Made by a program: the position numbers and the translations under genes. Shown here piece by piece: positions 1 to 50,793 of a stretch of DNA of 50,793 nt (within the stretch, counting starts at the first letter, position 1; the number at the start of each line of letters is the position of its first letter). The notes below the pieces were generated by a model. It was not told where the DNA came from. It did no database searches and saw only the letters and a program-made list of their open reading frames with translations. Source of the stretch: Candidatus Gastranaerophilales bacterium. GTDB lineage: Bacteria > Cyanobacteriota > Vampirovibrionia > Gastranaerophilales > Gastranaerophilaceae. The stretch is from assembly GCA_944322955.1 (NCBI GenBank), contig CALUQQ010000055.1:1-50793 (forward strand). The letters run 5' to 3'.

Positions 1-23
1 CGACCACAACTTTGTAGGTCAGA

Positions 24-141
24 TTTACTAAACCGACAGTTACCTCTTAGTGCCTTAGTATCATAGTATCTTAATAACTTCTTCCAGAAAACACCCCCAA
101 AAATCGCACTACGAGCGGTTAAAAGGGTCGCCCCCCCCCGA
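24..141 (-). repeat. Copy A of a dispersed intergenic cassette (five 8-nt units at 41-80, conserved box 109-141 including the G9 tract)
   Basis: Aligns by eye with 29686-29803 (copy B). The box ctacgagcggttaaaagggtcgcccccccccga is identical in both. Partial copies at 40623-40672 and 44019-44074. Confidence 0.8.
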
Positions 142-166
142 CGTTACTAAATTTGTTGTTTTTCAT
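119..166 (-). CDS. Short ORF MKNNKFSNVGGGRPF* containing a G9 tract; with G10 the frame stays open to the left window edge
   Basis: AAGGAG (181-176) lies 9 nt before the ATG at 166. Promoter TTGCAA(230-225)-17-TGcTAAAAT(207-202). TAA at 121-119 with 9 G. Confidence 0.4.
   Translation of the reverse strand: MKNNKFSNVGGGRPF
131..139 (-). repeat. Homopolymer G9 (C9 on + strand)
   Basis: Counted directly; flanked by TC on the minus strand (TCG9), as at 11836-11844 and 29793-29801. Confidence 0.95.
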
Positions 167-201
167 TCGTTTTTTCTCCTTTTTTATACATTTTTTATTA
201 A

Positions 202-230
202 ATTTTAGCATTTTTTTGCAAATTTTGCAA
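202..230 (-). promoter_or_regulatory. Sigma70-type promoter for the G9 ORF (TTGCAA-17-TGcTAAAAT)
   Basis: Hexamers and 17-nt spacer read directly from the minus strand. Confidence 0.55.
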
Positions 231-241
231 CAAAAAATTTA

Positions 242-250
242 TGCTATAAT
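242..250 (+). promoter_or_regulatory. Extended -10 (TGcTATAAT) 7 nt upstream of the tatD ATG
   Basis: tgctataat at 242-250, ATG at 258, no SD between them. Confidence 0.5.
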
Positions 251-257
251 CAAAACT

Positions 258-1019
258 ATGAAAAACTATTTTATAGATACGCACGCACACATTGACATGC
301 TAGGAAATACGGAAGAAGCAATTAAATCTGCGGCTGAAAACAATGTGACAAAAATAATTTTGCCTGCTGCATACCCCAAAGATATTGATAAAATCTACAA
401 TATAGCCCAAAAGTACGAAAATGTATTCGCTCTTTTAGGCGTTCACCCCACTGAGGCAAAAGATTGGGACAATAGCATTATACACAAAATAAAAGAATTT
501 GCCCAAAGCCCCAAAATAGTCGGAATAGGCGAAATCGGACTTGATTACTATTGGGATAAAAGTTTCAATGAATTACAAAAAGAAATTTTTATCAAACAAA
601 TTAAACTGGCGAATGAATTAAATCTTCCGCTGTGTATTCACGATAGAGAAGCTCATAAAGACACTTTTGATATTTTAAAAGAATATAATAAAAATTCAAA
701 GGTTGTAATGCATTGTTTTTCTGGAAGTCCCGAATTCGCGAACGAATGCATAAAACAAGGCTGGTATTTGGCACTCGGAGGGGTTGTAACCTTTAAAAAT
801 GCAGTAAAAATGAAAGAAGTTGCACAACAAATTCCGCTTGAATATCTTTTGCTAGAAACAGACAGCCCGTATCTGACGCCTGCTCCTTTCAGAGGCAAAG
901 AAAATCAGCCGGCTTATGTAAAATACGTTGCTGAAAAAATTGCAGAAATTAAAGAAATTTCAGTAAATGAAGTTGCAAAAATCACTACGCAAAACGCTGA
1001 AAAGGTTTATAATATATGA
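258..1019 (+). CDS. tatD: TatD-family metal-dependent hydrolase/DNase
   Basis: MKNYFIDTHAHIDML N-terminus and GEIGLDY motif. Start moved from the TTG at 153 to the ATG at 258, because the extension is a poly-Phe/Leu translation of the promoter region. Confidence 0.9.
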   Translation: MKNYFIDTHAHIDMLGNTEEAIKSAAENNVTKIILPAAYPKDIDKIYNIAQKYENVFALLGVHPTEAKDWDNSIIHKIKEFAQSPKIVGIGEIGLDYYWDKSFNELQKEIFIKQIKLANELNLPLCIHDREAHKDTFDILKEYNKNSKVVMHCFSGSPEFANECIKQGWYLALGGVVTFKNAVKMKEVAQQIPLEYLLLETDSPYLTPAPFRGKENQPAYVKYVAEKIAEIKEISVNEVAKITTQNAEKVYNI

Positions 1020-1834
1020 AAAAAGAACGACTTGACAAATACCTGACAGATCTCGGATATTTTGACACAAAAAGCAAAGCCTCAGCCGCAATTTTAGCCG
1101 GACAGGTAAAAATTGACGACGAATACATAACAAAAGCCGGATTTCAAATCAACATTGAGAAAGAACACGACATCAACGTAAAATCAATGCCCTACGTATC
1201 GCGAGGCGGATTCAAGCTAAAAAAAGCGCTGGACACATTCCCTATTACAGTAAAAGACCGAATCTGCCTTGATGCCGGCGCCTCAACAGGCGGATTTACC
1301 GACTGCCTGCTGCAAAACGGAGCAAAATTTGTCTATGCAGCAGATGTCGGCTACGGTCAGCTTGATTGGAAAATCCGTTCCGATAATAGAGTTAAAACTA
1401 TTGAAAAAACAAACCTTAAAATATGCACCTATTCTGATATTTACAGTAAAAATGAACCTGTTGCGGATTTATTAGCCAGTGACTTGTCGTTCATATCATT
1501 AACAAAGGTTTTAAAAAATCTTAAAAATCTTTTATCTCCTGAGTTTCACGAAATGATCTGCCTTATAAAACCTCAATTTGAAGCAGGAAAAGATAACGTT
1601 GAAAAAGGCGGCGTAGTCACAGATAAAAATATCCACTATATGGTTATACAAAACGTTATAAATTGCGCTTCCGCTCTTGATTACTCAATAAAAGGCCTTA
1701 CTTATTCTTCCATAAAAGGCCCATCCGGAAATATTGAATATCTTTTATGGATTTCTACCAGCAAACCTGATTGCAGCTATGATATCCAACATGTTATCGA
1801 AGAAGCTTTTAAAAATTTAAGTATTACAAATTAG
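1016..1834 (+). CDS. tlyA: TlyA-family rRNA 2'-O-methyltransferase (S4 + FtsJ-like domains)
   Basis: RLDKYL S4-like N-terminus, YVSRGGFKL and LDAGASTGGFTD SAM motif; 4-nt overlap with tatD. Confidence 0.88.
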   Translation: MKKERLDKYLTDLGYFDTKSKASAAILAGQVKIDDEYITKAGFQINIEKEHDINVKSMPYVSRGGFKLKKALDTFPITVKDRICLDAGASTGGFTDCLLQNGAKFVYAADVGYGQLDWKIRSDNRVKTIEKTNLKICTYSDIYSKNEPVADLLASDLSFISLTKVLKNLKNLLSPEFHEMICLIKPQFEAGKDNVEKGGVVTDKNIHYMVIQNVINCASALDYSIKGLTYSSIKGPSGNIEYLLWISTSKPDCSYDIQHVIEEAFKNLSITN

Positions 1835-2249
1835 TCTTGATAGTGACGGGTCTGACAGAATCATTTAGGTCAATATAACGAAATATATTCAGAACAATTC
1901 CGGGCTGAAAATAATAAATATTATTGGTCGGAGTTATTCTGAGCAAAGAATTTTTTGAATCCAATTTTACCACAAATGCCAAAAATTCTTTATTTACCGC
2001 ATTAAAAAGAATATAACCAGTTTTGGATTGAATCTCATCGATATTAAACCTGTTTGCGTTGATTGAAGCAATAGTCAAATAAAACAAACTTTCGGCATTC
2101 ATTTTGAATATTCTAGTGCAATCCTCAAAAGGAACATTCTGCATTGTTACAAGCGTACTCAAACTGACAGGCTGAGTTTGAGCTGAAACTGAAAAAGGCA
2201 ACGCAAACATCATTACGGCAAATAATATTTTGAATACTATTCCTGCCAT
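1824..2249 (-). CDS. Hypothetical secreted protein (signal peptide ...FSVSA/QT)
   Basis: 141-aa ORF with a hydrophobic N-terminus; start overlaps the polA stop by 13 nt. Confidence 0.55.
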   Translation of the reverse strand: MAGIVFKILFAVMMFALPFSVSAQTQPVSLSTLVTMQNVPFEDCTRIFKMNAESLFYLTIASINANRFNIDEIQSKTGYILFNAVNKEFLAFVVKLDSKNSLLRITPTNNIYYFQPGIVLNIFRYIDLNDSVRPVTIKTNL

Positions 2250-5101
2250 GTTTCCCCCAGACTGATATCAATTACAAGCGGAACTTTTAACGGCTGATTA
2301 AGCTCCATTGCTTCTTTTACAATTTTTTGAACAGTTTCCAGTTCGTCTTTATATACTTCTAATACAAGTTCATCATGCACCTGAATCAGAAGTTTTGATT
2401 TCAGGCTAAATTCATGCATTTTCTTTTCAAGTTCGACCATAGCCATTTTAATCAAATCAGCTGCAGTGCCTTGCATAGGATGATTTATAGCAGCACGTTT
2501 TGCAAAATCTCTTACAAGGCCGTTTGTGCTGTGGAATTCACCAGAAAGATAGCGTTTTCGGCCCAATACAGTTTCAGCATAACCTTTTTCCGCAACTTTT
2601 TCCACCATTTCATCCATATATTTTTTTACATTAGGATAAGTTGCAAAATACCTGTTTATAAAATTATCAGCTTCTTCAACCGTTATATGCAAAGCCTTTG
2701 CAAGACCGTATTTGCTTTGTCCGTAAACAATACCAAAATTTACTGCCTTTGCTTTATAACGCATAGGCTTTGTAACCTCGTCCAAAGGCACATCAAAAAC
2801 CTTTGATGCTGTAATTTGATGAACATCCACTCCTGATTTGAACGCCTCGATCAAATTTTCATCTTCCGATACATGTGCTAAAAGCCGCAATTCAATCTGC
2901 GAATAATCCGCTGATAATATAAGAGCATTTTGTCTGTCACGAGGAACAAAGGCCTTCCTGATTTTGTTTCCTTCTTCTGTTCTGACAGGAATATTTTGTA
3001 AATTCGGCTTTGAAGACGATAACCGACCGGTTGCAGTCGTCGTTTGATTATATGTTGTATGAATTCTGCCGTCAACAGGACTTATTAATTCAGGCAAAGC
3101 ATCCGTATAAGTTGACTTTAACTTGGCATATTTTCTGGACTCCAAAATTAACCGCGCGATTTCATGTTCATGCGCCAATTCCGCAAGCACGTCGGCTCCA
3201 GTCGAAAATTTGTTTTTTGCACGTTTTTTCAATGGGGTTATCTGTAATTTATCAAATAAAACTTCCGAAACTTGCTTGGGAGAAGCAATATTAAACGCCT
3301 CACCGGCAATCTTATAAATTTTAAATTCAACCGAGCGCAGCCTGTCTGTCATATAAGTTGACAGTTCATTTAAATACTTTGCATCAACTGAAATCCCGTC
3401 ATACTCCATATCGGCAAGCACAATTGAAAGAGGAACTTCCATATCATAAAGAATATCCAATTCTTTTTCATCCAGCTTTTTAATCCAGAATTTAGTCAAT
3501 TCAAAAATTGTTGCCATAATATCCGAAACAAATTCGACCGCATTGTTTAAAGATGTATTAACGATTGTAGTATTTGTTTTAGCGCCTCTGGCAATCGGGG
3601 CAACATCATTCATAACATGATCAATATTTTCTATTGACTGAATATCCAAAAGATGTGTTCTGCTTGAATCTCTTACATAACTTGCAAGCAAAGTATCAAA
3701 TATAATTCCTTGTATGTTTATCCCGAAGGTTCTCAAAAAACTGTGTTCAATTTTTGCTTCATGTGTGATTTTTTTGATATTTTTATCTTCAAAAACAGGT
3801 TTTAAATAAGCAATTACATCCTCTTTTTTAAGCTGATTATCAATATGGTGGCTTATCGGGATATAAAATGTTTTTGTAACATTACCCTGATCTTCAAAAA
3901 TCACTCTTGAACCTTCAACCGAAAAATTATCATTATACGAAACAGCAAATCCGTATAGAACACCTGAAACAGCGCTTTTAACATCCCCCTCCATTCTGAA
4001 ACAGATTAACTTTTTCGTCTTTAAAATCTCGGCCAATTCTATCAAATCAGAAGTATCCGTTATAATTTTAGATTCAAAATCCAAACTTACCTTATTAATT
4101 TCAGCTTTAACAGCATCTGCAAAAAGCCCGAGCTGTCTTTGTCCTGCCTGCGGCAGCAGTATTTCCGGCACATTATCATTCACAGCAACAACTTTTGCGT
4201 TCCTGTCAAAAGTTGATAAAATTGAATCAATATTTTTTAAAAAGCCGAAAAATTGTAATTTTTTAAGAAAAGCCGTGACATTAGTTATATCAGGAAGTTC
4301 AATTTTGGCACTGGAAAAATCAAAATCAATATCGACATCTCTAACAATAGTTGCAAGAAAATAGCTCATCTTAGCTGCTTCAATATTTTCGCAAAAACAA
4401 TTTTTAATACTTTTAGGCGTAATCTCATCACAATGCGCAATAATATTTTCAAGATGACCGTATTTAGACAAAAGTTTTGTCGCGCTTTTTTCACCGATAC
4501 CTTTAACTCCGGGAATATTATCCGATGTATCTCCGCGCAAACTCTTATAATCAATCACCTGATCAGGATATACACCGAGCTTTTCATAAACTTTATCCCA
4601 ATCATATTCCTTCAATTCGCCTTTAGACGGAATAATAACCTTTACACAGCCCTCTTTATCAACCAATTGAAAAGAATCCTGATCACCGGTCAAAATCAAT
4701 ACTTTATGACCCAATTCGCACGCCTGCCTTGAAATAGTACCGATAACATCATCCGCTTCATATCCTTTTTTCGTATAAACGGGAATATTAAAGGCTTCAA
4801 GGCCCTCATAAATCAAATTCATCTGCACTTGAAGATTATCCGGCATAGCCTTGCGGTTAGCCTTATATTCAGGATATTTATCAACACGAAAAGTATCATG
4901 GCTCACGTCAAAAGCAACACAAATAGCGTCGGGTTTGAGCGTTCGGTTTTTTAACAAATCAAATATAGCTTTAAAAAATCCAAAAACAGCCCAAGTTGGT
5001 ATCCCAGTTGATGTTTTCATATTACTGCGTTCAAGCGCGTAAAATTGTCTAAAAGCCAGTGCATGACCGTCAATAAGTATTAAAGTTTTCTTTTTTTCCA
5101 T
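2237..5101 (-). CDS. polA: DNA polymerase I
   Basis: 954 aa with a 5' nuclease N-terminus (LILIDGHALAFR), DYSQIELR and QVHDELV polymerase motifs. Confidence 0.97.
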   Translation of the reverse strand: MEKKKTLILIDGHALAFRQFYALERSNMKTSTGIPTWAVFGFFKAIFDLLKNRTLKPDAICVAFDVSHDTFRVDKYPEYKANRKAMPDNLQVQMNLIYEGLEAFNIPVYTKKGYEADDVIGTISRQACELGHKVLILTGDQDSFQLVDKEGCVKVIIPSKGELKEYDWDKVYEKLGVYPDQVIDYKSLRGDTSDNIPGVKGIGEKSATKLLSKYGHLENIIAHCDEITPKSIKNCFCENIEAAKMSYFLATIVRDVDIDFDFSSAKIELPDITNVTAFLKKLQFFGFLKNIDSILSTFDRNAKVVAVNDNVPEILLPQAGQRQLGLFADAVKAEINKVSLDFESKIITDTSDLIELAEILKTKKLICFRMEGDVKSAVSGVLYGFAVSYNDNFSVEGSRVIFEDQGNVTKTFYIPISHHIDNQLKKEDVIAYLKPVFEDKNIKKITHEAKIEHSFLRTFGINIQGIIFDTLLASYVRDSSRTHLLDIQSIENIDHVMNDVAPIARGAKTNTTIVNTSLNNAVEFVSDIMATIFELTKFWIKKLDEKELDILYDMEVPLSIVLADMEYDGISVDAKYLNELSTYMTDRLRSVEFKIYKIAGEAFNIASPKQVSEVLFDKLQITPLKKRAKNKFSTGADVLAELAHEHEIARLILESRKYAKLKSTYTDALPELISPVDGRIHTTYNQTTTATGRLSSSKPNLQNIPVRTEEGNKIRKAFVPRDRQNALILSADYSQIELRLLAHVSEDENLIEAFKSGVDVHQITASKVFDVPLDEVTKPMRYKAKAVNFGIVYGQSKYGLAKALHITVEEADNFINRYFATYPNVKKYMDEMVEKVAEKGYAETVLGRKRYLSGEFHSTNGLVRDFAKRAAINHPMQGTAADLIKMAMVELEKKMHEFSLKSKLLIQVHDELVLEVYKDELETVQKIVKEAMELNQPLKVPLVIDISLGETWQE

Positions 5102-5115
5102 ACGTATCCCAAAAA

Positions 5116-6420
5116 CTAAGCGATAATTTCTTCCGAACCGTCAACGCGTTTGGTCGGCAGCTGGATAAGTTCTGCGGAGTTTCTGTTTTTAACCGCATCA
5201 GCAGTTACAACATATTTATCCATATTTTCTTTTGTAGGAACATCATACATAACATCCAGCATAATTTCCTCAACAATAGATCTCAAAGCTCGCGCACCAG
5301 TTTTACGCTTCATAGCTTCTTGAGCAATTAAATCAATAGCTTCCGGTTCAAATTCCAAATCAACGCCATCCATTTTTAATAAACACTGATACTGTTTAAC
5401 TATTGCGTTTTTAGGTTCGGTCAAAATCATTTTCAAAGTTTTTTCATTTAACTGATCTAAAACCGCATAAGTAGGTATACGGCCTATAAATTCAGGAATC
5501 AAACCGAATTTCAACAAATCTTCAGGCTGAAGTTTTTTAAGCAATTTATTTGCATTTGCCTCTTTTTCAGCTTGTGACATTGGAGCTTTTGCACCAAATC
5601 CAACAGTATTGCCTTCACCGGCGCGCCTTTCAACAATTTTTTCTAAACCGACAAAAGCACCGCCGACAATAAAGAGAATATTACTTGTATCTATTTCTAT
5701 AAATTCCTGATGAGGATGTTTACGACCGCCTTGAGGAGGAACATGCGCAACAGTGCCCTCGATCATTTTTAATAAAGCCTGTTGAACACCTTCACCCGAA
5801 ACATCGCGGGTAATTGAAGTATTTTCCGACTTTCTTGAAATTTTATCAATTTCATCTATATAAATAATTCCGCGTTCGGCCTTTGAAGCGTCGAATTCAG
5901 CGTTTTGATATAAGCGAAGTAAAATATTTTCAACATCATCGCCGACATATCCCGCTTCTGTCAATGTAGTTGCATCCGCAACCGCAAACGGAACATCAAG
6001 CATTTTAGCAAGTGTCTGCGCCAACAATGTTTTACCGGAACCGGTCGGACCAACAAGCAATATATTTGATTTTTGAATTTCTACATCGTCTTTTGAATTT
6101 TTATTATGTTTAAGACGTTTATAATGATTGTAAACAGCAACAGACAAAACTTTTTTAGCCTCATCCTGACCAACAATATACTGATCAAGATATTCTTTAA
6201 TTTCATGCGGTTTAGGAATCGGTTTTTCTGCAACGGCCTCTTCACCTTCAGAACCTTCCTTGTCTTTAGACTCAAAAAACTCCTCGTCCAAAATTTCATT
6301 GCAAAGCTCTACACATTCATCGCAAATGTAAACTTCAGGACCCGCAATAAGTTTTTTTACCTGATCCTGCGATTTTCCGCAAAATGAACATTTTAGTCTG
6401 CTGTCGTCATGTTTTGGCAT
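5116..6420 (-). CDS. clpX: ATP-dependent Clp protease ATP-binding subunit ClpX
   Basis: CSFCGK...CDEC zinc finger, GPTGSGKT Walker A, IYIDEIDK. Confidence 0.97.
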
Positions 6421-6439
6421 TATTTATAATCTCCGATAA

Positions 6440-7033
6440 TTAACCTTTTACAACATCTCTTGATACAACTTTATCAATCATACCGTATTCAAGAGCTTCC
6501 TGAGGGGTCATAATATAATCACGGTCTGTGTCTTTTTCAATTTTTTTCAAAGACTGGCCTGTATTATTAGCAAGAATTTCATTCAAACTTTTCTTAATTC
6601 TTACAATTTCTGCAGCCTGAATTTCAATATCAGTTGCCTGACCTTGCGCTCCGCCTAGAGGCTGATGAATCAACACTCTGGAATGAGGAAGCGCCATTCT
6701 CTTGCCTTTTGTGCCTGCAGCAAGCAAAAATGCTCCCATTGATGCGGCCTGACCAAGACAAATAGTTGAAACATCCGCTCTTATATGCTGCATAGTATCA
6801 TAAATTGCAAAACCTGCAGTGACACTACCGCCGGGACTATTTATATACAACATAATATCTTTTTCCGGATTTTCGCTGTCCAATAAAAGCATCTGCGCGA
6901 CAACCAGATTCGCAACCATATCATCTATAGGCGTTCCCAAAAATATAATTCTCTCTCTTAAAAGTCTTGAGAATATATCAAATGAACGCTCTCCGCGACT
7001 TGATTGTTCAATTACCACAGGTACAAAACTCAT
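6440..7033 (-). CDS. clpP: ATP-dependent Clp protease proteolytic subunit ClpP
   Basis: INSPGGSV and GQAASMGA motifs; 197 aa. Confidence 0.97.
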
Positions 7034-7067
7034 GATTTTATTTCCTTTCTTACATTATAATCTTATT

Positions 7068-8393
7068 TTACTTAGCTTCAACTTTTTGTTTCTCAGGCGC
7101 AATCAATTCAACATTGTTGCTGGATATGAGAAAATCTTTTACCTTATCGTTCAACGCTTGTTGAGAAATTGAACCTAACATATCAGGACTCTGACCGATT
7201 TGTTTAAGGATATCCTGCTGCTGTAAGCCATACATCGCAGCAAGCTGAGCAAATTTATTTTCCAAATCTTTCGGTTCAAGTTTTATGTCTTCGGCCTTTG
7301 CAATTTTATCAATTACAAGCGAATTTTTAATTCTGTTCACAGCATCTTCTTTCAAAGTTTCTTCCAAATGATCAACTCCGCCTTGAGATTTAACGAGAGT
7401 ATCCCAGTCAATTCCCTGATAAGCAAGTCTCTGTTTATAATCCGCTTTCAATGATTCCACTTCGCGTGAAATCATACTTTCGGGAATATCAACCTTTGAG
7501 GCATCTATAACTGTTTTGAACAACTTATTTTCAATATTTTGTTTATTAGTTCTTTCTCTTTGGGACTCCAAATATTTTTTGACATCAGCTTTCAAATCAT
7601 CAACTGTTTTAAAAGGTCCGACTTTTTGAGCGAATGCATCATTTAATTCAGGAAGAATTCTTTCTTTAATTTCATGAATTTTGATTTTAAAAACCGCATC
7701 TTTGCCTTTTAATTTTTCATCGTGATATTCATCAGGGAATTTAACATTTATTTCAAATTCATCGTTAACATTTTTACCGACAATTTGTTCTGCAAAACCC
7801 GGTATAAAATTGGAATTAGCGAGATCAAGCGGATAATTTTTACCTTCACCGCCTGCGATTTTTTCACCGTCTACGAAACCTTCAAAATCAATTACGGCAG
7901 TATCCGTATCTTTTGTCGCGCGGTCAACGACCAATTCAAAAGTTGCATGCTGCTTTAAAAGATTATCAATTGATTTTTGTTCCGCGTCAGCAGGAATAGG
8001 AGAATCTTCAACTTTCAAATTCATACCTTTATATTCACCAAGCGTAACTTCTGGACGCGTTTCAACTCTTACGTTAACGGTCAGGTCCTTGCCTATTTCA
8101 AAATCATAAGATGTGATTGAAGGCTGTGTAATAACGTCCAAATTATTTTCCTGAACAGCCTGAGAAATAGTTTTAGGCATAAGACTTTCAATAGCTTCTA
8201 TTTTAATTCTTTCAGTTCCGACATGTTTTTCAACAATGGCGCGCGGAGCTTTTCCTTTTCTAAAACCGTCTATATTTACATACTGAGAAATTTTCGCTGC
8301 GGCCTTATTATAAGCTTCGGCAGCTTCTTTTGCAGGAATTACAATTTCCAGTTCTACAACATTTTCTTTCCCATTTTTTACATTAACTTTCAT
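7068..8393 (-). CDS. tig: Trigger factor
   Basis: 441 aa, GFRKGKAP motif, directly upstream of clpP-clpX. Confidence 0.95.
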   Translation of the reverse strand: MKVNVKNGKENVVELEIVIPAKEAAEAYNKAAAKISQYVNIDGFRKGKAPRAIVEKHVGTERIKIEAIESLMPKTISQAVQENNLDVITQPSITSYDFEIGKDLTVNVRVETRPEVTLGEYKGMNLKVEDSPIPADAEQKSIDNLLKQHATFELVVDRATKDTDTAVIDFEGFVDGEKIAGGEGKNYPLDLANSNFIPGFAEQIVGKNVNDEFEINVKFPDEYHDEKLKGKDAVFKIKIHEIKERILPELNDAFAQKVGPFKTVDDLKADVKKYLESQRERTNKQNIENKLFKTVIDASKVDIPESMISREVESLKADYKQRLAYQGIDWDTLVKSQGGVDHLEETLKEDAVNRIKNSLVIDKIAKAEDIKLEPKDLENKFAQLAAMYGLQQQDILKQIGQSPDMLGSISQQALNDKVKDFLISSNNVELIAPEKQKVEAK

Positions 8394-8448
8394 AAATCAC
8401 TTTCCTTTATCATGTATTATCTGTCCAAATTATACATCAAAAATTAAT

Positions 8449-9192
8449 ATGTGCAAGTCATTCAAAGGTATGAAAAAGAATAACGACATATTGATATTTT
8501 TTTATGATATAATATATCGCATGGTTAGATTATTCAAACGGAATAATATTGACAAAGTCGCGGATATTGTATACAAAATTTTGCGTTTGCAGGAGATTTT
8601 TACACATATAATTGAAATAAACAATCCAAAAATTACCCCCTGCATTTATGTAATGTGGCATGAAAATCAATTTTGCATACACGGAATTCAGGATAAAGGG
8701 AATTTAAACGTATTAATAAGCAATTCAGCAGACGGCGAAATTATTGCACGAGCGGTAGAAAAATGGGGATTCAAAGTTGTGAGGGGATCTTCAGCAAGAA
8801 AAGGCTGCGTAACGTCTACAATGCAATTAATAACACGACTTAAAGAAGGAGAATGTGCCGCATTAATGGTCGACGGTCCGCACGGACCGCTGCATAAAGT
8901 TAAAAAAGGTGCGTTCACACTTGCAAAAGAAACAGGCGCACCGATTGTTCCGGTGCATTGGTTTTCTACAGAAAAGACTTTTATTACTCTCCCTTCTTGG
9001 GACAAAATGAAAACACCTTTTGGGAACTGTCACATAATAAATTTATACAGTGACCCTATATATGTTAAACCGGAAGACGAAGAAAAAGATATAGCAGCGC
9101 GGATAAAATCCGCATTTGAAGCTCTTGAGAAACAAGCGCCCGAAGAATTTAAAAAGGCAAAAAAATTCAAATTATGGAAAAAAAGGAAATAA
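8449..9192 (+). CDS. DUF374-family (lysophospholipid acyltransferase-like) protein
   Basis: SADGEIIARAVEKWGFKVVRGSSARKG...DGPHGP...GAPIVPV matches my memory of DUF374; start uncertain. Confidence 0.7.
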   Translation: MCKSFKGMKKNNDILIFFYDIIYRMVRLFKRNNIDKVADIVYKILRLQEIFTHIIEINNPKITPCIYVMWHENQFCIHGIQDKGNLNVLISNSADGEIIARAVEKWGFKVVRGSSARKGCVTSTMQLITRLKEGECAALMVDGPHGPLHKVKKGAFTLAKETGAPIVPVHWFSTEKTFITLPSWDKMKTPFGNCHIINLYSDPIYVKPEDEEKDIAARIKSAFEALEKQAPEEFKKAKKFKLWKKRK

Positions 9193-9986
9193 AAATTTCA
9201 GCGGTGCAAATGTGTGCCGCAATCGGGAATAAAAAATCCAATTTTGAAAAAATCGAAAAACTTATAACCGAAATCAAAGATGCAGACGTCATTGTTTTAC
9301 CTGAAGTATGGACTGTCGGCTGGTCCTGTGAAAATTTCACCGATAGCGCCGAATACCTTGAACATTCCGAAACAATTAAATTTTTATCGGAAATTGCAAA
9401 AGAAAAAAATACAAACATAATAGGCGGAAGCTTTATCAGGAAAGATATCGGAGGAACATACAAAAATTCATGCCCGGTCATTGACAGGCATGGAAACTTA
9501 AAAGCAATTTATGATAAAAACCACCTGTATTCATACTACGGCTGCAGCGAAGGTAAATATATTACAGCAGGCAAAAATCCGGTTATGGTAAACATTGACG
9601 GTATAAATTACGGGCTTACAATCTGCTACGATATACGTTTTCCCGAAATTTACAGGGCATACCGAAAATCAGGTGCGGATATTCTTATTAATTGCGCGGC
9701 TTGGGCTTCCTCAAAACCGGTTCAATGGGAAATGATGACAAAATCACGAGCAATAGAAAATCAAACATTTATGGTCGCAGTCAACCAATTCGGACTAATG
9801 AAAAACAATGAAACAAATCTTGGACATTCAAGAATTATTGACTATAATGGAAATGTACTTTCTGAAATTCTATCGGGTGAAGGGGTTATCAAAACCTGCC
9901 TGAATCTGGAAGAAATGTACAAATTCAGGGAGAAATGCGCGATACTTAATGATATAAAAAATTCGTACGAGGTAAAAAGTTTATGA
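9174..9986 (+). CDS. Carbon-nitrogen hydrolase (nitrilase/omega-amidase superfamily)
   Basis: Catalytic-triad contexts LPEVW, K in YDKNHL, ICYDIRFPE. Confidence 0.85.
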   Translation: MEKKEIKISAVQMCAAIGNKKSNFEKIEKLITEIKDADVIVLPEVWTVGWSCENFTDSAEYLEHSETIKFLSEIAKEKNTNIIGGSFIRKDIGGTYKNSCPVIDRHGNLKAIYDKNHLYSYYGCSEGKYITAGKNPVMVNIDGINYGLTICYDIRFPEIYRAYRKSGADILINCAAWASSKPVQWEMMTKSRAIENQTFMVAVNQFGLMKNNETNLGHSRIIDYNGNVLSEILSGEGVIKTCLNLEEMYKFREKCAILNDIKNSYEVKSL

Positions 9987-11323
9987 AAAAAATTTTAAAT
10001 TTACTGTTTATACTTTTGATTACTTCATTATCAGCTAATGCAAACAGTATAGAAAATGCGATATCGGATTCACGTATAAATAAAGGAGCACTGTCGATTT
10101 CAGTTAAAGATACAGCGAACGGTAAAACGCTATACAGACTTAACAGCGATAAGCCGACAATACCTGCTTCAACATTAAAAGCAATTACGCTTGCTGCAGC
10201 TTTAAATGAACTGGGAGAAAATTACGAATTTCAAACAACACTGTACAAAACATCCGATAATGAACTTTTTTTAAAACTCGGTGCAGATCCGTTTTTAAAA
10301 TCCAAAGACCTCAAAACGCTTTTAAAAACTGCTTATGATAATAAAATTATTTCACCTAAAGCATTTTTCATAGATACAAATATCCTCGACAAAACCGAAT
10401 GGGGCGAAGGCTGGCAATGGGATGACGATTTGAATCCGCTTATGCCGAAATTCAGCGCATACAATATTGATAATAATTTGATAAAAATTATTGTAAAACC
10501 AACTGCGAAAGATGCTCCTGCTGAAATCAAACTTGACGTATTTTATCCGGTAACTTTTATGAATCTGGTAACTACCGGTAGTAAAAACGAAATAACCATA
10601 ACCCGCAATAACAGCATAGCACCTAATGTTTTGAATATTGAAGGCACTGTATCCAAACAGATTGAACGGGAAATACCGGTTAACCATCTAAAAAGATACT
10701 TTATATTAAGACTGGAAGATGCTCTGCGCTCCGAAAAAATTGATTATTACGGAAATTTTACAGAAAAAAATCTCCCTAAACAAAATACATATCAAGTTTC
10801 AAATATTTCACACCCGATGAGTTCTGCAATTGATGAAATCATGAAAAACAGCAATAACATGGCAGCAGAAACCGTGTTTAAAATCGCCGGAGGACACTAT
10901 GCAAAATCTGCCGGCAGCGCAGAAAATGCAGTTGCAATGTTTCTTGATTACTGCGAAAAACTCGGCGTGAACACTGATGACATTAAAATAGTCGACGGAA
11001 GCGGCGTTTCTAAAAATAATCTTGTAACAGCTGACTTTATGACATCTTTTTTGACCGCACAATATCAAAAAGATGCTGAATACAAAGAGATGTTTGCATC
11101 AGCAGGGCAGGGTACATTAAAAGACAGAATGCTCTATTTCGGCGATAACCTTAAAGCTAAGACAGGAACTCTCTCTGATGTCAGCGCAATTACCGGATAT
11201 CTTAAAACCGCAAAAGGGAATCTTGTGGCTTTTGATATTATAATTAACGACCCGAATTCTAAAACGTCCGATAAAAAAATGCTTGAAGAATATATCTTAA
11301 GAGCTATTCATACATCATATTAA
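9983..11323 (+). CDS. dacB: D-alanyl-D-alanine carboxypeptidase/endopeptidase (PBP4 family)
   Basis: Signal peptide, ASTLK (SxxK) and KTGT motifs; 446 aa. Confidence 0.85.
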   Translation: MKKILNLLFILLITSLSANANSIENAISDSRINKGALSISVKDTANGKTLYRLNSDKPTIPASTLKAITLAAALNELGENYEFQTTLYKTSDNELFLKLGADPFLKSKDLKTLLKTAYDNKIISPKAFFIDTNILDKTEWGEGWQWDDDLNPLMPKFSAYNIDNNLIKIIVKPTAKDAPAEIKLDVFYPVTFMNLVTTGSKNEITITRNNSIAPNVLNIEGTVSKQIEREIPVNHLKRYFILRLEDALRSEKIDYYGNFTEKNLPKQNTYQVSNISHPMSSAIDEIMKNSNNMAAETVFKIAGGHYAKSAGSAENAVAMFLDYCEKLGVNTDDIKIVDGSGVSKNNLVTADFMTSFLTAQYQKDAEYKEMFASAGQGTLKDRMLYFGDNLKAKTGTLSDVSAITGYLKTAKGNLVAFDIIINDPNSKTSDKKMLEEYILRAIHTSY

Positions 11324-11477
11324 AATATTTTTATTGGTTCTTTAACAATCATTCTGCAATCGTGGGTTACATCTTTGCAGATATCATACTGAACTTTATC
11401 TCCGCAATATTTGGCACTTTTTATATAGCCTGTTGTGCACGCTGCACGACGGAAATTCGCATCCTTCAGCAGCAGCC

Positions 11478-11855
11478 TTACCTGCGTTTACCACCCTCAA
11501 ACACATCGTACATTACGTTCGCGCTCAAATGCTCCTTACTCGTTCCGCCCGACGGCTCATCATCTTTATAAGCAGGGATTACCTTCCCGCTTTTCAATAA
11601 ATAAAACGGAAATACGTCTTTCCACAATTCACTCTTGCCTGAATTCCCGTTTACATCTACATATATCTTAAAGCCTTTTCTGTCATTCTCATCTTCTGCA
11701 TCTGACAATTCATCTATTTTTTCATAATCTGTTCCTGTTATCGGCAATGTCACGCATACCACCATAGTTATTGCAACCAAAGCAACCACCAGTTCACCTA
11801 GCGTGAAACCCAGTCTATTTGGGCTTAAAGAGCTACCCCCCCCCGATTTGTACAA
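11478..11855 (-). CDS. Prepilin-type N-terminal cleavage/methylation protein, interrupted at both ends (G9 tract at the 5' end, frameshift at the 3' end)
   Basis: ...NRLG/FTLGELVVALVAITM motif and DVNGNSGKS motif shared with the other two pilins. The in-frame start is an SD-less TTG. See findings. Confidence 0.7.
   Translation of the reverse strand: MYKSGGGSSLSPNRLGFTLGELVVALVAITMVVCVTLPITGTDYEKIDELSDAEDENDRKGFKIYVDVNGNSGKSELWKDVFPFYLLKSGKVIPAYKDDEPSGGTSKEHLSANVMYDVFEGGKRR
11836..11844 (-). repeat. Homopolymer G9 inside the prepilin leader
   Basis: Counted directly. Confidence 0.95.
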
Positions 11856-11893
11856 AAATTTTCAAATACTTTCATTTCAACTCCTTTTACTAC

Positions 11894-11922
11894 ATTATAA
11901 TAAATTAAATTATATTTTGCAA
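11894..11922 (-). promoter_or_regulatory. Consensus promoter TTGCAA-17-TATAAT for the pilin locus
   Basis: Read directly; followed by AAGGAG (11886-11881) and the ATG at 11875. Confidence 0.6.
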
Positions 11923-12000
11923 TATGCAAAACAATGCAAAACGGATTAAGATATTTTTACAATTAGGAAATCTAAAAATCTTATGCTAAACTAAAATATT

Positions 12001-12870
12001 ATGGAACCTATAGTCAGTATAATTACAACAACACATAATATAGTAGAAAAAGGCCAAGCTGATGATTTCAGTCTTCTTGTGACGCTTTTGGATATGCAAA
12101 CATATCCTAATATTGAACACATCGTTATTGATAAAGCTTCCTCAGACGATACTGTTATTCTGTTGAAAGACTACAAAAATAAAGGCTATATACAATTCTA
12201 CTCAGAATCTGACACCGGGAAATTTGACGGTTTCAATAAAGGAATTTTACGAGCAAGAGGGAAATATTTGTCGTTTATAAGCTGTGATGACTTCTATCAT
12301 GACATTACGGCCATTCAGGATATCGTAAACCTTATGGAGGCCGAAAACGCAGACTTTTCGTTTTCACCTTCATACTGCAGACACCCGGAGGGGTTTGTAT
12401 TTCTTTTTCAGCCTGCCATGTATAACGCGTTTCAGGTAATGCCATGCCCGAGACAGGCCATGTTCTTTAAAAAATCCGTGCTTGAAAAAGAAGGTTATTT
12501 TGATACAAAATTTAAGCTTATGGCTGATTATGACCTGATAATACGGCTTATGATGAAAAAATATAAAGCTGTATTTTTTGAACATAATTATACAACCTAC
12601 AAGCTTGGCGAAAAAGTAACGCAAAATGTTGAAGCCGGTAATAATGATGCAAAATTAATTTTTTATAAAAATTATAAAAATCTTTATCCGCTTAACGACG
12701 ATATACTTGACAATATGATAAAAACATCGGAATTTCCGAAAGAATTGCTTGAAAAACTGTCCGAAAGTTTTCCTGCAGAAGACAAAGAATTATTTTTTGA
12801 AAGATGTGAACAAATGCATCAATTAAGACTTGATATTGCACAAAAACAATCTATAAAGGAAACAACATGA
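12001..12870 (+). CDS. Family 2 glycosyltransferase
   Basis: VSIITTTHN...IVIDKASSDDT N-terminal GT-A signature. Confidence 0.85.
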   Translation: MEPIVSIITTTHNIVEKGQADDFSLLVTLLDMQTYPNIEHIVIDKASSDDTVILLKDYKNKGYIQFYSESDTGKFDGFNKGILRARGKYLSFISCDDFYHDITAIQDIVNLMEAENADFSFSPSYCRHPEGFVFLFQPAMYNAFQVMPCPRQAMFFKKSVLEKEGYFDTKFKLMADYDLIIRLMMKKYKAVFFEHNYTTYKLGEKVTQNVEAGNNDAKLIFYKNYKNLYPLNDDILDNMIKTSEFPKELLEKLSESFPAEDKELFFERCEQMHQLRLDIAQKQSIKETT

Positions 12871-13793
12871 AAGAACAAAAAATAGCGGTAATAGGCTGCG
12901 GACTTTGGGGAAGAAACATTGTACGGAATTTTTATAATCTGAATGTTTTGGAAATGGTCTGCGATCTTGACGACGATAACATTTCAAAAATACGAGAATT
13001 ATATCCGAATTTAACTATTACAAAGGATTTCAATGACATAATTAATAACCCTGCAATAACGTCCGTTGCGGTAGTTACCCCGAGCCATACACACTATAAA
13101 ATGGTTAAGGCAATGCTGGAAGCAGGCAAAAATGTTTACGTTGAAAAACCTATTTCAACAGTTGCACAAGAAGCAAAAGATTTGAAAGAACTTGCAGACA
13201 GCAAAGGACTTGTCTTGATGGTCGGACACCTTTTATTATACCACCCTGCCGTAAACAGATTAAAAATGCTCATTGAAGAAGGCGCTTTAGGCGATATTGT
13301 TTACGCACAAAGCGACAGATTAAATGTAAACTATTTCAAAAACGACAGAAGCGTTATGTGGGATTTAGCGCCTCATGATGTTTCAATGATGAGCTATGTA
13401 ATCGGGAAAGAACCCGTAAGAATTATCTCCGCTATCGGCAGTTCAACCGACAGAAACGATATTATGGATATAACACATCTCGGAATAGAATTTGAAGACG
13501 GTGTAATAGGACATATTACGGACAGCTGGATAACCCCGAGAAAACATGTACAATTATTAGTCAGAGGAACTAAAGCCACAGCAATTTTGGATGATACGTT
13601 ACCTGAACATAAACTGACTATTTATGATAATTATGCAGCGGATAACACAAAAAATATTACGCTTGATTATCTTGAAATTGAGCCATTAAAACTTGAATGC
13701 AAGCATTTTATAAGCTGCTGCGAATCTGGCAAAAAAGCCCGCTCTGACGGCGATAATGGATTTATGGTAACAAAAAATCTTGAACAGGCGTAA
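12867..13793 (+). CDS. Gfo/Idh/MocA-family NAD(P)-dependent oxidoreductase
   Basis: IAVIGCGLWG Rossmann N-terminus and EKP motif; 4-nt overlap with the GT2 gene. Confidence 0.85.
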   Translation: MKEQKIAVIGCGLWGRNIVRNFYNLNVLEMVCDLDDDNISKIRELYPNLTITKDFNDIINNPAITSVAVVTPSHTHYKMVKAMLEAGKNVYVEKPISTVAQEAKDLKELADSKGLVLMVGHLLLYHPAVNRLKMLIEEGALGDIVYAQSDRLNVNYFKNDRSVMWDLAPHDVSMMSYVIGKEPVRIISAIGSSTDRNDIMDITHLGIEFEDGVIGHITDSWITPRKHVQLLVRGTKATAILDDTLPEHKLTIYDNYAADNTKNITLDYLEIEPLKLECKHFISCCESGKKARSDGDNGFMVTKNLEQA

Positions 13794-13905
13794 AAAATGA
13801 TGCTCGGAAAAAAAAAAAAAAAACTTGATGAAGTTGACTTCGGACTTTCAAGAGTAAAACAGCATTTGTAAAAAAAAAACGCCCCTAAAGGGCAAGGAGA
13901 AGATT

Positions 13906-14505
13906 ATGGCGAATTTTGTATCAATATTCAGAATTTTCGTAGCATTTTTTGCGATATATTTACTTTTTATACAGACAACCTGGTCGTATATTCTGGCATT
14001 TGTCTTAACGATAATTGCATTTATACTGGACGGTGTTGACGGCTATCTCGCAAGAAAGTTCAACGAAGCATCACAGCTAGGTTCAGTTCTGGATATAATG
14101 GGCGACAGGATTGTTGAAGCTTCATACTGGATTATATTTGCAGTACTTGGCTGGCTCAGTCCGATATTTCCGATAATTTGCGTAACACGGGCATTCACAA
14201 CAGACAGTATAAGAAGTGTTGCACTTGCTCAAGGCTATACAGCTTTCGGCGACACCTCTATGCAGACAAGTAAAATCGGTAAATTCATCTGCGCCTCAAA
14301 ATTTATGAGAATAAGCTATGCTGTCGCAAAAGTTTTAGCGTTTATACTTATAATATTTGCGCACACACCCGGCTTTGAAATTTATCCGGCATTCGGCATA
14401 ATGAATACAATTGCCGTAATATTTGCATGGATTGCGATTATATTCTGTGTAGTAAGAGCGATTCCTGTTGTTGCGGAAAGTAAAAAACTTTTTGAGAAGA
14501 AATAA
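13906..14505 (+). CDS. CDP-alcohol phosphatidyltransferase family protein
   Basis: DGVDGYLAR-x8-G-x3-D-x3-D motif; multi-pass membrane protein. Confidence 0.85.
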   Translation: MANFVSIFRIFVAFFAIYLLFIQTTWSYILAFVLTIIAFILDGVDGYLARKFNEASQLGSVLDIMGDRIVEASYWIIFAVLGWLSPIFPIICVTRAFTTDSIRSVALAQGYTAFGDTSMQTSKIGKFICASKFMRISYAVAKVLAFILIIFAHTPGFEIYPAFGIMNTIAVIFAWIAIIFCVVRAIPVVAESKKLFEKK

Positions 14506-14506
14506 C

Positions 14507-14950
14507 ATGTTTAATATTGTTTTATACGAACCTGAAATTCCGCAAAACACAGGAAATATAGCAAGACTTTGCGCATGTACGGGCGCAAAATTATTTCTTG
14601 TCGGCAAACTCGGCTTTTCACTTTCAAGCAAATACACAAAACGTGCGGGTTTAGACTACTGGGACAGCGTTGATATCCAAAAGATTGACACGATGGAAGA
14701 ATTACTGGAGCAAAATCCGGACGCAAACTTTTATTATCTAACGACAAAATCAAAAAAATTATATACGGATATAAAATTCCAAGACGGAGATTTTCTTGTA
14801 TTCGGACCGGAGACAAGAGGCTTGCCGGACAAATATGTAAAAGATAAAAATGCTATTACAATTCCAATGAAAGAAGGTCAAAGAAGCCTGAATTTATCAA
14901 ATTCTGTGGCGATAGTAGTTTATGAAGGGATAAGACAAAATGGATTTTAA
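14507..14950 (+). CDS. trmL: tRNA (cytidine/uridine-2'-O)-methyltransferase TrmL (SpoU family)
   Basis: MFNIVLYEPEIPQNTGNIARLC N-terminus; start moved to the ATG at 14507. Confidence 0.88.
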   Translation: MFNIVLYEPEIPQNTGNIARLCACTGAKLFLVGKLGFSLSSKYTKRAGLDYWDSVDIQKIDTMEELLEQNPDANFYYLTTKSKKLYTDIKFQDGDFLVFGPETRGLPDKYVKDKNAITIPMKEGQRSLNLSNSVAIVVYEGIRQNGF

Positions 14951-15740
14951 ATTACCAGAAAGAAGTCAAAATTCACATAAAGGAACTTTCGGAAAAGTTT
15001 TAAACATAGCCGGTTCACGCTACATGCCGGGTGCTGCATATTTATCAAGTGTTGCCGCACTTAAAATCGGTGCAGGGTATTGCTTTTTGTCTGCAGAAGA
15101 CAACGTAGTTAAAGCAGTTGCGTCGCAAACACAAAATGTTGTATTTTCTCCGCAGTTTTCGTGGATTGACAATATTGAAAATTTTGATGTTATATCAATC
15201 GGCTGCGGACTTTCAATGTCAGGGGATGCAAAATGGAATGTAGAAAAGGTGCTTAAACATTCTAAGGTACCCACTGTTATAGATGCAGACGGATTAAATA
15301 TTTTAGCCGAATTGCAGACAAGGGATATCCCGACAAACACAATTTTGACCCCTCACCCGGCAGAAGCAGCAAGACTTTTGAGAACCACCATTGATGATAT
15401 TATAAACAACTTGGAAAAAAACGCAAAAAACATATCTAAAATGTACAATTGTGTAACTGTTTTAAAATCACATAACACAGTTGTCTGTTCAAAGGATTTG
15501 GAAATTTATGTAAACCACACAGGCAATAGCGCCCTTGCAAAAGCAGGCAGCGGGGATGTGTTAACCGGGATAATAGCCGGAATTCTTGCGCAAAAAGCCG
15601 CACCATTTGATGCGGCAAAACTTGGAGTTTATATTCATGGACTTTGCGGGGAGATTGCGTCAAAAAAATTAACCGAATACTCCGTTATGGCGCAAGATTT
15701 AATCAATGCAATACCGGAAGCTATCCGAAGTAATCAATAA
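14940..15740 (+). CDS. nnrD: ADP-dependent NAD(P)H-hydrate dehydratase (YjeF C-terminal type)
   Basis: HKGTFGKVLNIAGS and GSGDVLTGIIAG motifs. Confidence 0.88.
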   Translation: MDFKLPERSQNSHKGTFGKVLNIAGSRYMPGAAYLSSVAALKIGAGYCFLSAEDNVVKAVASQTQNVVFSPQFSWIDNIENFDVISIGCGLSMSGDAKWNVEKVLKHSKVPTVIDADGLNILAELQTRDIPTNTILTPHPAEAARLLRTTIDDIINNLEKNAKNISKMYNCVTVLKSHNTVVCSKDLEIYVNHTGNSALAKAGSGDVLTGIIAGILAQKAAPFDAAKLGVYIHGLCGEIASKKLTEYSVMAQDLINAIPEAIRSNQ

Positions 15741-15948
15741 TTCTTCCTACCATATCTCCGATTTCTTTAGCTTTTTTATCATTTTCTGCCTGAGCTAATT
15801 TATCACTAAGCTCATCCGGAATCGGCGTTGATTCAGGGAAAAAGTCATCTGGTGCCGGCAATTTTTTTTTCGGAACAATCTGAGTATCCAGTACAACATT
15901 TTGTGCAGCTTTTGCAACAGGTTTGGTAACAGGTTTAATAGACGGCAT
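15721..15948 (-). CDS. Hypothetical small protein (75 aa)
   Basis: GGAGAA SD before the ATG at 15948; lies downstream of anmK on the same strand. Confidence 0.5.
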   Translation of the reverse strand: MPSIKPVTKPVAKAAQNVVLDTQIVPKKKLPAPDDFFPESTPIPDELSDKLAQAENDKKAKEIGDMVGRIIDYFG

Positions 15949-16040
15949 ATATTCTCCTTTACGTTATATCTGATAACATTAAAAACCGTAAATTTAATAA
16001 TTGCCGGATTAACATAATAAAATTTACAATAGTTAATAAA

Positions 16041-17165
16041 TTACGGATTAGTAATTTTACCGAGAACAACTCTTTTATCAGCGCCGGTGCAAAAAGGCAG
16101 ATTAGACGGAATATTATAATAGCAGCAATACCCAAGCAAAGCAAACGCCATAACCTCTTTAAAATTATTTGAGATACCGTAATCTTCATGAGTTTTCAGC
16201 TGAATATAATCCGGCAGATAGTACCGCAAAATTTTCATTAAAGCAGGATTATAAGCCCCTCCTCCGCCTACAATAACTTCATCAATAGCAGTTTTAGGGT
16301 AAACAAAACGTTCATAAGAGGCAGCAATAGTTTTCGCCGTAAGCGCAGTAACACTTGCAATAACATCAGAAGGATTTTGAGGTGCAAATTTTAAAAAATT
16401 ATCAATATATTCCGGCGAAAAATATTCTCTGCCTGTAGTTTTAGGAGGATTAATAAAATAATATTCATCCTGCATAAGACAATCAAGAAAACTTTCACAT
16501 ACGCTGCCAGAAAGAGCAATTTTACCGTCCTTATCATAAGGCACACCGAAAAGCTTCTGCATACAGTAATCAATAATCATATTACCAGGCCCCGTATCAA
16601 ACCCGAAAGTATCACACTCATTTGAAACCACTGTCACATTACCTATCCCGCCTATATTTTGAACGGCAGTATTTTTTCCTTTGAACCACTTTTCATCAGC
16701 GAAACATACCAACGGTGCCCCCTGACCGCCTGCGGCAATATCCGCCTCTCTGAAATTAGAAAAAACCGTACAGCCTGTTTCCCTTGCAATAACAGCACTT
16801 TCACCTATTTGAAACGTGCTTTTCAAACAAATTCCGTCAAGTTCTTCCTCAAACGGATAATGAAAAATAGTCTGTCCATGACTTGATATAAAATCCGGCC
16901 TTCCAAATTCTTCAATCAAAATTTTACAGGCCTCCGCAAAACATTTACCGACGGCAAAATTCATAACACAGACATCTTTAACACCGGCATGCCCTGAAAA
17001 AATCTGAAAAAGTTTGGCCCTTATATGTTCTGGATATTTATAATTTATCCCGAAAATCAACTTGCAGCTTAAATCCGGAAAAACTTCACACAAACCTGCG
17101 TCAATCGAATCGCAGGAAGTTCCCGACATTAAAGCAATTATTTTTTTTGATTGCAATTCATCCAT
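16041..17165 (-). CDS. anmK: Anhydro-N-acetylmuramic acid kinase
   Basis: MSGTSCDSIDA N-terminus; 374 aa. Confidence 0.9.
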   Translation of the reverse strand: MDELQSKKIIALMSGTSCDSIDAGLCEVFPDLSCKLIFGINYKYPEHIRAKLFQIFSGHAGVKDVCVMNFAVGKCFAEACKILIEEFGRPDFISSHGQTIFHYPFEEELDGICLKSTFQIGESAVIARETGCTVFSNFREADIAAGGQGAPLVCFADEKWFKGKNTAVQNIGGIGNVTVVSNECDTFGFDTGPGNMIIDYCMQKLFGVPYDKDGKIALSGSVCESFLDCLMQDEYYFINPPKTTGREYFSPEYIDNFLKFAPQNPSDVIASVTALTAKTIAASYERFVYPKTAIDEVIVGGGGAYNPALMKILRYYLPDYIQLKTHEDYGISNNFKEVMAFALLGYCCYYNIPSNLPFCTGADKRVVLGKITNP

Positions 17166-17535
17166 AATCTTATATTATGAAAAAGCTTGTAAAACTACAA
17201 GCTTTTACAACTTATCCTCATTTACCCCAACATATCCCTAACAGTTTATTAAAAACCGAATTAAGCCATCACCTCTCTTTTTCCTTCCGGTAGCCATTTC
17301 CTAATGATATAAATGTAAAACTAAGTTAAATATTTGACAAGTAAAAAAAAATTATTATTTTTTTACAATTGACCATGCCCCGCGTATTTTTAAGCAAAAA
17401 TTCAAGTTCTTAAATCTTAATGAAGAAAATTTAATGAAATTACGTTAAAAAAGATCCTCATTTTGATTGACAAATTAAAATTACGGTTAAATGAAAAAGC
17501 ATGCTTTTTAAAAAAATTTGTAGTAAAATAAAAAT

Positions 17536-18480
17536 ATGAAAGAATTTTTAAAAACAAATAAAGTAACATATAACCTGATGTCTTTTACGGGTTTTAAATC
17601 AATGATGCTGTTGTCATACCTAATGGAAGCTCCTCGCTCTTATGAAGAAATACGCCAATATTTTAAGGATAATGAATATATTCATGAAACAATTTCAATC
17701 GACACATTAAGAGTGTATATAAATTCACTTGAGCGATTAGGCTGCACAATTATTCGCGGGAGAAAAGCGGAAGGTTCAAAATACAAACTTTTAGTTAATC
17801 CTTTTGCACTCCACATTACAAACGATCAAATTAAAAGCCTTGTGAAAATTTTTAAAAGTATAACAAAGACAATAGATGCGGAAGATTTACTTGCAATAAC
17901 AAGATTTTTTGAAAAAATCTCGCGCCTGATAACCAATGAAGACTTGAAATCAGCGCTTGCAAACGCCTCACCGCTTAAAAAAGTAAATCAAGAGATTTTA
18001 GAGATATTAATAAATGCCTGCCGAAGAAATGATGAAATAACAATTGATTACCATTCACCGTCATCTTCGGTCAAAAAAATTGATGTATTAGCAGAAAAAC
18101 TGCTTGTATCAGGAAATAAAATCTATCTGTGCGGCATAAGCCCGCAATATAAAAACACCACAGCAAGATTTCTGGTTTCAAGAATAATCGAAAAACCCGT
18201 AATAAAATTACAAAAAACAATTGACGCTAAATTAGAGCCGCTTATCATCGGCTGTGAAATTTACGACAAGAATTATCCGCTTTTGGAAAATGAAAAAATA
18301 ATTTCCGAAGATAATGACAAATTAACAATTGAAATTACAAGTGACAATAAATTTTTAACAACACAAAGAATATTATCAATGGGGAATATCTGTAAAGTTA
18401 TCTACCCGCAGTCTTTTAAAGATGATATATATTCAATCTTAAAAAAGATGAAGGAGGAATACCTTGCAGAAAAAATTTAA
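17536..18480 (+). CDS. HTH-WYL domain transcriptional regulator (PafB/PafC-like), partner 1
   Basis: wHTH-like N-terminus. WYL-like core ITIDYHSP...GNKIYLCG...ARFLVSRII. C-terminal ...ILSMGNICKVIYPQSFK. Confidence 0.55.
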   Translation: MKEFLKTNKVTYNLMSFTGFKSMMLLSYLMEAPRSYEEIRQYFKDNEYIHETISIDTLRVYINSLERLGCTIIRGRKAEGSKYKLLVNPFALHITNDQIKSLVKIFKSITKTIDAEDLLAITRFFEKISRLITNEDLKSALANASPLKKVNQEILEILINACRRNDEITIDYHSPSSSVKKIDVLAEKLLVSGNKIYLCGISPQYKNTTARFLVSRIIEKPVIKLQKTIDAKLEPLIIGCEIYDKNYPLLENEKIISEDNDKLTIEITSDNKFLTTQRILSMGNICKVIYPQSFKDDIYSILKKMKEEYLAEKI

Positions 18481-19378
18481 AGAAAAATACAACGAAAGCT
18501 GCATAAAAATTTTCAAGCTTTACAAATTACTATACGAAGACAAAGCCGTCTATAAAGATGTAATTGATATCTTTACTGAAGACGATGAAGATAAACAACA
18601 TGTTATTTTAAACAAATACCTTAACACCTTAAAAGTATTCGGAATAAAAGTAAACAAAATAAATAATAAATTTGTAATGCAAAATAACCCGTTCGGCCTA
18701 AAACTGGATATGAATGATATCCGTTCAATTGATATTTTTGAACAATTCGTCAAAATTCTTCCCAACGGCAAAACCAGAAAAAACCTTGAAGCATTTTTAA
18801 AAATGATACTCAGCAAATTTGATGAAAATGCAAATAAAATGTATGCTTCAATAAAATCAACAAACACAGCGGATTTTTCATTTTACTATTCAGATTTCCG
18901 AGAGCAGATAGAAAAATGTGAAACATTCTGTCAAGAAAGCAGCATAGTTGATTTAAAATATCTATACAAAGGCAAAACTTTAAAATGCCGCTGCCATGCT
19001 AAACAAATGATTTACGACAATAAACACGCCTACATCCAGGTTTACAAACTTGATAACCAGCAATTGGAAAATATACTTGTGTCAAATATAATCGAAATAG
19101 AAAGTATTCCTAATCAAAAAAGTCAAATGGAACTTCCGTCAAGCGTAACATACAAAATTAAAGGCAGACTTGCAAGCGCATACAACATTAAAGAAAATGA
19201 ATACGTACAAGAAGTTTTTTCTGACGGCAGTAAAATCATTGTAGCCAAAAACGAACCAACAGACGAAATTTTAAAACGATTAATCAGATACAGCAATGAA
19301 TGCGTAATTCTGGCGCCGAAAAACATCAAAAATTCAATGATAAATACAATCAATGACATGTTAAAAAATTACGAATAA
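18464..19378 (+). CDS. HTH-WYL domain transcriptional regulator (PafB/PafC-like), partner 2
   Basis: TTG start 6 nt after AAGGAGG (18451-18457), overlapping the end of partner 1. Same domain order: ...AYIQVYKL...LVSNIIEIE... and LIRYSNECVILAPKNIK. Confidence 0.5.
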   Translation: MQKKFKEKYNESCIKIFKLYKLLYEDKAVYKDVIDIFTEDDEDKQHVILNKYLNTLKVFGIKVNKINNKFVMQNNPFGLKLDMNDIRSIDIFEQFVKILPNGKTRKNLEAFLKMILSKFDENANKMYASIKSTNTADFSFYYSDFREQIEKCETFCQESSIVDLKYLYKGKTLKCRCHAKQMIYDNKHAYIQVYKLDNQQLENILVSNIIEIESIPNQKSQMELPSSVTYKIKGRLASAYNIKENEYVQEVFSDGSKIIVAKNEPTDEILKRLIRYSNECVILAPKNIKNSMINTINDMLKNYE

Positions 19379-19424
19379 ATTTCCGCAATTTTTTTTAACA
19401 ATAAAAGTAAATTAAAATAATGCA

Positions 19425-19433
19425 TGCTAACAT
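19425..19433 (+). promoter_or_regulatory. Extended -10 (TGcTAACAT) 7 nt upstream of the dnaE ATG
   Basis: Read directly; no SD before 19441. Confidence 0.45.
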
Positions 19434-19440
19434 GTAAAGT

Positions 19441-22400
19441 ATGAGCACAGCATATGTACCATTGCATTTACACAGCGAATATTCATTACTGGACGGGGCA
19501 ATACGAGTAAAAGAATTATGCGAATTTGCAAAATCCAATAACATGCCTGCCGTCGCAATTACCGATCATGGAGTTATGTATTCTGCAATAGAATTTTACA
19601 GGGTAGCAAAAGAAACAGGTATAAAAGCCCTTATCGGATGCGAATTTTATGTTCATGACGGAGATATACACGAAAAAAATCCATCCCACAACCCTTTATA
19701 CCATCTTGTATTAATAGCAAAGGACAAAACAGGCTATATGAACCTTGTAAAGCTGGTTTCAATAGCGCACTGTGAGGGCATGTATTACAAACCCAGAATA
19801 AATTTTGAACTACTTAAGGAATATCACGAAGGACTTATCTGCTCATCGGCATGTCTTGGCGGAGAAGTTTTGCAAAACTTGCTGAAAAAGGATTATGAAG
19901 GAGCAAAAGCTGCTGCACAAAAATATAGCGATTTATTCGGCGAAGATTACTACATTGAACTTCAGGATCACGGACTTGATGAACAAAAACGCACGAATCC
20001 GGACTTAATCAAAATTGCACAAGAACTTGGTATAAAAATGGTCATAACAAATGACTCACATTACCTTCGAAAAGAAGACGCCGACTGGCATGACACATTA
20101 TTATGCCTGCAGACAAATGCATTAAAAGATGAACCGAACAGATTTCACTTTCCTAATAATGAATTTTACTTAAAGACACCGGAGGAATTGAGAGATGCAT
20201 TTCGCTGGATGGACAGCGAAATGTTTGAAGAATGCCTAAAAAATACTGTTGATATAGCAGAAAAATGCCATCTGACACTATTAGGCGACAAAAGCCCGCT
20301 TCCTCACTATGAAGTACCAAATGGCCATACAGTCGAGAGTTATCTGGACTTAAAAGTTCACGAAGGCTTAAAATTAAGATACGGAGATGTACCGCCGGAG
20401 ATAGAAAAACGCGTAAAGTATGAACTCGGAATTATTGAACAAATGGGGTTTTCCGCATACTTTTTAATCACATGGGATTTTATTCACTTTGCAAAGACCC
20501 ACGATATACCGGTAGGTCCCGGCAGGGGTTCCGCTGCGGGTTCAGTTGTAGCTTATGCGCTCGGGATAACGGATTTAGACCCGATTGAACACCATCTTTT
20601 GTTTGAAAGATTTTTGAATCCCGAACGTTATAGCATGCCTGATGTTGATATAGATTTCTGTATTGAACGCAGGGGCGAAGTTATAGATTACGTAACTCAA
20701 AAATACGGCGAAGATAAGGTCTGCCAGATTATAACATTTGGGACTTATGCAGCAAAAGCAGCTTTAAAAGGGGTTGCAAGAGTGCTTGATATCCCGTTTG
20801 CAAGAAGCAACTACCTTTCTTCCTTAATTCCGTCAGAGCCAAAGGCAAAAATTGAAGACGCACTCCAGCCGGGCATGGAACTTAAAAAACTTTATGATGA
20901 AGACCCGGAAGTTAAAAAACTTGTGGATATGGCACAGAAAATTGAAGGGATTAAAAACAATGTCGGAACACACGCGGCAGGTGTAATTATTGCACACAAG
21001 CCTCTTAATGAAATTGTGCCTGTTCAGCCGTCGAAAGACGGGATTATTGTAACGGAATACCCGATGGCTGATTTAGAAAAACTCGGGTTATTAAAAATGG
21101 ACTTTTTGGGTTTAAGAAACCTTACCATGATATCCAAAACAATGAAATTAATCAAAAAACGACGCGGCATAGAATTTGATATAAACAAAATTCCGCTGGA
21201 TGACAAACCCACATATGAAATGCTTTCAGAAGGCGATACGGACGGCGTTTTCCAACTTGAATCTGCAGGAATGAAACGTCTTGTAAAAGATTTAAAACCA
21301 GACGTATTTGAAGATTTAGGTGCACTTGTAGCGTTATTCAGACCGGGTCCTTTAGAATCCGGCATGGTAGAGGATTTTGTAAAAAGAAAACACGGCGAGC
21401 AGCAAATAACCTATGCACATCCTCTGTTGGAACCCGTATTAAAAGATACCTACGGAACAATTGTATATCAGGAACAGATTATGCAGGTATTTCAGGTTCT
21501 TGCGGACTATACGCTTGGGCAAGCTGATATGGTACGCAGAATGATGGGTAAAAAGAAACTTGATGAAATGGCCCAGCAGAAAGGCAAATTCATAGAAGGC
21601 GCCGCACGACACGGAATGAATGCAAAAGATGCGGCAGCTTTGTTTGAACAGATTGAAAAATTTGCCTCATACTGCTTTAATAGGTCGCACTCCGCAGCGT
21701 ATGCATTTGTTGCATATCAAACAGCATACCTCAAATGCCATTATAAGGTAGAATATTTATCCTGCCTTTTGTCAAGCGTTTCCGGTGATCAGGACAAAAC
21801 CCAGTTATATATAGAAGAAGCACAGAAAAACGGTATAAAAGTCATGCCTCCGGATATTAACAAATCCTATGCAGAATTTGCACCAGACGGGGATAACATA
21901 AGATTCGGACTAGCCTCCATAAAACAGGTTGGCGACATCGTTGTTGAAAGTATTATAAAGGAACGTGAAGAAAACGGCGAATTTAAATCAATTTATGATT
22001 TTTGTAAAAGAGTTGATCAAAAATGCACAAATAAACGCGTGCTTGAAGGATTAATAAAATCCGGCGCATTTTCAAATATTGAAAAAAGCAGAAAACAGCT
22101 TTTGGAGAACATGGAATATATAGTAGCCACAGCGAATAAAGAAGCTCAGGCAAAAGAACTCGGTCAAGTAAGTTTATTTGCCGGGTTGGAAGATAACGAA
22201 GATTTTTCAGGTACACAATTCCAGCTTGCGGGCAGTGACGAAGAATTTGACCAGCGTCAGCTGCAAATATTTGAAAAGGAATTTTTGGGATTTTACATAA
22301 CCAGCCACCCGCTTTCAACAATACGCGACAAATTGCCGTTTTTAATGACGCATAAAATTTCAGATATACCTGAATTACCGAATGATAAAGTCGTAACAAT

Positions 22401-22914
22401 ATGCGGTCTTATAACGACAACAAGACAAATTCCGACAAAAAAAGATCCGACGAAGTTCATCCGATTTGTAACGGTTGAGGATTTGTCCGGAAAAATTGAG
22501 ACAATATGTTTTAACGGCAAAATTGCAGAATTCGGGACATTTTTGGAGCCTGAACAACGGGTAATCATTTCAGGCAAAGTAAACAGGCGTAACGAAGAAG
22601 AAGCACCTTCAATTATAATTGACAGTGTTAAGCCTGTTGATAATTCAAATATTTTCACTATAGAGTTAAAAGATGATTTAAGATATGAAGAACTGGTATT
22701 TCTGAAGCAAATTTTATGTAAATATGCTGGTTCAGATCCTGTAATGCTAAAATTAAGGGACGAACTAGGCGAGGTAAAAATCCTTGCGGCGTCTATGTTC
22801 TGGGTAGATTCGTGTAATGATCTGGTAAATGAAATTGAACACAGTTTCAGGGACAGAGTCACTGTAAACATAAAGTCATTAGACAATAATACAGAGGAAA
22901 ATGCTGCAGCATAA
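19441..22914 (+). CDS. dnaE: DNA polymerase III alpha subunit
   Basis: PHP N-terminus (VPLHLHSEYSLLDG), GPGRGSAAGS, FNRSHSAAYA; 1157 aa. Confidence 0.97.
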   Translation: MSTAYVPLHLHSEYSLLDGAIRVKELCEFAKSNNMPAVAITDHGVMYSAIEFYRVAKETGIKALIGCEFYVHDGDIHEKNPSHNPLYHLVLIAKDKTGYMNLVKLVSIAHCEGMYYKPRINFELLKEYHEGLICSSACLGGEVLQNLLKKDYEGAKAAAQKYSDLFGEDYYIELQDHGLDEQKRTNPDLIKIAQELGIKMVITNDSHYLRKEDADWHDTLLCLQTNALKDEPNRFHFPNNEFYLKTPEELRDAFRWMDSEMFEECLKNTVDIAEKCHLTLLGDKSPLPHYEVPNGHTVESYLDLKVHEGLKLRYGDVPPEIEKRVKYELGIIEQMGFSAYFLITWDFIHFAKTHDIPVGPGRGSAAGSVVAYALGITDLDPIEHHLLFERFLNPERYSMPDVDIDFCIERRGEVIDYVTQKYGEDKVCQIITFGTYAAKAALKGVARVLDIPFARSNYLSSLIPSEPKAKIEDALQPGMELKKLYDEDPEVKKLVDMAQKIEGIKNNVGTHAAGVIIAHKPLNEIVPVQPSKDGIIVTEYPMADLEKLGLLKMDFLGLRNLTMISKTMKLIKKRRGIEFDINKIPLDDKPTYEMLSEGDTDGVFQLESAGMKRLVKDLKPDVFEDLGALVALFRPGPLESGMVEDFVKRKHGEQQITYAHPLLEPVLKDTYGTIVYQEQIMQVFQVLADYTLGQADMVRRMMGKKKLDEMAQQKGKFIEGAARHGMNAKDAAALFEQIEKFASYCFNRSHSAAYAFVAYQTAYLKCHYKVEYLSCLLSSVSGDQDKTQLYIEEAQKNGIKVMPPDINKSYAEFAPDGDNIRFGLASIKQVGDIVVESIIKEREENGEFKSIYDFCKRVDQKCTNKRVLEGLIKSGAFSNIEKSRKQLLENMEYIVATANKEAQAKELGQVSLFAGLEDNEDFSGTQFQLAGSDEEFDQRQLQIFEKEFLGFYITSHPLSTIRDKLPFLMTHKISDIPELPNDKVVTICGLITTTRQIPTKKDPTKFIRFVTVEDLSGKIETICFNGKIAEFGTFLEPEQRVIISGKVNRRNEEEAPSIIIDSVKPVDNSNIFTIELKDDLRYEELVFLKQILCKYAGSDPVMLKLRDELGEVKILAASMFWVDSCNDLVNEIEHSFRDRVTVNIKSLDNNTEENAAA

Positions 22915-22923
22915 AAAAAAGAC

Positions 22924-22951
22924 TTGCAAAAAAAAATTGCTCATGTATAAT
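22924..22951 (+). promoter_or_regulatory. Promoter TTGCAA-16-TATAAT for tRNA-Gly
   Basis: Read directly, about 19 nt upstream of the tRNA 5' end. Confidence 0.55.
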
Positions 22952-22969
22952 AAAAATACGGCAGAAAAT

Positions 22970-23044
22970 GCGGGGGTAATTCAGTGGTAGAATGCTTCCT
23001 TGCCAAGGAAGATGTCGCGAGTTCGAGCCTCGTCTCCCGCTCCA
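22970..23044 (+). tRNA. tRNA-Gly (anticodon GCC), CCA encoded
   Basis: Cloverleaf folded by hand. Acceptor GCGGGGG/CTCCCGC; anticodon arm CTTCC-TTGCCAA-GGAAG; T arm GCGAG-TTCGAGC-CTCGT. Confidence 0.93.
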
Positions 23045-23077
23045 TAAAAAAGCTCCACCAACAGTGGAGCTTTTTTA
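23045..23077. terminator. Bidirectional rho-independent terminator (tRNA-Gly / sugE)
   Basis: AGCTCCAC-caaca-GTGGAGCT flanked by an A-run and a T-run. Confidence 0.8.
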
Positions 23078-23105
23078 TGGACTAAAGACACTTGCGATAA
23101 CTTAT

Positions 23106-23423
23106 TTAATTTGAAATTAATTTTAAACCGGTTATACCGCAAATAATCAAACCAATACACAACAGTCTCAATACTGTTACTGGTTCCTTGAATAAAATTA
23201 TACCGAGTATGACTGTTCCGAGTGTGCCTATTCCTGTCCAAATTGCATAAGCAGTTCCAAGAGGCAGGCTTTTAAGAGCAAGTGCAAGAAAATAAAAACT
23301 TGCGACCATACAAATTATTGTAACTACAGTTGCAACTGGCTGAGTAAAGCCATGTGACAGTTTTAAGCCTATTGCCCAGCTTATCTCAAACAATCCTGCA
23401 ATTAATAAAATAATCCATTCCAT
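23106..23423 (-). CDS. sugE: SMR-family transporter (SugE/Gdx type)
   Basis: MEWIILLIAGLFEISWAIGLK..., 105 aa, four TM segments; start moved to the ATG at 23423. Confidence 0.88.
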   Translation of the reverse strand: MEWIILLIAGLFEISWAIGLKLSHGFTQPVATVVTIICMVASFYFLALALKSLPLGTAYAIWTGIGTLGTVILGIILFKEPVTVLRLLCIGLIICGITGLKLISN

Positions 23424-23470
23424 AATATTCCTTACGTACACACAACCTTAAAAGAAATTTTTTTTAACTC

Positions 23471-23502
23471 AAAAGAGGTATTCCTTTTGGAATACCTCTT
23501 TT
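23471..23502 (-). terminator. Rho-independent terminator after ddh
   Basis: AAAAGAGGTATTCC-loop-GGAATACCTCTTTT, directly after the stop at 23504. Confidence 0.8.
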
Positions 23503-23503
23503 A

Positions 23504-24484
23504 TTATAACATAGTTTTTCTTAATTCTTCCGCAGATTTGGGGCTTAAGTAAGCCGGCGGGACATCAAAAACGGTTTTGCAGCCGGTTTGACCTTCTTTA
23601 TACATTCTAAAAGCAGCTCTCGCATATGCAACCAAAACGCTTGAGGTAAATCCGGGGTTTGAATCAAGCTTCAAACTGTATTCAATAATGTGTTTTTCGT
23701 CTTTATTTAACCCGGTTACGCCTGAGCGCAAAACAAAACCGCCGTGCGGAATGCCGCTGTGATTTTTCTTAAATTCTTCTTCTGAGATAAAATGAACGGT
23801 CGTGTCATAATCTGCAAAATAATTCGGCATCGTAACTATATCGTGTTCAACCTGTATCGAATCAGCACCATCTTCCAAGACTACAAAACATTCTCTTGTA
23901 TGTTTTTCACGAGTGGAAAGCATTGGATTTTCAGCATTTTTAACCGCTTGAATAGCTTTTTCAACAGGAACGGTATACTGTTTGCCGTCTTTAACGCCTT
24001 TAACACGCCTGATTGCATCCGAATGTCCCTGACTTACACCTCTGCCCCAGAAGGTATAATCATTACCTTCAGGTAAAATTGCATTTGCATACATTCTGTT
24101 CAATGAGAATAAACCGGGATCCCAACCAACTGAAATAATTGCTACCTTACCGCCTTCTTTCGCAGATTTGTCAACATTTTCAAAATGAACCGGAATATTT
24201 GCGTGAGTGTCAAAACTATCAATACAATTAAACATTTTTGCGTATTTTGGAGTTTGCACGGGCAAATCTGTAGCACTGCCGCCGCAAAGAATTAAAACAT
24301 CTATTTTGTCTTTCCAATTTTCCATTGCATCAACACACAAAACTTTTGCTGACTCAGTTTTAATTTTAACACTTTCAGGATTTCTGCGTGTAAACACCGC
24401 AACAAGTTCCATATCAGGATTTTGTCTGACTGCAGCCTCAACACCTCTGCCCAAATTGCCATAACCTAAAATACCAATTCTCAT
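23504..24484 (-). CDS. ddh: meso-Diaminopimelate D-dehydrogenase
   Basis: MRIGILGYGNLGRG N-terminus; about 326 aa. Start moved to the ATG at 24484, which has an AAAGAGG SD. Confidence 0.85.
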   Translation of the reverse strand: MRIGILGYGNLGRGVEAAVRQNPDMELVAVFTRRNPESVKIKTESAKVLCVDAMENWKDKIDVLILCGGSATDLPVQTPKYAKMFNCIDSFDTHANIPVHFENVDKSAKEGGKVAIISVGWDPGLFSLNRMYANAILPEGNDYTFWGRGVSQGHSDAIRRVKGVKDGKQYTVPVEKAIQAVKNAENPMLSTREKHTRECFVVLEDGADSIQVEHDIVTMPNYFADYDTTVHFISEEEFKKNHSGIPHGGFVLRSGVTGLNKDEKHIIEYSLKLDSNPGFTSSVLVAYARAAFRMYKEGQTGCKTVFDVPPAYLSPKSAEELRKTML

Positions 24485-24562
24485 AATAGCACCTCTTTCG
24501 TGTAAAAATAACACTTAAATATAACATGAAAGATAAGTGCGTAACAAAAATATTAAGAAATA

Positions 24563-24772
24563 TTATTCTTCAATCAAGATATTATCCTGAACGGATGCAA
24601 AAATACCTAAAATATGCTGTTCTTCAGCAGTAAATGAAGTATTCGGAACAAATTTGTTACGTCCTCCGCCTGTAAACACACTGTTAATACTTTCTTGACC
24701 TTTTATGTTTTTAGCTGCGGAAACTTCACCCGTACCAAACATTTTACCGATATTATTAACGTTAAATCCCAT
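24563..24772 (-). CDS. Hypothetical small protein (69 aa)
   Basis: AAAGGA SD before the ATG; no recognisable motif. Confidence 0.45.
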   Translation of the reverse strand: MGFNVNNIGKMFGTGEVSAAKNIKGQESINSVFTGGGRNKFVPNTSFTAEEQHILGIFASVQDNILIEE

Positions 24773-24918
24773 AAAGGCATCCTTTCAAATATTATATCGG
24801 ATTTTCCTGACAAAACTTTAGCCGTTCGGACAAAATATTAACTAATGTTTACAATCAATTGAAAGATAGTACGATTAACTGTATTATAAATAATGTCAGT
24901 ATATAGGAGTAAAATTAT

Positions 24919-26064
24919 ATGAAAAGAACATTCAAAGGGTTATTATCGTTAATTGCCGCTGCTTTAACAATTACGGCAGCGAACGCATTTCCGGATGTAG
25001 CAGACGAATACTGGGCAGCAGCGCAAATTAAAGAACTGTCCGAACAGGGTGTAATCGTAGGTTATCCTGACGGGACATTCAAACCTGACGACAATGTAAC
25101 ACGTGCGGAATTTGCGTCAATGGCGATAAAGGCACTCGGTCAACAAAATACAAAAGTAGTGCAGCCGGTCAGTTTTTCAGACATAACTACGGAATACTGG
25201 GCTTATGATGCAATACAAAAGGCAATATATTTTGACCTTGTATCAGTGCCAAAAGAAGGCGACCTTTTTAGACCCGATGACAGTGTTTCAAGAGCCGAAT
25301 CTTTGTCAGTAGCCGTAAATGCACTGACAACAGAACAAATTAGCGAACAAAAAGCAAAAGAAGTTCTTGAAAAAATGTATATAGACACACACACAATTCC
25401 GGAATGGTTTTTAATACCTGCAGGAAAGGCCGAAATTTTAGGCATGATGGTAATTATGCCAAGTGCCGATAAGGCGAAAGTCGAAGCCGAAAGACCTGCA
25501 ACACGTGCGGAAGTTGCCGCAATATTATTCAAAATGATGGAGCAGGCTAAATTAAATCCTAATGCAAAACTAGCAGAAGCAATGCGAAAGAAAACCGGTG
25601 ACGGCTTTGTTATTGAGAATGCGACAGTTCAAGGAAGCATCGGTACAATTCCGGCCGGTTCAATTGTTCCGGTTGAATTAACCAAATACATAAGTTCTCA
25701 AACGTCTGAACCGGGCGATTTGTTCGCTGGTGTTGCTGCTCAAAATTACGTAACAAAAGAAAAATTTATACTTGTAAATAAAGGGGCGACCCTTAAAGGT
25801 CAATTGATTGACGTCAGACCAGGAAGATGGTTTGTAAGAAACGGCGTACTGGTGCTGGACAATTCACTCATAACAACAAATAACGACCAGACAACAAATT
25901 TTAGCGCAGTCGCGAATATTAAAAAAGACCGCAATTGGTTTATGAAGTTTGTAAGATTCTGTTTCAAAGGCGAAAAACTTGAAGTTCCGGCACAAGGGAC
26001 AGTTGACCTGAAACTTTTAAAACCTGTTCAGGTAGACTTAACCAATGGCTGGATACTTGAATAA
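24919..26064 (+). CDS. SLH-domain envelope protein with a VirB10/TrbI-like C-terminal region
   Basis: Signal peptide, then three SLH-like repeats (FPDV..YWA...G..GYPDGTFKPD..VTRAE). C-terminus IPAGSIVPVELTKYISSQTSEPGDLFAG...GATLKGQL. Confidence 0.75.
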   Translation: MKRTFKGLLSLIAAALTITAANAFPDVADEYWAAAQIKELSEQGVIVGYPDGTFKPDDNVTRAEFASMAIKALGQQNTKVVQPVSFSDITTEYWAYDAIQKAIYFDLVSVPKEGDLFRPDDSVSRAESLSVAVNALTTEQISEQKAKEVLEKMYIDTHTIPEWFLIPAGKAEILGMMVIMPSADKAKVEAERPATRAEVAAILFKMMEQAKLNPNAKLAEAMRKKTGDGFVIENATVQGSIGTIPAGSIVPVELTKYISSQTSEPGDLFAGVAAQNYVTKEKFILVNKGATLKGQLIDVRPGRWFVRNGVLVLDNSLITTNNDQTTNFSAVANIKKDRNWFMKFVRFCFKGEKLEVPAQGTVDLKLLKPVQVDLTNGWILE

Positions 26065-26070
26065 AATTTT

Positions 26071-26099
26071 TCAAACCCTCTTTCCGAAAGAGGGTTTGA
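26071..26099 (+). terminator. 13-bp perfect hairpin after the SLH gene
   Basis: TCAAACCCTCTTT-ccg-AAAGAGGGTTTGA; no clear U-tail. Confidence 0.55.
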
Positions 26100-26173
26100 A
26101 CTTTACAAGCCATAATTTAGGGGTAGAGTGTATCAAACAACATTAATCGTTCAAACTTATTTTTTCGGGATTA

Positions 26174-26263
26174 AATAATGTATACCCAAACCCGCTTAGT
26201 TAACATATCGCCGGTATGCAGCCAGCCATTTTAATAATGTATACCCAGACCCGCCTAGTTAAC
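26174..26263. repeat. Two 31-nt direct repeats (26174-26204, 26233-26263; 2 mismatches) separated by 28 nt
   Basis: aataatgtatacccaRacccgcYtagttaac read twice. Confidence 0.85.
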
Positions 26264-26288
26264 TCAAAAAAGCTTTATAGGCTCTTAT

Positions 26289-27017
26289 TTATCTTAAAAT
26301 CATGTCGTCATTAATTTCCCAATTATGTCGAATAATATAAGAAAAACAATAATAACCGCGCCCGCCGTCTGAACAATCAGCATCAACTTCGTCATTAGAT
26401 TTGTCCGAACCTGCCGGCAAAAGATTTCTGTTATTAAACACAAACACAAAAATATCTCGTCCGATAACATTCGGGCCGGAATCACCATTTACATCAACAT
26501 GCATAACAAGCCCGGCTTTATCCATTTCAACTCCGAAATTATCTTCAATATCCTGCGCACTGGCACCGTCCATATTAACATAAACATTATCAAGCGTTTG
26601 AAAAACAATTATATTACCGCCAATTCCTTTAGTGCCTTCATCCCAAATCGCAGTCTGACCGTTCAATTGTTTAGTGACGCCTTCCTTATGCCAGCAGCCC
26701 GGAGTGTCATCCAGACAGTCTTTTTGTATACGTAAATTAGGTTTCAAATAATAATTATACCAATTTTTCATACTTTCATTATTACCGTCCTCAAAATCAA
26801 CGTATGAATAACCCAAATTATCTGCTACGGTTTTTTGAATAGCCTGCTGCAAAACCGAATAAGTTTTTTTCAATTTTGTAATTGTTACAACGCGCTTGTA
26901 ATCCTTAATCAATGTCGGAATAGTCATTGCGGCAACAATTCCGATAACACCAAGTGTTATCAAAACTTCCGCAAGAGTAAATGCCGTATGAAATTTATTA
27001 ACACAAAATCTGGACAT
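26289..27017 (-). CDS. Prepilin-type N-terminal cleavage/methylation protein
   Basis: MSRFCVNKFHTA/FTLAEVLITLGVIGIVAAMTIPTL and DVNGDSGPN motif. I prefer the ATG at 27017 over the TTG at 27047. Confidence 0.8.
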   Translation of the reverse strand: MSRFCVNKFHTAFTLAEVLITLGVIGIVAAMTIPTLIKDYKRVVTITKLKKTYSVLQQAIQKTVADNLGYSYVDFEDGNNESMKNWYNYYLKPNLRIQKDCLDDTPGCWHKEGVTKQLNGQTAIWDEGTKGIGGNIIVFQTLDNVYVNMDGASAQDIEDNFGVEMDKAGLVMHVDVNGDSGPNVIGRDIFVFVFNNRNLLPAGSDKSNDEVDADCSDGGRGYYCFSYIIRHNWEINDDMILR

Positions 27018-27414
27018 GAACTGTTCTGGTCCTCGCTTTATTATCAAAATCTACCAACACGATTTGCTGCCACTGCCCTAATTGCAAAGCTCCTTCCAAT
27101 AGAGGCACCATTGTAGAATTACCTACAATTGAAGCTCTGATATGAGAATAACCGTTTCCATCATGCCACATCTCATCATGATGATATTCTTTATTAACCG
27201 GCACAATTTTATCCAAAATTTCCGGCAAATCTTTTAACAAACCAGGTTCATACTCAATATTTGTAATTGAAACAGTGCTGCCGGCGACATACACATATAC
27301 AACCGCATCTTTCAATGAATGCCTGTATACAAGATTTTTCACCTCGTTAGTAACATCGATAATATCAGTATTACCTTTAGTATGTACTGTAAATTTTTCA
27401 CAAATTATTGTCAT
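26998..27414 (-). CDS. yjbQ: YjbQ/UPF0047 family protein (secondary thiamine-phosphate synthase-like)
   Basis: 138 aa with the family-typical ...YHHDEMWHDGNGYSHIRASIVG... block. Confidence 0.8.
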   Translation of the reverse strand: MTIICEKFTVHTKGNTDIIDVTNEVKNLVYRHSLKDAVVYVYVAGSTVSITNIEYEPGLLKDLPEILDKIVPVNKEYHHDEMWHDGNGYSHIRASIVGNSTMVPLLEGALQLGQWQQIVLVDFDNKARTRTVHVQILC

Positions 27415-28724
27415 AAACTAAATCTAATGTCCCCGCGTTTTACGATTTTTCGTCCTTTAGAATATGTTGAATACGGCATGTATTTGTTAACAATTGCTCT
27501 GTAATCCTCGCCGTCATCAAGCTTAAACACATTGAAATCAGCATCTTTGCCGACTTCTATGGAACCTGTGACATGATCAAGCCTTAAAATTTTTGCAGGA
27601 TAAATCGTCAAATATTTCAAAAGTTCAATAACATCAAGCTGATTTTCACTGTTGCATTCAACTGCAAGTTTTAAAAGGCTGTAATCTTTTTCAAGCTTGA
27701 AACTTTGAGAAGAGAACCCGAAATTTTTCCCGAAATATTTCAAAACAGTTGAAAAATCAAGTTTTTTATTGCAGATTTCCTCGCTGTATCTGGGCTGATA
27801 AACAAATTTAACGCCTGTTTCAGCAAGTTCTTCAAGCTGGCTGTCATTTACGTAATTCGCATTGACAGCAATAACCTTTTTAGTTAAAACTTTCAAATCA
27901 TCAAGATATTTAACAGGATCTTCCATACGCTTGTACGGTGTAATTTTTCTAAATCCCATAAATTTATGCAATAAATCAATATCGGAAAATCCGTGCTCCA
28001 GCCATTCCATTTCGTCCTGAGCTTCAGCAAAACGTGTCATCAAAAGCATGTTATGCTTGCGGCAGTATTTGGAAAACAATTCCCATAATTTTTTATGCAC
28101 ACCCGGAATTGAATGAAGCATAATTCCGATGTGGGTATTTTCGCCTTTATGGAATACGTAATTTTCAACCTTATCTCGCAAAGCCTTGAATTTTTTCTTA
28201 CTTTTGTCGGAGCTGTCCGCAAAAACCTCAAAAAACATATAGTTTTTAATAGGAGTTTTATTTATAATTTCAAAATACTTATCCTCTTTTGAAACCTGAG
28301 CAATACATGTAGTGCCGGCTTTAACGGAAGCTGCCAGACCGTCTTTAAAAGATTGAATTTTTTCATACCTGTCTAAAACAAAATAATCGCTCAGAATATT
28401 TGCCCATTTTAAGCTGTAATTATCAGGTTTTACGCCAGCAAAGGTATATTTTTTTGCAATTGTCTGAAAGAATTTTTTCAAATTATTTTTAACGCCGCAG
28501 GGCTTTATTTTTCCGATATCCGTATACTGATACTGGGTGAACATGTCGATAAATCCCGGCGTAACGACTGAATTTCCGAGATCTTTGACAAATTTTTCTT
28601 CAAATTTTGAAGTTTCATCATTCGGAATAATTTCAACAAACTTGCCTTCATCAACTACCAGCGCCATATTTTCAAGCACATCGCCCGTTGAAGTTAATAT
28701 CCATCTTGATTTGTAGCACTTCAT
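27411..28724 (-). CDS. Amidohydrolase-fold protein lacking the N-terminal HxH metal motif
   Basis: ...VVTPGFIDMFTQ... where PGFIDxHxH is expected; C-terminal GSIEVGKDADF. Confidence 0.65.
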   Translation of the reverse strand: MKCYKSRWILTSTGDVLENMALVVDEGKFVEIIPNDETSKFEEKFVKDLGNSVVTPGFIDMFTQYQYTDIGKIKPCGVKNNLKKFFQTIAKKYTFAGVKPDNYSLKWANILSDYFVLDRYEKIQSFKDGLAASVKAGTTCIAQVSKEDKYFEIINKTPIKNYMFFEVFADSSDKSKKKFKALRDKVENYVFHKGENTHIGIMLHSIPGVHKKLWELFSKYCRKHNMLLMTRFAEAQDEMEWLEHGFSDIDLLHKFMGFRKITPYKRMEDPVKYLDDLKVLTKKVIAVNANYVNDSQLEELAETGVKFVYQPRYSEEICNKKLDFSTVLKYFGKNFGFSSQSFKLEKDYSLLKLAVECNSENQLDVIELLKYLTIYPAKILRLDHVTGSIEVGKDADFNVFKLDDGEDYRAIVNKYMPYSTYSKGRKIVKRGDIRFSL

Positions 28725-28777
28725 GTTACACCCCTTGATTTTAAGGATAACAAATTTTCACTAAAAAAGCAAGTACA

Positions 28778-29521
28778 TTATAATCTTGATCTGCCGTAAA
28801 GCCATGTAATATAATAACATTTCCCTGAAGGGCACCAGCGCTCTTTTATCGTGATATCATGATTCATGCTTGGTTTTACCATATCCGGCACAGAATCCGA
28901 ATACGGTGACGAATTGTTTGCTGACATTGCAAACCCGAATCTGTCTTTTCCGAGTTGATTCGGACCTTTAAAACCGTTAGTATCGACTAAAAATACCGGT
29001 TCATTACTTGAATACATCTTCCAATTGCGGCCTTGAGCGTCAATAAACGAATATTCCCCCTGACATACGATTGTACCTTTAAAATTTTCGTCAACATGAG
29101 TAATATATGCCTGCTCAGCGTCTTTGCATTTCCAGCAGATGTCACCGTATTCTCTATCAAAACACGTTTTGGTTGCTTTAAAATATTTTGCCAGGATTTT
29201 AAAGTTTTCAGCATAATTAGGGGAATAACCAGGCTTTGGATTACCTTCTTCATCATTTATAAAAACAATTTTTTGCAAAGAAGTTCCGTCGGCCAACAGC
29301 ATCTTGAATGCCTGATTTACGTCGCTGAATGCTGCTTTATAGGCGTTTTTATAGACAAAATCCTGCATATTTGATATCAAAGTCGGAATTGTCATGGCTG
29401 CCACAACACCGATTATGCCAAGAGTAATTAAGACTTCGGCAAGAGTAAAAGCTGCTTTTTTTGAAGTAAATAAGGTAGTAGGGGAATAATGGAATAAGTG
29501 TTTTCTGTGTGCATCGCACAA
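28778..29521 (-). CDS. Prepilin-type N-terminal cleavage/methylation protein
   Basis: ...TSKKAA/FTLAEVLITLGIIGVVAAMTIPTL and DTNGFKGPN motif. The only in-frame start is the TTG at 29521, 8 nt after GAGGGG. Confidence 0.75.
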   Translation of the reverse strand: MCDAHRKHLFHYSPTTLFTSKKAAFTLAEVLITLGIIGVVAAMTIPTLISNMQDFVYKNAYKAAFSDVNQAFKMLLADGTSLQKIVFINDEEGNPKPGYSPNYAENFKILAKYFKATKTCFDREYGDICWKCKDAEQAYITHVDENFKGTIVCQGEYSFIDAQGRNWKMYSSNEPVFLVDTNGFKGPNQLGKDRFGFAMSANNSSPYSDSVPDMVKPSMNHDITIKERWCPSGKCYYITWLYGRSRL

Positions 29522-29602
29522 GGGGCTTACCCCTCACCTTGAGGGCGGGGGTTGAATTTCAACACCAGCTTGCGAGTGTTTGAAATTCGGGGACGGGGTC
29601 GC
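29521..29602. repeat. REP/MITE-like double-hairpin module (copy 1)
   Basis: GAATTTCAACAC-10 nt-GTGTTTGAAATTC (29554-29588) flanked by G/C-rich short hairpins. Homologous to 40544-40609 in the opposite orientation relative to the neighbouring repeat. Confidence 0.7.
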
Positions 29603-29685
29603 ATTTTTTGAGATCCTTCGGCTATCGCCTCAGGATGACAAGACAAATTCCTCCAATGCCCAGTGCGTTGTCCCGACTTTTGCAG

Positions 29686-29803
29686 TTTACTAACCCGACT
29701 GTTACTTCTTAGTGCCTTAGTGCCATAGTATCTTAGTATCTTTTTCCAATAGATACCTTCGAAACTTCCTCTACGAGCGGTTAAAAGGGTCGCCCCCCCC
29801 CGA
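29686..29803 (-). repeat. Copy B of the dispersed cassette (8-nt units 29703-29742; conserved box 29771-29803 with G9 at 29793-29801)
   Basis: Aligned by eye with 24-141. Confidence 0.8.
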
Positions 29804-29828
29804 GATCCATACTAATCATATCTGCCAT
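29781..29828 (-). CDS. Short ORF MADMISMDLGGGRPF* containing a G9 tract; G10 gives a 102-codon frame ending 5 nt before the pilin TTG
   Basis: AGGAGG (29840-29835) lies 6 nt before the ATG at 29828, which starts 2 nt after the obg stop. Internal promoter at 29847-29874. Confidence 0.4.
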   Translation of the reverse strand: MADMISMDLGGGRPF

Positions 29829-29830
29829 TT

Positions 29831-31120
29831 CTACCCTCCTGAATACATTTTATCATCAAAATATTCCATTTCAAGGTGACCTATGACGATTGTGTCGCCG
29901 TCTTTTACACCTTGTTTTTTCAGCTCCTCAAATACACCCATGCCGGTAAGAATATTTTGCAGCCTAATAATCTGTTCGGTATTTCTTGCATCCGTAACCG
30001 CCGCGAGCCGTCTTATTTTGCCGCCGTCCACAATGTATGTGTCTTTTGCAGTTTTATAAATTTCAAAAGCACTATCGTCATTATTATAAGCAGCAAAATC
30101 TTCTTCCACAACAATATCTGATACGTGATGCTCAATCTCATCCACTTTAACCGCCATAAAATCAAGCAGTTTATCAAGATTTTCGCCTGTTACGGCAGAA
30201 ATAAGGAAAACGTCCTTTGCGGCTTTTTTAAACTCAGCCGACAATTCATCCTGTATTGCTTTATCAACCGCGTCAATTTTATTCAAAACAACAATTTGAT
30301 ATAGATTAGCAAGCTTTTCGGAATGTTTTTCAAGCTCTGAAATAATTATTTCATAATTTCTAAAAGGGTTGTCTGCCGTAATATCAACAAGATGGACAAG
30401 AAAACGGCAGCGTTCAATATGACGCAAAAATTCATGCCCCAGCCCGACACCTTCAGACGCACCTTCAATCAAACCCGGAATATCTGCAACCACATAACCG
30501 TCACCCGAGCGTTTTTTCACCACGCCCAGATTAGGAATTAATGTAGTGAAAGGATAATCGGCGATTTTGGGTTTGGCGGAAGAAATTCTGCTTATAAGTG
30601 TTGATTTTCCTGCATTCGGCATACCTAAAAGCCCGACATCCGCAATTAATTTCAATTCGAGCTCAAGTTCGCGTTCAATGCCCGGTTCTCCCGGTTCACA
30701 AAACTGCGGGGCACGTTTTTGAGCGGTTGCGAATCTTGCATTTCCCCTGCCGCCTCTGCCGCCTTTGGCAACAAGAACTTTTTGTTCGTGTTCTGTTAAA
30801 TCAGCAATGGCCTTACCGGTTTTCAAATCTCTGACAACCGTTCCCACAGGAACTTTTATCACTAAATCTTTAGCACATTTGCCATGCATATTTTTAATAC
30901 TGCCGTTTTCGCCGTTTTCTGCTTTAAATACAGATTTATATTTAAAATCCATCAACGTTGACATATTTTCGTCCGCAATCAAATAGACATCACCGCCGGA
31001 ACCGCCGTCCCCGCCTGCCGGGCCGCCTTTATCTACATATTTTTCGCGACGCCAGGCAACCATACCGTTTCCGCCTCGTCCTGAAATAATTTTTATTCCG
31101 GTTTTGTCTAAAAATTGCAT
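29831..31120 (-). CDS. obg: GTPase Obg/CgtA
   Basis: MQFLDKTGIKIISGRGGNG N-terminus, GMPNAGKST, DIPGLIEGA, NKID. Confidence 0.96.
   Translation of the reverse strand: MQFLDKTGIKIISGRGGNGMVAWRREKYVDKGGPAGGDGGSGGDVYLIADENMSTLMDFKYKSVFKAENGENGSIKNMHGKCAKDLVIKVPVGTVVRDLKTGKAIADLTEHEQKVLVAKGGRGGRGNARFATAQKRAPQFCEPGEPGIERELELELKLIADVGLLGMPNAGKSTLISRISSAKPKIADYPFTTLIPNLGVVKKRSGDGYVVADIPGLIEGASEGVGLGHEFLRHIERCRFLVHLVDITADNPFRNYEIIISELEKHSEKLANLYQIVVLNKIDAVDKAIQDELSAEFKKAAKDVFLISAVTGENLDKLLDFMAVKVDEIEHHVSDIVVEEDFAAYNNDDSAFEIYKTAKDTYIVDGGKIRRLAAVTDARNTEQIIRLQNILTGMGVFEELKKQGVKDGDTIVIGHLEMEYFDDKMYSGG
29847..29874 (-). promoter_or_regulatory. Promoter TTGAAA-16-TAAAAT embedded in the obg 3' end
   Basis: Read directly from the minus strand. 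Confidence 0.5.
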
Positions 31121-31150
31121 TTATTTTCCTCTTTGTATTACAATAATACT

Positions 31151-32191
31151 ATGAAAATGATAAAAAATACATTACTTACGGAAAAACCGGTAATAATAGG
31201 ACCTGAAAGCGGTTATGACAATTATATTATGGCGATAGAATCAAGCTGTGATGAAACAGCGTGCGCAATCGTAAAAAACGGCCGTGAAGTTATATCAAAC
31301 GTTGTGGCATCCCAGATTAAGACCCACGAAAAATACGGCGGTGTAATTCCTGAAATTGCTGCACGTGAACATTTGGAATCCATAAATGTGGTAATAGAAG
31401 AATCTTTTAAGCAGGCGAATATAAAACCGGAAGATATAACGGCCTTTGCAGGAACCGTCGGACCGGGCCTTGTGGGATGCCTTTTAGTAGGTTTGAATGC
31501 AGCAAAAGCGCTTGCGCTTGTGTATGATAAACCTTTTATCGGGGTAAACCATTTGAACGCGCACCTGTGCGGAAATTATATTGATACAGATCTCAAACCG
31601 CCTTATATCGCGCTTTTAATAAGCGGAGGACATACACAAATTATTGATGTAAAATCATATTCCGAACAAAAAATTATCGGTGAAACTATAGACGACGCAG
31701 TCGGAGAAGCTTATGACAAAGTTGCACGGCTCATAGGTCTGCCGTATCCGGGAGGACCTGTTTTGGATAAACTTGCAAAAGAAGGCAACCCGCACGCTTT
31801 TAAACTTCCGGAAGCAAAAGTTGACGGTTATAATTTCAGCTTCAGCGGGTTAAAAACAGCTGTATTAAGACTTGTTAAATCTTTTGACGGGCAGGAACTC
31901 CCTGTAAACGACATCTGCGCAAGTTTTCAGGAATGCGTTTCATCAACATTATTCAAAAAGGTTAAAAAAGCACTTGAAGAAAACGGTTACAAACAGGTTG
32001 TAATCGCGGGCGGAGTCGCTGCTAATTCTGAAATCAGAAGAAAAATATTCTCACTTGAAGAAGAAGGCTACAGAGTTAACGCTCCTTTAATGAAATACTG
32101 CACGGATAACGCAGCAATGGTTGCCTCATGCGCATACTTTAACACAAACACGTTTGACGATATTGACGTTGAAGTTTTTTCAAGAGCGTAA
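31151..32191 (+). CDS. tsaD: tRNA N6-adenosine threonylcarbamoyltransferase TsaD
   Basis: IESSCDETACAIV, GVNHLNAH and GGVAAN motifs. The ATG at 31151 is preceded by TACAAT at 6 nt; the ATG at 31229 is an alternative. Confidence 0.9.
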   Translation: MKMIKNTLLTEKPVIIGPESGYDNYIMAIESSCDETACAIVKNGREVISNVVASQIKTHEKYGGVIPEIAAREHLESINVVIEESFKQANIKPEDITAFAGTVGPGLVGCLLVGLNAAKALALVYDKPFIGVNHLNAHLCGNYIDTDLKPPYIALLISGGHTQIIDVKSYSEQKIIGETIDDAVGEAYDKVARLIGLPYPGGPVLDKLAKEGNPHAFKLPEAKVDGYNFSFSGLKTAVLRLVKSFDGQELPVNDICASFQECVSSTLFKKVKKALEENGYKQVVIAGGVAANSEIRRKIFSLEEEGYRVNAPLMKYCTDNAAMVASCAYFNTNTFDDIDVEVFSRA

Positions 32192-32548
32192 ATCTTTAAC
32201 AAAATTTGCGAGCTTATTTAAAATTTCGGATCTGCTGTCAAAAACATTCGTTTTAAATAATGTTTTTTCAACAGGTATATAAACCGCATCGCCTGTATTG
32301 TTTTTTACAGCATATTCAGGAACTGACGAAACATGCTTGTATTCAGATGTTTTCACCTGCATTTCAGCCATAGACGCTATTTTTTTATTTTTAGACGGTA
32401 CAAAATTCAAATAAAGATTATTTTTCTTGGCAAATTCTTCTACCTGCGGCATGTTGGCAAGGTAATGCTTTGAGTAAGACGTAAGTCTACGTGAAATTTT
32501 TACGTTTGATAACCCGAATGCATATTTAATGGAATGAACAAAAGGCAT
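32180..32548 (-). CDS. Hypothetical protein (122 aa)
   Basis: AAGGAGA SD before the ATG; no recognisable motif. Confidence 0.5.
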   Translation of the reverse strand: MPFVHSIKYAFGLSNVKISRRLTSYSKHYLANMPQVEEFAKKNNLYLNFVPSKNKKIASMAEMQVKTSEYKHVSSVPEYAVKNNTGDAVYIPVEKTLFKTNVFDSRSEILNKLANFVKDLRS

Positions 32549-32614
32549 AATATTTTCTCCTTAGCTTTAGGATATCCCTAAATATATATTTTGTCTAACA
32601 ACACACAATTATTT

Positions 32615-33589
32615 TTACAAAACTTTATGAAATAATTTTGAGTCAGTTAAAGAAAAAATTTCGTCAGCAATAATTTTTTCAAATTGAATATTAAACGCGT
32701 TATTAATTTCCCTTATAAAATAGCAGGGACTTGTAACGTTAACCTCAAGAATTTTACCATCCACAACGTCAAGACCAGCCATATAAATTCCGCGTTTATT
32801 AAGCTCACGCGCAAGACAAGTAAATTTTTCTTTTTCAGAAACTGACAGCACGTCTTTTTTTAGACAATCGTCCTTATGCTCATTGAATTTGAAATCGTTG
32901 TTGCTCGGAAGTTTTCTCACACAATAATCATATACCGTATCGCCGATTATCAAAACTCTCTTGTCACCGAATACGGCAGACGGGAGATATTTTTGCACCA
33001 TAACCGTATTTGTGCCGTTATTTGTTACGGAATTTATAATAACAGATGTATTTTTATCGCCGTCTTTCAAATACATTACGCCGGAGCCAAAGCATTTGTT
33101 CAAAGGCTTCAAAATAATTTCGTTATTTTCAGCCAGAAATTCAAGTATTTCAGCCCGCGACGCCGTCACAATATTTTTCGGCATCAAATCATTAAACAAA
33201 ACTGCATGAAGTTTTTCGTTAAAGTCACGGATTGCCTTTGTATCGTTTAGAATAAATGTTTTTTCTCTGTCGACAAAATCCAAAATATATGTGGCATTAA
33301 TATAATCCAAATCAACCGGCGGATCAGGTCTGAACATTACAAGCTGAAAATCCTCAATTTTTCTGGTATATTCTTTTGTTTTGTCAAAAAATATATTTCT
33401 GTCTTTTTCGTAAGAATCAAAGCCAGAGGCGTAAGGAATACCGGATTTCAAGGATAATTTATCAATAGTCGTGATAAAAACCTCATTTCCGCGTAACAAA
33501 AATTCTTTTATCAACCAAAAATCAGTTACCAAATCATTGAACTCAAAATACTTAAGTTCAACTCTGTCTATAACAAATAAAATATTCAT
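32615..33589 (-). CDS. ATP-grasp protein, glutathione-synthase-like
   Basis: Size and GshB-like N-terminal layout; LKPLN..GSG, KRVLIIG, GLDVV..KILEVNVTSP. Confidence 0.6.
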   Translation of the reverse strand: MNILFVIDRVELKYFEFNDLVTDFWLIKEFLLRGNEVFITTIDKLSLKSGIPYASGFDSYEKDRNIFFDKTKEYTRKIEDFQLVMFRPDPPVDLDYINATYILDFVDREKTFILNDTKAIRDFNEKLHAVLFNDLMPKNIVTASRAEILEFLAENNEIILKPLNKCFGSGVMYLKDGDKNTSVIINSVTNNGTNTVMVQKYLPSAVFGDKRVLIIGDTVYDYCVRKLPSNNDFKFNEHKDDCLKKDVLSVSEKEKFTCLARELNKRGIYMAGLDVVDGKILEVNVTSPCYFIREINNAFNIQFEKIIADEIFSLTDSKLFHKVL

Positions 33590-33605
33590 AATGCCTCACT
33601 TAATA

Positions 33606-34268
33606 CTATATTTTTTCAGGATCTAAAACACCTACTGAGGTATTGTTCATATTGACAAGTTTGATAAACCTTTCAACATCAGCTTCAATTTCCGGGAATG
33701 TACCATAGTGCATCGGGATAACCGTCTTAACCCCAAGCCATTTAGCCGCAATCGCAGCGTGTTCAACATCCATTGTATAATTTCCGCCGATAGGAAGCAT
33801 CGCAATTTGAGGGGCATATAGTTCTTTAATAGTTTTCATCTCGCCGTTCAAACAAGTATCACCGGCATGATAAATTCTTGCGCCTGCGACATCCAGAAAT
33901 ATGCTTGCGGGACATCCGCCGTAACGTCCATCAGGAAGCGAACTTGAATGAAATGCAGGCAAAAATATCGCACGACCCCAGCTGTATTGAAGCCAGCAGC
34001 CTAATGATATAGATTTTGCCTTTGCGCCCTGTTCTCTGCAATATGCCGCAAGCTCCGGCACTGCCGTAATTTCTATATCCAAATCTTTTGCAATCTCAAT
34101 GGCCTGGCCCAAATGATCTCCATGCGCATGGGTTAACAAAATATCTCTAACCGGTTCTTTTTTCCAGTCGTACTTTGAATTTTGCTTAACCATAGGATCA
34201 ATAAGTACAGCATTTTCACCGTTTGTAATCTGAAACGCACTGTGACCAATGTATTTGATATCTACCAT
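33606..34268 (-). CDS. UPF0173-type metallo-beta-lactamase-fold hydrolase
   Basis: IKYIGHSAF...THAHGDH...; 220 aa. Confidence 0.85.
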   Translation of the reverse strand: MVDIKYIGHSAFQITNGENAVLIDPMVKQNSKYDWKKEPVRDILLTHAHGDHLGQAIEIAKDLDIEITAVPELAAYCREQGAKAKSISLGCWLQYSWGRAIFLPAFHSSSLPDGRYGGCPASIFLDVAGARIYHAGDTCLNGEMKTIKELYAPQIAMLPIGGNYTMDVEHAAIAAKWLGVKTVIPMHYGTFPEIEADVERFIKLVNMNNTSVGVLDPEKI

Positions 34269-34325
34269 AATAATACTCCTTTACATTTTCTTTAAATTTA
34301 CCACATTTTACGATAAAATACAATT

Positions 34326-35360
34326 ATGCAACAAAAATATATGGAAAAATGTATAGAACTTGCGAAGCAGGCAGAAGGAAAAACTTCACCAAATCCGCTT
34401 GTGGGATGTGTTATAACCGACGAATTCGATAATATAATCGCAACCGGATATCACAAAAAATACGGAGAAAACCACGCAGAGCGCGACGCGCTTTTGAAAA
34501 TAAATAAAGGGGACGGCGACACACTTTATGTAAACCTTGAACCCTGTTCACATTTCGGCAAAACTCCCCCCTGCACGGATATTATTATCGAAAAAGGCAT
34601 AAAACACGTTGTTATAGGAATGCTTGACCCAAACCCTGTTGTAAACGGAATTGATAAACTTAAAAATGCTGGTATTGACGTTATAGCCGGAGTTTTGGAA
34701 GATGAATGCAAAAAACTTAATGAAATTTTCATAAAAAACATAAACGATAAAAAAACTTTTGTTGCCATAAAAACCGCCACAACTCTTGACGGTAAAATAG
34801 CAACATCTGCAGGTTCTTCCAAATGGATTACGTCTGAAAATGCACGGGAAGAAGTGTATAAAATCCGCAGACGCTACGATGCAATTATGACAAGCTCAAC
34901 AACGGTTATTGCCGATAATCCCAAAATGGAACACAGAAAAAAAATTATTCTTGACCGGGAACTAAAAACAGACTTAAATTCTCAAATATATAAACAGGGC
35001 AATATCTACGTTTTTAACGAAAAAGAAGACGGCACTACAGGGGACATAAATTTTATAAAAACACCGGTCAAAGACGGCAAAATCAGTCTTGAATTTGTAT
35101 TTAAAAAACTGTATGAACTCGGGATAATGAGTGTTCTAATCGAATGCGGAGGCAAGCTCAACGGCAAAGCACTCAAATATGCCGATAAAATCTACCAATT
35201 TATCGCCCCGAAAATAACCGGCGACAACAGTGCAAAATCATGCTTTGACTACAGAAAAATTTCTAAAATCTCAGAATGCACAAACTATAAAATCGACAGC
35301 GTTAAATTTTTCGACCCCGATATCTTACTAACCTGCTATCCGATAGATAAAAATACATAA
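34326..35360 (+). CDS. ribD: Bifunctional riboflavin biosynthesis deaminase/reductase RibD
   Basis: SPNPLVGCVI, HAERDAL, LEPCSHFGKTPPC deaminase motifs plus a reductase C-terminus. Confidence 0.93.
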   Translation: MQQKYMEKCIELAKQAEGKTSPNPLVGCVITDEFDNIIATGYHKKYGENHAERDALLKINKGDGDTLYVNLEPCSHFGKTPPCTDIIIEKGIKHVVIGMLDPNPVVNGIDKLKNAGIDVIAGVLEDECKKLNEIFIKNINDKKTFVAIKTATTLDGKIATSAGSSKWITSENAREEVYKIRRRYDAIMTSSTTVIADNPKMEHRKKIILDRELKTDLNSQIYKQGNIYVFNEKEDGTTGDINFIKTPVKDGKISLEFVFKKLYELGIMSVLIECGGKLNGKALKYADKIYQFIAPKITGDNSAKSCFDYRKISKISECTNYKIDSVKFFDPDILLTCYPIDKNT

Positions 35361-35378
35361 AGCTGCCATAATACTTTT

Positions 35379-36086
35379 ATGAAAATTATCCCGTCATACA
35401 AAGGGCTTTTTGACACAAAAGAATCGCTTCACAACCTTTTTAAACTATACAAAAAAACTGACAGTACGCTTGATTCGAAACTTATTATAGTCCCGCACGC
35501 AGCATACGAATACATAGCGGATATAACATTCAGTGCATACGGTACAATTAATCCTGATGTTAAAAATATTAAAGTGATTGCACCCGCTGTATACAATAAA
35601 ATTTACGGTGCCGTAACCTGTAATGCAAGCTATTTTGAAACGCCATTTGGTAATTTAAAAATTAAGGCAGCAAATTTGGATGTTAATAATGAAATTTTCA
35701 AGACCGAAACCACTCTAACATGCCAGTTGCCGATTATCAAATATCTTTTTCCTGAGGCATCCATAACACCGGTTATTTACGGCTGCGAAGATTACAAATC
35801 AATTTTGATAGGCCCCGAACCTGCTGTAATTGTTACGAATTTAAGCAGATATGTGCCTGAAAGAGAGAATATCAAACTGGATGAACAAACTTCCCGAATG
35901 ATTGAGAGGAAACAAATTCAAGATTTAGACATAGAACTTGCAGACGGAGCAGTAGGAATTTGCGCAGGAATAGAATTTGCAAAACAAAACAATCTTGAAT
36001 TTATCCGTACAGGACATACAAATTCAGCAAAAACAAACAAAGATAATTCCAATGTAGTAGGCTACGGCGGATGGTATTTAATCTAA
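35379..36086 (+). CDS. MEMO1/AmmeMemoRadiSam system protein B family
   Basis: IVPHAAYEY... motif; 235 aa, rather short for the family. Confidence 0.6.
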   Translation: MKIIPSYKGLFDTKESLHNLFKLYKKTDSTLDSKLIIVPHAAYEYIADITFSAYGTINPDVKNIKVIAPAVYNKIYGAVTCNASYFETPFGNLKIKAANLDVNNEIFKTETTLTCQLPIIKYLFPEASITPVIYGCEDYKSILIGPEPAVIVTNLSRYVPERENIKLDEQTSRMIERKQIQDLDIELADGAVGICAGIEFAKQNNLEFIRTGHTNSAKTNKDNSNVVGYGGWYLI

Positions 36087-37907
36087 AAACTTCCCTTCAA
36101 ACAAATCTGCGACCATATTAACCATGTCAGACCGCATTGAATGAAAATTCTGAGGCTTTTGTTCGGCTTCTTCTTTTATCACCTCAATTTCCTCAGGTGC
36201 CGGTAAATCATCGGCCGGCGGTTCAAAACTTTTAGGCGGTGGCGGCAATGACGCCGCTTTAGACTTTGGGACAGGAATTTTACCTTCCAAAGTTTTGTCA
36301 TCGGGCTGCGGCAGACGAACAACAATATTCGTATGATTGAACACAGTATTTACGGCATCAGCCAATACTTTTCGCTTATTACCTTCGACAAACTGTTTCA
36401 AAAGATTTTCACTATTAATACTTATCACAACCTTTTCTGGAGTTAACTCGACAGGATTCGCCCATTGTCTAAGCAAAGATTTAGTAGGCAGACTTGTAAT
36501 ATTATCAAGTAATGTACCCCACAGAGTCGCAATATCAGTAGATTTATCAATACTTTGAGCTTTCGGCATAGGAGAAAAATCTTCTGAGTTTTCATGCGTT
36601 ATTTGTTTTTCCTCAGGCTGATGAGTGACAGTTATTTCTTCTTTTTCGATTTTTTCGGGTTTAAATTCTTTTTTAATCACGGATTTAGCAGAAATTTCCG
36701 GCTTTGTAACCGGTGCCTGCGCGGTATTATAAACAGAGGTCTTGGGCGTGTACCCCGCTTCAAGTTCAGTCAGCCTTTTTTGCAGATCCTCAAGCTTAGT
36801 ATTTTCTGTCAAATTTGCAAGATCAATAATCCCTACTTCAAGCCACAATCTCGGATTATTTGTCAATTTAATTTCCTTTATATACTCAGCACATTTGTCA
36901 ACAAGCGACATGATTTGCTGGGTTTCAATTTTTGAAGACTGCACTTTCAACGCACCAAGCTGCGCTTCATTCAACTGAGTAAGTTCAAAAATAATATCCT
37001 CACGGCAATTTTTTACAATCAAAAGATTTTTCAAATAATCCAGCAGATTAGACAAAATCTGGACCGGCTCATTCCCGGAATTGTAGATGTTTTCAAGCAT
37101 TTCAAGCGCCGATTGCGGATTTGAAGCCACAAGAGCATCCGAAAGTTTATTCAAAACATCAAATGAAATTCTTCCGAGCAGCTGATTAATATCATCGGTT
37201 GTAATCGCATCTTTGCCGCCCAGAATACTCAATTGATCCAATAACGCAATACTGTCGCGCATTCCGCCGGCCGAATTTTTGGCAATCGTAAATAAAGCCT
37301 CATCAGTTATATTAATTTTTTCATTGTCAGAGATATATCTCAAATGTTTTACAATATCATCAGTTGTAATTCTTCTGAAATCAAACCTCTGACAGCGGCT
37401 CTTTATGGTGTCAAGGACTTTATGAACTTCTGTTGTAGCAAGTATAAAAATAACGTTTTCCGGCGGTTCTTCAAGTGTTTTCAACAAAGAATTAAACGCC
37501 GTATTTGATAACATATGGACTTCATCAATAATATAGATTTTGTATTTGCCGTAAACCGGTGCATAGAGAATTTTTTCTAAAATATTTTGAGTATCCTCAA
37601 CTTTTCTGTTGCTTGCGGCATCAATTTCAATAACATCCATAGGAACAGCATTTGTAATATCCACACAACTCTCACACACACCGCAAGGGTTAATAGTAGG
37701 GCCGTTCTTACAGTTCAAAGATTTTGCAAAAATTCTGGCAGTAGATGTTTTCCCGGTGCCTCTGGGACCTGTAAACAAATACGCGTGCGAAATTTTGTTA
37801 AGCTCAATCGCATTTGTCAAAGCATTTTTAATATGATCCTGCCCCACAAGCTCATCCAGCTTTTGCGGGCGATATTTGCGATATAACGGTATATATTTAT
37901 CATTCAT
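36078..37907 (-). CDS. dnaX: DNA polymerase III gamma/tau subunit
   Basis: YRKYRPQKLDELVGQ, GPRGTGKTS, zinc module CGVCESC, IIDEVHML. Start moved to the ATG at 37907. Confidence 0.95.
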   Translation of the reverse strand: MNDKYIPLYRKYRPQKLDELVGQDHIKNALTNAIELNKISHAYLFTGPRGTGKTSTARIFAKSLNCKNGPTINPCGVCESCVDITNAVPMDVIEIDAASNRKVEDTQNILEKILYAPVYGKYKIYIIDEVHMLSNTAFNSLLKTLEEPPENVIFILATTEVHKVLDTIKSRCQRFDFRRITTDDIVKHLRYISDNEKINITDEALFTIAKNSAGGMRDSIALLDQLSILGGKDAITTDDINQLLGRISFDVLNKLSDALVASNPQSALEMLENIYNSGNEPVQILSNLLDYLKNLLIVKNCREDIIFELTQLNEAQLGALKVQSSKIETQQIMSLVDKCAEYIKEIKLTNNPRLWLEVGIIDLANLTENTKLEDLQKRLTELEAGYTPKTSVYNTAQAPVTKPEISAKSVIKKEFKPEKIEKEEITVTHQPEEKQITHENSEDFSPMPKAQSIDKSTDIATLWGTLLDNITSLPTKSLLRQWANPVELTPEKVVISINSENLLKQFVEGNKRKVLADAVNTVFNHTNIVVRLPQPDDKTLEGKIPVPKSKAASLPPPPKSFEPPADDLPAPEEIEVIKEEAEQKPQNFHSMRSDMVNMVADLFEGKFLD

Positions 37908-37913
37908 GATATA

Positions 37914-37922
37914 ATTATAGCA
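37914..37922 (-). promoter_or_regulatory. Extended -10 (TGcTATAAT) 6 nt upstream of the dnaX ATG
   Basis: Read directly from the minus strand; no SD. Confidence 0.5.
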
Positions 37923-37949
37923 AAACATAGCCAAAAAGGACAATAATTT

Positions 37950-38843
37950 ATGAACTTAATTAAACCTGAAAAATTAAAAAAAGGCGACACAATCGGAATT
38001 CTTGCGACATCAGGCGCGTCAGAGGATAACGAAAGTCTTTTACGTGCGCAAAAATTCTTTGAGGAACACGGCTATAATGTTATTTTTAGCGATAATGCGC
38101 TTGATGAATTTCACGGAATGGCAGGAAAAGACGAAAAAAGGCTTGACGAACTTCATAAATTTTTCCAAAAACCCGAAATCAAGGCCATAATCTGCATGCG
38201 CGGCGGCTATGGCGCAATCAGGCTTATCAAAAAAATTAATTACGATTTAATCCGGCAAAATCCAAAGATTTTTTGCGGGTATTCGGACATTACGGCTCTT
38301 TGTGCAATGTTTTTGAAAAATTCAAACCTGATAACGTATCACGGCCCAATGGCAGCAGGGGATTTCGGACGTGAAGTTCCTGATGAATTTACTATGAATT
38401 CATTTTTTAAAACTCTTACATCCAATCAATTAACTTACAAAGCCGACACTGCCAAAATATACAACACAGGCAGCGCTGAGGGGATTTTGTGGGGAGGAAA
38501 TCTTGCGACTATTGTATCTCTTTGCGGTCAGAATTTTATACCTGATGAAAATTTTATCTTTTTTGCTGAAGATATAAAAGAACAGGCATACAAAATCGAC
38601 AAAATGATGACTCAATTAATAAATATTGATAAATTTACTAAAAATATAAAAGGCATGGTTTTAGGTGATTTTCTGGATACAGACATGCCTGCCCGGCTTG
38701 ATGAACTATTTGAAGAAATAGGCAAAAGACTGAATATTCCTGTCATCGGCGGGTTAAAAATCACGCATGCGACGCAAAAACTAACACTTCCTTACGGAGG
38801 TTATGCAAAAATTTCCGACAAATGTCTACATATTGAATATTGA
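37950..38843 (+). CDS. ldcA: LD-carboxypeptidase (peptidase S66)
   Basis: GDTIGILATSG..., GYSDITAL nucleophile motif; 297 aa. Confidence 0.88.
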   Translation: MNLIKPEKLKKGDTIGILATSGASEDNESLLRAQKFFEEHGYNVIFSDNALDEFHGMAGKDEKRLDELHKFFQKPEIKAIICMRGGYGAIRLIKKINYDLIRQNPKIFCGYSDITALCAMFLKNSNLITYHGPMAAGDFGREVPDEFTMNSFFKTLTSNQLTYKADTAKIYNTGSAEGILWGGNLATIVSLCGQNFIPDENFIFFAEDIKEQAYKIDKMMTQLINIDKFTKNIKGMVLGDFLDTDMPARLDELFEEIGKRLNIPVIGGLKITHATQKLTLPYGGYAKISDKCLHIEY

Positions 38844-38889
38844 CCACGTATAAATAATATGATAAACTTTATAAAAAAGGAGAGTTGTT

Positions 38890-39309
38890 ATGGCTGCATG
38901 GCATGTTATGGCTGCATTAGGGTTATTATTTATAATACTTGAGATGACAGTTCCTGCGATGTTTTTTCTTAACTTTGCGGTCGGAGCTTTTATTGCGTCG
39001 GTATGCGCAATCTATATTACGAACTGGTACACGCTTATAATAATCTTTGTAGCGGTGTCATTGCTTTCTTTACTGTTTTTGCGGCCGCTTCTTGTCAAAA
39101 AAACACAAAAAAATCAAGAAACAGGACTTGCAGCAAAATACATTGGAAAAACCGCAAAAGTCATTGAAACAGTAACTCCCGAAAGCGGCGTCATTTCGCT
39201 CTATGACGAAAGATGGGAAGCACGTTCTGACCACGAAATTCCGGAAGGTAAAGAAGTTATCATTGAAAAAAATGAAAGTTTAATAATGTACGTTAAAGAA
39301 AGGGAATAA
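38890..39309 (+). CDS. NfeD-family membrane protein
   Basis: TM N-terminus plus an OB-like C-terminus (G..A.V......G.I......W.A); lies upstream of the SPFH gene. Confidence 0.8.
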   Translation: MAAWHVMAALGLLFIILEMTVPAMFFLNFAVGAFIASVCAIYITNWYTLIIIFVAVSLLSLLFLRPLLVKKTQKNQETGLAAKYIGKTAKVIETVTPESGVISLYDERWEARSDHEIPEGKEVIIEKNESLIMYVKERE

Positions 39310-39310
39310 A

Positions 39311-40291
39311 ATGAGTTTATTTTTATTAATCTTAGTCATTGCAGCAGTAATATTTATTATAAAAGGCGTAATAATTGTTCAGCAGGCAGAAGTCGTGATA
39401 GTTGAACGATTAGGTAAATACGACAGAACACTTGAATCAGGTCTGAATTACATAATTCCTATTTTGGAAGCTCCAAGAGGCATATCCTGGAAAGTCACAC
39501 AAAGAGGACTTGACGGTTCAACATATTCTTATATAAAAGAGCGTTCTAAAATCGACTTAAGAGAATCGGTTTATGATTTTCCAAGACAAACAGTAATCAC
39601 CAAAGATAATGTATCCATAAGTATTAATGCGCTTTTATATTTCCAGATTATTGACCCGAAAAGCGCCGTCTACGAAATCCAAAATCTTCCTGACGCGATA
39701 GAAAAATTAACCCAGACCACCCTGAGAAACCTCGTCGGTCAGCTGGATTTGGACGAAACACTTGTATCGCGCGACAAAATCAACAACGAATTGCGCGCCA
39801 TACTTGACGAGGCAACAAATAAATGGGGTGTAAAGGTTAACCGCGTTGAACTTCAAGACATTATTCCTCCGTCGGACATTCAATCCGCAATGGAAAAACA
39901 AATGAAAGCCGAACGCGACCGCCGTGCTGCGATTTTGGAAGCTGAAGGGCAGAAAAAATCAGCAATTCTTAAAGCAGAAGGTCAAAAAGAAGCCGCAATC
40001 AATCAAGCTGAAGGTGAAAAGCAGGCAGCTATTTTAAAAGCCGAAGGTATTGCACAGGCAAGAGTTATTGAAGCTGATGCAGAAAAAGAAGCTATCGGAC
40101 GTATTATCGCGGCACTCGCAGACAAAGGAAAGCCCGATCAATATCTGGTTGCGATGAAATATTTGGAAACAATGCAGGCAATAACAAGCGGCGAAAATAA
40201 CAAAATCGTCTATATGCCTTATGAAGCAACAGGAATCCTCTCCTCCGTTGACGGCATTAAAGAAATGTTCAAAGGCACAGCAGGTAAATAG
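39311..40291 (+). CDS. SPFH/band-7 (stomatin-like) protein
   Basis: VIVERLGKY, TKDNV, RAAILEAEG-repeat coiled coil. Confidence 0.9.
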   Translation: MSLFLLILVIAAVIFIIKGVIIVQQAEVVIVERLGKYDRTLESGLNYIIPILEAPRGISWKVTQRGLDGSTYSYIKERSKIDLRESVYDFPRQTVITKDNVSISINALLYFQIIDPKSAVYEIQNLPDAIEKLTQTTLRNLVGQLDLDETLVSRDKINNELRAILDEATNKWGVKVNRVELQDIIPPSDIQSAMEKQMKAERDRRAAILEAEGQKKSAILKAEGQKEAAINQAEGEKQAAILKAEGIAQARVIEADAEKEAIGRIIAALADKGKPDQYLVAMKYLETMQAITSGENNKIVYMPYEATGILSSVDGIKEMFKGTAGK

Positions 40292-40324
40292 AAAAATCCC
40301 TCGCCAATGCGCGAGGGATTTTTC
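40292..40324 (+). terminator. Rho-independent terminator
   Basis: AATCCCTCGC-caatgc-GCGAGGGATT followed by a T-run. Confidence 0.85.
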
Positions 40325-40543
40325 TGTAAAAGTTCACTAATAACTTGTACGCCATAGAGGCGTGAAAACTCGCTATACGTCATCCCGCACTTATTGCAGG
40401 CTTCTAAATACATTTACCACTCAGACAATACACGCCTATGAAGTTTATTTCGGCTGCAGCTATTATTCGCTATTGCGGATTATTTCTGTCTAACACTCCG
40501 CGCCGTGATTATAAACGGTAAAAATTTTAGCGAATACACCGCT

Positions 40544-40609
40544 GAATTTCTAACACTCGCAAAGCTCGTGTGAAATTTTTTCCCCGTCCTCAAGGGGTGG
40601 GGAAATAGC
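40544..40609. repeat. REP/MITE-like double-hairpin module (copy 2)
   Basis: gaatttctaacactcgcaaagctcgtgtgaaatt...ccccgtcctcaaggggtgggg aligns with the reverse complement of 29521-29602. Confidence 0.65.
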
Positions 40610-40622
40610 TTATAGGTCGGCA

Positions 40623-40672
40623 TTTACTATGCTGACAGTAAATTCTTAGTGCCTATAATATCTTAATAACTT
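40623..40672 (-). repeat. Copy C (partial; 8-nt-unit segment only, one unit deleted)
   Basis: tttactatgctgacagtaaattcttagtgcctataatatcttaataactt aligns with 24-80 and 29686-29742. Confidence 0.7.
40632..40659 (+). promoter_or_regulatory. Candidate aspS promoter CTGACA-16-TATAAT, formed inside repeat copy C
   Basis: Hexamers read directly, 87 nt upstream of the aspS ATG. Confidence 0.45.
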
Positions 40673-40745
40673 TTAATTAAATCTGGTGTTTTTTTTATGT
40701 TTTTGATAGAATTTGAGATAGAGATTTACTAGAAGAGGTATTATA

Positions 40746-42527
40746 ATGATTAAAACAAGAATGAAAGACCACAATTGCGGGGAGCTTAACCTCAATAATA
40801 TTGGTGAAGAAATTACTTTATCCGGCTGGGTTTCAACAATTCGCGACCTTGGCGGAATTTTGTTTATTGAATTGCGCGACCGCTCAGGATTTTTCCAACT
40901 GGTAGCAAACCCACAGATTAACCCCGATGTCCACAAAATTTTTGAAAAAGTCAGAAGCGAATACGTTATAACAGTTAAAGGCAAAGTAACCAAACGTCCT
41001 GAAGAAACTTATAACGAAAAATATCCAACCGGTCAGGTTGAAATGTATCCTGAATCAATTGAAATTCTTTCGGAAGCCAAAACATTGCCTTTTGTTCTTG
41101 ATGATGAAAATGTTTCGGAAGATGTCCGTTTAAAATACAGATATCTTGATATAAGACGCGATTCAATGAAATCTAAACTTGTTTTGCGCCACAATATAGT
41201 TCAGGCTGTTAGAAACTATCTCAATAACTTGGACTTTTTAGAAGTTGAAACACCTATCTTAATTAAAACCACTCCGGAAGGCGCAAGAGATTATCTGGTT
41301 CCTTCAAGAGTTCAAGAAGGCAAATTCTATGCGCTTCCGCAATCGCCTCAAATTTTCAAACAATTATTGATGGTTGGCGGTATTGAAAGATATTACCAGA
41401 TTGCAAAATGTTTCCGCGACGAAGACCTTCGTGCTGACAGACAGCCGGAATTCACACAAATTGACCTTGAAATGTCTTTTGTCGAACAGCAGGATGTCAT
41501 AAAAGTCGTTGAAGGACTTCTTGTTGACGCGTTTAAAGCCGCCGGCGTTGAAATCAAACCTCCGTTTATCCAAATTTCATGGCAGGAAGCTATGGACCGG
41601 TTCGGTTCCGATAAACCAGATACCCGCTTTGGTTTAGAATTATTTGATATCGGAGATATTATTTTGAAATCTAACTTTGATATCGTTAAAAATACCTTGT
41701 TAAACGGCGGTATTGTAAGAGGTATAAGAATTCCGGGCGGTGCTAAATTCTCAAGGAAAGATATTGATGATATCACAAAACTTGCCGTATCTTTTGGCGC
41801 AAAAGCACTTGCCAATATTATTTACCTTGAAGACGGAACTGCCAAATCTCCCGTTTTGAAATTTGTAACCGATGAACAGGCCAAACAAATTCAAACCAGA
41901 GCAGGTGCACAAGCTGGGGATATTATCTTCTTTGTCGCCGACAAACCCAAACTCGTATATGATATTATGGGCAGATTAAGATTACACTTCGGTAAAACTC
42001 TTAACCTGATTGACGATTCCCAACATAACCTTCTATGGATTGTAGATTTTCCGATGTTTGAATGGAGTGATGAAGAAAATCGTTATATGGCAATGCACCA
42101 CCCGTTTACATCACCGTGTATTGATGATTTAGACAAACTTGAAAGCGGCGATTTAGGAAACGTCAAGTCAATTGCCTATGATATAGTTTACAACGGAACG
42201 GAACTCGGCGGCGGCAGTGTGAGAATTCACTCTTCCGAAGTGCAAAAAGCTATATTCAAAGCATTAGGTCTGACTGAAGATGAAGCAAAAGAAAAATTCG
42301 GCTTTATGGTTAATGCGCTCCAATACGGTACACCGCCGCATGCCGGACTTGCAATAGGCCTGGACAGACTTGTTGCACTTCTTGCAAGAACAGATTCTAT
42401 ACGCGATGTAATTGCTTTCCCGAAAAATTCAGGAGCAAAAGACCTTATGAGCGACGCACCTGGTGAGGCCTCACTTCAACAGTTAAGAGAATTGCATCTG
42501 AAAAGTACGGTTCAGTTACACAAATAA
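40746..42527 (+). CDS. aspS: Aspartyl-tRNA synthetase
   Basis: OB-fold N-terminus; class II motifs FRDEDLRADRQPEFTQID and GGGSVRIH...GLAIGLDR. Confidence 0.96.
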   Translation: MIKTRMKDHNCGELNLNNIGEEITLSGWVSTIRDLGGILFIELRDRSGFFQLVANPQINPDVHKIFEKVRSEYVITVKGKVTKRPEETYNEKYPTGQVEMYPESIEILSEAKTLPFVLDDENVSEDVRLKYRYLDIRRDSMKSKLVLRHNIVQAVRNYLNNLDFLEVETPILIKTTPEGARDYLVPSRVQEGKFYALPQSPQIFKQLLMVGGIERYYQIAKCFRDEDLRADRQPEFTQIDLEMSFVEQQDVIKVVEGLLVDAFKAAGVEIKPPFIQISWQEAMDRFGSDKPDTRFGLELFDIGDIILKSNFDIVKNTLLNGGIVRGIRIPGGAKFSRKDIDDITKLAVSFGAKALANIIYLEDGTAKSPVLKFVTDEQAKQIQTRAGAQAGDIIFFVADKPKLVYDIMGRLRLHFGKTLNLIDDSQHNLLWIVDFPMFEWSDEENRYMAMHHPFTSPCIDDLDKLESGDLGNVKSIAYDIVYNGTELGGGSVRIHSSEVQKAIFKALGLTEDEAKEKFGFMVNALQYGTPPHAGLAIGLDRLVALLARTDSIRDVIAFPKNSGAKDLMSDAPGEASLQQLRELHLKSTVQLHK

Positions 42528-42552
42528 AAAGAGCCTCAAGGCTCTTTTTTTT
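42526..42552. terminator. Bidirectional rho-independent terminator
   Basis: AGAGCC-tcaa-GGCTCT flanked by an A-run and a T-run, between convergent genes. Confidence 0.8.
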
Positions 42553-42886
42553 ATGCAAGATAACCGAGCTTACGCTGCAATTTCGGATTGGCCAATTTTG
42601 TATTATAACGTTTAAGTGCAGTTCGCATAAATTCTTGACGCAAACCTTCAAAACCGTCATCCATAATCAAACCGTTATAACGACCATTTAAAAACGTTAC
42701 CAAACCTGAAATTTCACGTCCGTCATCAAGCTTTGTTTCAACCCTCATAATATTAGGCGATTCAAACATTTCCATAGGCGTTTTTTTATAAATATAATTC
42801 ATCATTGCAGAAAATCTTCCGGGCAGATGACATCCAAATGCAGGCTGCCTGTTTCCTCCCAAAGACACCGGTTGTACTGTTAACAT
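42551..42886 (-). CDS. Hypothetical protein (111 aa)
   Basis: AAAGGAG SD before the ATG; no recognisable motif. Confidence 0.5.
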   Translation of the reverse strand: MLTVQPVSLGGNRQPAFGCHLPGRFSAMMNYIYKKTPMEMFESPNIMRVETKLDDGREISGLVTFLNGRYNGLIMDDGFEGLRQEFMRTALKRYNTKLANPKLQRKLGYLA

Positions 42887-42988
42887 TGTATACTCCTTTT
42901 AATATATCTATAAATATATCCCAACCAAATAAAATTTAGGATAAAATGTAAAGACATTGTAACGTTTTATTTGTATTATAATGAATTT

Positions 42989-43870
42989 ATGCAGGTATTT
43001 TACGAATTAACCGAAAATAAAAATTTATCACTTGCTCTCGGATACTTTGACGGAGTACATTTAGGACATCAAGAAGTCATAAAATCAGCAGTGGACTACG
43101 CACGCAAAAACAAGACAAAATCTGCAGTAATAACCTTTAAAGACCATCCGTGCTGCTATTTTTACAGAGTTTGTCCTAAATATATTCTATCAAGGCAACA
43201 ACGTGAGGAGGAAATTGCTAAACTTGGGGTTGATTTTTTGTATGAATTGGATTTTGACGAAACACTTGCAGAATTATCTGCTGAAGAATATTTGAAAAAC
43301 ATACTTATAAAATATTTTTCACCTGTTGCTATATCTACAGGATTTAACCATCATTTCGGCGTCCGCAAATCAGGCAACGCAGAATTTTTAAGGCAGCATC
43401 AGAACGGTTTTAAATACTTTGAAATTCCTCCACAAAAAATGAGTAATGAAATCATAAGCAGCACAGCCATAAGAAATTATCTGAATAAAGGAGAAATTCC
43501 AAAAGCAAACGAAATGTTAGGGAAAAATTTTTTAATTACCGGTAAAGTTATCGAAGGTCAAAAACTCGGAAGGAAACTCGGATTCAAAACCGCGAACTTA
43601 ATTTATCCGGCAGAAATTGTGAATATACCTTTCGGGGTTTATGAGGTTAAAACGCCATACGGCAAAGGCATAACAAATTTTGGCACTAGGCCGACAATCA
43701 GCAGCACGAAAAAAGCTGTTTTAGAAACTCATATTTTAGACTTTGACAAAAATATTTACGGTGAAGAAATAAGGGTTGAATTTTTGAATATGCTGCGCGC
43801 AGAACAAAAATTCAACTCCGTTGATGAATTAAAAAAACAGATATCACAGGATATTTCTAAAATTTTATAG
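42989..43870 (+). CDS. ribF: Bifunctional riboflavin kinase / FAD synthetase
   Basis: LGYFDGVHLGHQ and GFKTANL...G.Y motifs. The ATG at 42989 is preceded by TATAAT at 6 nt. Confidence 0.92.
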   Translation: MQVFYELTENKNLSLALGYFDGVHLGHQEVIKSAVDYARKNKTKSAVITFKDHPCCYFYRVCPKYILSRQQREEEIAKLGVDFLYELDFDETLAELSAEEYLKNILIKYFSPVAISTGFNHHFGVRKSGNAEFLRQHQNGFKYFEIPPQKMSNEIISSTAIRNYLNKGEIPKANEMLGKNFLITGKVIEGQKLGRKLGFKTANLIYPAEIVNIPFGVYEVKTPYGKGITNFGTRPTISSTKKAVLETHILDFDKNIYGEEIRVEFLNMLRAEQKFNSVDELKKQISQDISKIL

Positions 43871-44018
43871 GATATCCGGAATTTTTCCAGCTGTTACCTT
43901 CAATCCTCGAAATACGCTCAAGCCTCATACTGTCCTCAATATTGGAATTTTTTACAAGCACCTATGTTGTAATGAATACGCTACAAGACGTTAAAACAAT
44001 ATCACATCAAATTCCAGA

Positions 44019-44074
44019 CTATGCGCGGTTAAAAGAATTTTTTCAACGTTTTTTATTTAGTTGCTTTTCATCAT
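44019..44074 (-). repeat. Copy D: degenerate relic of the cassette start (box without G tract, in-frame TAA)
   Basis: ctatgcgcggttaaaag...caacgtt...ttttcat aligns with 109-166. Confidence 0.6.
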
Positions 44075-44109
44075 AATCCACGTTATGAATTTGTTATTAT
44101 ACTTTATTT

Positions 44110-44138
44110 TTGATATTTATGAAAGGGCATGCTATAAT
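44110..44138 (+). promoter_or_regulatory. Near-consensus promoter TTGATA-17-(TGc)TATAAT ending 6 nt before the ATG at 44145
   Basis: Read directly. Confidence 0.6.
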
Positions 44139-44144
44139 AGACTT

Positions 44145-45017
44145 ATGTTTAAATATTACGGTAAATATGCACCTTACTTATTTTTGCTGCCTGCCGGAGT
44201 GCTGCTTACGGTTTATTTTTTTATACCGTTTTTTCAAACAATAATTTTAAGCTTGCAGGATTATACAAACAGCATTTATTCACCGGCATTTACAGGGCTT
44301 CAAAATTATACTGAACTTTTTCACAATCCCGTATTTTATAAAGTTCTTTTAAACACTTTTATCTATTTGATTGTAGCAGTTCCAATACTTGCAATAGTGC
44401 CTCTTTTTCTGGCCGTATTATTAAACCAGAAAATACGAGGGATTACGCTATACAAAATACTTATTTATCTGCCGGTAATAGTGTCAATTGTAGTTGCAGC
44501 AATAGCATTCAAATGGTTGTACGCAGAACAGGGAATACTAAATTATATAGTAACCGCACTGGGATTTAACTCAATCGGCTGGCTGACAGATCCAAAATGG
44601 TCGCTGTATTCGGTAATCATAGTAACTATATGGAAAGGTATTGGTTATTATATGATGATATACCTTGCAGCGCTTATGAGTGTGCCGAAAGAATTATACG
44701 AAGCCTGTGATATTGACGGCGCAAATTTTTTAACTAAACATTTGACGGTTACAGTTCCGCAAATCTTGCCGACTATTGCACTAGTTGTCACAATAAGTTC
44801 AATTTCTGCCATGAAAGTTTTTGCAGAAATTTACGTAATGACAAAAGGCGGCCCGCTGAATTCCAGCAAAACAATTGTATATTATATTTACGAACGCGCG
44901 TTTGAGAATCTTGATCTTGGATTTGCCTCAGCAATGGCAGTTGTGCTATTGGGAATTGTTATGGTATTTTCACTTATAAATATCCTGTGTTTTGAAAGGA
45001 AAAAATATCAGTTATGA
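44145..45017 (+). CDS. Carbohydrate-type ABC transporter permease (MalF/UgpA-like)
   Basis: YLFLLPAGVLL N-terminus and the EAA-loop region EACDIDGANFLTKHLTVTVPQILP. Start moved to 44145. Confidence 0.88.
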   Translation: MFKYYGKYAPYLFLLPAGVLLTVYFFIPFFQTIILSLQDYTNSIYSPAFTGLQNYTELFHNPVFYKVLLNTFIYLIVAVPILAIVPLFLAVLLNQKIRGITLYKILIYLPVIVSIVVAAIAFKWLYAEQGILNYIVTALGFNSIGWLTDPKWSLYSVIIVTIWKGIGYYMMIYLAALMSVPKELYEACDIDGANFLTKHLTVTVPQILPTIALVVTISSISAMKVFAEIYVMTKGGPLNSSKTIVYYIYERAFENLDLGFASAMAVVLLGIVMVFSLINILCFERKKYQL

Positions 45018-45856
45018 AAAAACTTTTAGGTAAAATCACGACACATGCGATATTAATATTGATATGTATTTTATCAATATTTCCTTTTATATGGCTTATA
45101 TCAACCTCATTAAAAGGAGCCGGCGAGAACATTTTTGCATATCCGCCGGTTATGATACCTCATGATTTCACCTTTGCAAACTACATTGGGGTCTGGCAAA
45201 GGGTAAACCTGCTGGGATATTTTATAAACAGCATGGTAGTTGCAGCAGGAACGGTTATTTTAAATTTAATTTTATCCTCGCTCGCGGCTTATCCGCTTGC
45301 AAGAATGGAATTTAAAGGTAAAAAAATAACTTTTTTTGCCATACTCGCAACAATTATGATTCCGTTTCAGGCAATAATGCTTCCGGTTTATTTAATCACG
45401 ATAAAATTACATTTAACTGACAATGTAAATGACGCAGCCGGAATTATGGGACTTATTCTGCCTTTTGCAGTGAGCGCATTCGGAATATTTTTAATGCGTC
45501 AGGCATTTTTGGGAATCCCCAGAGAAATGGAAGAAGCCGCAATTGTCGACGGTTGTAATATTTTTCAAGTATTTTGGCGGGTATTGCTGCCTATGGTTAA
45601 ACCGTCGCTGGCAGTGCTTGCTATATTTACTTTTATCGGTTCTTGGGGCGAATTTTTATGGCCGAGCATTGTTCTGACAAAAGAAAGTTTATATACACTA
45701 CCCGTCGGAGTTAACAACTTACAAGGAATGTTTAGTTCCAATTGGAGATATATTGCAGCAGGATCAATAATATCAATTATACCTATAATTATATTCTTTT
45801 TAGCGATGCAAAGATATTTTATATCAGGTGAAAACGAAGGCGCAGTTAAGGGTTAA
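45014..45856 (+). CDS. Carbohydrate-type ABC transporter permease (MalG/UgpE-like)
   Basis: EAA loop EEAAIVDGCNIFQVFWRVLLPMVKP; 4-nt overlap with the previous permease. Confidence 0.88.
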   Translation: MKKLLGKITTHAILILICILSIFPFIWLISTSLKGAGENIFAYPPVMIPHDFTFANYIGVWQRVNLLGYFINSMVVAAGTVILNLILSSLAAYPLARMEFKGKKITFFAILATIMIPFQAIMLPVYLITIKLHLTDNVNDAAGIMGLILPFAVSAFGIFLMRQAFLGIPREMEEAAIVDGCNIFQVFWRVLLPMVKPSLAVLAIFTFIGSWGEFLWPSIVLTKESLYTLPVGVNNLQGMFSSNWRYIAAGSIISIIPIIIFFLAMQRYFISGENEGAVKG

Positions 45857-46899
45857 TCTTCATCGAGAAAAATTTCACGGGAGCCGCAAGTCCTAAAATT
45901 TTTCAACATAGCTTTATCAAGCGCTTCAGATGCAACTATTTTTCCGTTAACATAAGTCACAGCAGGATATTGAATTTTTTCATCGTCAATCTTATCCACC
46001 ATATAATCATCATCCCTGTCGTACAAAATAGTCCGCGTAACCTCGTTCATAACATCAAAAACATATCTTTGTCGGGCTGAATTTCCTTGACTGTCAGTTA
46101 TTAGCATAGTTGCTTTTTCAAGTTCATCCAATGATTCACGATAATATTTAAGATGCCTCAACAAAATTGCAAGGTTATAATGAGCTTCATAATTCATGGG
46201 CGCAATTTGAATAGCCTTGCAATAAGTTAATCCGGCATTATTGTAATCTCCGTATAAATGATATGCTAAAGCAAGATTATAGCGTGCATCATAATCTTTT
46301 TTCAGTATCTTAACAGCATTTTTATAAGCCTCAATGGCCTTTTTGAGATACTGATTATAAAGCATTCTGTCATCGCCCGAATATAATGACTTTTGACGAT
46401 AAGCAACACCCATATTATAATAAGCAATGCCTTTATTTTCTTTGTAACTTTTTCTGTTACTGTAAATAAAAGGTATCGAAATTAAATGACGCTTTGTTTT
46501 GATAATTTCATTATACTGGTCAATAGCACCGTCAAAATCGCCTAACTTTTCGGCGGAAACAATTCCGTAATTCATACGCGCTATCATCATTTTAGGATTA
46601 TACGTAAATGCTTGCTCATAAGCATCCACAGCCGAGTAATAATCCTCGTATACAACATAAATATTCCCGAGATTAAACCAGGCGCTATAGTGCTCCGGAT
46701 AAAGTTTTAAAGCTCTGTTATAATAATCTATTGCCTTTTGAAGCTTTAATCTTGTAAATGCCTTGTCACCTTTATGGATATAATACATGCTCCATAATTT
46801 ATCATACTGCTTTAAAAACCACGCCTGATTTAAGTAAGCTACGCCAGCCGCTGCCAAAAAAATTATAAAAAGTAAAAGTTTATAAAGTTTTATCTTCAT
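45853..46899 (-). CDS. TPR-repeat protein with an N-terminal membrane anchor
   Basis: Repeated A..Y..AL...P....A..NLG.. units; start taken at MKIKLYKLLLF. Confidence 0.75.
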   Translation of the reverse strand: MKIKLYKLLLFIIFLAAAGVAYLNQAWFLKQYDKLWSMYYIHKGDKAFTRLKLQKAIDYYNRALKLYPEHYSAWFNLGNIYVVYEDYYSAVDAYEQAFTYNPKMMIARMNYGIVSAEKLGDFDGAIDQYNEIIKTKRHLISIPFIYSNRKSYKENKGIAYYNMGVAYRQKSLYSGDDRMLYNQYLKKAIEAYKNAVKILKKDYDARYNLALAYHLYGDYNNAGLTYCKAIQIAPMNYEAHYNLAILLRHLKYYRESLDELEKATMLITDSQGNSARQRYVFDVMNEVTRTILYDRDDDYMVDKIDDEKIQYPAVTYVNGKIVASEALDKAMLKNFRTCGSREIFLDED

Positions 46900-47064
46900 C
46901 AATTTAAATAATACTCTCAAACGCTGATTGTGGCAAATATGTAAAACTTTTGAATAAAATATTAACAAATATTAAGAAAAAACAATTAATAAAGCAATTT
47001 AAAACACAACAAATTGTTTATATAAGTAAGGAAGGTTAGAAAACTTAATTTGGAGGTTAGTATT

Positions 47065-47817
47065 ATGTCCAATGTAGGTGCAATAAACGGAATGTTTCCG
47101 ATGATGTACAACAGTTATACAAATTATGCAGGTTTAAGCGGCTTGTATGACATGGACTCAAGCATATTCAACCCGATAATGCCGTTTATGCCGGTATTTC
47201 AAGGTGGGATGAATTACGATTACTATTTCAATAACATGAAAAATTATCTTAATTTCACATCCGACTACAATTTACAAATGGTTGAAAATCAACGCCGTAA
47301 TGATTTAAGGATAAACGCTGCAGACGAAGCAATCCGAAATGCAGCGGCAATATTAAACGAAAAAATAGTTGCAAACGAACAACAGCAAATTCAAGGTGCA
47401 TATCAAGCATACATTGATGCAGTAGCAGCAAAATACCCGAACGAAGAAGAACGCAATATTATTGCTCGTGCAAAAACAAATTATCAGCAGATATACGGTG
47501 CGTCCATTAATGATGAAATAAGAAAATACGGCCACGATTCATTTACTCACGGTCTATTCAAGAGTTTAACATTTGGAATATACAATTCAACAACTCCTGA
47601 AGAAAACATTTCAAAAATATCAGGCCAGCCTGTAAGCCGCTGGGAACAGTATAAGGAAATAGGCGGACTTGCAACAGGCGGAGCCGCAATAGCGGGAGGC
47701 GGTCTATTGATTGCCAAGAATCTCGGATGGCTGGCAAAAATTCCAAAACTGGGATGGCTTTACACAGGCATTATAGGCGCAAGCGCCGCAGCAGCAGCAA
47801 TATTCGGAAGAAAATAA
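47065..47817 (+). CDS. Hypothetical protein with a Gly/Ala-rich C-terminal membrane segment
   Basis: GGAGG SD 8 nt before the ATG at 47065; C-terminal GGLATGGAAIAGGGLLIA...GIIGASAAAAAIFG. Confidence 0.6.
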   Translation: MSNVGAINGMFPMMYNSYTNYAGLSGLYDMDSSIFNPIMPFMPVFQGGMNYDYYFNNMKNYLNFTSDYNLQMVENQRRNDLRINAADEAIRNAAAILNEKIVANEQQQIQGAYQAYIDAVAAKYPNEEERNIIARAKTNYQQIYGASINDEIRKYGHDSFTHGLFKSLTFGIYNSTTPEENISKISGQPVSRWEQYKEIGGLATGGAAIAGGGLLIAKNLGWLAKIPKLGWLYTGIIGASAAAAAIFGRK

Positions 47818-47858
47818 AATTGACCCCTTAAAGTAAATTGTGTGTATATAGTGTGTAG

Positions 47859-47885
47859 CAGGCCGCAAAACGGCCTGTTTTTTTA
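47859..47885 (+). terminator. Rho-independent terminator
   Basis: CAGGCCG-caaaa-CGGCCTG followed by a T-run. Confidence 0.85.
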
Positions 47886-48013
47886 TAAAGAATTCCTGCA
47901 GCAAGGAGTAAGCTGCAGGAACTATATCAGTAAAAGAGACATCAACAATATTATGAATTACGTTTTTTTAAAGTCAAATTGATGAGAGAAATTTTTTAGT
48001 ATATAATTTTGTT

Positions 48014-48583
48014 ATGAAAAAGATAGCGGCAATTTTAACAATACTTATATTAGGATGCTTATCGGCTTTTGCAGATGAACTTAACGACAAAATCAACATT
48101 TTATATGCAGAAAATAATATAAAAGACGCATTCAATCTGCTCTTAAGCATACCTGAAGATCAAAGAACAGCCCAGAATTGGCTTTTAATGGGCAACATAT
48201 TACAGGATGAAGGCAAGGATAATGAAGCTGAATTTATGTATAACCGCGCAATAGCGACTGATGAAAAATATTACAAAGCCTATTACAATCTCGGTAATAT
48301 TTATATGCTGCAAGACAAACCCAATATGGCAATTCAATCATATAAAAAAGCCGTAAAATACAATCCTGATTTTGCATACGGATACTATAATCTTGGCTGC
48401 GCATATCTGAAAGCAGGAAAAACAAAATCCGCCAAATGGGAGTTTTACAAAGCGATTGATTTAAATAATCAGGTAGCGGATTTTCATTACAACCTTGCCT
48501 ACACATTCAAAAAATTAAACAAAGAAAAACAGGCAAAAACTTATCTGGAATATTATAACAAATTAATAGAACGGGGACAGTAA
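48014..48583 (+). CDS. TPR-repeat lipoprotein
   Basis: Lipobox-like LILGC followed by TPR units. Confidence 0.75.
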   Translation: MKKIAAILTILILGCLSAFADELNDKINILYAENNIKDAFNLLLSIPEDQRTAQNWLLMGNILQDEGKDNEAEFMYNRAIATDEKYYKAYYNLGNIYMLQDKPNMAIQSYKKAVKYNPDFAYGYYNLGCAYLKAGKTKSAKWEFYKAIDLNNQVADFHYNLAYTFKKLNKEKQAKTYLEYYNKLIERGQ

Positions 48584-49254
48584 TGCGCGGCATTATATTT
48601 GATTTTAACGGGACATTATTCTGGGATTCACAGCTGCACCTTGATGCATGGAAAGAATATTCCAAAAGACTTCGAGGGACACCCTTTTCGGAAGAAGAAA
48701 TGCTGCAATTCATGTTTGGCAGGACAAATGAAGACATAATAGAATACGCTATAGGCAAAAAGCCTGACAAAAAGCTAGTTGAAAAATTTGCACAGGAAAA
48801 AGAAGCAGAATACAGAAGAATGTGCCTTGCCAGGCCGACAGATATGAAACTTGCGCCGCACGCAGTTGAATTCTTGGACTTTTTAAAAGAGAATGCCATC
48901 CCAATGACTATTGCAACAATGTCAGAATGGTGTAATGTGGAATTTTACATAAAAGAATTTAAACTAAAAAAATGGTTTGATGTAGATCAAATTGTTTATT
49001 CTGACGGAAAAATTCCGGGTAAACCTGCACCGGACATTTACCTGATAGCTGCAAAAAATCTCGGACTTGAGCCAAAAGATTGTGTAGTAATTGAAGATGC
49101 TCTTTCAGGAATTCAGTCTGCAAAAAACGCCGGCATCGGGGAAATTATTGCAATTGCCTCAAGAGAACCCGTCGAATTTTACAAAAATGTTCGCGGAATC
49201 TCACAAATTATTACGGATTTTGGTCAAATTGACAAAAAAATGTTCAAAATATAA
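48583..49254 (+). CDS. HAD-superfamily hydrolase (beta-phosphoglucomutase-like subfamily)
   Basis: IIFDFNGTL motif I, KPAPDIY, IEDALSGIQSAKNAG. Confidence 0.8.
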   Translation: MRGIIFDFNGTLFWDSQLHLDAWKEYSKRLRGTPFSEEEMLQFMFGRTNEDIIEYAIGKKPDKKLVEKFAQEKEAEYRRMCLARPTDMKLAPHAVEFLDFLKENAIPMTIATMSEWCNVEFYIKEFKLKKWFDVDQIVYSDGKIPGKPAPDIYLIAAKNLGLEPKDCVVIEDALSGIQSAKNAGIGEIIAIASREPVEFYKNVRGISQIITDFGQIDKKMFKI

Positions 49255-49316
49255 ATATTTGTAAATTTTTTAGCAAAAAAACTCAATCAGAAATTTTTTA
49301 ATAACGAGAAAAAACT

Positions 49317-49847
49317 ATGAAAATACATTCAGTATCCCCCATAAAATTCAATCAAAGAGTGGCAAATTCTCTTGAAAAATTTTCGGAACAAGGCGGTGAA
49401 AAGATTGCCAATTACATAAACGCTGCCGGGAAATTTGCCATAGCGCCGCTTATGATTTTGTACAATCCATTTACAAAAGAACCCAAAGAAAACAAAAAAT
49501 GGGCGGCAATAAAACAACCGGTTGAAGCTGTTATTACAATTGCAGCGCAGATAATGTCATTGAATCTTCTATACAAAGGCATAGATAAACTTGCCCAAAA
49601 GGGTAAACTCAATTTCAAACTTGTTCAGGACGCAATAAAAGGCGGAGAAATCCCGAAAGCAGTTATGCAAGCCTCAGGTGGCGACCGTGCAAAAGCGATT
49701 AAAAATTTACAAAAAACGTGTCTAGATATATTCAAAGACCGTGCAGGAACCATTCTGACAATAGCCTTATTTGTCCCTGTTCTTGCAATATCAAACAGAA
49801 TATTCCCAGTCATAGCAGACTTATTAACAAAGGACAACGATGATTAA
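49317..49847 (+). CDS. Hypothetical membrane protein, paralogue 1
   Basis: 176-aa ORF that shares blocks with the next ORF. Confidence 0.55.
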   Translation: MKIHSVSPIKFNQRVANSLEKFSEQGGEKIANYINAAGKFAIAPLMILYNPFTKEPKENKKWAAIKQPVEAVITIAAQIMSLNLLYKGIDKLAQKGKLNFKLVQDAIKGGEIPKAVMQASGGDRAKAIKNLQKTCLDIFKDRAGTILTIALFVPVLAISNRIFPVIADLLTKDNDD

Positions 49848-50394
49848 ACCGATAACACAATCCAAAATTTTCAACAATCATCTGAAACGCGTAATATCAG
49901 ACGATGCCTTTGCAGCGAAAGCAATAGTAGTCTGCTCTGTAATGAAGGATGTATTCGCCTATTCAGTAAGATACAAAACCACAATGGAAAACAAAAAAAT
50001 TCCGGAAAAACGGCGGCCATTTGTTGCGGCAATGGATTTAGCATCAGGGATTGTAACCGCAATTGCGCAGATTGCAGTCGGATTTTCCATAGCAAATCCG
50101 AAACTTCAAAATGCACTGTGGAACAAAATGTTCAAAAATGCCCAATTTAAACACATAGACGCAGCTAAAAAAAGCTTTGCCACAATACTTGCTCTGATAG
50201 GATCAGGAGTAATAACCGAAAGAATTATTGTACCGCTTATGGCTACACCTTTTGCAGCATTTATGGAAAGGAAATTTTTCAAACATATACCTCAGGACAC
50301 AAACAACAAAAAATTCAGCAACTATCCTTTTAGCACACCAGCAAAGAATTCAGTATTCAAAAATTTTATATCTTTTCGTACAAACAAGATTTAG
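49840..50394 (+). CDS. Hypothetical membrane protein, paralogue 2
   Basis: 184-aa ORF; 8-nt overlap with the previous ORF. Confidence 0.55.
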   Translation: MIKPITQSKIFNNHLKRVISDDAFAAKAIVVCSVMKDVFAYSVRYKTTMENKKIPEKRRPFVAAMDLASGIVTAIAQIAVGFSIANPKLQNALWNKMFKNAQFKHIDAAKKSFATILALIGSGVITERIIVPLMATPFAAFMERKFFKHIPQDTNNKKFSNYPFSTPAKNSVFKNFISFRTNKI

Positions 50395-50635
50395 GAGTCA
50401 GCTAAAATTTCATATTTGACAACCTAATAAACACCTTGTTTTGCTTGCAAAACTCGGGTGAGAATACCTCAGGCGCATTAAAAAAGCCTCCAAAGAGGCT
50501 TAATTGTTAAATGGGGCGGATAGTGGGATGATTCCCGAACCAAAATTCGAGATATTTTCAATTATTGATACAGATGAATGTCGGATTATTTATATAAGAA
50601 TTGAGAAACTTTTAGCAGTTTAATATATTTTAGAC

Positions 50636-50664
50636 TTGACTTATTGTATCTTTTTCGATACAAT
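50636..50664 (+). promoter_or_regulatory. Promoter TTGACT-17-TACAAT overlapped by the palindrome ATTGTATC-n6-GATACAAT
   Basis: Read directly; ends 6 nt before the ATG at 50671. Confidence 0.6.
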
Positions 50665-50670
50665 AGAAGT

Positions 50671-50793
50671 ATGAAAGAAATAATTTATTATAAGACTTAT
50701 GATAATAAATGCCCTTATCTTGATTGGTATAATTCATTAGATAAAAGCGTTAGATTAATAATTGACAGAAGAATAGACCGCATAAGATTAGGG
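50671..50793 (+). CDS. RelE/ParE-superfamily 'addiction module killer' toxin (HigB-like), 5' partial at the window edge
   Basis: MKEIIYYKTYDNKCPYLDWYNSLDKSVRLIIDRRIDRIRLG matches the remembered pattern Y.T..G..P...W...L......I..R..RL..G of that family. Confidence 0.65.
   Translation, partial: MKEIIYYKTYDNKCPYLDWYNSLDKSVRLIIDRRIDRIRLG

Follow-up and report, generated by a model that had tools for sequence, protein, structure and literature searches.

A candidate poly-G phase-variation switch ahead of a pilin-like gene in Candidatus Gastranaerophilales

Introduction

Poly-G/C phase variation is so far known mainly from a few mucosal pathogens. The run in the pilus-associated gene pilC is said to lie within the signal-peptide region, a placement attributed to Jonsson et al. 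in 1991. Homopolymers are also the sites of programmed transcriptional slippage, as in Thermus dnaX (A9), Shigella mxiE (T9) and the transposases of IS elements. In gonococci and meningococci the pilC run is genic and consists of 9-20 G (PMC5953494), and in C. jejuni the modal length of poly-G runs, nine, was attributed to an insertion bias at G8 and a deletion bias at G11 (PMC3401435). Repeats of another sort, the Rickettsia palindromic elements (RPEs), are inserted in frame into protein-coding genes (PMC10969869). In the literature searched, neither Melainabacteria nor Gastranaerophilales is linked with homopolymer phase variation, and DUF6613 goes unmentioned.

The window, by which is meant the whole 50,793-nt stretch analysed here, from a Candidatus Gastranaerophilales bacterium of the Vampirovibrionia or 'Melainabacteria', is ordinary housekeeping chromosome. 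At its left edge, positions 230-1 of the minus strand are best explained as an expression cassette and the opening ~45 codons of a gene for a type-IV-pilin-like protein that combines an N-terminal methylation motif with DUF6613. This feature is probably a slipped-strand translational phase-variation switch of that gene, currently OFF. The type of switch is known; the gene family it serves is very large and has not been described before, and its pre-sequences are unusual in their length and in the repeats that fill them.

The left-edge cassette

The elements of the cassette follow one another on the minus strand:

202 to 230, minus strand: promoter-like site, with the -35 element TTGCAA at 230-225, a 17-nt spacer, TAAAAT at 207-202 and the TG of an extended -10 at 210-209
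176 to 181, minus strand: Shine-Dalgarno (SD) sequence AAGGAG, 9 nt ahead of the ATG at 166-164
119 to 166, minus strand: short ORF as assembled (putative OFF state), from the ATG at 166-164 through MKNNKFSNVGGGRPF to the TAA at 121-119
131 to 139, minus strand: G9 homopolymer nine codons from ATG166, the proposed slipped-strand switch
115 to 130, minus strand: tract-adjacent motif CGAC-N6-AACCGC, found also in the 29.8-kb cassette and in two further loci (L106, L121)
1 to 131, minus strand: 5' part of the presumed pilin pre-sequence in the +1G frame (ATLLTARSAIFGGVFWKKLLRYYDTKALRGNCRFSKSDLQSCG...), a multi-copy repeat module open to the window edge

The 5' coding region holds a homopolymer of at least 8 nt (the G9 at 139-131). 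After the ATG the codons read AAA AAC AAC AAA TTT AGT AAC GTC, followed by the G9 and by CGA CCC TTT TAA, and the ORF at G9 has 15 codons, with its stop at 121-119. The ATG is joined to the downstream frame by the gain of one G or by the loss of two; this +1G frame reads GGGATLLTARSAIFGGVFWKKLLRYYDTKALRGNCRFSKSDLQSCG and is stop-free to position 1, and the third frame past the tract stops after 7 codons (GGGDPFNRS, then the stop). At G9 there is no alternative start for the downstream frame, which is closed by a TAA three codons ahead of the tract, and the tract is therefore truly out of frame. All the coordinates that the preliminary description had assigned to promoter, SD, ATG, G9 and 15-codon stop are borne out on the minus strand, and translation bears out the opening of the one-extra-G frame to position 1.

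The site at 230-202 is the only sigma-70-like match in positions 1-400; since shuffled sequences average 1.6, a single match is not beyond chance. We infer a promoter role for this site from its sequence. The 5'UTR that follows it (AAATGTAT..AAGGAGAAAAAA) is common to a paralogous cassette (L126), and the same layout of SD and ATG recurs in L125, L126, L127 and L129 as well as in the C-type cassettes described below.

Sister cassettes in the window

The window has three G runs of at least 8, all of them G9 and all on the minus strand (131-139, 11836-11844 and 29793-29801), so that the left-edge cassette, which had been taken for the second of its kind, is real and is one of three. Counted as overlapping matches these runs amount to 6, against 0.23 expected, a number that 0 of 100 shuffles attain. 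Each tract lies 8-10 codons past an SD and ATG and precedes a pilin-like gene, and all G/C runs of at least 8 seen in this organism (the three in the window and one more in L001, a longer scaffold described below) fall within pilin cassettes. The four distinct tracts of the organism have C on the plus strand irrespective of gene direction. The related features of the window are these:

29522 to 29840, minus strand: sister cassette right after obg, with SD at 29840-29835, ATG at 29828, 8 codons, G9 at 29801-29793 and the same module
28778 to 29521, minus strand: pilin-like ORF past the 29.8-kb cassette, with the N_methyl motif ..KKAA/FTLAEVLITLGIIGVVAAM
26289 to 27017, minus strand: tract-less paralogue with an ordinary 12-aa leader (MSRFCVNKFHTA/FTLAEVLITLGVIGIVAAM), a comparison case
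11300 to 11886, minus strand: third cassette, with SD at 11886-11881, ATG at 11875, 10 codons and G9 at 11844-11836
40560 to 40670, minus strand: solitary copy of the repeat module (GTTATTAAGATATTATAGGCACTAAGA..GTAAA.. and a C-rich/G-rich hairpin), without tract, ATG or pilin

Of the other two cassettes, the close relative of the left-edge one is that at 29.8 kb, with 84% identity over 118 nt (24-141 against 29686-29803), and not that at 11.8 kb; the likeness that had been noted to the pilin leader at 11836 is superficial, with only L and R identical and the nucleotide alignment one base out of register. The 29.8-kb copy is disrupted: its +1G frame meets a stop after 100 codons, and the third frame is the one that holds the pilin-like ORF. 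The 11.8-kb cassette would read MKVFENFCTNRGGGSSLSPNRLG/FTLGELVVALVAITMVV at G10, and its gene body appears shortened and frameshifted relative to the homologue in L106. In the solitary module at 40.6 kb a stop closes the frame that corresponds. The window contains no gene for a recombinase or transposase, and neither pilD nor pilB-like genes are among its ORFs scanned. The housekeeping genes of the window are intact, which indicates that the assembly is not generally indel-prone.

Continuation beyond the window

Contigs that span the left edge were sought through the neighbouring TlyA-like protein, which is encoded on 16 public contigs; an exact look-up of the TatD product returned no record. 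The only assembly to span the locus is L001 (ENA ERZ16268105 scaffold_995), 68.7 kb from the same organism that reach 9 kb further left than the window; the gene body of the window strain itself was not recovered. Another four assemblies likewise break off no more than ~40 nt from the left end of the window, because the sequence there is a multi-copy repeat. Between the promoter and CGGTTTA, L001 and the window differ only in the tract, G8A in the former and G9 in the latter; left of CGGTTTA the window haplotype departs from L001.

In L001 no stop interrupts the frame equivalent to +1 along the 222 nt that separate the tract from FTLAEV; the other two frames have 6 and 5 stops. The stop-free frame leads into a class-III signal sequence, KRVA/FTLAEVLITLGIIGVVAAMTIPTL, with methylation motif, hydrophobic helix and Glu at +5, and then into a DUF6613 pilin-like body; the gene fragment downstream of the cassette matches Pfam DUF6613 (PF20318) above cut-off. 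From the cassette ATG the leader is ~95 aa long and its position -1 is Ala, so it is neither short (about 5-30 aa) nor Gly-ending. The body falls into three frame segments, that is, it carries two frameshifts, with a gap of ~20 aa; given these frameshifts, the locus may be decaying.

Together with the 328-aa in-frame product of a related locus (L125, product P0010), this continuation supports the earlier proposal that the one-extra-G frame is a real coding frame whose body lies outside the window. Followed leftward through L001, the G10 frame meets 0 stops over 222 nt and has pilin and DUF6613 homologues. What had been read as divergence into a basic, non-pilin sequence is a ~95-aa pre-sequence ahead of a pilin-type cleavage/methylation motif. 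The suggestion that this might be the intact member of the family finds no support, as the one spanning assembly has the G8A tract and a body in three frame segments. A search for an orthologue of the gene body from the far side, via iPGM, found none, and related species differ in synteny; in them iPGM follows the tract-less paralogue, and the iPGM homologues are labelled Candidatus Gastranaerophilales too.

A family of cassettes

When species-representative genomes were scanned for the tract-adjacent motif, 11 useful loci came from Gastranaerophilales MAGs, the remaining matches being mostly chance ones in high-GC genomes, and a scan of JGI metagenomes with a degenerate motif yielded L121 as the only relevant locus, the others being chance or CRISPR-like matches in high-GC DNA. 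The cassettes share one plan: promoter, SD, ATG, 7-12 codons, a run of G or C, a spacer of 22-394 nt and a pilin. The C-type, which is the most common, has a highly conserved TTGACA promoter, SD and ATG and a leader M..KAVQIVAPPP that ends in the C run; the G-type, to which the left edge belongs, has SD, ATG, 7-12 variable codons and the G run. Across 14 intact loci the pilin frame runs through the spacer without a stop, and each of the other frames has up to 14; the three frames count, for example, 14, 0 and 8 stops in L047, 6, 0 and 7 in L127, and 8, 0 and 7 in L115. This pattern, stop-free in one frame, led to the intron or riboswitch reading of the 29.8-kb element being dropped. With the tract set to 10, complete products of 264-413 aa run from the cassette ATG in eight loci. 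Some cassettes (L125, L128, P0269) have two start codons in different frames, and hence two productive tract classes.

A protein search with the conceptual ON product finds more than 7,400 relatives that combine N_methyl with DUF6613, and some family members carry the NCBI label 'type II secretion system protein'. Pfam N_methyl (PF07963) is above cut-off in P0010 and in the 29.8-kb ORF, and DUF6613 (PF20318) scores 82 bits in P0010 and 87 bits in P0001 against a cut-off of 24.3. Among the 117 relatives examined, the leader is at most 25 aa in 52 and is an open extension of more than 40 aa, up to 262 aa, in 46. Such extensions are packed with palindromic repeats in translated form, VILNLFQDL, NEMLKQVQHD and PTLALPLKGGRG among them.

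The repeat module

The ~110 nt after the left-edge G9 recur after the tract at 29793-29801 (84%), in L126 by efp (nearly identical) and in L125 by serS. The +1G frame of L125 meets no stop along 257 nt before it enters SKKAA/FTLAEV, and its product, P0010, has 328 aa with N_methyl and DUF6613; P0003 is a second example of the module in frame with a complete protein. In L126 and in the 29.8-kb copy, the frame is broken by an inserted or altered repeat. Substitutions between module copies are spread evenly over codon positions, with a synonymous to nonsynonymous count of ~3:11, and those in the +1G peptide, which has no Pfam match, look neutral. The best reading is that the module is repeat DNA tolerated and kept open inside the pre-sequence.

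A functional protein domain and a structured RNA were both considered for the module and rejected, there being no Pfam match, no Rfam match and ordinary folding energy. Over the whole window, Rfam 15 at gathering score returns tRNA-Gly only, permissive scans of the left-edge and 29.8-kb loci give chance-level matches only, and the 29.8-kb element is not unusually stable when folded (z -1.3). On the G strand, the motif CGAC-N6-AACCGC is invariably 3' of the run. It follows the tract in some G-type cassettes and is read in three different frames, being present after the 29.8-kb G run and in L106 and L121; in C-type leaders it precedes the tract, as the antisense of KAVQIVA. That the sequence after a G-type tract might be a C-type leader in reverse complement over its whole length was considered and set aside, as the likeness is limited to the 16-nt motif. 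The repeat module itself is seen in both orientations within leaders (L113).

Tract lengths

Five samples cover the left-edge locus: the tract is G9 in three of them (L003 and L010 included) and G8A in two (L001 and L002), a substitution and not a change of length, and none of the five has the in-frame G10 allele. The 11.8-kb locus has G9 in the window and G8 in L004. In a related species, a TPR-adjacent locus of the same 15-codon architecture (MKKNLFKLIGGGAIV, then a stop) has G10 in 10 of 10 samples from unrelated cohorts and G9 in a variant; its in-frame product, P0078, requires G11. The tract of L027 contains Ns.

In-frame alleles also exist in the DNA, so that related cassettes have both in-frame and out-of-frame states. 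Among G-type loci L121 and L127 are in frame at G12, and in-frame C-type alleles (P0300, P0329, P0337, P0340 and P0368) give products that start with M..KAVQIVAPP(P). The in-frame alleles of public assemblies include G11, G12, C7 and C9, C7 being the one with one Pro fewer. Within one 90% cluster, truncated 201-aa calls occur on more than 170 contigs and in-frame calls of 256-258 aa on ~17. In 13 independent loci the consensus tract falls one nucleotide below the in-frame length; 2 loci fall two below it and 3 match it, and none exceeds it by one. A symmetric switch would not predict such a bias towards ON minus one, which therefore needs a mutational bias, selection for OFF or some other mechanism. 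A bias similar to that of C. jejuni, with the in-frame length at the mode plus one, would keep the paralogues mostly off and poised.

Switch, relic or recoding?

According to the preferred reading, transcription would start from the sigma-70-like promoter and translation from ATG166, and ribosomes would reach the G9 run nine codons in. With G9 as assembled, translation would terminate after 15 codons and the gene would be OFF. Slipped-strand mispairing during replication, adding one G or removing two, would put the ATG in frame with the repeat-built pre-sequence (~95 aa in L001). Translation would then carry on through the cleavage/methylation motif of prepilins (..KRVA/FTLAEVLITLGIIGVV..) into the DUF6613 body, and the gene would be ON. 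A prepilin peptidase presumably cuts off the pre-sequence, and this presumed removal would explain that the openness of the pre-sequence is conserved and its peptide is not. What can be read directly from the assemblies is the anatomy with its reading frames, the way the gene runs on into a pilin, the differences in tract length between samples, and the occurrence of in-frame beside out-of-frame alleles in related cassettes. Use of the promoter, reversible switching within a clone and cleavage of the pre-sequence are suggested by sequence, and the left-edge copy may or may not be functional in the window strain. Several observations count against a slipped-strand switch: a pre-sequence of ~95 aa and an Ala at -1 are atypical for prepilins, the locus shows no G10 allele, L001 is frameshifted, and the tracts are almost uniformly at ON minus one. 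As a proposal, reporter fusions were conceived with the cassette tract as G8, G9, G10 or with G9 changed to GGAGGTGGA.

The defects of L001 bear most directly on a relic reading, in which the left-edge copy is a decaying, once-switchable pilin paralogue, permanently off in this lineage. This is a serious though tentative possibility. The tract of L001 interrupted to G8A and the body of L001 in three frame segments, the disrupted sister cassettes at 29.8 kb and in L126, the 11.8-kb gene that looks shortened and frameshifted against L106, and the absence of an in-frame allele among the samples of the left-edge locus all fit such decay. In the window, however, nothing interrupts the G9. The cassette and module there are undamaged and almost the same as in L126, no stop closes the +1G frame before the window edge, and the defects of L001 need not apply to a haplotype that differs left of CGGTTTA. 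An error of assembly or sequencing, by which the true tract would be G10 and the gene simply intact, is very unlikely: homopolymers are error-prone, and L027 has Ns inside its tract, but independent assemblies (SPAdes NODE, MEGAHIT k87/k141, IDBA, scaffolds) agree on 9 here and at related loci and on 10 at the TPR-adjacent locus, and other homopolymer-containing genes of the window are intact.

Could the one-nucleotide-short state be maintained for its own sake? In a programmed recoding, the tract would be kept one nucleotide short, and slippage by RNA polymerase on the 9-10-nt homopolymer, which would add one G or C to a share of the transcripts, or -1 slippage by the ribosome on GGG/CCC codons, would yield a steady low level of full-length pilin from unchanged DNA. 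In favour of such a mechanism are the consensus tract lengths (ON minus one in 13 loci, minus two in 2, never plus one) and the G10 of all ten samples, from unrelated cohorts, at the TPR-adjacent locus. A run of 9-10 nt, moreover, matches the length of the RNA-DNA hybrid and permits slippage without mismatches, and PPP and GGG codons are translated slowly. Against this, in-frame DNA alleles reach consensus in several samples and tract length varies between samples, so switching at the level of DNA does occur. The folds that follow the tract differ, none being conserved or unusually stable (z from +0.5 to -2.2), and the stretches beyond the C-type tracts are unrelated to one another, which speaks against -1 frameshifting of the classical kind. 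At the left edge itself the slippery run is present and a conserved stimulatory fold is absent, so that the locus does not qualify as a programmed -1 frameshift site. To our knowledge, efficient transcriptional slippage in bacteria is documented for A/T runs and not for G/C runs. Recoding is thus an unlikely account of this locus. Decidedly unlikely, too, is its extension to the whole family, in which ON minus one would be a design: hundreds of pilin-like genes would be held one G or C short, slippage of RNA polymerase or of a ribosome stalled at PPP or GGG would supply the product as a graded, low-level mixture of pilin variants, and CGAC-N6-AACCGC and the long pre-sequence would be parts of the recoding device.

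Two further readings do without a frame switch at the tract. The post-tract sequence could be a structured ncRNA (a riboswitch, intron or sRNA) in a 5'UTR, with the pilin translated from an internal SD and a GTG or TTG and the short ORF acting as a regulatory uORF. Candidate internal starts exist (GGGAGGGG-N8-GTG in L001, GAGGGG-N8-TTG at 29.8 kb), an SD-like G run can base-pair with C-rich sequence immediately ahead of the GTG or TTG, the module is conserved in nucleotides and not in peptide, and the 40.6-kb copy stands without a gene. Yet no Rfam family matches even at permissive thresholds, the folding energy is not unusual (z -1.3), the module lies in both orientations inside leaders (L113), the internal start is absent in L126 (GTA), and an untranslated leader would not require a single stop-free frame over as much as 394 nt ahead of the pilin motif; an RNA element of this kind is highly improbable. 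Extremely improbable is a site of DNA inversion or cassette shuffling, in the manner of a shufflon or of Piv-like pilin switching, for which speak the presence of CGAC-N6-AACCGC beside the run in both orientations relative to genes and the meeting of conserved and variable cassette parts at the tract. The organism's tracts all share one chromosomal orientation, no inverted partner lies nearby, the window is without a recombinase or transposase gene, and the likeness stops at the 16-nt motif. A slipped-strand switch thus remains the preferred reading of the left-edge cassette.

Significance

The finding points to the switch kind of the mucosal pathogens in common human-gut commensals that are non-photosynthetic relatives of Cyanobacteria, where it appears as a standard cassette before members of the uncharacterised DUF6613 family, with its more than 7,400 database matches. 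If this is true, the surface fibres of Gastranaerophilales vary at random in their gut habitat, most such genes are mis-annotated by standard gene callers (with truncated starts or arbitrary long N-termini), and in-frame repeat DNA amounting to hundreds of residues can be accommodated in prepilin pre-sequences. The near-uniform state of one nucleotide short is a question that metagenomic reads and metatranscriptomes can answer.

Comparison with known systems

The locus resembles the poly-G/C contingency loci of Neisseria, Campylobacter and Haemophilus, and most closely pilC, in having a ~9-nt G/C run a few codons into a pilus-related surface gene, and in that a change of +/-1 would toggle translation; at sister loci the tract length also differs between samples. 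The modal length near 9 is also that of C. jejuni (PMC3401435). It differs from them in its host, an uncultured commensal of the Gastranaerophilales, a sister lineage of Cyanobacteria, and in its organization: a conserved multi-copy cassette of promoter, SD, ATG and tract serves a family of thousands, up to ~400 nt of translated repeats part the tract from the signal sequence, and the consensus is almost uniformly one nucleotide short of in-frame. With programmed slippage at Thermus dnaX, Shigella mxiE and IS element transposases it shares a genome-encoded homopolymer, ~9 nt in length, which leaves a long product out of frame by one nucleotide, but those are A/T runs, whereas the runs here are of G/C and have length variants at the DNA level.

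The encoded protein is like type IV pilins and type II secretion pseudopilins in its FTLAEVLITLGIIGVVAAM motif, Glu at +5, hydrophobic helix and N_methyl domain (PF07963). Unlike type IV pilins, it has a pre-sequence of ~95 aa (up to 262 aa in the family), where 5-30 aa are usual; the -1 residue in the left-edge gene's subfamily is Ala and not Gly, the globular part is DUF6613, a domain without a characterised member, and the genes are scattered singly among housekeeping genes. The repeats that fill the pre-sequence are in turn like RPEs, short palindromic modules of several families that lie within ORFs in either orientation, keep the frame open and have intergenic copies too. Unlike RPEs, the modules here pile up in one tolerant place, presumably a discarded pilin pre-sequence, and their peptides are not conserved (synonymous to nonsynonymous ~3:11).

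Orientation of the tracts and their flanking motif

Four distinct tracts ahead of pilin-like genes are found in the organism, three in the window and one on L001, a 68.7-kb scaffold of the same organism that extends further left:

window 131-139, gene on the minus strand: G9 tract of the left-edge cassette
window 11836-11844, gene on the minus strand: tract of the 11.8-kb gene
window 29793-29801, gene on the minus strand: tract of the cassette beside obg
L001 2357-2364, gene (2420-3469) on the plus strand: fourth tract

The C run lies on the plus strand in all four, and the window has a negative GC skew over most of its length. This shared orientation may be linked to the direction of replication. 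Three of the tracts are adjoined by a CGAC-N6-AACCGC motif (window 115-130 and 29777-29792; L001 2365-2380), also present at the related loci L106 and L121 and at loci where a C run precedes the pilin. In every case the motif is on the G strand, 3' of the homopolymer. With respect to the gene it can point either way, and it is read in three different frames. A small GCGGT/GTCGC hairpin beside the run could form from it on the C strand.

Other copies in the window

The remaining copies are listed below.

11300-11886, minus strand: G9 pilin-like gene
29522-29840, minus strand: third G9 cassette
28778-29521, minus strand: pilin-like ORF of that cassette
40560-40670, minus strand: lone copy of the repeat module

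By comparison with its 413-aa homologue at L106, the first of these appears to have lost a large internal stretch and to shift frame near GGKRR*; its C-terminal part (..ANFRRAACTTGYIKSAKYCGDKVQYDICKD..) carries on in a different frame, and its tract is G8 in L004, another assembly. The third cassette immediately follows obg, with its SD within the obg 3' end and its ATG at 29828, and has a module in common with the left-edge cassette. With one extra G its reading frame runs for 100 codons before a stop, and it is the third frame that holds the pilin-like ORF, so either this copy is disrupted or a second shift is required. The lone module lies antisense between an SPFH-domain gene and aspS, which are 450 nt apart; it has a C-rich/G-rich hairpin plus a second hairpin, and is without tract, start codon or pilin gene.

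Starts and cleavage motifs

Some cassettes (L125 1493-1520; L128 690-740; family protein P0269) have a choice of two start codons ahead of the tract, each in a frame of its own, so that two of the three tract-length classes give an in-frame product. The N-terminal peptides of these products differ and are presumably discarded. A recurrent pre-sequence module contains a second cleavage motif that lacks the hydrophobic helix (..G|FTLAEGATHV.....R..A|FTLAEVLITLG..), as at L001 2380-2450 and in many family proteins, including P0003, P0020, P0024 and P0033. This duplicate could be a decoy, or what is left of a former processing site.

Gene order at the pilin paralogues

Five independent assemblies stop within tens of bases of one place (window 1-40): the window itself, L002, L003 and L010, and the Logan contigs, whose ends are slightly further right. 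Such a coincidence is what would be expected if the repeat had interrupted assembly. The tract-less pilin paralogue is closely followed on its downstream side by a pair of 34-nt direct repeats (26171-26263), 91% identical and 59 nt apart.

Gene order was compared between window 26289-28724, L001 6629-8600 and the loci L139-L146. A related species has amidohydrolase-YjbQ-pilin-iPGM, with iPGM and an SNF2 helicase after the tract-less pilin paralogue, whereas in the window's organism these two genes come after the left-edge pilin instead (L001 6629-8600). This difference suggests a rearrangement with its breakpoint at the pilin paralogues.

Follow-up and report, generated by a model that had tools for sequence, protein, structure and literature searches.

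Poly-G/C runs of 8-13 act as contingency tracts in many surface-structure genes of Campylobacter jejuni and Helicobacter pylori, in AT-rich genomes. The lic genes of Haemophilus influenzae show a multiple-start "volume control", in which starts in different frames give strong, weak or no expression. The repeats of Campylobacter, Helicobacter and Haemophilus had independent origins in unrelated genes, whereas in the DNA described here one homologous 5' cassette appears to move with just one gene family, the unit 29840-28778 being an example. In dnaX, IS transposases and Shigella mxiE, a homopolymer of conserved length separates the start codon from a frame that is offset by one nucleotide, usually with a stimulatory structure. 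The out-of-frame start is alike here, but the tract varies in length and a stimulatory structure was not detected.

For PilC, the part of PMC5320596 that summarises the 1991 work describes a tract whose length sets the frame on or off, as is proposed here. The lengths given there range from G9 to G15 between strains, and some strains have interrupted tracts, a likeness shared by the loci below. PilC is presented there as a pilus assembly protein and not a pilin-like subunit, whereas here the tract lies in the leader of a prepilin (class III). Other differences from PilC are that the cassette is common to several paralogous pilin-like genes in several species of an unrelated phylum, that TTG starts lie in other frames, that leaders reach 70-100 codons, and that switching is read from sequence alone. 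For gonococcal pgtA, PMC2193922 and a table in PMC5320596 give poly-G and interrupted GGGAGCGGG alleles. In the same way, two of our cassettes (1 and 3, below) had either a pure GGGGGGGGG or a GGGAGGGGG or GGGGGGGGA of the same length, a substitution that would lock the state. The interrupted pgtA form is locked on, while the locked register here would be the SD-ATG reading a short dead-end ORF. Alleles that are fused to the ATG or not, depending on tract length, are the signature by which translational phase-variable genes are nominated (PMC5320596). A full-text search of an open-access library retrieved no report of such switching for gut Melainabacteria or Gastranaerophilales.

Three G/C runs, and no more, exceeded a length of 6 in the window, i.e. 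the whole analysed stretch of 50,793 nucleotides from a Candidatus Gastranaerophilales bacterium. All three were G9 on the minus strand (Table 1), compared with 0.02-0.03 expected from composition. Each was found 27-31 nt past an SD and ATG, upstream of pilin-like sequence. Related loci totalling 248 kb had no other run of at least 7.

Table 1 Coordinates of the three poly-G cassettes and of the features at locus 2.
Feature	Position	Strand	Details
Cassette 1	181-119	minus	AAGGAG; ATG 166-164; G9 139-131; short ORF MKNNKFSNVGGGRPF-stop, ending at 119
Promoter-like site (locus 2)	11922-11894	minus	TTGCAA 11922-11917; 17-nt spacer; TATAAT 11899-11894
SD and ancestral start	AAGGAG 11886-11881; ATG 11875-11873	minus	From sequence and sister-lineage alignment
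16-codon ORF	11875-11825	minus	MKVFENFCTNRGGVAL-stop; ATG frame at G9; TAA stop 11827-11825
TTG	11865-11863	minus	SD-less alternative start; in pilin frame at G8 or G11
TTG	11855-11853	minus	SD-less alternative start; in pilin frame at G9 or G12
G9 homopolymer (locus 2)	11844-11836	minus	In leader-peptide codons; sister ortholog has AAA AAG G (Lys-Lys) there
Prepilin-type cleavage motif	11810-11793	minus	G/FTLGE (slash, cleavage); Gly-1, Phe+1, Glu+5; hydrophobic helix next
Pilin-frame ORF	11855-11478	minus	125 aa from TTG; cut off at GGKRR-stop
1-nt deletion (second frameshift)	11484/11483	minus	Not in a repeat; AAACGC^AGG here, AAACGCGAGG in L003, AAACGTGAGG in L001
Remnant of conserved Cys-rich C-terminus	11482-11320	minus	Out of frame; VRLLLKDANFRRAACTTGYIKSAKYCGDKVQYDICKDVTHDCRMIVKEPIKIF-stop
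Cassette 3	29840-29781	minus	AGGAGGG; ATG 29828-29826; G9 29801-29793; short ORF MADMISMDLGGGRPF-stop
Pilin-like gene 3' of cassette 3	29521-28778	minus	Own TTG start; leader MCDAHRKHLFHYSPTTLFTSKKAA/FTLAEV

A sequence-only reading of locus 2 had described a -35 element, a 17-nt spacer, a -10 element, an SD, an ATG, the G9 tract and a stop on the minus strand, and all of these were found where it had placed them. The promoter-like site matched the consensus at 10 of 12 positions and ranked top in 11200-12100. Weaker promoter-like sites in this interval were not in excess (4 vs 4.2 in shuffles). The TTGCAA-17-TATAAT arrangement was unchanged in eight other samples. The tract, a homopolymer of at least about 7 bases in the 5' coding part, lies 31 nt past ATG 11875. 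When the frames of start codon and pilin were computed for G5 to G12, changes in length shifted the ATG in and out of frame. The same reading had held that a G10 would join the ATG to a prepilin-like N-terminus, and with G10 in silico the ATG indeed read MKVFENFCTNRGGGSSLSPNRLG/FTLGELVVALVAITM... and reached G/FTLGE; G7 was likewise in frame. Its claim that at G9 the pilin frame begins only at TTG 11855, which has no SD, was also reproduced. TTG 11865 comes into frame at G8, so that some start codon is available at every tract length. The alternative TTG starts were the ones picked by gene callers, giving a 128-aa (P0004) and a 125-aa (P0001) product. An SD-like 4-mer preceded just 16 of the 36 long ORFs in the window, hence initiation at an SD-less TTG may occur. 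The frame of TTG 11865, the second frameshift at 11484/11483 and the two further G9 cassettes had been overlooked in the sequence-only reading.

A syntenic, intact gene was present in a sister lineage (L052 and L053; 432 and 429 aa), where it starts at an SD and ATG and has no G tract. The 432-aa gene has GAGGAG-N5-ATG, reads MKSFLIRFINKK...SG/FTLGEL and aligns with MKVFENFCTNR... of locus 2. Its leader is 21 aa long (MKSFLIRFINKKASKLTHHSG/FTLGEL). By orthology with this intact gene, ATG 11875 is the ancestral pilin start.

Nine tract alleles were compared at locus 2, one from the window and the others in contigs of the same species from metagenome samples. Samples with this species include ERZ16268105/175/179/289, ERZ17292901-905, ERR10610487/559, SRR14620902 and SRR14506605. 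Five were G9 (window, L004, L005, L007 and L008), three G8 (L002, L003 and L010) and one G7 (L009); these lengths come from consensus contigs, several of them low-coverage Illumina or Logan assemblies (2-3x) in which poly-G length calls may err. Across three flanking-SNP haplotypes, the lengths were 9,9,9, then 8,9,7 and 8,9,8, and this mixing points to recurrent change of the tract. The ATG was in frame in one of the nine alleles, the G7 of L009, which has a weakened SD (AAGAAG).

The pilin-like gene belonging to cassette 1 falls beyond the start of the window. In L020, one added G would make the ORF of cassette 1 unbroken from the ATG through an 85-aa leader to KRVA/FTLAEV, and 78 codons of the pilin frame were free of stops (composition-based P about 0.004). 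The unit 29840-28778 (1.05 kb), comprising cassette 3 and its pilin-like gene, is an insertion relative to a sister lineage and starts exactly at its SD. No variation in length, a point against switching, was seen at cassettes 1 (five alleles) and 3 (nine alleles), with the window counted. Most of these alleles were interrupted, as GGGAGGGGG or GGGGGGGGA, and kept the 9-nt length; at cassette 3, GGGAGGGGG was present in seven of the eight other samples. Post-tract sequence of locus 2 showed a weak likeness to loci 1 and 3 (about 57% by eye), and the MAFFT alignment was unconvincing. A common origin of the three window cassettes is likely but not proven. Exact 19-mer scans (CGACCCTTTTAACCGCTCG) of the genome and metagenome contig collections gave only chance matches in unrelated taxa, and a TatD look-up yielded no record.

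Several other routes from cassette 3 to its gene were considered and rejected. G10 would couple the short ORF to the pilin start in the window allele, which has an 8-nt duplication, but the coupling fails in seven others; being confined to the window allele, it was taken as a coincidence. The ~330-nt spacer was excluded as coding sequence by 68-nt and 8-nt indels between strains. Translational bypassing and intron-like removal of the spacer were dropped, as no feature supported them.

The same layout was found in other Gastranaerophilales lineages; the taxonomy was taken from the names that glycosyltransferase homologs bear. In a second lineage (L057-L062), two neighbouring pilin-like genes, A and B, each have an SD, an ATG, a few codons and poly-G. 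Three of its contigs (L058, L059 and L061) were identical over 3.8 kb save for the gene B tract, which was G12, G9 and G11, respectively. G11 gives a 288-aa ORF from the SD-ATG, whereas with G12 or G9 this ATG reads the short ORF MKKQTMIEFPGGGGVL-stop. In ERZ1740143 and ERZ1740155, a pair covered at 35-59x, gene B had G12 and G11, respectively. Gene A had G12 in four of six alleles, a G13 in one, which arose through an adjacent C-to-G change with the total length unchanged, and a different G9 cassette in the sixth (L057). In a third lineage, the SD-ATG of L064 is in frame via G11 to RKRVA/FTLAEV (327 aa), and that of L063 is out of frame. Natural alleles with the ATG in frame thus came from three lineages (L009, L061/L062 and L064). 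In both deeply sampled species, most alleles had lengths of 0 mod 3 (G9/G12), with the SD-ATG reading the short ORF. Given this predominance, the state that functions could be the short ORF.

The locus-2 product has a prepilin-type N-terminus, ...NRLG/FTLGELVVALVAITMVVCVTLPIT, with Gly ending the leader, Phe+1, Glu+5 and a hydrophobic helix of ~20 residues. On its own it had no Pfam match, and a match to ComGE was weak (E = 0.039). The profile of the locus-2 family matched that of the locus-3 pilin family, which contains N_methyl, with an hhalign probability of 97% (E = 3e-11). N_methyl was detected in 12 of 12 members of the locus-3 family. The locus-3 pilin clears the cut-offs of both N_methyl (PF07963; 23.3 bits vs a cut-off of 21.2 for the product of 29521-28778) and TIGR02532. 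The genes pilA, pilB, pilC, pilD and pilT have been reported in Gastranaerophilales genomes (PMC5877343).

The gene at locus 2 carries extra lesions. Its product lacks ~250 residues from the centre of the sister ortholog; residues 48-185 of the frame-repaired product, C-terminal remnant included, shared 66% identity with ortholog residues 295-432, and the remnant was also conserved in P0002 and P0003. The deletion at 11484/11483, which costs the conserved four-Cys C-terminus, was common to five contigs (window, L002, L005, L007 and L039) and is therefore a real allele, not an error of the window contig. In L001, L039 and four similar contigs, a 234-nt deletion spans the -10 element, SD, ATG, tract and helix, and L001 has a further deletion of 34 nt. 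Another sister lineage lacks the gene altogether. A functional product could be assigned to the related genes in L058-L064, but not to the locus-2 copy. As judged from these reading frames, slipping to G10 or G7 here would still not yield a full-length protein, and the locus-2 copy is a degenerate, decaying member of the cassette family. With such lesions, the gene could be dead and its tract could vary by neutral drift, which counts against a switch.

We regard the G9 as a slippage-prone homopolymer in the leader of a type IV pilin-like (pseudopilin-like) gene, one copy of a cassette of the clade, which stands at an off length in a decaying gene (probability roughly 0.6). The clade would have placed this cassette, with its SD, ATG, about 8-20 codons and poly-G, before many pilin-like genes. 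Replication slippage would alter the number of Gs, and lengths of 1 mod 3 (G7, G10) alone would link the strong SD and ATG to the prepilin frame. At other lengths the ATG would read a dead-end ORF of 13-16 codons, leaving an SD-less TTG (11865 at G8, 11855 at G9) and hence expression that is off or at best weak. The window contig would be at the off length, G9. As the tract is inside the cleaved leader, in-frame changes in its length leave the mature protein unaltered. Slippage would be reversible within populations and would gate translation, and it may have adaptive value now or may have had it formerly. The slipped-strand contingency switch proposed in the sequence-only reading is thereby retained in part: the tract is polymorphic, the ATG is ancestral by orthology and related genes have on and off alleles, but the gene in the window is degenerate.

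Other explanations share some of these observations. The short ORF at the SD-ATG might be a regulatory upstream ORF whose 0 mod 3 length is the selected state, with the pilin made from its own start and no frame switch, which we consider unlikely. The pilin start would then be the TTG just before the tract, or a downstream TTG or GTG with a hairpin-held SD, and the poly-G would encode Gly-Gly-Gly of the leader or pair with C-rich leader segments. Such an ORF would fit the excess of 0 mod 3 alleles (cassettes 1 and 3 always 9, with the interrupted ones keeping ...G(G/R)GRPF-stop; second-lineage gene A G12 in four of six, gene B G12 or G9 in four of six). It would also fit a TTG 10-11 nt before the tract, which both species have in frame at such lengths, and the stop that all cassettes have within about 12 nt past the tract. 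The locus 1 and 3 pilins have their own GTG or TTG, with GGGAGGGG or GGTGAGGGG 7-8 nt upstream in a predicted hairpin, and SD-containing hairpins before these starts are plausible. However, the sister ortholog starts its pilin at the ATG, ATG-pilin fusions occur in the three lineages named above, and in the long leaders the pilin frame runs through the tract without a stop. The coupling of a longer upstream ORF to the pilin start was limited to the locus-3 allele of the window. Shuffled sequences folded about as well as the leaders (z = -0.6 to -0.8), which had no Rfam match at gathering or E-value thresholds. A riboswitch, or an anti-sequestering structure of G-tract and C-tract, was rejected because the three leader folds were no more stable than shuffles. 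That locus 2 is a plain pseudogene, in which tract variation is neutral noise in dead DNA that never had a switching role, seems quite unlikely in spite of the lost central and C-terminal parts, the 234-nt and 34-nt deletions, the absence from another sister lineage and the mutated SD of the sole in-frame allele. Chance makes even one G9 very unlikely, and three occupy matching positions in the leaders of paralogous pilins; other lineages also keep the cassette in genes that are intact and have both on and off alleles. The tract is thus older than the decay and was part of a functional design.

The template might also stay at G9, with the product made by a programmed -1 frameshift on G GGG GGG, an alternative raised by the sequence-only reading, or by a polymerase that slips and adds a G. 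Polymerase slippage is known on A/T runs at lengths that cover 9-13 identical bases, and at all three cassettes of this species a single further G would bring the ATG into the pilin frame (distances of 68, 257 and 371 nt, all 2 mod 3). A conserved-length slippery site was absent, as the length was 7, 8 or 9 within the species (9, 11 or 12 elsewhere) and the sister ortholog has no tract. G8 and G9 need different shifts, and the sign of the required shift is reversed between this species (+1 G) and that of L058 (-1 G). Slippage is impossible on the interrupted tracts of loci 1 and 3, locus 3 lacks a frame that runs open as far as the pilin, and the sequence downstream showed no significant structure (fold of 11892-11760, z = -0.8 vs shuffles; no Rfam match), all of which makes this route very unlikely. 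Even less credible is an assembly or sequencing artefact that conceals a true G10, or a G7, and an intact gene start. Homopolymers are prone to error, A-biased differences that include an A16 run are suspiciously clustered in a neighbouring gene of the window contig, and some supporting contigs have just 2-3x coverage. Yet the independent assemblies never gave a G10, and the second frameshift recurs in five contigs. The A-interrupted alleles of the sister cassettes are as long as G9, so G9 is not systematically under-called.

A wider reading is possible, which we offer tentatively. A modular, duplicating 5' cassette (promoter, SD, ATG, few codons and poly-G of 9-13) may travel with the pilin-like genes of Gastranaerophilales and give three states (strong ATG, weak TTG and off), translated through leaders of 70-100 codons that derive from short mobile repeat modules and are cleaved at A/G before FTLxE. 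Locus 2 would be a decaying member of this clade-wide phase-variable repertoire. If true, uncultured gut Melainabacteria, non-photosynthetic relatives of cyanobacteria, would vary their pilin-like surface proteins by homopolymer slippage as in Neisseria, Campylobacter and Helicobacter. A phase-variable surface repertoire would suggest strong fluctuating selection on the cell surface, e.g. by phage, host immunity or attachment.

For annotation, locus 2 is better recorded as a frameshifted pilin-like pseudogene than as a 125-aa protein. The starts chosen by gene callers shifted with tract length, and what are essentially the same genes were given products of 125, 128, 276, 281-288, 327 and 354 aa. 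Gene callers also ran ORFs through the repeat modules, and contigs broke at these leaders.

The window (36.6% G+C) contains exactly three runs of more than six G or C, all G9 and all on the minus strand, versus 0.02-0.03 expected from composition. Each lies 27-31 nt downstream of an SD and ATG and upstream of pilin-like sequence, and no further G/C runs of 7 or more were found in 248 kb of related loci. The G tract of the middle unit, locus 2, is not a chance run. All the elements that the sequence-only reading had claimed for locus 2, from promoter to stop, were found on the minus strand. The promoter matches the consensus at 10 of 12 positions and is the top-scoring site within 11200-12100, where weaker promoter-like sites were not commoner than in shuffled sequence.

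Coordinates of the poly-G cassettes and associated features in the window
Feature	Position	Strand	Basis
Locus 2 promoter-like site, TTGCAA, 17-nt spacer, TATAAT	11922-11917, 11899-11894	minus	sequence read
Locus 2 SD AAGGAG, then ATG	11886-11881, 11875	minus	sequence read
Locus 2 G9 homopolymer; stop TAA	11844-11836; 11827-11825	minus	sequence read
Locus 1 G9	139-131	minus	
Locus 3 G9	29801-29793	minus	
Locus 3 whole unit	28778-29840	minus	
Locus 1 and locus 3 spacers/leaders	1-118; 29522-29792	minus	
Fourth pilin-like gene	26289-27047	minus	
Intergenic repeat-module copy	~40560-40670	minus	

At G9, the locus 2 ATG frame reads MKVFENFCTNRGGVAL and stops. Lengths of G10 and G7 give MKVFENFCTNRGG(G)SSLSPNRLG/FTLGELVVALVAITM... 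(slash, prepilin cleavage point); conceptual translation agrees with the proposed G10 fusion of the ATG to a prepilin leader, with G7 also in frame. Two features had been missed: an in-frame start exists at every tract length (ATG for G7/G10, TTG 11865 for G8/G11, TTG 11855 for G9/G12), and the pilin frame ends early at 11478, with a conserved-looking Cys-rich ORF running on in another frame to 11320.

At least four proteins encoded in the window have an A/FTLxE or G/FTLxE N-terminus. The locus 3 pilin, from a family of more than 7,500 members, scored above the cut-offs of both Pfam N_methyl and TIGR02532, and the C-terminal part of the locus 1 protein, as seen in contig L020, matches DUF6613. 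The locus 2 protein alone had no HMM matches; a profile of its small family matched the locus 3 family with 97% probability (E = 3e-11). Homologs of the neighboring glycosyltransferase are labelled Candidatus Gastranaerophilales bacterium and "Clostridium sp. CAG:729", which assigns the contig to a gut Melainabacterium. A poly-G cassette is absent from the fourth pilin-like gene (MSRFCVNKFHTA/FTLAEV...), whose ATG overlaps the end of the YjbQ-family gene upstream of it.

A sister lineage whose glycosyltransferase is 82% identical has an intact 432- or 429-aa gene in the slot of locus 2, between S13 peptidase and glycosyltransferase. This gene starts with GAGGAG-N5-ATG and the leader MKSFLIRFINKKASKLTHHSG/FTLGELTIALVVVTLVVMVTLPIT, without a G run; AAA AAG G stands at the position of the tract. 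This leader aligns with both the locus 2 ATG frame (MK.F.....N[KR]) and the post-tract pilin frame (.S.L....G/FTLGEL), and therefore translation originally ran from the ATG through the tract, as had been proposed. Judged from this alignment, the locus 2 ATG is the ancestral start.

Locus 2 alleles were compared between the window and contigs of other samples with an identical glycosyltransferase. The tract was G7 in L009, G8 in L002, L003 and L010, and G9 in L004, L005, L007, L008 and the window; G10 was found in none of these (window and 8 contigs). Two flanking SNPs define three haplotypes, with lengths 9,9,9, 8,9,7 and 8,9,8. Each haplotype had more than one length, or lengths matching those in other haplotypes, and this mixing indicates repeated change of tract length. 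The ATG is in frame only in the G7 allele, where the SD is weakened to AAGAAG.

The same cassette was found in other lineages. A second Gastranaerophilales lineage (contigs L057-L062) has two adjoining pilin-like genes, A and B, each with TATAAT, AAGGAGG, ATG, ~10 codons and poly-G, and an open leader of ~260 nt between poly-G and (N/K)PA/FTLAEV. Gene A has G12 in four contigs and G13 in one, via a C-to-G change adjoining the tract; the cassette of L057 is a different one and has G9. Gene B has G12 in three contigs, G11 in two and G9 in one, and this tract is the only difference between L058, L059 and L061 in 3.8 kb. At G11, gene B is a single 288-aa ORF from the SD-ATG (MKKQTMIEFPGGGASCNPAPV...); at G12 or G9 translation from the ATG would give MKKQTMIEFPGGGGVL and then stop, and an in-frame TTG lies 10 nt upstream of the tract. 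In a third lineage, the SD-ATG is in frame in L064, via G11 and a ~100-codon leader to RKRVA/FTLAEV (327 aa), and out of frame in L063. Six locus 3 pilin homologs (P0188, P0194, P0185, P0187, P0173, P0170) start with or contain ...RGGGA....

The best explanation is slipped-strand translational phase variation of pilin-like genes, in which the poly-G cassette would act as the switch within the cleaved leader. This reading comes from consensus contigs, some with only 2-3x coverage. The closest known example is the neisserial pilC poly-G tract. Comparing tracts between strains is the accepted way of picking out candidate genes of this kind, and neisserial loci, too, have interrupted "locked" alleles (PMC5320596). 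A full-text search of one open-access library found no report of poly-G phase variation in Melainabacteria. Variable tract length favors the slipped-strand contingency switch proposed in the sequence-only reading; another of its options, programmed -1 frameshifting, is not supported, as tract length varies, the required shift differs in sign between species, and a significant downstream RNA structure was looked for and not found.

A plain assembly error at G9 is unlikely: several contigs agree on G9 and none has G10, and the interrupted alleles at loci 1 and 3 keep the same 9-nt length. A credible rival is that the short ORF read from the SD-ATG may function as an upstream ORF while the pilin has another start, because this register (0 mod 3) is dominant in both deeply sampled species and is the locked one at loci 1 and 3.

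Independently of its tract, locus 2 is decaying. Compared with the sister ortholog, it retains the N-terminus, which is 61% identical, and the part corresponding to residues 295-432, which is 66% identical; ~250 central residues are gone. A 1-nt deletion in non-repetitive sequence (window, L002, L005, L007, L039; AAACGC^AGG in the window versus AAACGCGAGG in L003 and AAACGTGAGG in L001) removes a conserved four-Cys C-terminus that is shared by P0002 and P0003, two relatives of 275 aa. In L001 and L039 (and four similar contigs), a 234-nt deletion takes out the -10 element, SD, ATG, tract and helix; a further 34 nt are deleted in L001. The slot is empty in a second sister lineage. Given the central loss and second frameshift, G10 in the window contig would not restore a full-length protein, and because of these extra lesions a practical annotation would be "off-state tract in a pseudogene". 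In the nearby GFO_IDH_MocA gene (12867-13871), a cluster of mostly to-A differences from three other samples (13777-13823, plus strand) creates an A16 run (13808-13823) and a premature TAA (13791-13793), giving an ORF of 308 instead of 334 aa; this is probably a local assembly or read artefact, not biology.

Cassettes 1 and 3 both have G9 followed by CGACCCTTTTAACCGCTCGTAG, are 84% identical over 118 nt, and encode 15-codon ORFs ending in ...GGGRPF. At locus 1 the tract is G9 in some alleles and G8A in others, with a constant total length of 9 nt. One G added to locus 1 of L020, from another sample, joins the ATG to KRVA/FTLAEV in one continuous ORF with an 85-aa leader; the open stretch of the pilin frame is 78 codons long (P about 0.004). 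The locus 3 tract reads GGGAGGGGG, of unchanged length, in seven of eight further samples. Indels of 68 nt and 8 nt occur in the ~330-nt spacer of locus 3, every frame of which contains stops, and the pilin starts at a TTG of its own, preceded by GGTGAGGGG. The ~1.05 kb unit (SD, ATG, short ORF, G9, spacer, pilin gene) is an insertion between obg and amidohydrolase, starting exactly at the SD; in a sister lineage the amidohydrolase comes directly after obg, with 8 nt (TAATTAAA) at the site. The insertion alters the last Obg residues (429 versus 427 aa). In the window allele (uninterrupted G9 and 8-nt duplication; 29781-29828, 29521, minus strand), G10 would lengthen the short ORF to 100 codons, stopping 5 nt upstream of the pilin TTG within an SD-containing hairpin; extension to the pilin start was not possible in the seven other alleles tested. 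The locus 1 pilin-like gene of L020 (sample ERZ16268105; 3597-3790, minus strand) is split by a frameshift after ...NQAIKMDS and a stop, and the locus 3 pilin of another assembly is in 160-aa and 106-aa fragments (P0023, P0025); several pilin-like paralogs of the species therefore look disrupted.

Short repeat modules make up the mosaic spacers and leaders of loci 1 and 3 (AAGTTATTAAGATACTAT..GGCACTAAGA..GTCGG; hairpins, for example TTTCAAACACTCGCAAGCTGGTGTTGAAA; CCCC..TCAAGG..GGGG), and one copy is intergenic, without a pilin gene. Strains differ in whether they have a 68-nt module and in a duplication of the 8-nt GGCACTAA. Many assemblies, including the window, end at these modules, and many called ORFs pass through modules translating as TRHSERSEGATHVDTLDFALSS. 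In P0169, P0185 and P0187, the N-terminal motif is doubled around an inserted segment (…AFTLAE-GATHVDTCDGKRKI-AFTLAEVLITLG…), an arrangement which suggests that a repeat module may insert into, or recombine at, the DNA for the conserved AFTLAE motif.

Follow-up and report, generated by a model that had tools for sequence, protein, structure and literature searches.

Layout of the locus behind obg

The window, i.e. the whole stretch of 50,793 nucleotides analysed here, contains a poly-G cassette (copy C) immediately behind the obg gene (29831-31120, minus strand; stop codon 29833-29831). All features of copy C lie on the minus strand, and their coordinates agree with those in a preliminary description of the locus (Table 1). 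That description had seen here a third G9 cassette, located just after obg and heading a pilin operon. The cassette is present and belongs to a real family tied to prepilin-type genes, and a prepilin gene does lie downstream; an operon of the pilin and the genes behind it is putative, as no terminator-like site is predicted on the minus strand from copy C before the one at 26100-26070.

The promoter-like sequence reported in the last obg codons was found as described. It is the top-scoring minus-strand match of its kind within 26000-30100, and is predicted by its consensus match only, the region having 19 promoter-like sites vs 14.3 +/- 4.2 in shuffles. The Shine-Dalgarno (SD) sequence, said to overlap the obg stop, ends one base before it, without overlap. 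The ATG (29828-29826) is situated 2 nt past the obg stop, and reading from it with nine G yields MADMISMDLGGGRPF and the stop at 29783-29781, in agreement with the earlier reading; copy C has a homopolymer of at least 7 nt within the 5' part of an ORF, behind an SD and a start codon. With ten G the frame is open, as claimed, but for 100 sense codons (101 with the stop) rather than 102, and it does end at 29529-29527, 5 nt before the TTG of the gene at 28778-29521. This TTG is in a different frame from the G10 leader ORF. In the conserved module next to the tract (29771-29792), both non-productive frames meet a stop, TAA for G9 and TAG for G8 or G11. A stop-free frame across the 271-nt leader, in any of the three frames, was obtained in 105 of 5000 shuffles.

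Table 1. Features of copy C, of its surroundings and of the other cassettes in the window
Feature	Coordinates	Strand	Remarks
Promoter-like TTGAAA-16-TAAAAT, preceded by TG	29847-29874	-	10/12 consensus matches; inside last obg codons
Shine-Dalgarno AGGAGG	29835-29840	-	read from sequence; 6 nt 5' of ATG, 1 nt short of obg stop
ATG and five codons (MADMIS)	29811-29828	-	common to another gene behind identical obg in contig L009
G9 tract, candidate hypermutable element	29793-29801	-	27 nt after ATG
15-codon ORF in present G9 frame	29781-29828	-	MADMISMDLGGGRPF, then TAA (29783-29781); putative off state
Conserved module CGACCCTTTTAACCGCTCGTAG	29771-29792	-	identical at 109-130 (copy A), near-identical in L024, L026, L027
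100-codon leader ORF, open only with 10 G	29527-29828	-	TAA 29529-29527, 5 nt 5' of pilin TTG (29521)
Octamer-periodic repeat core AAGATACT AAGATACT ATGGCACT AAGGCACT AAGAAGTAAC	29701-29742	-	G10 frame reads KILRYYGTKALRSN
Hairpin repeat module GTCATCCTGAGGCGATAGCCGAAGGATCTC, MITE-like	29610-29639	-	-12.4 kcal/mol
Two hairpins: GC-rich one burying SD-like GAGGGG, second containing TTG start	29505-29551	-	-19.7 kcal/mol, z = -2.8
C-rich, G-poor stretch at pilin ORF start	29454-29511	-	candidate Rho-loading region
Prepilin-type gene, 247 aa, TTG start	28778-29521	-	putative cleavage/methylation site ...KKAA/FTLAEVLITLG
Co-directional genes	26070-28724	-	amidohydrolase 27411-28724, YjbQ/UPF0047 26998-27414, second pilin-like 26289-27047
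Terminator-like hairpin	26100-26070	-	after second pilin-like gene
Copy A, cut by window edge	24-166	-	ATG 166-164, G9 139-131
Copy B	11478-11875	-	SD, ATG 11875, G9 11844-11836, prepilin site G/FTLGE 28 nt past tract

The ORF behind the leader matches both PF07963 (N_methyl; 23.3 vs the cut-off of 21.2) and TIGR02532 (19.1 vs 16.3) at residues 20-44, KKAA/FTLAEVLITLGIIGVVAAM, which hold the cleavage/methylation motif and a hydrophobic helix. Position -1 of the predicted cleavage site is Ala, not the usual Gly. Those of its 7526 homologues that are named by the source are listed as pseudopilin, GspH-family or prepilin-type N-terminal cleavage/methylation proteins. Pilin bodies are frameshifted at copy B in the window, at copy A in L010, and in L025, which suggests general decay; among strains, the body differs by 2-4 synonymous vs 2-3 non-synonymous changes, too few for dN/dS to be used.

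Origin of the start codon at copy C

The L009 gene that shares the first six codons with copy C goes on as MADMISALIENQDDYKVNMWISLDKDLF. Identity of the window to L009 ends at 29811, and likeness to the other cassettes (AATCTC and the G-run) begins approximately 6 nt 5' of the tract. By sequence comparison, the left junction of the copy C cassette is at about 29810, and the MADMIS codons come from a resident gene whose 5' end was captured. The TAAAAT box and GGAGG occur only in the obg lineage ending with YFDDKMYSGG (429 aa), while the relatives end with YWEDQMYS (427 aa); the TTGAAA-16-TAAAAT element probably drives the resident gene 3' of obg rather than being part of the cassette. As L009 indicates, the promoter, SD and ATG are not cassette parts but those of the resident gene, of which the first six codons have been retained. 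This origin is one feature that makes copy C atypical, next to a G10 leader ORF that stops short of the pilin and to the interrupted tracts and broken leader ORFs of most assemblies.

The cassette family in the window and related contigs

The three G9 tracts of the 50.8-kb window are all on the minus strand, each 9-10 codons past an SD and ATG and ahead of a prepilin-type gene. Runs of at least eight G give six overlapping matches, equal to these three tracts, vs 0.23 in shuffles, where none of 100 reached six. Throughout the window and the subset of related contigs scanned (L001, L009, L010 and L020-L025), G/C runs of at least 7 are all localized inside such cassettes, always with G on the coding strand. 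The distance between the G-run and the SD-ATG is fixed in every copy, being 27 nt in four of them. Judging by sequence, this is a cassette family of a Melainabacteria/Gastranaerophilales-like gut bacterium.

The frame relations are similar throughout the family. The early stop of copy A matches the G9-frame stop of copy C, and the upstream ATG frame of copy D (L024) also stops just past the tract, 17 codons from the ATG. The sequence beyond the window edge was reached via an FtsJ-like neighbour gene; in L010, the +1 frame of copy A is stop-free into AFTLAEV. For copy B, the in-frame lengths are G7 and G10, counted from the ATG at 11875. From the tract to FTLAE, the pilin frame has no stops in A (L010), D (L024) and L020-L023, as compared to 5-16 stops in the other frames, and the same loci bear out the G10 frame, which runs into the pilin there, as the productive one of the family. 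In these loci and in copy B, fusion links the start codon to the pilin at one of three tract lengths. Elsewhere in the family, the "GGGATLL..." frame (one extra G) ends at or near the pilin start codon; in L027, for instance, the leader ORF has 86 codons and its TAG overlaps the pilin GTG (TAGTG). The paralogous loci in L026 and L027 have G10, in frame with their SD-ATG, L025 has no tract, its SD and ATG being set straight onto the on frame, and related species use G11-G12. Many family loci were found via ORF-based searches, hence there is a bias toward open frames among them.

In 38 of 115 pilin homologues the leader exceeds 30 aa, and many have ...RGGG[ANDS]... near the N-terminus. Exact-pattern cassette scans of the genome contig collection and the first metagenome contig scan gave no match, and therefore this species is absent from the contig collections scanned; the phage and plasmid collections contained no cassette match either.

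Tract alleles among assemblies

At copy C, all nine assemblies have nine positions in the tract, that is, G9 in the window and L001 and the interrupted GGGAGGGGG in L002-L008 (7 of 9). No tract-length difference among strains was observed there in these nine assemblies, and no protein starting with MADMISM.LGGGATLL, the G10 product, is on record. At copy A there are only substitutions among five assemblies. At copy B, the assemblies of the same species have G9 in four cases (the window, L032, L035 and L036), G8 in four, G7 in one and a deletion in two; the G7 allele is in frame with its ATG, and different lengths occur on one SNP haplotype. Sister loci of the family thus differ in tract length between strains (copy B; L026/L027; L020/L021), and in the pair L020 and L021, one locus in two strains, a 1-nt difference at the tract border leaves the former on and the latter off. 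The assembly consensus masks heterogeneity within populations.

In eight of the nine cassette-bearing assemblies at copy C the leader ORF is broken whatever the tract length, the pilin ORF being intact, so the pilin may not need the switch. No tract length brings the ORF end closer than 157 nt to the pilin start in the conspecific assemblies with deletions. These alleles point to a copy C switch that is being lost in sister strains.

Two readings without a switch bear on these data. In the first one, the cassette is a relic, a conserved repeat-laden 5' piece with no switching role and an irrelevant tract length, which we consider unlikely; equally doubtful is the accompanying supposition that the pilin is made from its own TTG or is silent. 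The length fixed at 9 for copies A and C across 14 assemblies, the tolerated interruptions, the leader ORF destroyed in most strains with the pilin ORF kept, and the frequent frameshifted pilin bodies are all consistent with a relic. On the other hand, a relic would explain neither the length polymorphism of copy B, recurring on shared haplotypes, nor the in-frame G10 and G7 alleles, nor the pilin frame free of stops vs 5-16 in the other frames, nor the fixed position of the G-run behind the SD-ATG (27 nt in four copies).

In the second reading, a fixed G9 serves programmed recoding, either by a -1 frameshift on G GGG GGG or by RNA polymerase adding one G, and yields a steady low level of the on-frame product with no change of DNA. 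The slippery G GGG GGG is present at copy C, where GCG ACC CTT is read at -1 with respect to the ATG; as read from the sequence, all four copies A-D have the on frame at -1 of the ATG frame, exactly nine positions are kept at A, C and D, and a 9-nt run has the length of the RNA-DNA hybrid, as is generally known. However, in-frame DNA alleles (G10, G7) exist, related species have G11-G12, interrupted tracts are common at the copy C locus, and a conserved stimulatory structure downstream is absent (no covariation; z = -0.26 for the whole leader). We regard such recoding as quite improbable, and give the steady product the same low credence.

The leader and its repeat modules

The preliminary description had proposed real coding for roughly the first 45 codons of the G10 frame, as the changes between copies A and C keep length. 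They do, the differences over the compared stretch being free of indels, and a small protein of this size would also agree with the open frame, with the recurrence of KLLRYY[DG]TKALR in predicted proteins and with two synonymous changes in the core in L026. However, in six paralogues the variable columns are distributed as 17/17/17 by codon position, and the codon-aware comparison of the G10 frame gives a non-synonymous to synonymous ratio of about 3-4 to 1, as expected without amino-acid constraint; hence the coding claim is unsupported. Frame-breaking indels, named in advance as evidence against coding, are found in conspecific assemblies as deletions of 8 nt and 68 nt. The leader G10 ORF has no Pfam or NCBIfam match, and the repeat core also occurs outside ORFs, 5' of a promoter in L028 and as tandem 95-nt units in L029. 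The small-protein reading is very improbable and close to refuted.

A second copy of the 42-nt core (29701-29742) is located at 39-80; the chance expectation is 0 matches. As far as these comparisons indicate, the 45 codons are under no amino-acid constraint and the conserved core is a nucleotide repeat; both the unconstrained leader and the presence of the core in non-coding DNA would suit a relic as well. One 8-nt unit of the core is deleted in L001-L008. We rejected the alternative that this 8-nt GCACTAAG difference is a duplication in the window, as the paralogues place the consensus in the window and a deletion in the other strains. Hairpin modules are found in the leaders of L022-L027; those in L024-L027, and others in N-terminal extensions of many pilin homologues, are related to the module at 29610-29639. 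The same short modules are located at unrelated non-coding sites, the behaviour of dispersed, MITE-like repeats.

M..GGG would suggest a double-glycine (bacteriocin-type) leader; we rejected this reading, as the G-run of most copies is not in frame and we saw no peptidase-transporter context.

A more general, tentative reading, for which the chances are rather poor, is that the prepilin leader is a translated spacer of up to about 145 codons, built from in-frame dispersed repeat modules and gated as a whole by the poly-G tract. The sole constraint on such a leader would be to stay open, because it would be cut off by the prepilin peptidase or would merely carry ribosomes to a masked start. An early ribosome stop would then let the hairpins and the C-rich Rho-type stretch silence the pilin together with the downstream genes. 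If so, the phase switch would act via leader translation and polarity, not via the protein's own frame, and repeat elements would be colonising a coding region tolerant of any sequence.

Folding of the leader and the C-rich stretch

In L010, copy A has a hairpin pair equivalent to that around the copy C TTG (-26.4 kcal/mol, z = -3.1); the hairpin with the start codon has one compensatory change there. The burying of the TTG and its SD-like site in hairpins argues against a relic with the pilin made from its own start. Next to the hairpins, C minus G is +12 over the 64 nt ending 6 nt before the FTLAE codons, a stretch overlapping most of 29454-29511, the 99th percentile in the window being +10. 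Such C-rich stretches are also present in cassettes A (+19) and E (+13) and in L025 (+10).

The fold of the whole leader is no stabler than shuffles (z = -0.26), and none of 13 consensus pairs in the alignment fold has a compensatory change. In Rfam 15, the gathering score is reached solely by a tRNA at another place in the window, the matches in 29350-29900 being far below it. The idea of a structured RNA element was dropped, as the whole-leader fold is not stabler than shuffles and there is no covariation. In particular, a structured cis-regulatory RNA, that is, a riboswitch-like leader with the G-run paired to downstream C-runs, has hardly any likelihood: the minimum-free-energy and centroid folds do pair the G-run with GACCCCGUCCCC and the local hairpins are stable, but no family in Rfam matched, either at the gathering score or with E-values up to 10, and the 68-nt piece is dispensable in some strains.

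A proposed phase switch

Directly observed are the anatomy of the cassette, the family with its frame relations, the length polymorphism of copy B and G10 at the paralogous loci. On balance, we lean towards the G9 tract belonging to a family of poly-G contingency cassettes at the 5' ends of prepilin-type genes, and slightly favour classical translational phase variation by poly-G, as in Neisseria pilC but in a lineage new for it.

The cassette would begin with an SD and an ATG and continue with some 9-10 codons (some 20 in L020-L022, from the related species), a G-run of 7-12 and the module CGACCCTTTTAACC. Next would come the prepilin cleavage site itself or, alternatively, a leader filled with short repeat modules. 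The frame would change when replication slips on the G-run. At two of three lengths (off), the ribosome would stop 3-8 codons past the tract, and at the third length (on) reading would continue in the "GGGATLL..." frame. The on frame would be fused to the pilin at some loci, and at others would end on or next to the pilin GTG or TTG; in the latter case, translation of the pilin would need coupling.

At copy C, the cassette would have acquired its promoter, SD and first six codons from the resident gene after obg, and would now be at the off length, G10 being the on length. The leader ORF ends 5 nt before the hairpin-held TTG, therefore fusion is impossible and coupling would be the sole remaining route: the arriving ribosome would melt the hairpins and restart at the TTG, possibly also shielding the C-rich stretch from Rho. 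Switching may be reversible within a population, and coupling or Rho polarity may operate. We rate the chances that copy C is still functional as about even, because sister strains have lost the cassette function.

Comparison with known systems

In Neisseria pilC1/pilC2, a poly-G tract in the 5' coding region causes translational phase variation, and interrupted variants, e.g. (G)9CAGG and GGGC(G)11, are known (Jonsson et al. 1991, summarised in PMC5320596). As far as this summary goes, the cassettes resemble pilC in having a G-run of about 9-13 a few codons into a pilus-related gene, one length in three being in frame and the other two stopping early, in the strain-to-strain differences of tract length and in the occurrence of interrupted variants. 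In contrast to pilC, the switched gene here is the prepilin-type gene itself, with the tract in its leader peptide; the lineage is Melainabacteria; many copies have 100-400 nt of repeat modules between the tract and the mature N-terminus; and copy C has an on frame that ends 5 nt before the pilin start, not fused to it, and no documented length variation of its own.

Poly-G/C contingency loci are also characteristic of Campylobacter jejuni, Haemophilus influenzae and Helicobacter pylori. Similarly to these loci, homopolymers of at least 8 are found only in a group of genes for surface structures, a genome has several paralogous loci, and off alleles and pseudogenised copies are frequent; the shared flanking module and the repeat-laden leaders distinguish the cassettes described here.

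Termination-reinitiation at structurally masked starts and Rho-dependent polarity with an untranslated leader are general bacterial mechanisms. Resembling them, the window has a stop 5 nt ahead of the start and L027 the stop/start overlap TAGTG; the predicted hairpins over the SD-like site and start codon, followed by the C-rich, G-poor stretch, would fit as well. Other family members, in contrast, simply fuse the leader to the pilin.

Slippage or -1 frameshifting on homopolymers is used by Thermus dnaX, Shigella mxiE and IS elements. The 9-nt homopolymer with the productive frame at -1 is similar; to our knowledge, however, the known homopolymer cases use A/T runs, and the cassettes differ in having in-frame DNA alleles and no evident stimulatory element. 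Reiterative G addition at initiation, of the pyrG type, was set aside, as the tract is about 45-50 nt 3' of the predicted -10 box.

The Melainabacteria/Gastranaerophilales, relatives of cyanobacteria that live in the gut, are uncultured, and our literature search found no report of repeat-mediated phase variation in them. If the proposed switch is real, these commensals would vary their surface fibres stochastically, like host-adapted pathogens, and the poly-G switches would be a practical marker for strain- and read-level metagenome studies. The value of copy C would be mainly to illustrate how a foreign start codon captures a switch that is subsequently lost. For annotation, the cassettes would account for the odd TTG and GTG starts, the long junk-like N-terminal extensions and the split ORFs of these pilin genes.

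Poly-G cassettes at pilin genes

The three cassettes of the window (copies A, B and C) share one layout: they begin with an SD, an ATG and 9-10 codons, continue with TC-G9 and then have a related module, which is CGACCCTTTTAACCGCTCGTAG in copies A and C and TAGCTCTTTAAGCC in copy B. In copy B the prepilin site G/FTLGE (here and below the slash marks the site) lies 28 nt downstream of the tract, hence the tract is inside an ordinary prepilin leader. In copies A and C, repeat modules totalling one to several hundred bases intervene between tract and FTLAE site. The G-runs of the window are not due to chance: six overlapping G8 matches were obtained from the three G9 tracts, versus 0.23 expected. 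In the window and the related contigs scanned, all G or C runs of at least 7 fall within such cassettes, as G on the coding strand.

The features that the preliminary description had placed at copy C, the cassette following obg, are all present in the sequence at their positions on the minus strand. AGGAGG, supposed to overlap the obg stop, falls one base short of it. The ATG frame at G9 reads MADMISMDLGGGRPF and stops at 29783-29781, and one additional G indeed opens the frame as far as TAA 29529-29527, which is 5 nt upstream of the TTG (29521) of a 247-aa ORF; the G10 ORF has 100 sense codons rather than 102. TTGAAA-16-TAAAAT is a consensus match only; promoter-like matches are not enriched in the region around copy C.

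Features at copy C and at other cassettes and pilin genes
Feature	Location	Strand	Remark
obg	29831-31120	minus	3' end ...TCA GGA GGG TAG
Promoter-like TTGAAA-16-TAAAAT with TG	29874-29847	minus	Consensus match
AGGAGG	29840-29835	minus	
ATG of copy C	29828	minus	2 nt past the obg stop
G9 run	29801-29793	minus	Three Gly codons of the ATG frame
Second pilin-like gene	26289-27047	minus	No G-run or repeat leader
Locus D	L024		G9; further locus of the same species
Loci in related species	L020/L021, L022, L023		G11-G12
Frameshifted pilin body, copy A	L010:3237-3900	minus	
Frameshifted pilin body	L025:10440-10800		Cut 28 codons past FTLAE
Split pilin C	P0148/P0150		160 + 106 aa; another MAG

Copy A could be followed beyond the window edge in the contig L010. 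Here the tract is G8A, and the +1 frame is stop-free for about 75 codons into ...KRVAFTLAEV, with 5 and 6 stops in the remaining two frames. At four more loci (locus D and those in related species) the pilin frame is stop-free, and the SD-ATG is in or out of frame according to the tract. L020 and L021 represent one locus in two strains, with a single-base difference at the tract border; one of them is in frame (product of 327 aa), the other out of frame. A search with the hypothetical on-frame peptide yielded products starting with M..KEF.N[LV]GGGATLL (L026, L027), whose DNA has G10 and flanks as in A and C. In L027 the TAG of an 86-codon leader ORF overlaps the pilin GTG (TAGTG), and in L026 the leader ORF ends 33 nt upstream of the called pilin ORF. 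L025 has no G-run, the SD and ATG being placed directly on GCGAC..., that is, in the on frame.

Of the 115 pilin homologues compared, 38 have a leader exceeding 30 aa. In many the motif ...RGGG[ANDS]... stands close to the N-terminus, and these include leaders that are short and look ordinary, for example MKLSNKLEKRGGGNCLKLNLSGFQLSPKKAFTLAEV; thus the ancestral design seems to be a G-run within the prepilin leader, and the long leaders seem, on these sequences, to be later expansions. In several homologues (P0010, P0026, P0028, P0048, P0057, P0064) the N-terminal motif is duplicated, ...AFTLAE-GATHV[DAG]...[KR]xxAFTLAEV, a pattern suggestive of a scar left by insertion or recombination at the prepilin site; past the first motif copy the DNA contains the palindrome GCTACGCACGTAGAC (L022:1855-1945). 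Split or frameshifted pilin bodies are common in the family, reflecting either widespread decay or an artefact of mixed-strain consensus.

Nature of the leader

The G10 frame is the one kept open across the family, but the leader is under no constraint as protein in this frame. The preliminary description had seen a hint of real coding in roughly the first 45 codons of the G10 frame. In a codon-aware comparison of six paralogues (102 nt aligned, one 1-nt indel), the variable columns were distributed as 17/17/17 over the codon positions, with about 3-4 non-synonymous differences to one synonymous, so no amino-acid constraint was found. The frame has no match in Pfam or NCBIfam. A periodic 8-nt repeat forms its invariant core (29701-29742) and is also found in plainly non-coding DNA, namely 5' of a pilin promoter (L028) and, downstream of a mur gene, within tandem units of 95 nt (L029). 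Hence a small protein encoded in the G10 frame, which would account for its openness, is very improbable. The rest of the leader consists of hairpin repeats; such repeats show up as junk peptides (CHPE..., VILNLFQDL...) in many of the predicted N-terminal extensions. A structured RNA in the leader is still less credible: such hairpins might suggest it, and it fails on the absence of a Rfam family match, on the whole-leader fold (z = -0.26) and on the alignment, where covariation was not found. Arrays of the octamer repeat (GGCACTAA / GATACTAA units) were observed in non-coding DNA of gut and metagenome contigs (L028:1000-1140; L029 minus, about 2050-2290).

Variation of tract length

For copy B (window 11478-11875, minus) we compared the window with 10 further assemblies of the same species (L030-L039). 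The tract is G9 in four (window, L032, L035, L036), G8 in four (L031, L033, L038, L039) and G7, with the ATG in frame, in one (L037), all lengths being those of consensus assemblies, which hide within-population mixtures; in two (L030, L034) the entire cassette front is deleted. As differing lengths occur on one SNP haplotype, the changes are recurrent. The family could be nothing but a relic, without switching at any of its loci, which is unlikely given these changes; the fixed lengths at copy A (5 assemblies) and copy C (9 assemblies), where no length change but only substitutions were found, would agree with it. The same fixed lengths would suit programmed -1 frameshifting or transcriptional slippage on a fixed G9, an explanation that the copy B alleles make distinctly improbable.

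Each copy B deletion allele has lost the front of the cassette together with the N-terminus of the pilin, between short direct repeats (TATAATGTAG / TATATGTAGATG). A 1-nt difference (CGCAGG vs CGTGAGG in L030, where the reading goes on to ...KEPIKIF) truncates pilin B of the window at 11478. The copy A substitutions concentrate at the tract and the next six bases (G8A; CGCCCC; CGCCCTTTTT; window 109-139, minus, vs L010-L012 and L019), the flanks being identical over the nearly 200 bases or more available per assembly; the cause is either mutagenesis acting locally at the tract or sequencing error beside the G-run.

Proposed mechanism

Poly-G translational phase variation has been described for Neisseria pilC, and the cassette family fits it (PMC5320596). 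At two of the three tract lengths the ribosome would halt in the module right after the tract, and at the third it would read through. A fused leader would give a prepilin with a very long leader, to be removed by peptidase. Unfused cases are copy C in the window, L026 and L027, and in these the leader ORF terminates at or close to the pilin start. At copy C an SD-like GAGGGG and the TTG are each within a hairpin (-19.7 kcal/mol, z = -2.8), and in copy A the corresponding pair carries one compensatory change. Translation of the leader would thus be needed to open the pilin start, and would perhaps also prevent Rho loading; the stretch after the copy C start is C-rich and G-poor (C minus G = +12, at least the 99th percentile). 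As read from its tract, copy C in the window is set to off (G9), and on would be G10. If the leader were a translated spacer acting together with polarity, the locus would be of greater interest.

The start-codon hairpin is preserved by a compensatory change, being TGTGC-GAT-GCACA at copy C and GTGAGC-AAA-GCTCAC at copy A (window 29505-29522 minus; L010:3955-3970 minus), and as a nucleotide feature it may underlie the conservation of the "AHRKH" peptide across several leaders.

The mechanism itself is already known; what is new is the lineage, the cassette with a common module and the repeat-built leaders. A literature search revealed no report of repeat-based phase variation in Melainabacteria, only mentions of encoded type IV pili.

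The obg locus in other assemblies

An identical Obg was found on 11 contigs, nine of which were read. Copy C is present in eight, with G9 in one and GGGAGGGGG in seven, the tract having nine positions in every case. All eight lack the 8-nt unit GCACTAAG, present in the window and all paralogues, and two lack an additional 68 nt, losses that again speak against real coding. Hence at any tract length the sister-strain ORFs end at least 157 nt from the pilin start, and the pilin ORF is intact in all eight. With the tract interrupted, the leader ORF broken and the pilin kept in sister strains, the chances that the copy C switch still functions in the window strain are about even.

In the ninth contig (L009; short, coverage about 3x) the obg end, SD, ATG and first six codons are identical, and a different ORF, MADMISALIENQDDYKV..., follows. 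This other gene (MADMISALIENQDDYKVNMWISLDKDLF; L009:1426-1513 vs window 29811/29810) has not a trace in the window; the arrangement is either ancestral or a misjoin in a low-coverage contig. The obg tail supplying the TAAAAT box and GGAGG is lineage-specific (window 29831-29880, minus). Obg of this lineage ends in YFDDKMYSGG (429 aa) vs YWEDQMYS (427 aa) in most relatives: a Gln-to-Lys codon change makes the box, and two added Gly codons form the SD of the next gene. We conclude that the promoter, SD and ATG at copy C are probably a property of a resident gene, to whose start the cassette would have been joined at about 29810. The 27-nt ATG-to-tract spacing is kept, as in copies A, E and F. 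New at copy C are the probable capture of a foreign start and the subsequent decay.

Downstream genes and organism

With the site ...KKAA/FTLAEVLITLGIIGVVAAM, the 247-aa product is above the thresholds of Pfam N_methyl and TIGR02532. It has thousands of homologues; the few named are pseudopilins or prepilin-type proteins, one from Candidatus Gastranaerophilales. The Obg protein shares 80% identity with its counterpart in "Candidatus Melainabacteria bacterium 35_41". On the minus strand the copy C pilin is followed by an amidohydrolase, a YjbQ-family gene and the second pilin-like gene, and the first terminator-like hairpin is at 26100-26070; these genes and the copy C pilin plausibly form one predicted transcription unit. 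As the second pilin-like gene has neither G-run nor repeat leader, the cassette is not on every pilin-type gene of the genome. Its likely start (MSRFCVNKFHTA/FTLAEV) overlaps the 3' end of the YjbQ-family gene. Near cassette D (L024:799-2969) the same species has genes of the flagellar hook/rod and FliJ-like types, and it is thus probably a motile Gastranaerophilales-type organism.

Follow-up and report, generated by a model that had tools for sequence, protein, structure and literature searches.

The question raised by this DNA is why three long G runs of identical length, each one base short of an open reading frame, should stand ahead of pilin-like genes, and whether they act as switches on those genes. 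Homopolymers were counted throughout the window, by which we mean the whole 50,793-nt stretch analysed. Only three G/C runs reached 7 nt, all of them C9 on the plus strand (131-139, 11836-11844, and 29793-29801), and the sole further G/C run of at least 6 nt was a C6 at 34566. From base composition (36.6% G+C), 0.026 runs of at least 9 nt were expected, against the 3 observed. A first-pass annotation had reported these as the only long G/C homopolymers in about 50 kb; the census bore this out, and the coordinates and sequences given there were right when re-read from the window. On the sense (minus) strand, TC is situated immediately 5′ of all three runs. In 345 kb of related loci fetched for comparison, each G/C run of at least 7 nt had an SD-ATG on one side and a pilin N-terminal motif on the other, or was cut by a contig end. 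In the window census and the related loci taken together, the tracts were over-represented relative to composition and concentrated ahead of pilin-like genes. Between a GFO_IDH-type gene and a CDP-alcohol phosphatidyltransferase gene, the intergenic region has an A16 run (13808-13823) and, 47 nt beyond it, an A10 run; this may be another mutable tract.

The three loci share one layout. On the minus strand, the order at 3 of 3 loci is a sigma-70-like promoter match, a strong SD, an ATG followed by 8-9 codons, and TC-G9. The promoter matches consist of TTGCAA or TTGAAA, a 16-17-nt spacer, and TATAAT or TG-TAAAAT (consensus matches only), and the SD sequences are AAGGAG or GGAGGG. G9 falls 8-9 codons into the SD-ATG ORF at all three loci, i.e., in the 5′ part of the ORF, and each tract is upstream of a prepilin-type gene. 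A fourth prepilin-type gene lacks a tract, the remainder of the window holds housekeeping genes (polA, clpXP, tig, dnaE, dnaX, aspS, obg, and tsaD), and no prepilin peptidase or assembly machinery was found within the window. The features are as follows.

202-230, minus strand: locus 1 (left contig end) sigma-70-like promoter, TTGCAA-17-TG-TAAAAT, a consensus match only
119-166, minus strand: locus 1 short ORF at G9, MKNNKFSNVGGGRPF and a stop, with SD AGGAG at 176-180
131-139, minus strand: locus 1 poly-G tract, G9 on the sense strand
109-141, minus strand: Box A copy 1, TC-G9-CGACCCTTTTAACCGCTCGTAG, identical to 29771-29803
45-73, minus strand: Box B copy 1, an arm of a dispersed REP/MITE-like repeat within the locus 1 leader, by sequence comparison
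11894-11922, minus strand: locus 2 sigma-70-like promoter, TTGCAA-17-TATAAT, a consensus match
11825-11875, minus strand: locus 2 short ORF at G9 from the SD-ATG, MKVFENFCTNRGGVAL and a stop, with SD GGAG at 11881-11884
11836-11844, minus strand: locus 2 poly-G tract, G9 here and G7, G8, or G9 among strains
11478-11855, minus strand: locus 2 pilin-like ORF, N-terminal RLGFTLGELVVALVAI, joined to the SD-ATG at G10 or G7
29847-29874, minus strand: locus 3 (downstream of obg) sigma-70-like promoter, TTGAAA-16-TG-TAAAAT, inside the obg 3′ end
29781-29828, minus strand: locus 3 short ORF at G9, MADMISMDLGGGRPF and a stop, with SD GGAGGG at 29834-29839 overlapping the obg end
29793-29801, minus strand: locus 3 poly-G tract, G9; read as TGGGAGGGGG (G3AG5), also 9 nt, in 7 other samples
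29771-29803, minus strand: Box A copy 2, 33/33 identical to copy 1
29527-29780, minus strand: locus 3 repeat-built leader, open only in the +1 (G10) frame, containing Box B (29707-29735), the 8-nt tandem GGCACTAA twice (29709-29724), and REP-like hairpins
28778-29521, minus strand: locus 3 prepilin-type gene, KKAAFTLAEVLITLGIIGVVAAMTIPTL, with a TTG start preceded by GGTGAGGGG
26289-27047: fourth prepilin-type gene (MSRFCVNKFHTAFTLAEVLITLG), without a tract, overlapping the yjbQ end and showing a weak DUF6613 match in strain annotation

In the G9 state, the ATG frame stops after 15-16 codons at each locus, and in silico one additional nucleotide (G10) opens it at each. The claim that every tract is one base short is accurate relative to the SD-ATG, with the caveat that at locus 2 an SD-less TTG (11855) is already in frame at G9. 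With the additional nucleotide, locus 2 has a pilin-like ORF of 132 aa and locus 3 a leader ORF of 100 aa, and at locus 1 the frame is open as far as the contig end. Tract length toggles between full-length product and early stop in silico at locus 2, at locus 1 (as represented in strain L010), in L044, in L016-L024, and at locus 4 of L010. The toggle to the pilin motif is absent at locus 3, L045, and L046, where the in-frame leader ORF ends before the motif. All tract lengths were taken from consensus assemblies, and the strain loci were retrieved from other samples by exact-protein look-ups. The first-pass view of the tracts as non-random, located at gene 5′ ends, and acting as frame switches is supported by this arrangement.

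Locus 2 was the one at which length varied among strains: G9 was read in 4 samples, G8 in 4, and G7 in 1 (9 samples), the G7 allele (L033) being in frame with the ATG. Starts are available in all three frames, the ATG at G10, the SD-less TTG at G9, and another TTG at G8. The product contains the prepilin motif, with an N_methyl match of only 12.8 bits, below threshold, and a homologue search returned its own cluster only, with none outside the species. Judged by comparison of strains, locus 2 is probably a live switch. In strain ERZ16268105, a deletion between direct repeats (TAATGTAG / TATGTAG) has removed the locus 2 promoter, ATG, tract, and pilin N-terminus (L026 1000-1520, the same as L010 20300-20720; window ~11620-11900).

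The same arrangement was found in a much wider family. A search with the locus 3 protein gave 7526 homologues at E ≤1e-5, one of them named Candidatus Gastranaerophilales at 41% identity, and among the best 120 of these 7526 there were 15 with GGG in the called N-terminal leader. The 90% identity cluster of the AspS protein includes 'Clostridium sp. CAG:967', a genome that GTDB places in Gastranaerophilales. A profile of the +1-frame leaders detected 7 proteins called in that frame, e.g., MNKKEFKNLGGGATLLTAR. L044, from another species, reads SD-ATG-MKNKEFKSI-TCG9-CGACCCTTCTAA, again ending in GGGRPF and a stop, and in its +1 frame no stop intervenes over the roughly 125 codons leading into AFTLAEVLITLG. 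In L010, the ON frame runs straight from the tract to AFTLAEVLITLG, about 75 codons on. L045, from a sample that also holds the present species, has the identical Box A in a G10 version at another locus, adjacent to a GGDEF gene; L046 has a related box with G10, and its leader TAG overlaps the pilin GTG start (TAGTG). Other species showed G9-G13 at the same position, including length variation of the G11/G12 type; L009 (G11) and L021 locus B (G11) are ON, and the remaining loci are OFF, some needing +1 nt and some -1 nt. Most alleles in the wider sample are OFF. The ON leaders were 22 aa at locus 2 and ~90-125 aa at locus 1 of L010, L009, and L044, so that a short (~5-30 aa) prepilin leader is not a general property of these genes. 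A weak PilN match was found near the L009 locus.

Two further features of the family were observed. At L010 2300-2420, a pilin-like locus next to rpsU carries an inverted tract and Box-A-like sequence, with C8 on the sense strand; the antisense reading is TCG8CGACTATCTGAACCGCTTTTGTAGTG, the tract is located 12 codons after the SD-ATG, and the ON length would be C7 or C10. In many leaders, a decoy prepilin module (K-GFTLAE-GATHV...) precedes the real AFTLAEVLITLG by a few codons (P0010, P0026, P0028, P0048, P0057, P0064, P0125, and L010 2370-2450).

The reading that we consider probable is that the three G9 tracts are slip-prone contingency switches heading scattered, fast-evolving type IV pilin-like genes of a gut Melainabacteria (Gastranaerophilales-type) bacterium. 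A slipped-strand change in the G run would set the reading frame downstream of the SD-ATG. At G10 or G7, ribosomes would continue into a leader whose length ranges by locus from 22 to ~125 codons, and this ON leader would be either fused to the prepilin N-terminus (A/G-FTLxE plus a hydrophobic helix) or would end at or beside the pilin start, in which case translational coupling would follow. At G9 or G8, a stop 4-7 codons past the tract would turn the gene OFF, and all three switches would have been caught at an OFF length in the sequenced population. Behind this reading stand the observed anatomy, frame logic, length polymorphism, in-frame alleles, and exclusive association of the G/C runs with these genes. 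We infer from the alleles that switching would be reversible and frequent within a clone, that ON alleles would give a processed pilin by processing of a long-leader prepilin, and that coupling may operate at locus 3. Against the phase-switch reading are the lack of length change at loci 1 and 3 (4 and 9 assemblies, respectively), the failure of any tract length to join ATG and pilin ORF at locus 3, the in-frame leaders of L045 and L046 that stop before the pilin motif, the OFF state of most alleles, and the ON forms themselves, whose prepilin leaders would reach ~125 aa, well beyond the known lengths.

Loci 1 and 3 are linked by their sequence as well as by their layout. The 33-nt box noted at 109-141 and 29771-29803 was confirmed as identical at 33/33 positions, and Box A, consisting of the tract and CGACCCTTTTAACCGCTCGTAG, is identical at three paralogous loci. 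Two occurrences of its 19-nt core, and no more, were found in the window, where even a search tolerating 3 mismatches would be expected to give 0.01. The next 24 nt, described as about half identical, matched at 13/24, and a second conserved block (38/44) had been overlooked. The flanking leaders of loci 1 and 3 are ~73% identical (66/91 aligned columns); at this level, 33 consecutive matches have a probability of ~3e-5, which points to nucleotide constraint or concerted evolution. In the pilin N-terminal coding region, about half of the third codon positions differ between the two loci, and none differ in the box; the suggestion of nucleotide-level conservation beyond coding is thus upheld by the many synonymous differences in the pilin N-terminus and their absence from the box. 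Apparently, loci 1 and 3 have a box under concerted evolution, through gene conversion or a recent copying event, and if so the two tracts would not be independent. The argument that three independent switches are unlikely to be OFF together is weak on these grounds, the box of loci 1 and 3 being concerted, the ON length (10) common to all three, and most such loci OFF.

Box A provides stops in both OFF frames (TAA and TAG). Between species, the changes 3′ of the tract (ACC to ACT, CTT to CTC, and TTA to CTA) are pyrimidine transitions that are synonymous in the ON frame (ATLL). The same changes keep a possible hairpin formed by the G run, a GCGA loop, and the pyrimidine run; since G pairs with both C and U, retention of this hairpin is not evidence of covariation. 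Exact searches with the 19-mer box core in GTDB species genomes (596 Gb) gave 4 matches, in Alphaproteobacteria and an archaeon, equal to the number expected by chance, and the 22-mer box had no match in JGI metagenomes. Rfam searches of the whole window at the gathering threshold and of 29300-29900 in E-value mode returned nothing relevant.

The leaders themselves are built of repeats. Box B (TAAGATACTATGRYACTAAGGCACTAAGA; 45-73 and 29707-29735 in the window) is the arm of a dispersed inverted-repeat element of REP/MITE type, and JGI metagenome contigs (L047-L050) have it in ordinary intergenic DNA too, behind the stop codons of unrelated genes. This dispersal indicates that the leaders are mosaics of REP-like repeats. 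In L044 (4091-4283) and L046 (105-308), two 35-37-nt arms, 86% complementary, flank 119-134 nt before the pilin N-terminus; such inverted repeats were present in these two and were not found in the leaders of the window itself. An inverton was considered and dropped, as the inverted repeats of L044 and L046 are arms of a dispersed repeat found in ordinary intergenic DNA as well, and the window loci lack them. A c-di-GMP or other riboswitch was likewise dropped, no Rfam match having been obtained. Related leaders carry (GGAAGTAA)n. Contigs of several assemblies end inside leaders or beside tracts (window 1-108, the starts of L011 and L012, and the end of L013), and with contig ends falling at repeat-built leaders and tracts, these loci are systematic assembly breakpoints.

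At locus 3, the tract was G9 in 2 samples and TGGGAGGGGG in 7, with 9 nt in all 9 assemblies. The +1 frame comprises 100 codons and ends at a TAA (29527-29529), 5 nt before the TTG of the pilin gene (247 aa), and no tract length fuses the ATG to the pilin ORF. The gene product has the N-terminal pattern (G/A)-F-T-L-x-E followed by a hydrophobic helix, and matches PF07963 at 23.3 bits (cut-off 21.2) and TIGR02532 at 19.1 (cut-off 16.3). Among strains, the leader differs in having GGCACTAA twice or once and in a 76-nt deletion; the 8-nt tandem is present twice in the window and once in every other strain examined, forming a second frame-shifting repeat in the leader. The pilin ORF was intact in the 7 strains checked, with 0-7 nucleotide differences (0-4 synonymous and 0-3 non-synonymous, for which dN/dS is underpowered). 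With indels of 8 and 76 nt in the leader, an intact pilin ORF, and no joining length, locus 3 expression may not depend on the tract, and the pilin may be expressed from its own TTG start. The fold of this leader, computed on the single sequence, was no more stable than shuffles (z = -0.59). In a low-coverage contig (L043 1418-1513), obg and an SD-ATG 'MADMIS' run into unrelated sequence that replaces the tract, box, and pilin; either the site carries another cassette in this case or the contig is a chimera.

The window is a complete contig whose left end falls within the locus 1 leader, and the prepilin motif of this locus is present in strain L010, where the +1 frame is open from the tract for about 75 codons directly into KRVAFTLAEVLITLG. 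The tract was G9 in 2 assemblies and G8A in 2, always 9 nt (4 assemblies); one G9 allele has CGCCCC in place of CGACCC. The pilin-like gene body is frameshifted in strain ERZ16268105 (L010 8596-8700), and its C-terminal part matches DUF6613. Because G8A and G3AG5 keep 9 nt, they would lock loci 1 and 3 OFF, and these two loci look partly locked or decayed in many strains.

Several other explanations for the tracts were weighed. Loci 1 and 3 may be relic switches above decaying or independently expressed pilins, their identity reflecting gene conversion or shared descent and not current function. This is unlikely, although the locus 3 leader is broken in every frame, with its strain-specific 8-nt and 76-nt indels and a tract interrupted in 7/9 samples, the locus 1 pilin body is frameshifted in L010, the locus 2 5′ end is lost in one strain, and the box lacks the synonymous-site divergence so abundant in the pilin N-terminus; the locus 3 pilin ORF is nevertheless intact in 7/7 strains checked, the SD, ATG, and promoter-like sites are kept, and uninterrupted G9 persists in several strains. 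Programmed recoding would make G9 itself functional, by -1 slippage on G GGG GGG with a pause at the rare CGA and CCC, or by RNA polymerase adding one G. The 9-nt length preserved among strains and species (loci 1 and 3, and L044) agrees with it, as do the uORF end GGGRPF-stop common to all of these, the possible small hairpin (tract, GCGA, and pyrimidine run) in all five box-type leaders, and codon usage: GGG was presumed rare and is indeed the rarest Gly codon at 7.1 per 1000, with CGA (2.3) and CCC (4.3) likewise rare. G GGG GGG followed by CGA also fits the slippery X XXY YYZ, but formally only. In-frame alleles exist in the DNA, however (G7 at locus 2 in L033, G10 in the identical box of L045, G10 in L046, and, at G11, L009 and L021), and elsewhere the shift has the opposite sign, -1 nt being needed, so that obligate recoding on G9 is disfavoured. 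The inverted box, in which the sense strand reads C8, is more readily explained by a strand-symmetric DNA mechanism than by one acting on RNA, and at locus 3 the shifted frame falls short of the pilin. No conserved structure was found 5-9 nt downstream in an RNAalifold analysis of 5 leaders, which gave a hairpin using the tract itself and a poorly supported distal helix; the unexceptional fold of the locus 3 leader adds to this. Recoding of this kind is therefore quite improbable, while leaky slippage on G9 ahead of the rare CGA and CCC is physically plausible.

An attenuator would give the 15-16-codon ORF a function as leader peptide or uORF, its translation, or a stall on GGG-GGG-GGG-CGA-CCC, controlling the pilin gene. 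The strong SD, ATG, and short ORF are preserved, the codons concerned are rare, two variants among locus 1 strains leave the uORF peptide unchanged (GGG to GGA and CGA to CGC), and the locus 3 pilin has its own start 260 nt downstream. We regard it as very improbable, the uORF N-termini being wholly different between loci, the locus 3 strain variants being non-synonymous (D/N, L/F, and G/R), and the uORF ends varying across the family (GGVAL, GGGGSL, GGGGVL, and WGGGL); moreover, no terminator-like site was found on the sense strand between uORF and gene at the three loci, the locus 2 uORF overlaps the pilin ORF itself, and the between-species changes are synonymous in the other (ON) frame. 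The Gly-Gly-Gly leader attenuator proposed at first pass is disfavoured accordingly, its peptides not being conserved beyond the Gly run. A conserved GGGRPF stalling peptide was dropped as a candidate as well; it is confined to box-type loci, and the other frame explains it better. Last, the true length could be G10 everywhere, with the missing base under-called in sequencing or assembly. Each of the 3 runs lacks exactly one base, and several platforms are prone to errors in long G stretches; yet loci 1 and 3 were read with 9 nt in independent assemblies of no fewer than 10 samples (SPAdes-, MEGAHIT-, and Logan-style contigs), the interrupted alleles (G8A and TGGGAGGGGG), which are much less prone to miscalls, also have 9 nt, and locus 2 shows G7, G8, and G9. 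G10 was never read at these three loci and was reported at L045 and L046. As alleles broken by substitution keep 9 nt and G10 is reported elsewhere, a systematic under-call, raised at first pass as one possibility, is extremely improbable in view of the agreement among independent short-read-style assemblies.

An extension of these ideas, which we regard as speculative and rather unlikely, is that the poly-G-gated leader ORF (up to ~125 codons, with REP-like repeats) is a dedicated module. Through G10 or low-level -1 slippage on G9-CGA, it would deliver ribosomes to a pilin ORF that has no good start, by termination-reinitiation or by melting long-range repeat pairing, and gene conversion would keep the paralogues uniform.

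The slipped-strand switches favoured here can be compared with known systems. Jonsson et al. (1991) reportedly described poly-G translational phase variation of pilC1/pilC2 in N. gonorrhoeae and N. meningitidis. As in Neisseria pilC, a G run is located close to the beginning of an ORF related to type IV pili, 1 nt toggles between full-length and truncated product, and several paralogous loci would be switched independently. The genic tract of pilC is G(9-20) (PMC5953494). Unlike here, where the product is a pilin-like subunit, PilC is a tip/assembly protein; the tract in the present loci is in a long repeat-built leader that sometimes only adjoins the pilin ORF, the switching is deduced from sequence, and the organism belongs to an uncultured Melainabacteria lineage. 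Campylobacter jejuni and Helicobacter pylori resemble the present case in having AT-rich genomes with long G/C runs nearly confined to surface-structure genes and varying by 1 nt among isolates. Their poly-G/C tracts are mostly inside genes for enzymes or outer-membrane proteins, and we know of no flanking box common to loci and no repeat-built leader in Campylobacter or Helicobacter. The H. influenzae lic1A repeat, (CAAT)n, has starts in more than one frame upstream, as locus 2 does, and in L008 and L022 an ATG or GTG similarly abuts the tract; by analogy, alternative starts could give graded rather than binary expression. Unlike these homopolymers, the lic1A repeat is a tetranucleotide, and the candidate alternative starts here are without an SD. 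A homopolymer of at least 9 nt at which one base restores the frame is also seen in -1 frameshifting and transcriptional slippage (dnaX, IS elements, and endosymbiont poly-A rescue). The present loci differ from programmed slippage systems in having no conserved out-of-frame state and no downstream stimulator, and in-frame alleles occur naturally.

Literature searches on Gastranaerophilales with pilin and on Melainabacteria with phase variation returned no description of such loci, and homopolymer pilin switches are apparently undescribed for gut Melainabacteria. Unusual here are the very long repeat-built leader ORFs, the concertedly evolving tract box, and the locked 9-nt alleles. Gene callers split or mis-start such genes, and called 'proteins' of 63-190 aa are leaders only; together with the assembly breaks at leaders, these errors mean that MAG annotation of the clade systematically misrepresents its pilin repertoire. 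If the phase-switch reading is true, gut Melainabacteria (Gastranaerophilales-type) vary a very large, scattered family of pilin-like surface proteins by homopolymer contingency switches, which would suggest that their pili are under strong pressure from phages or host immunity.
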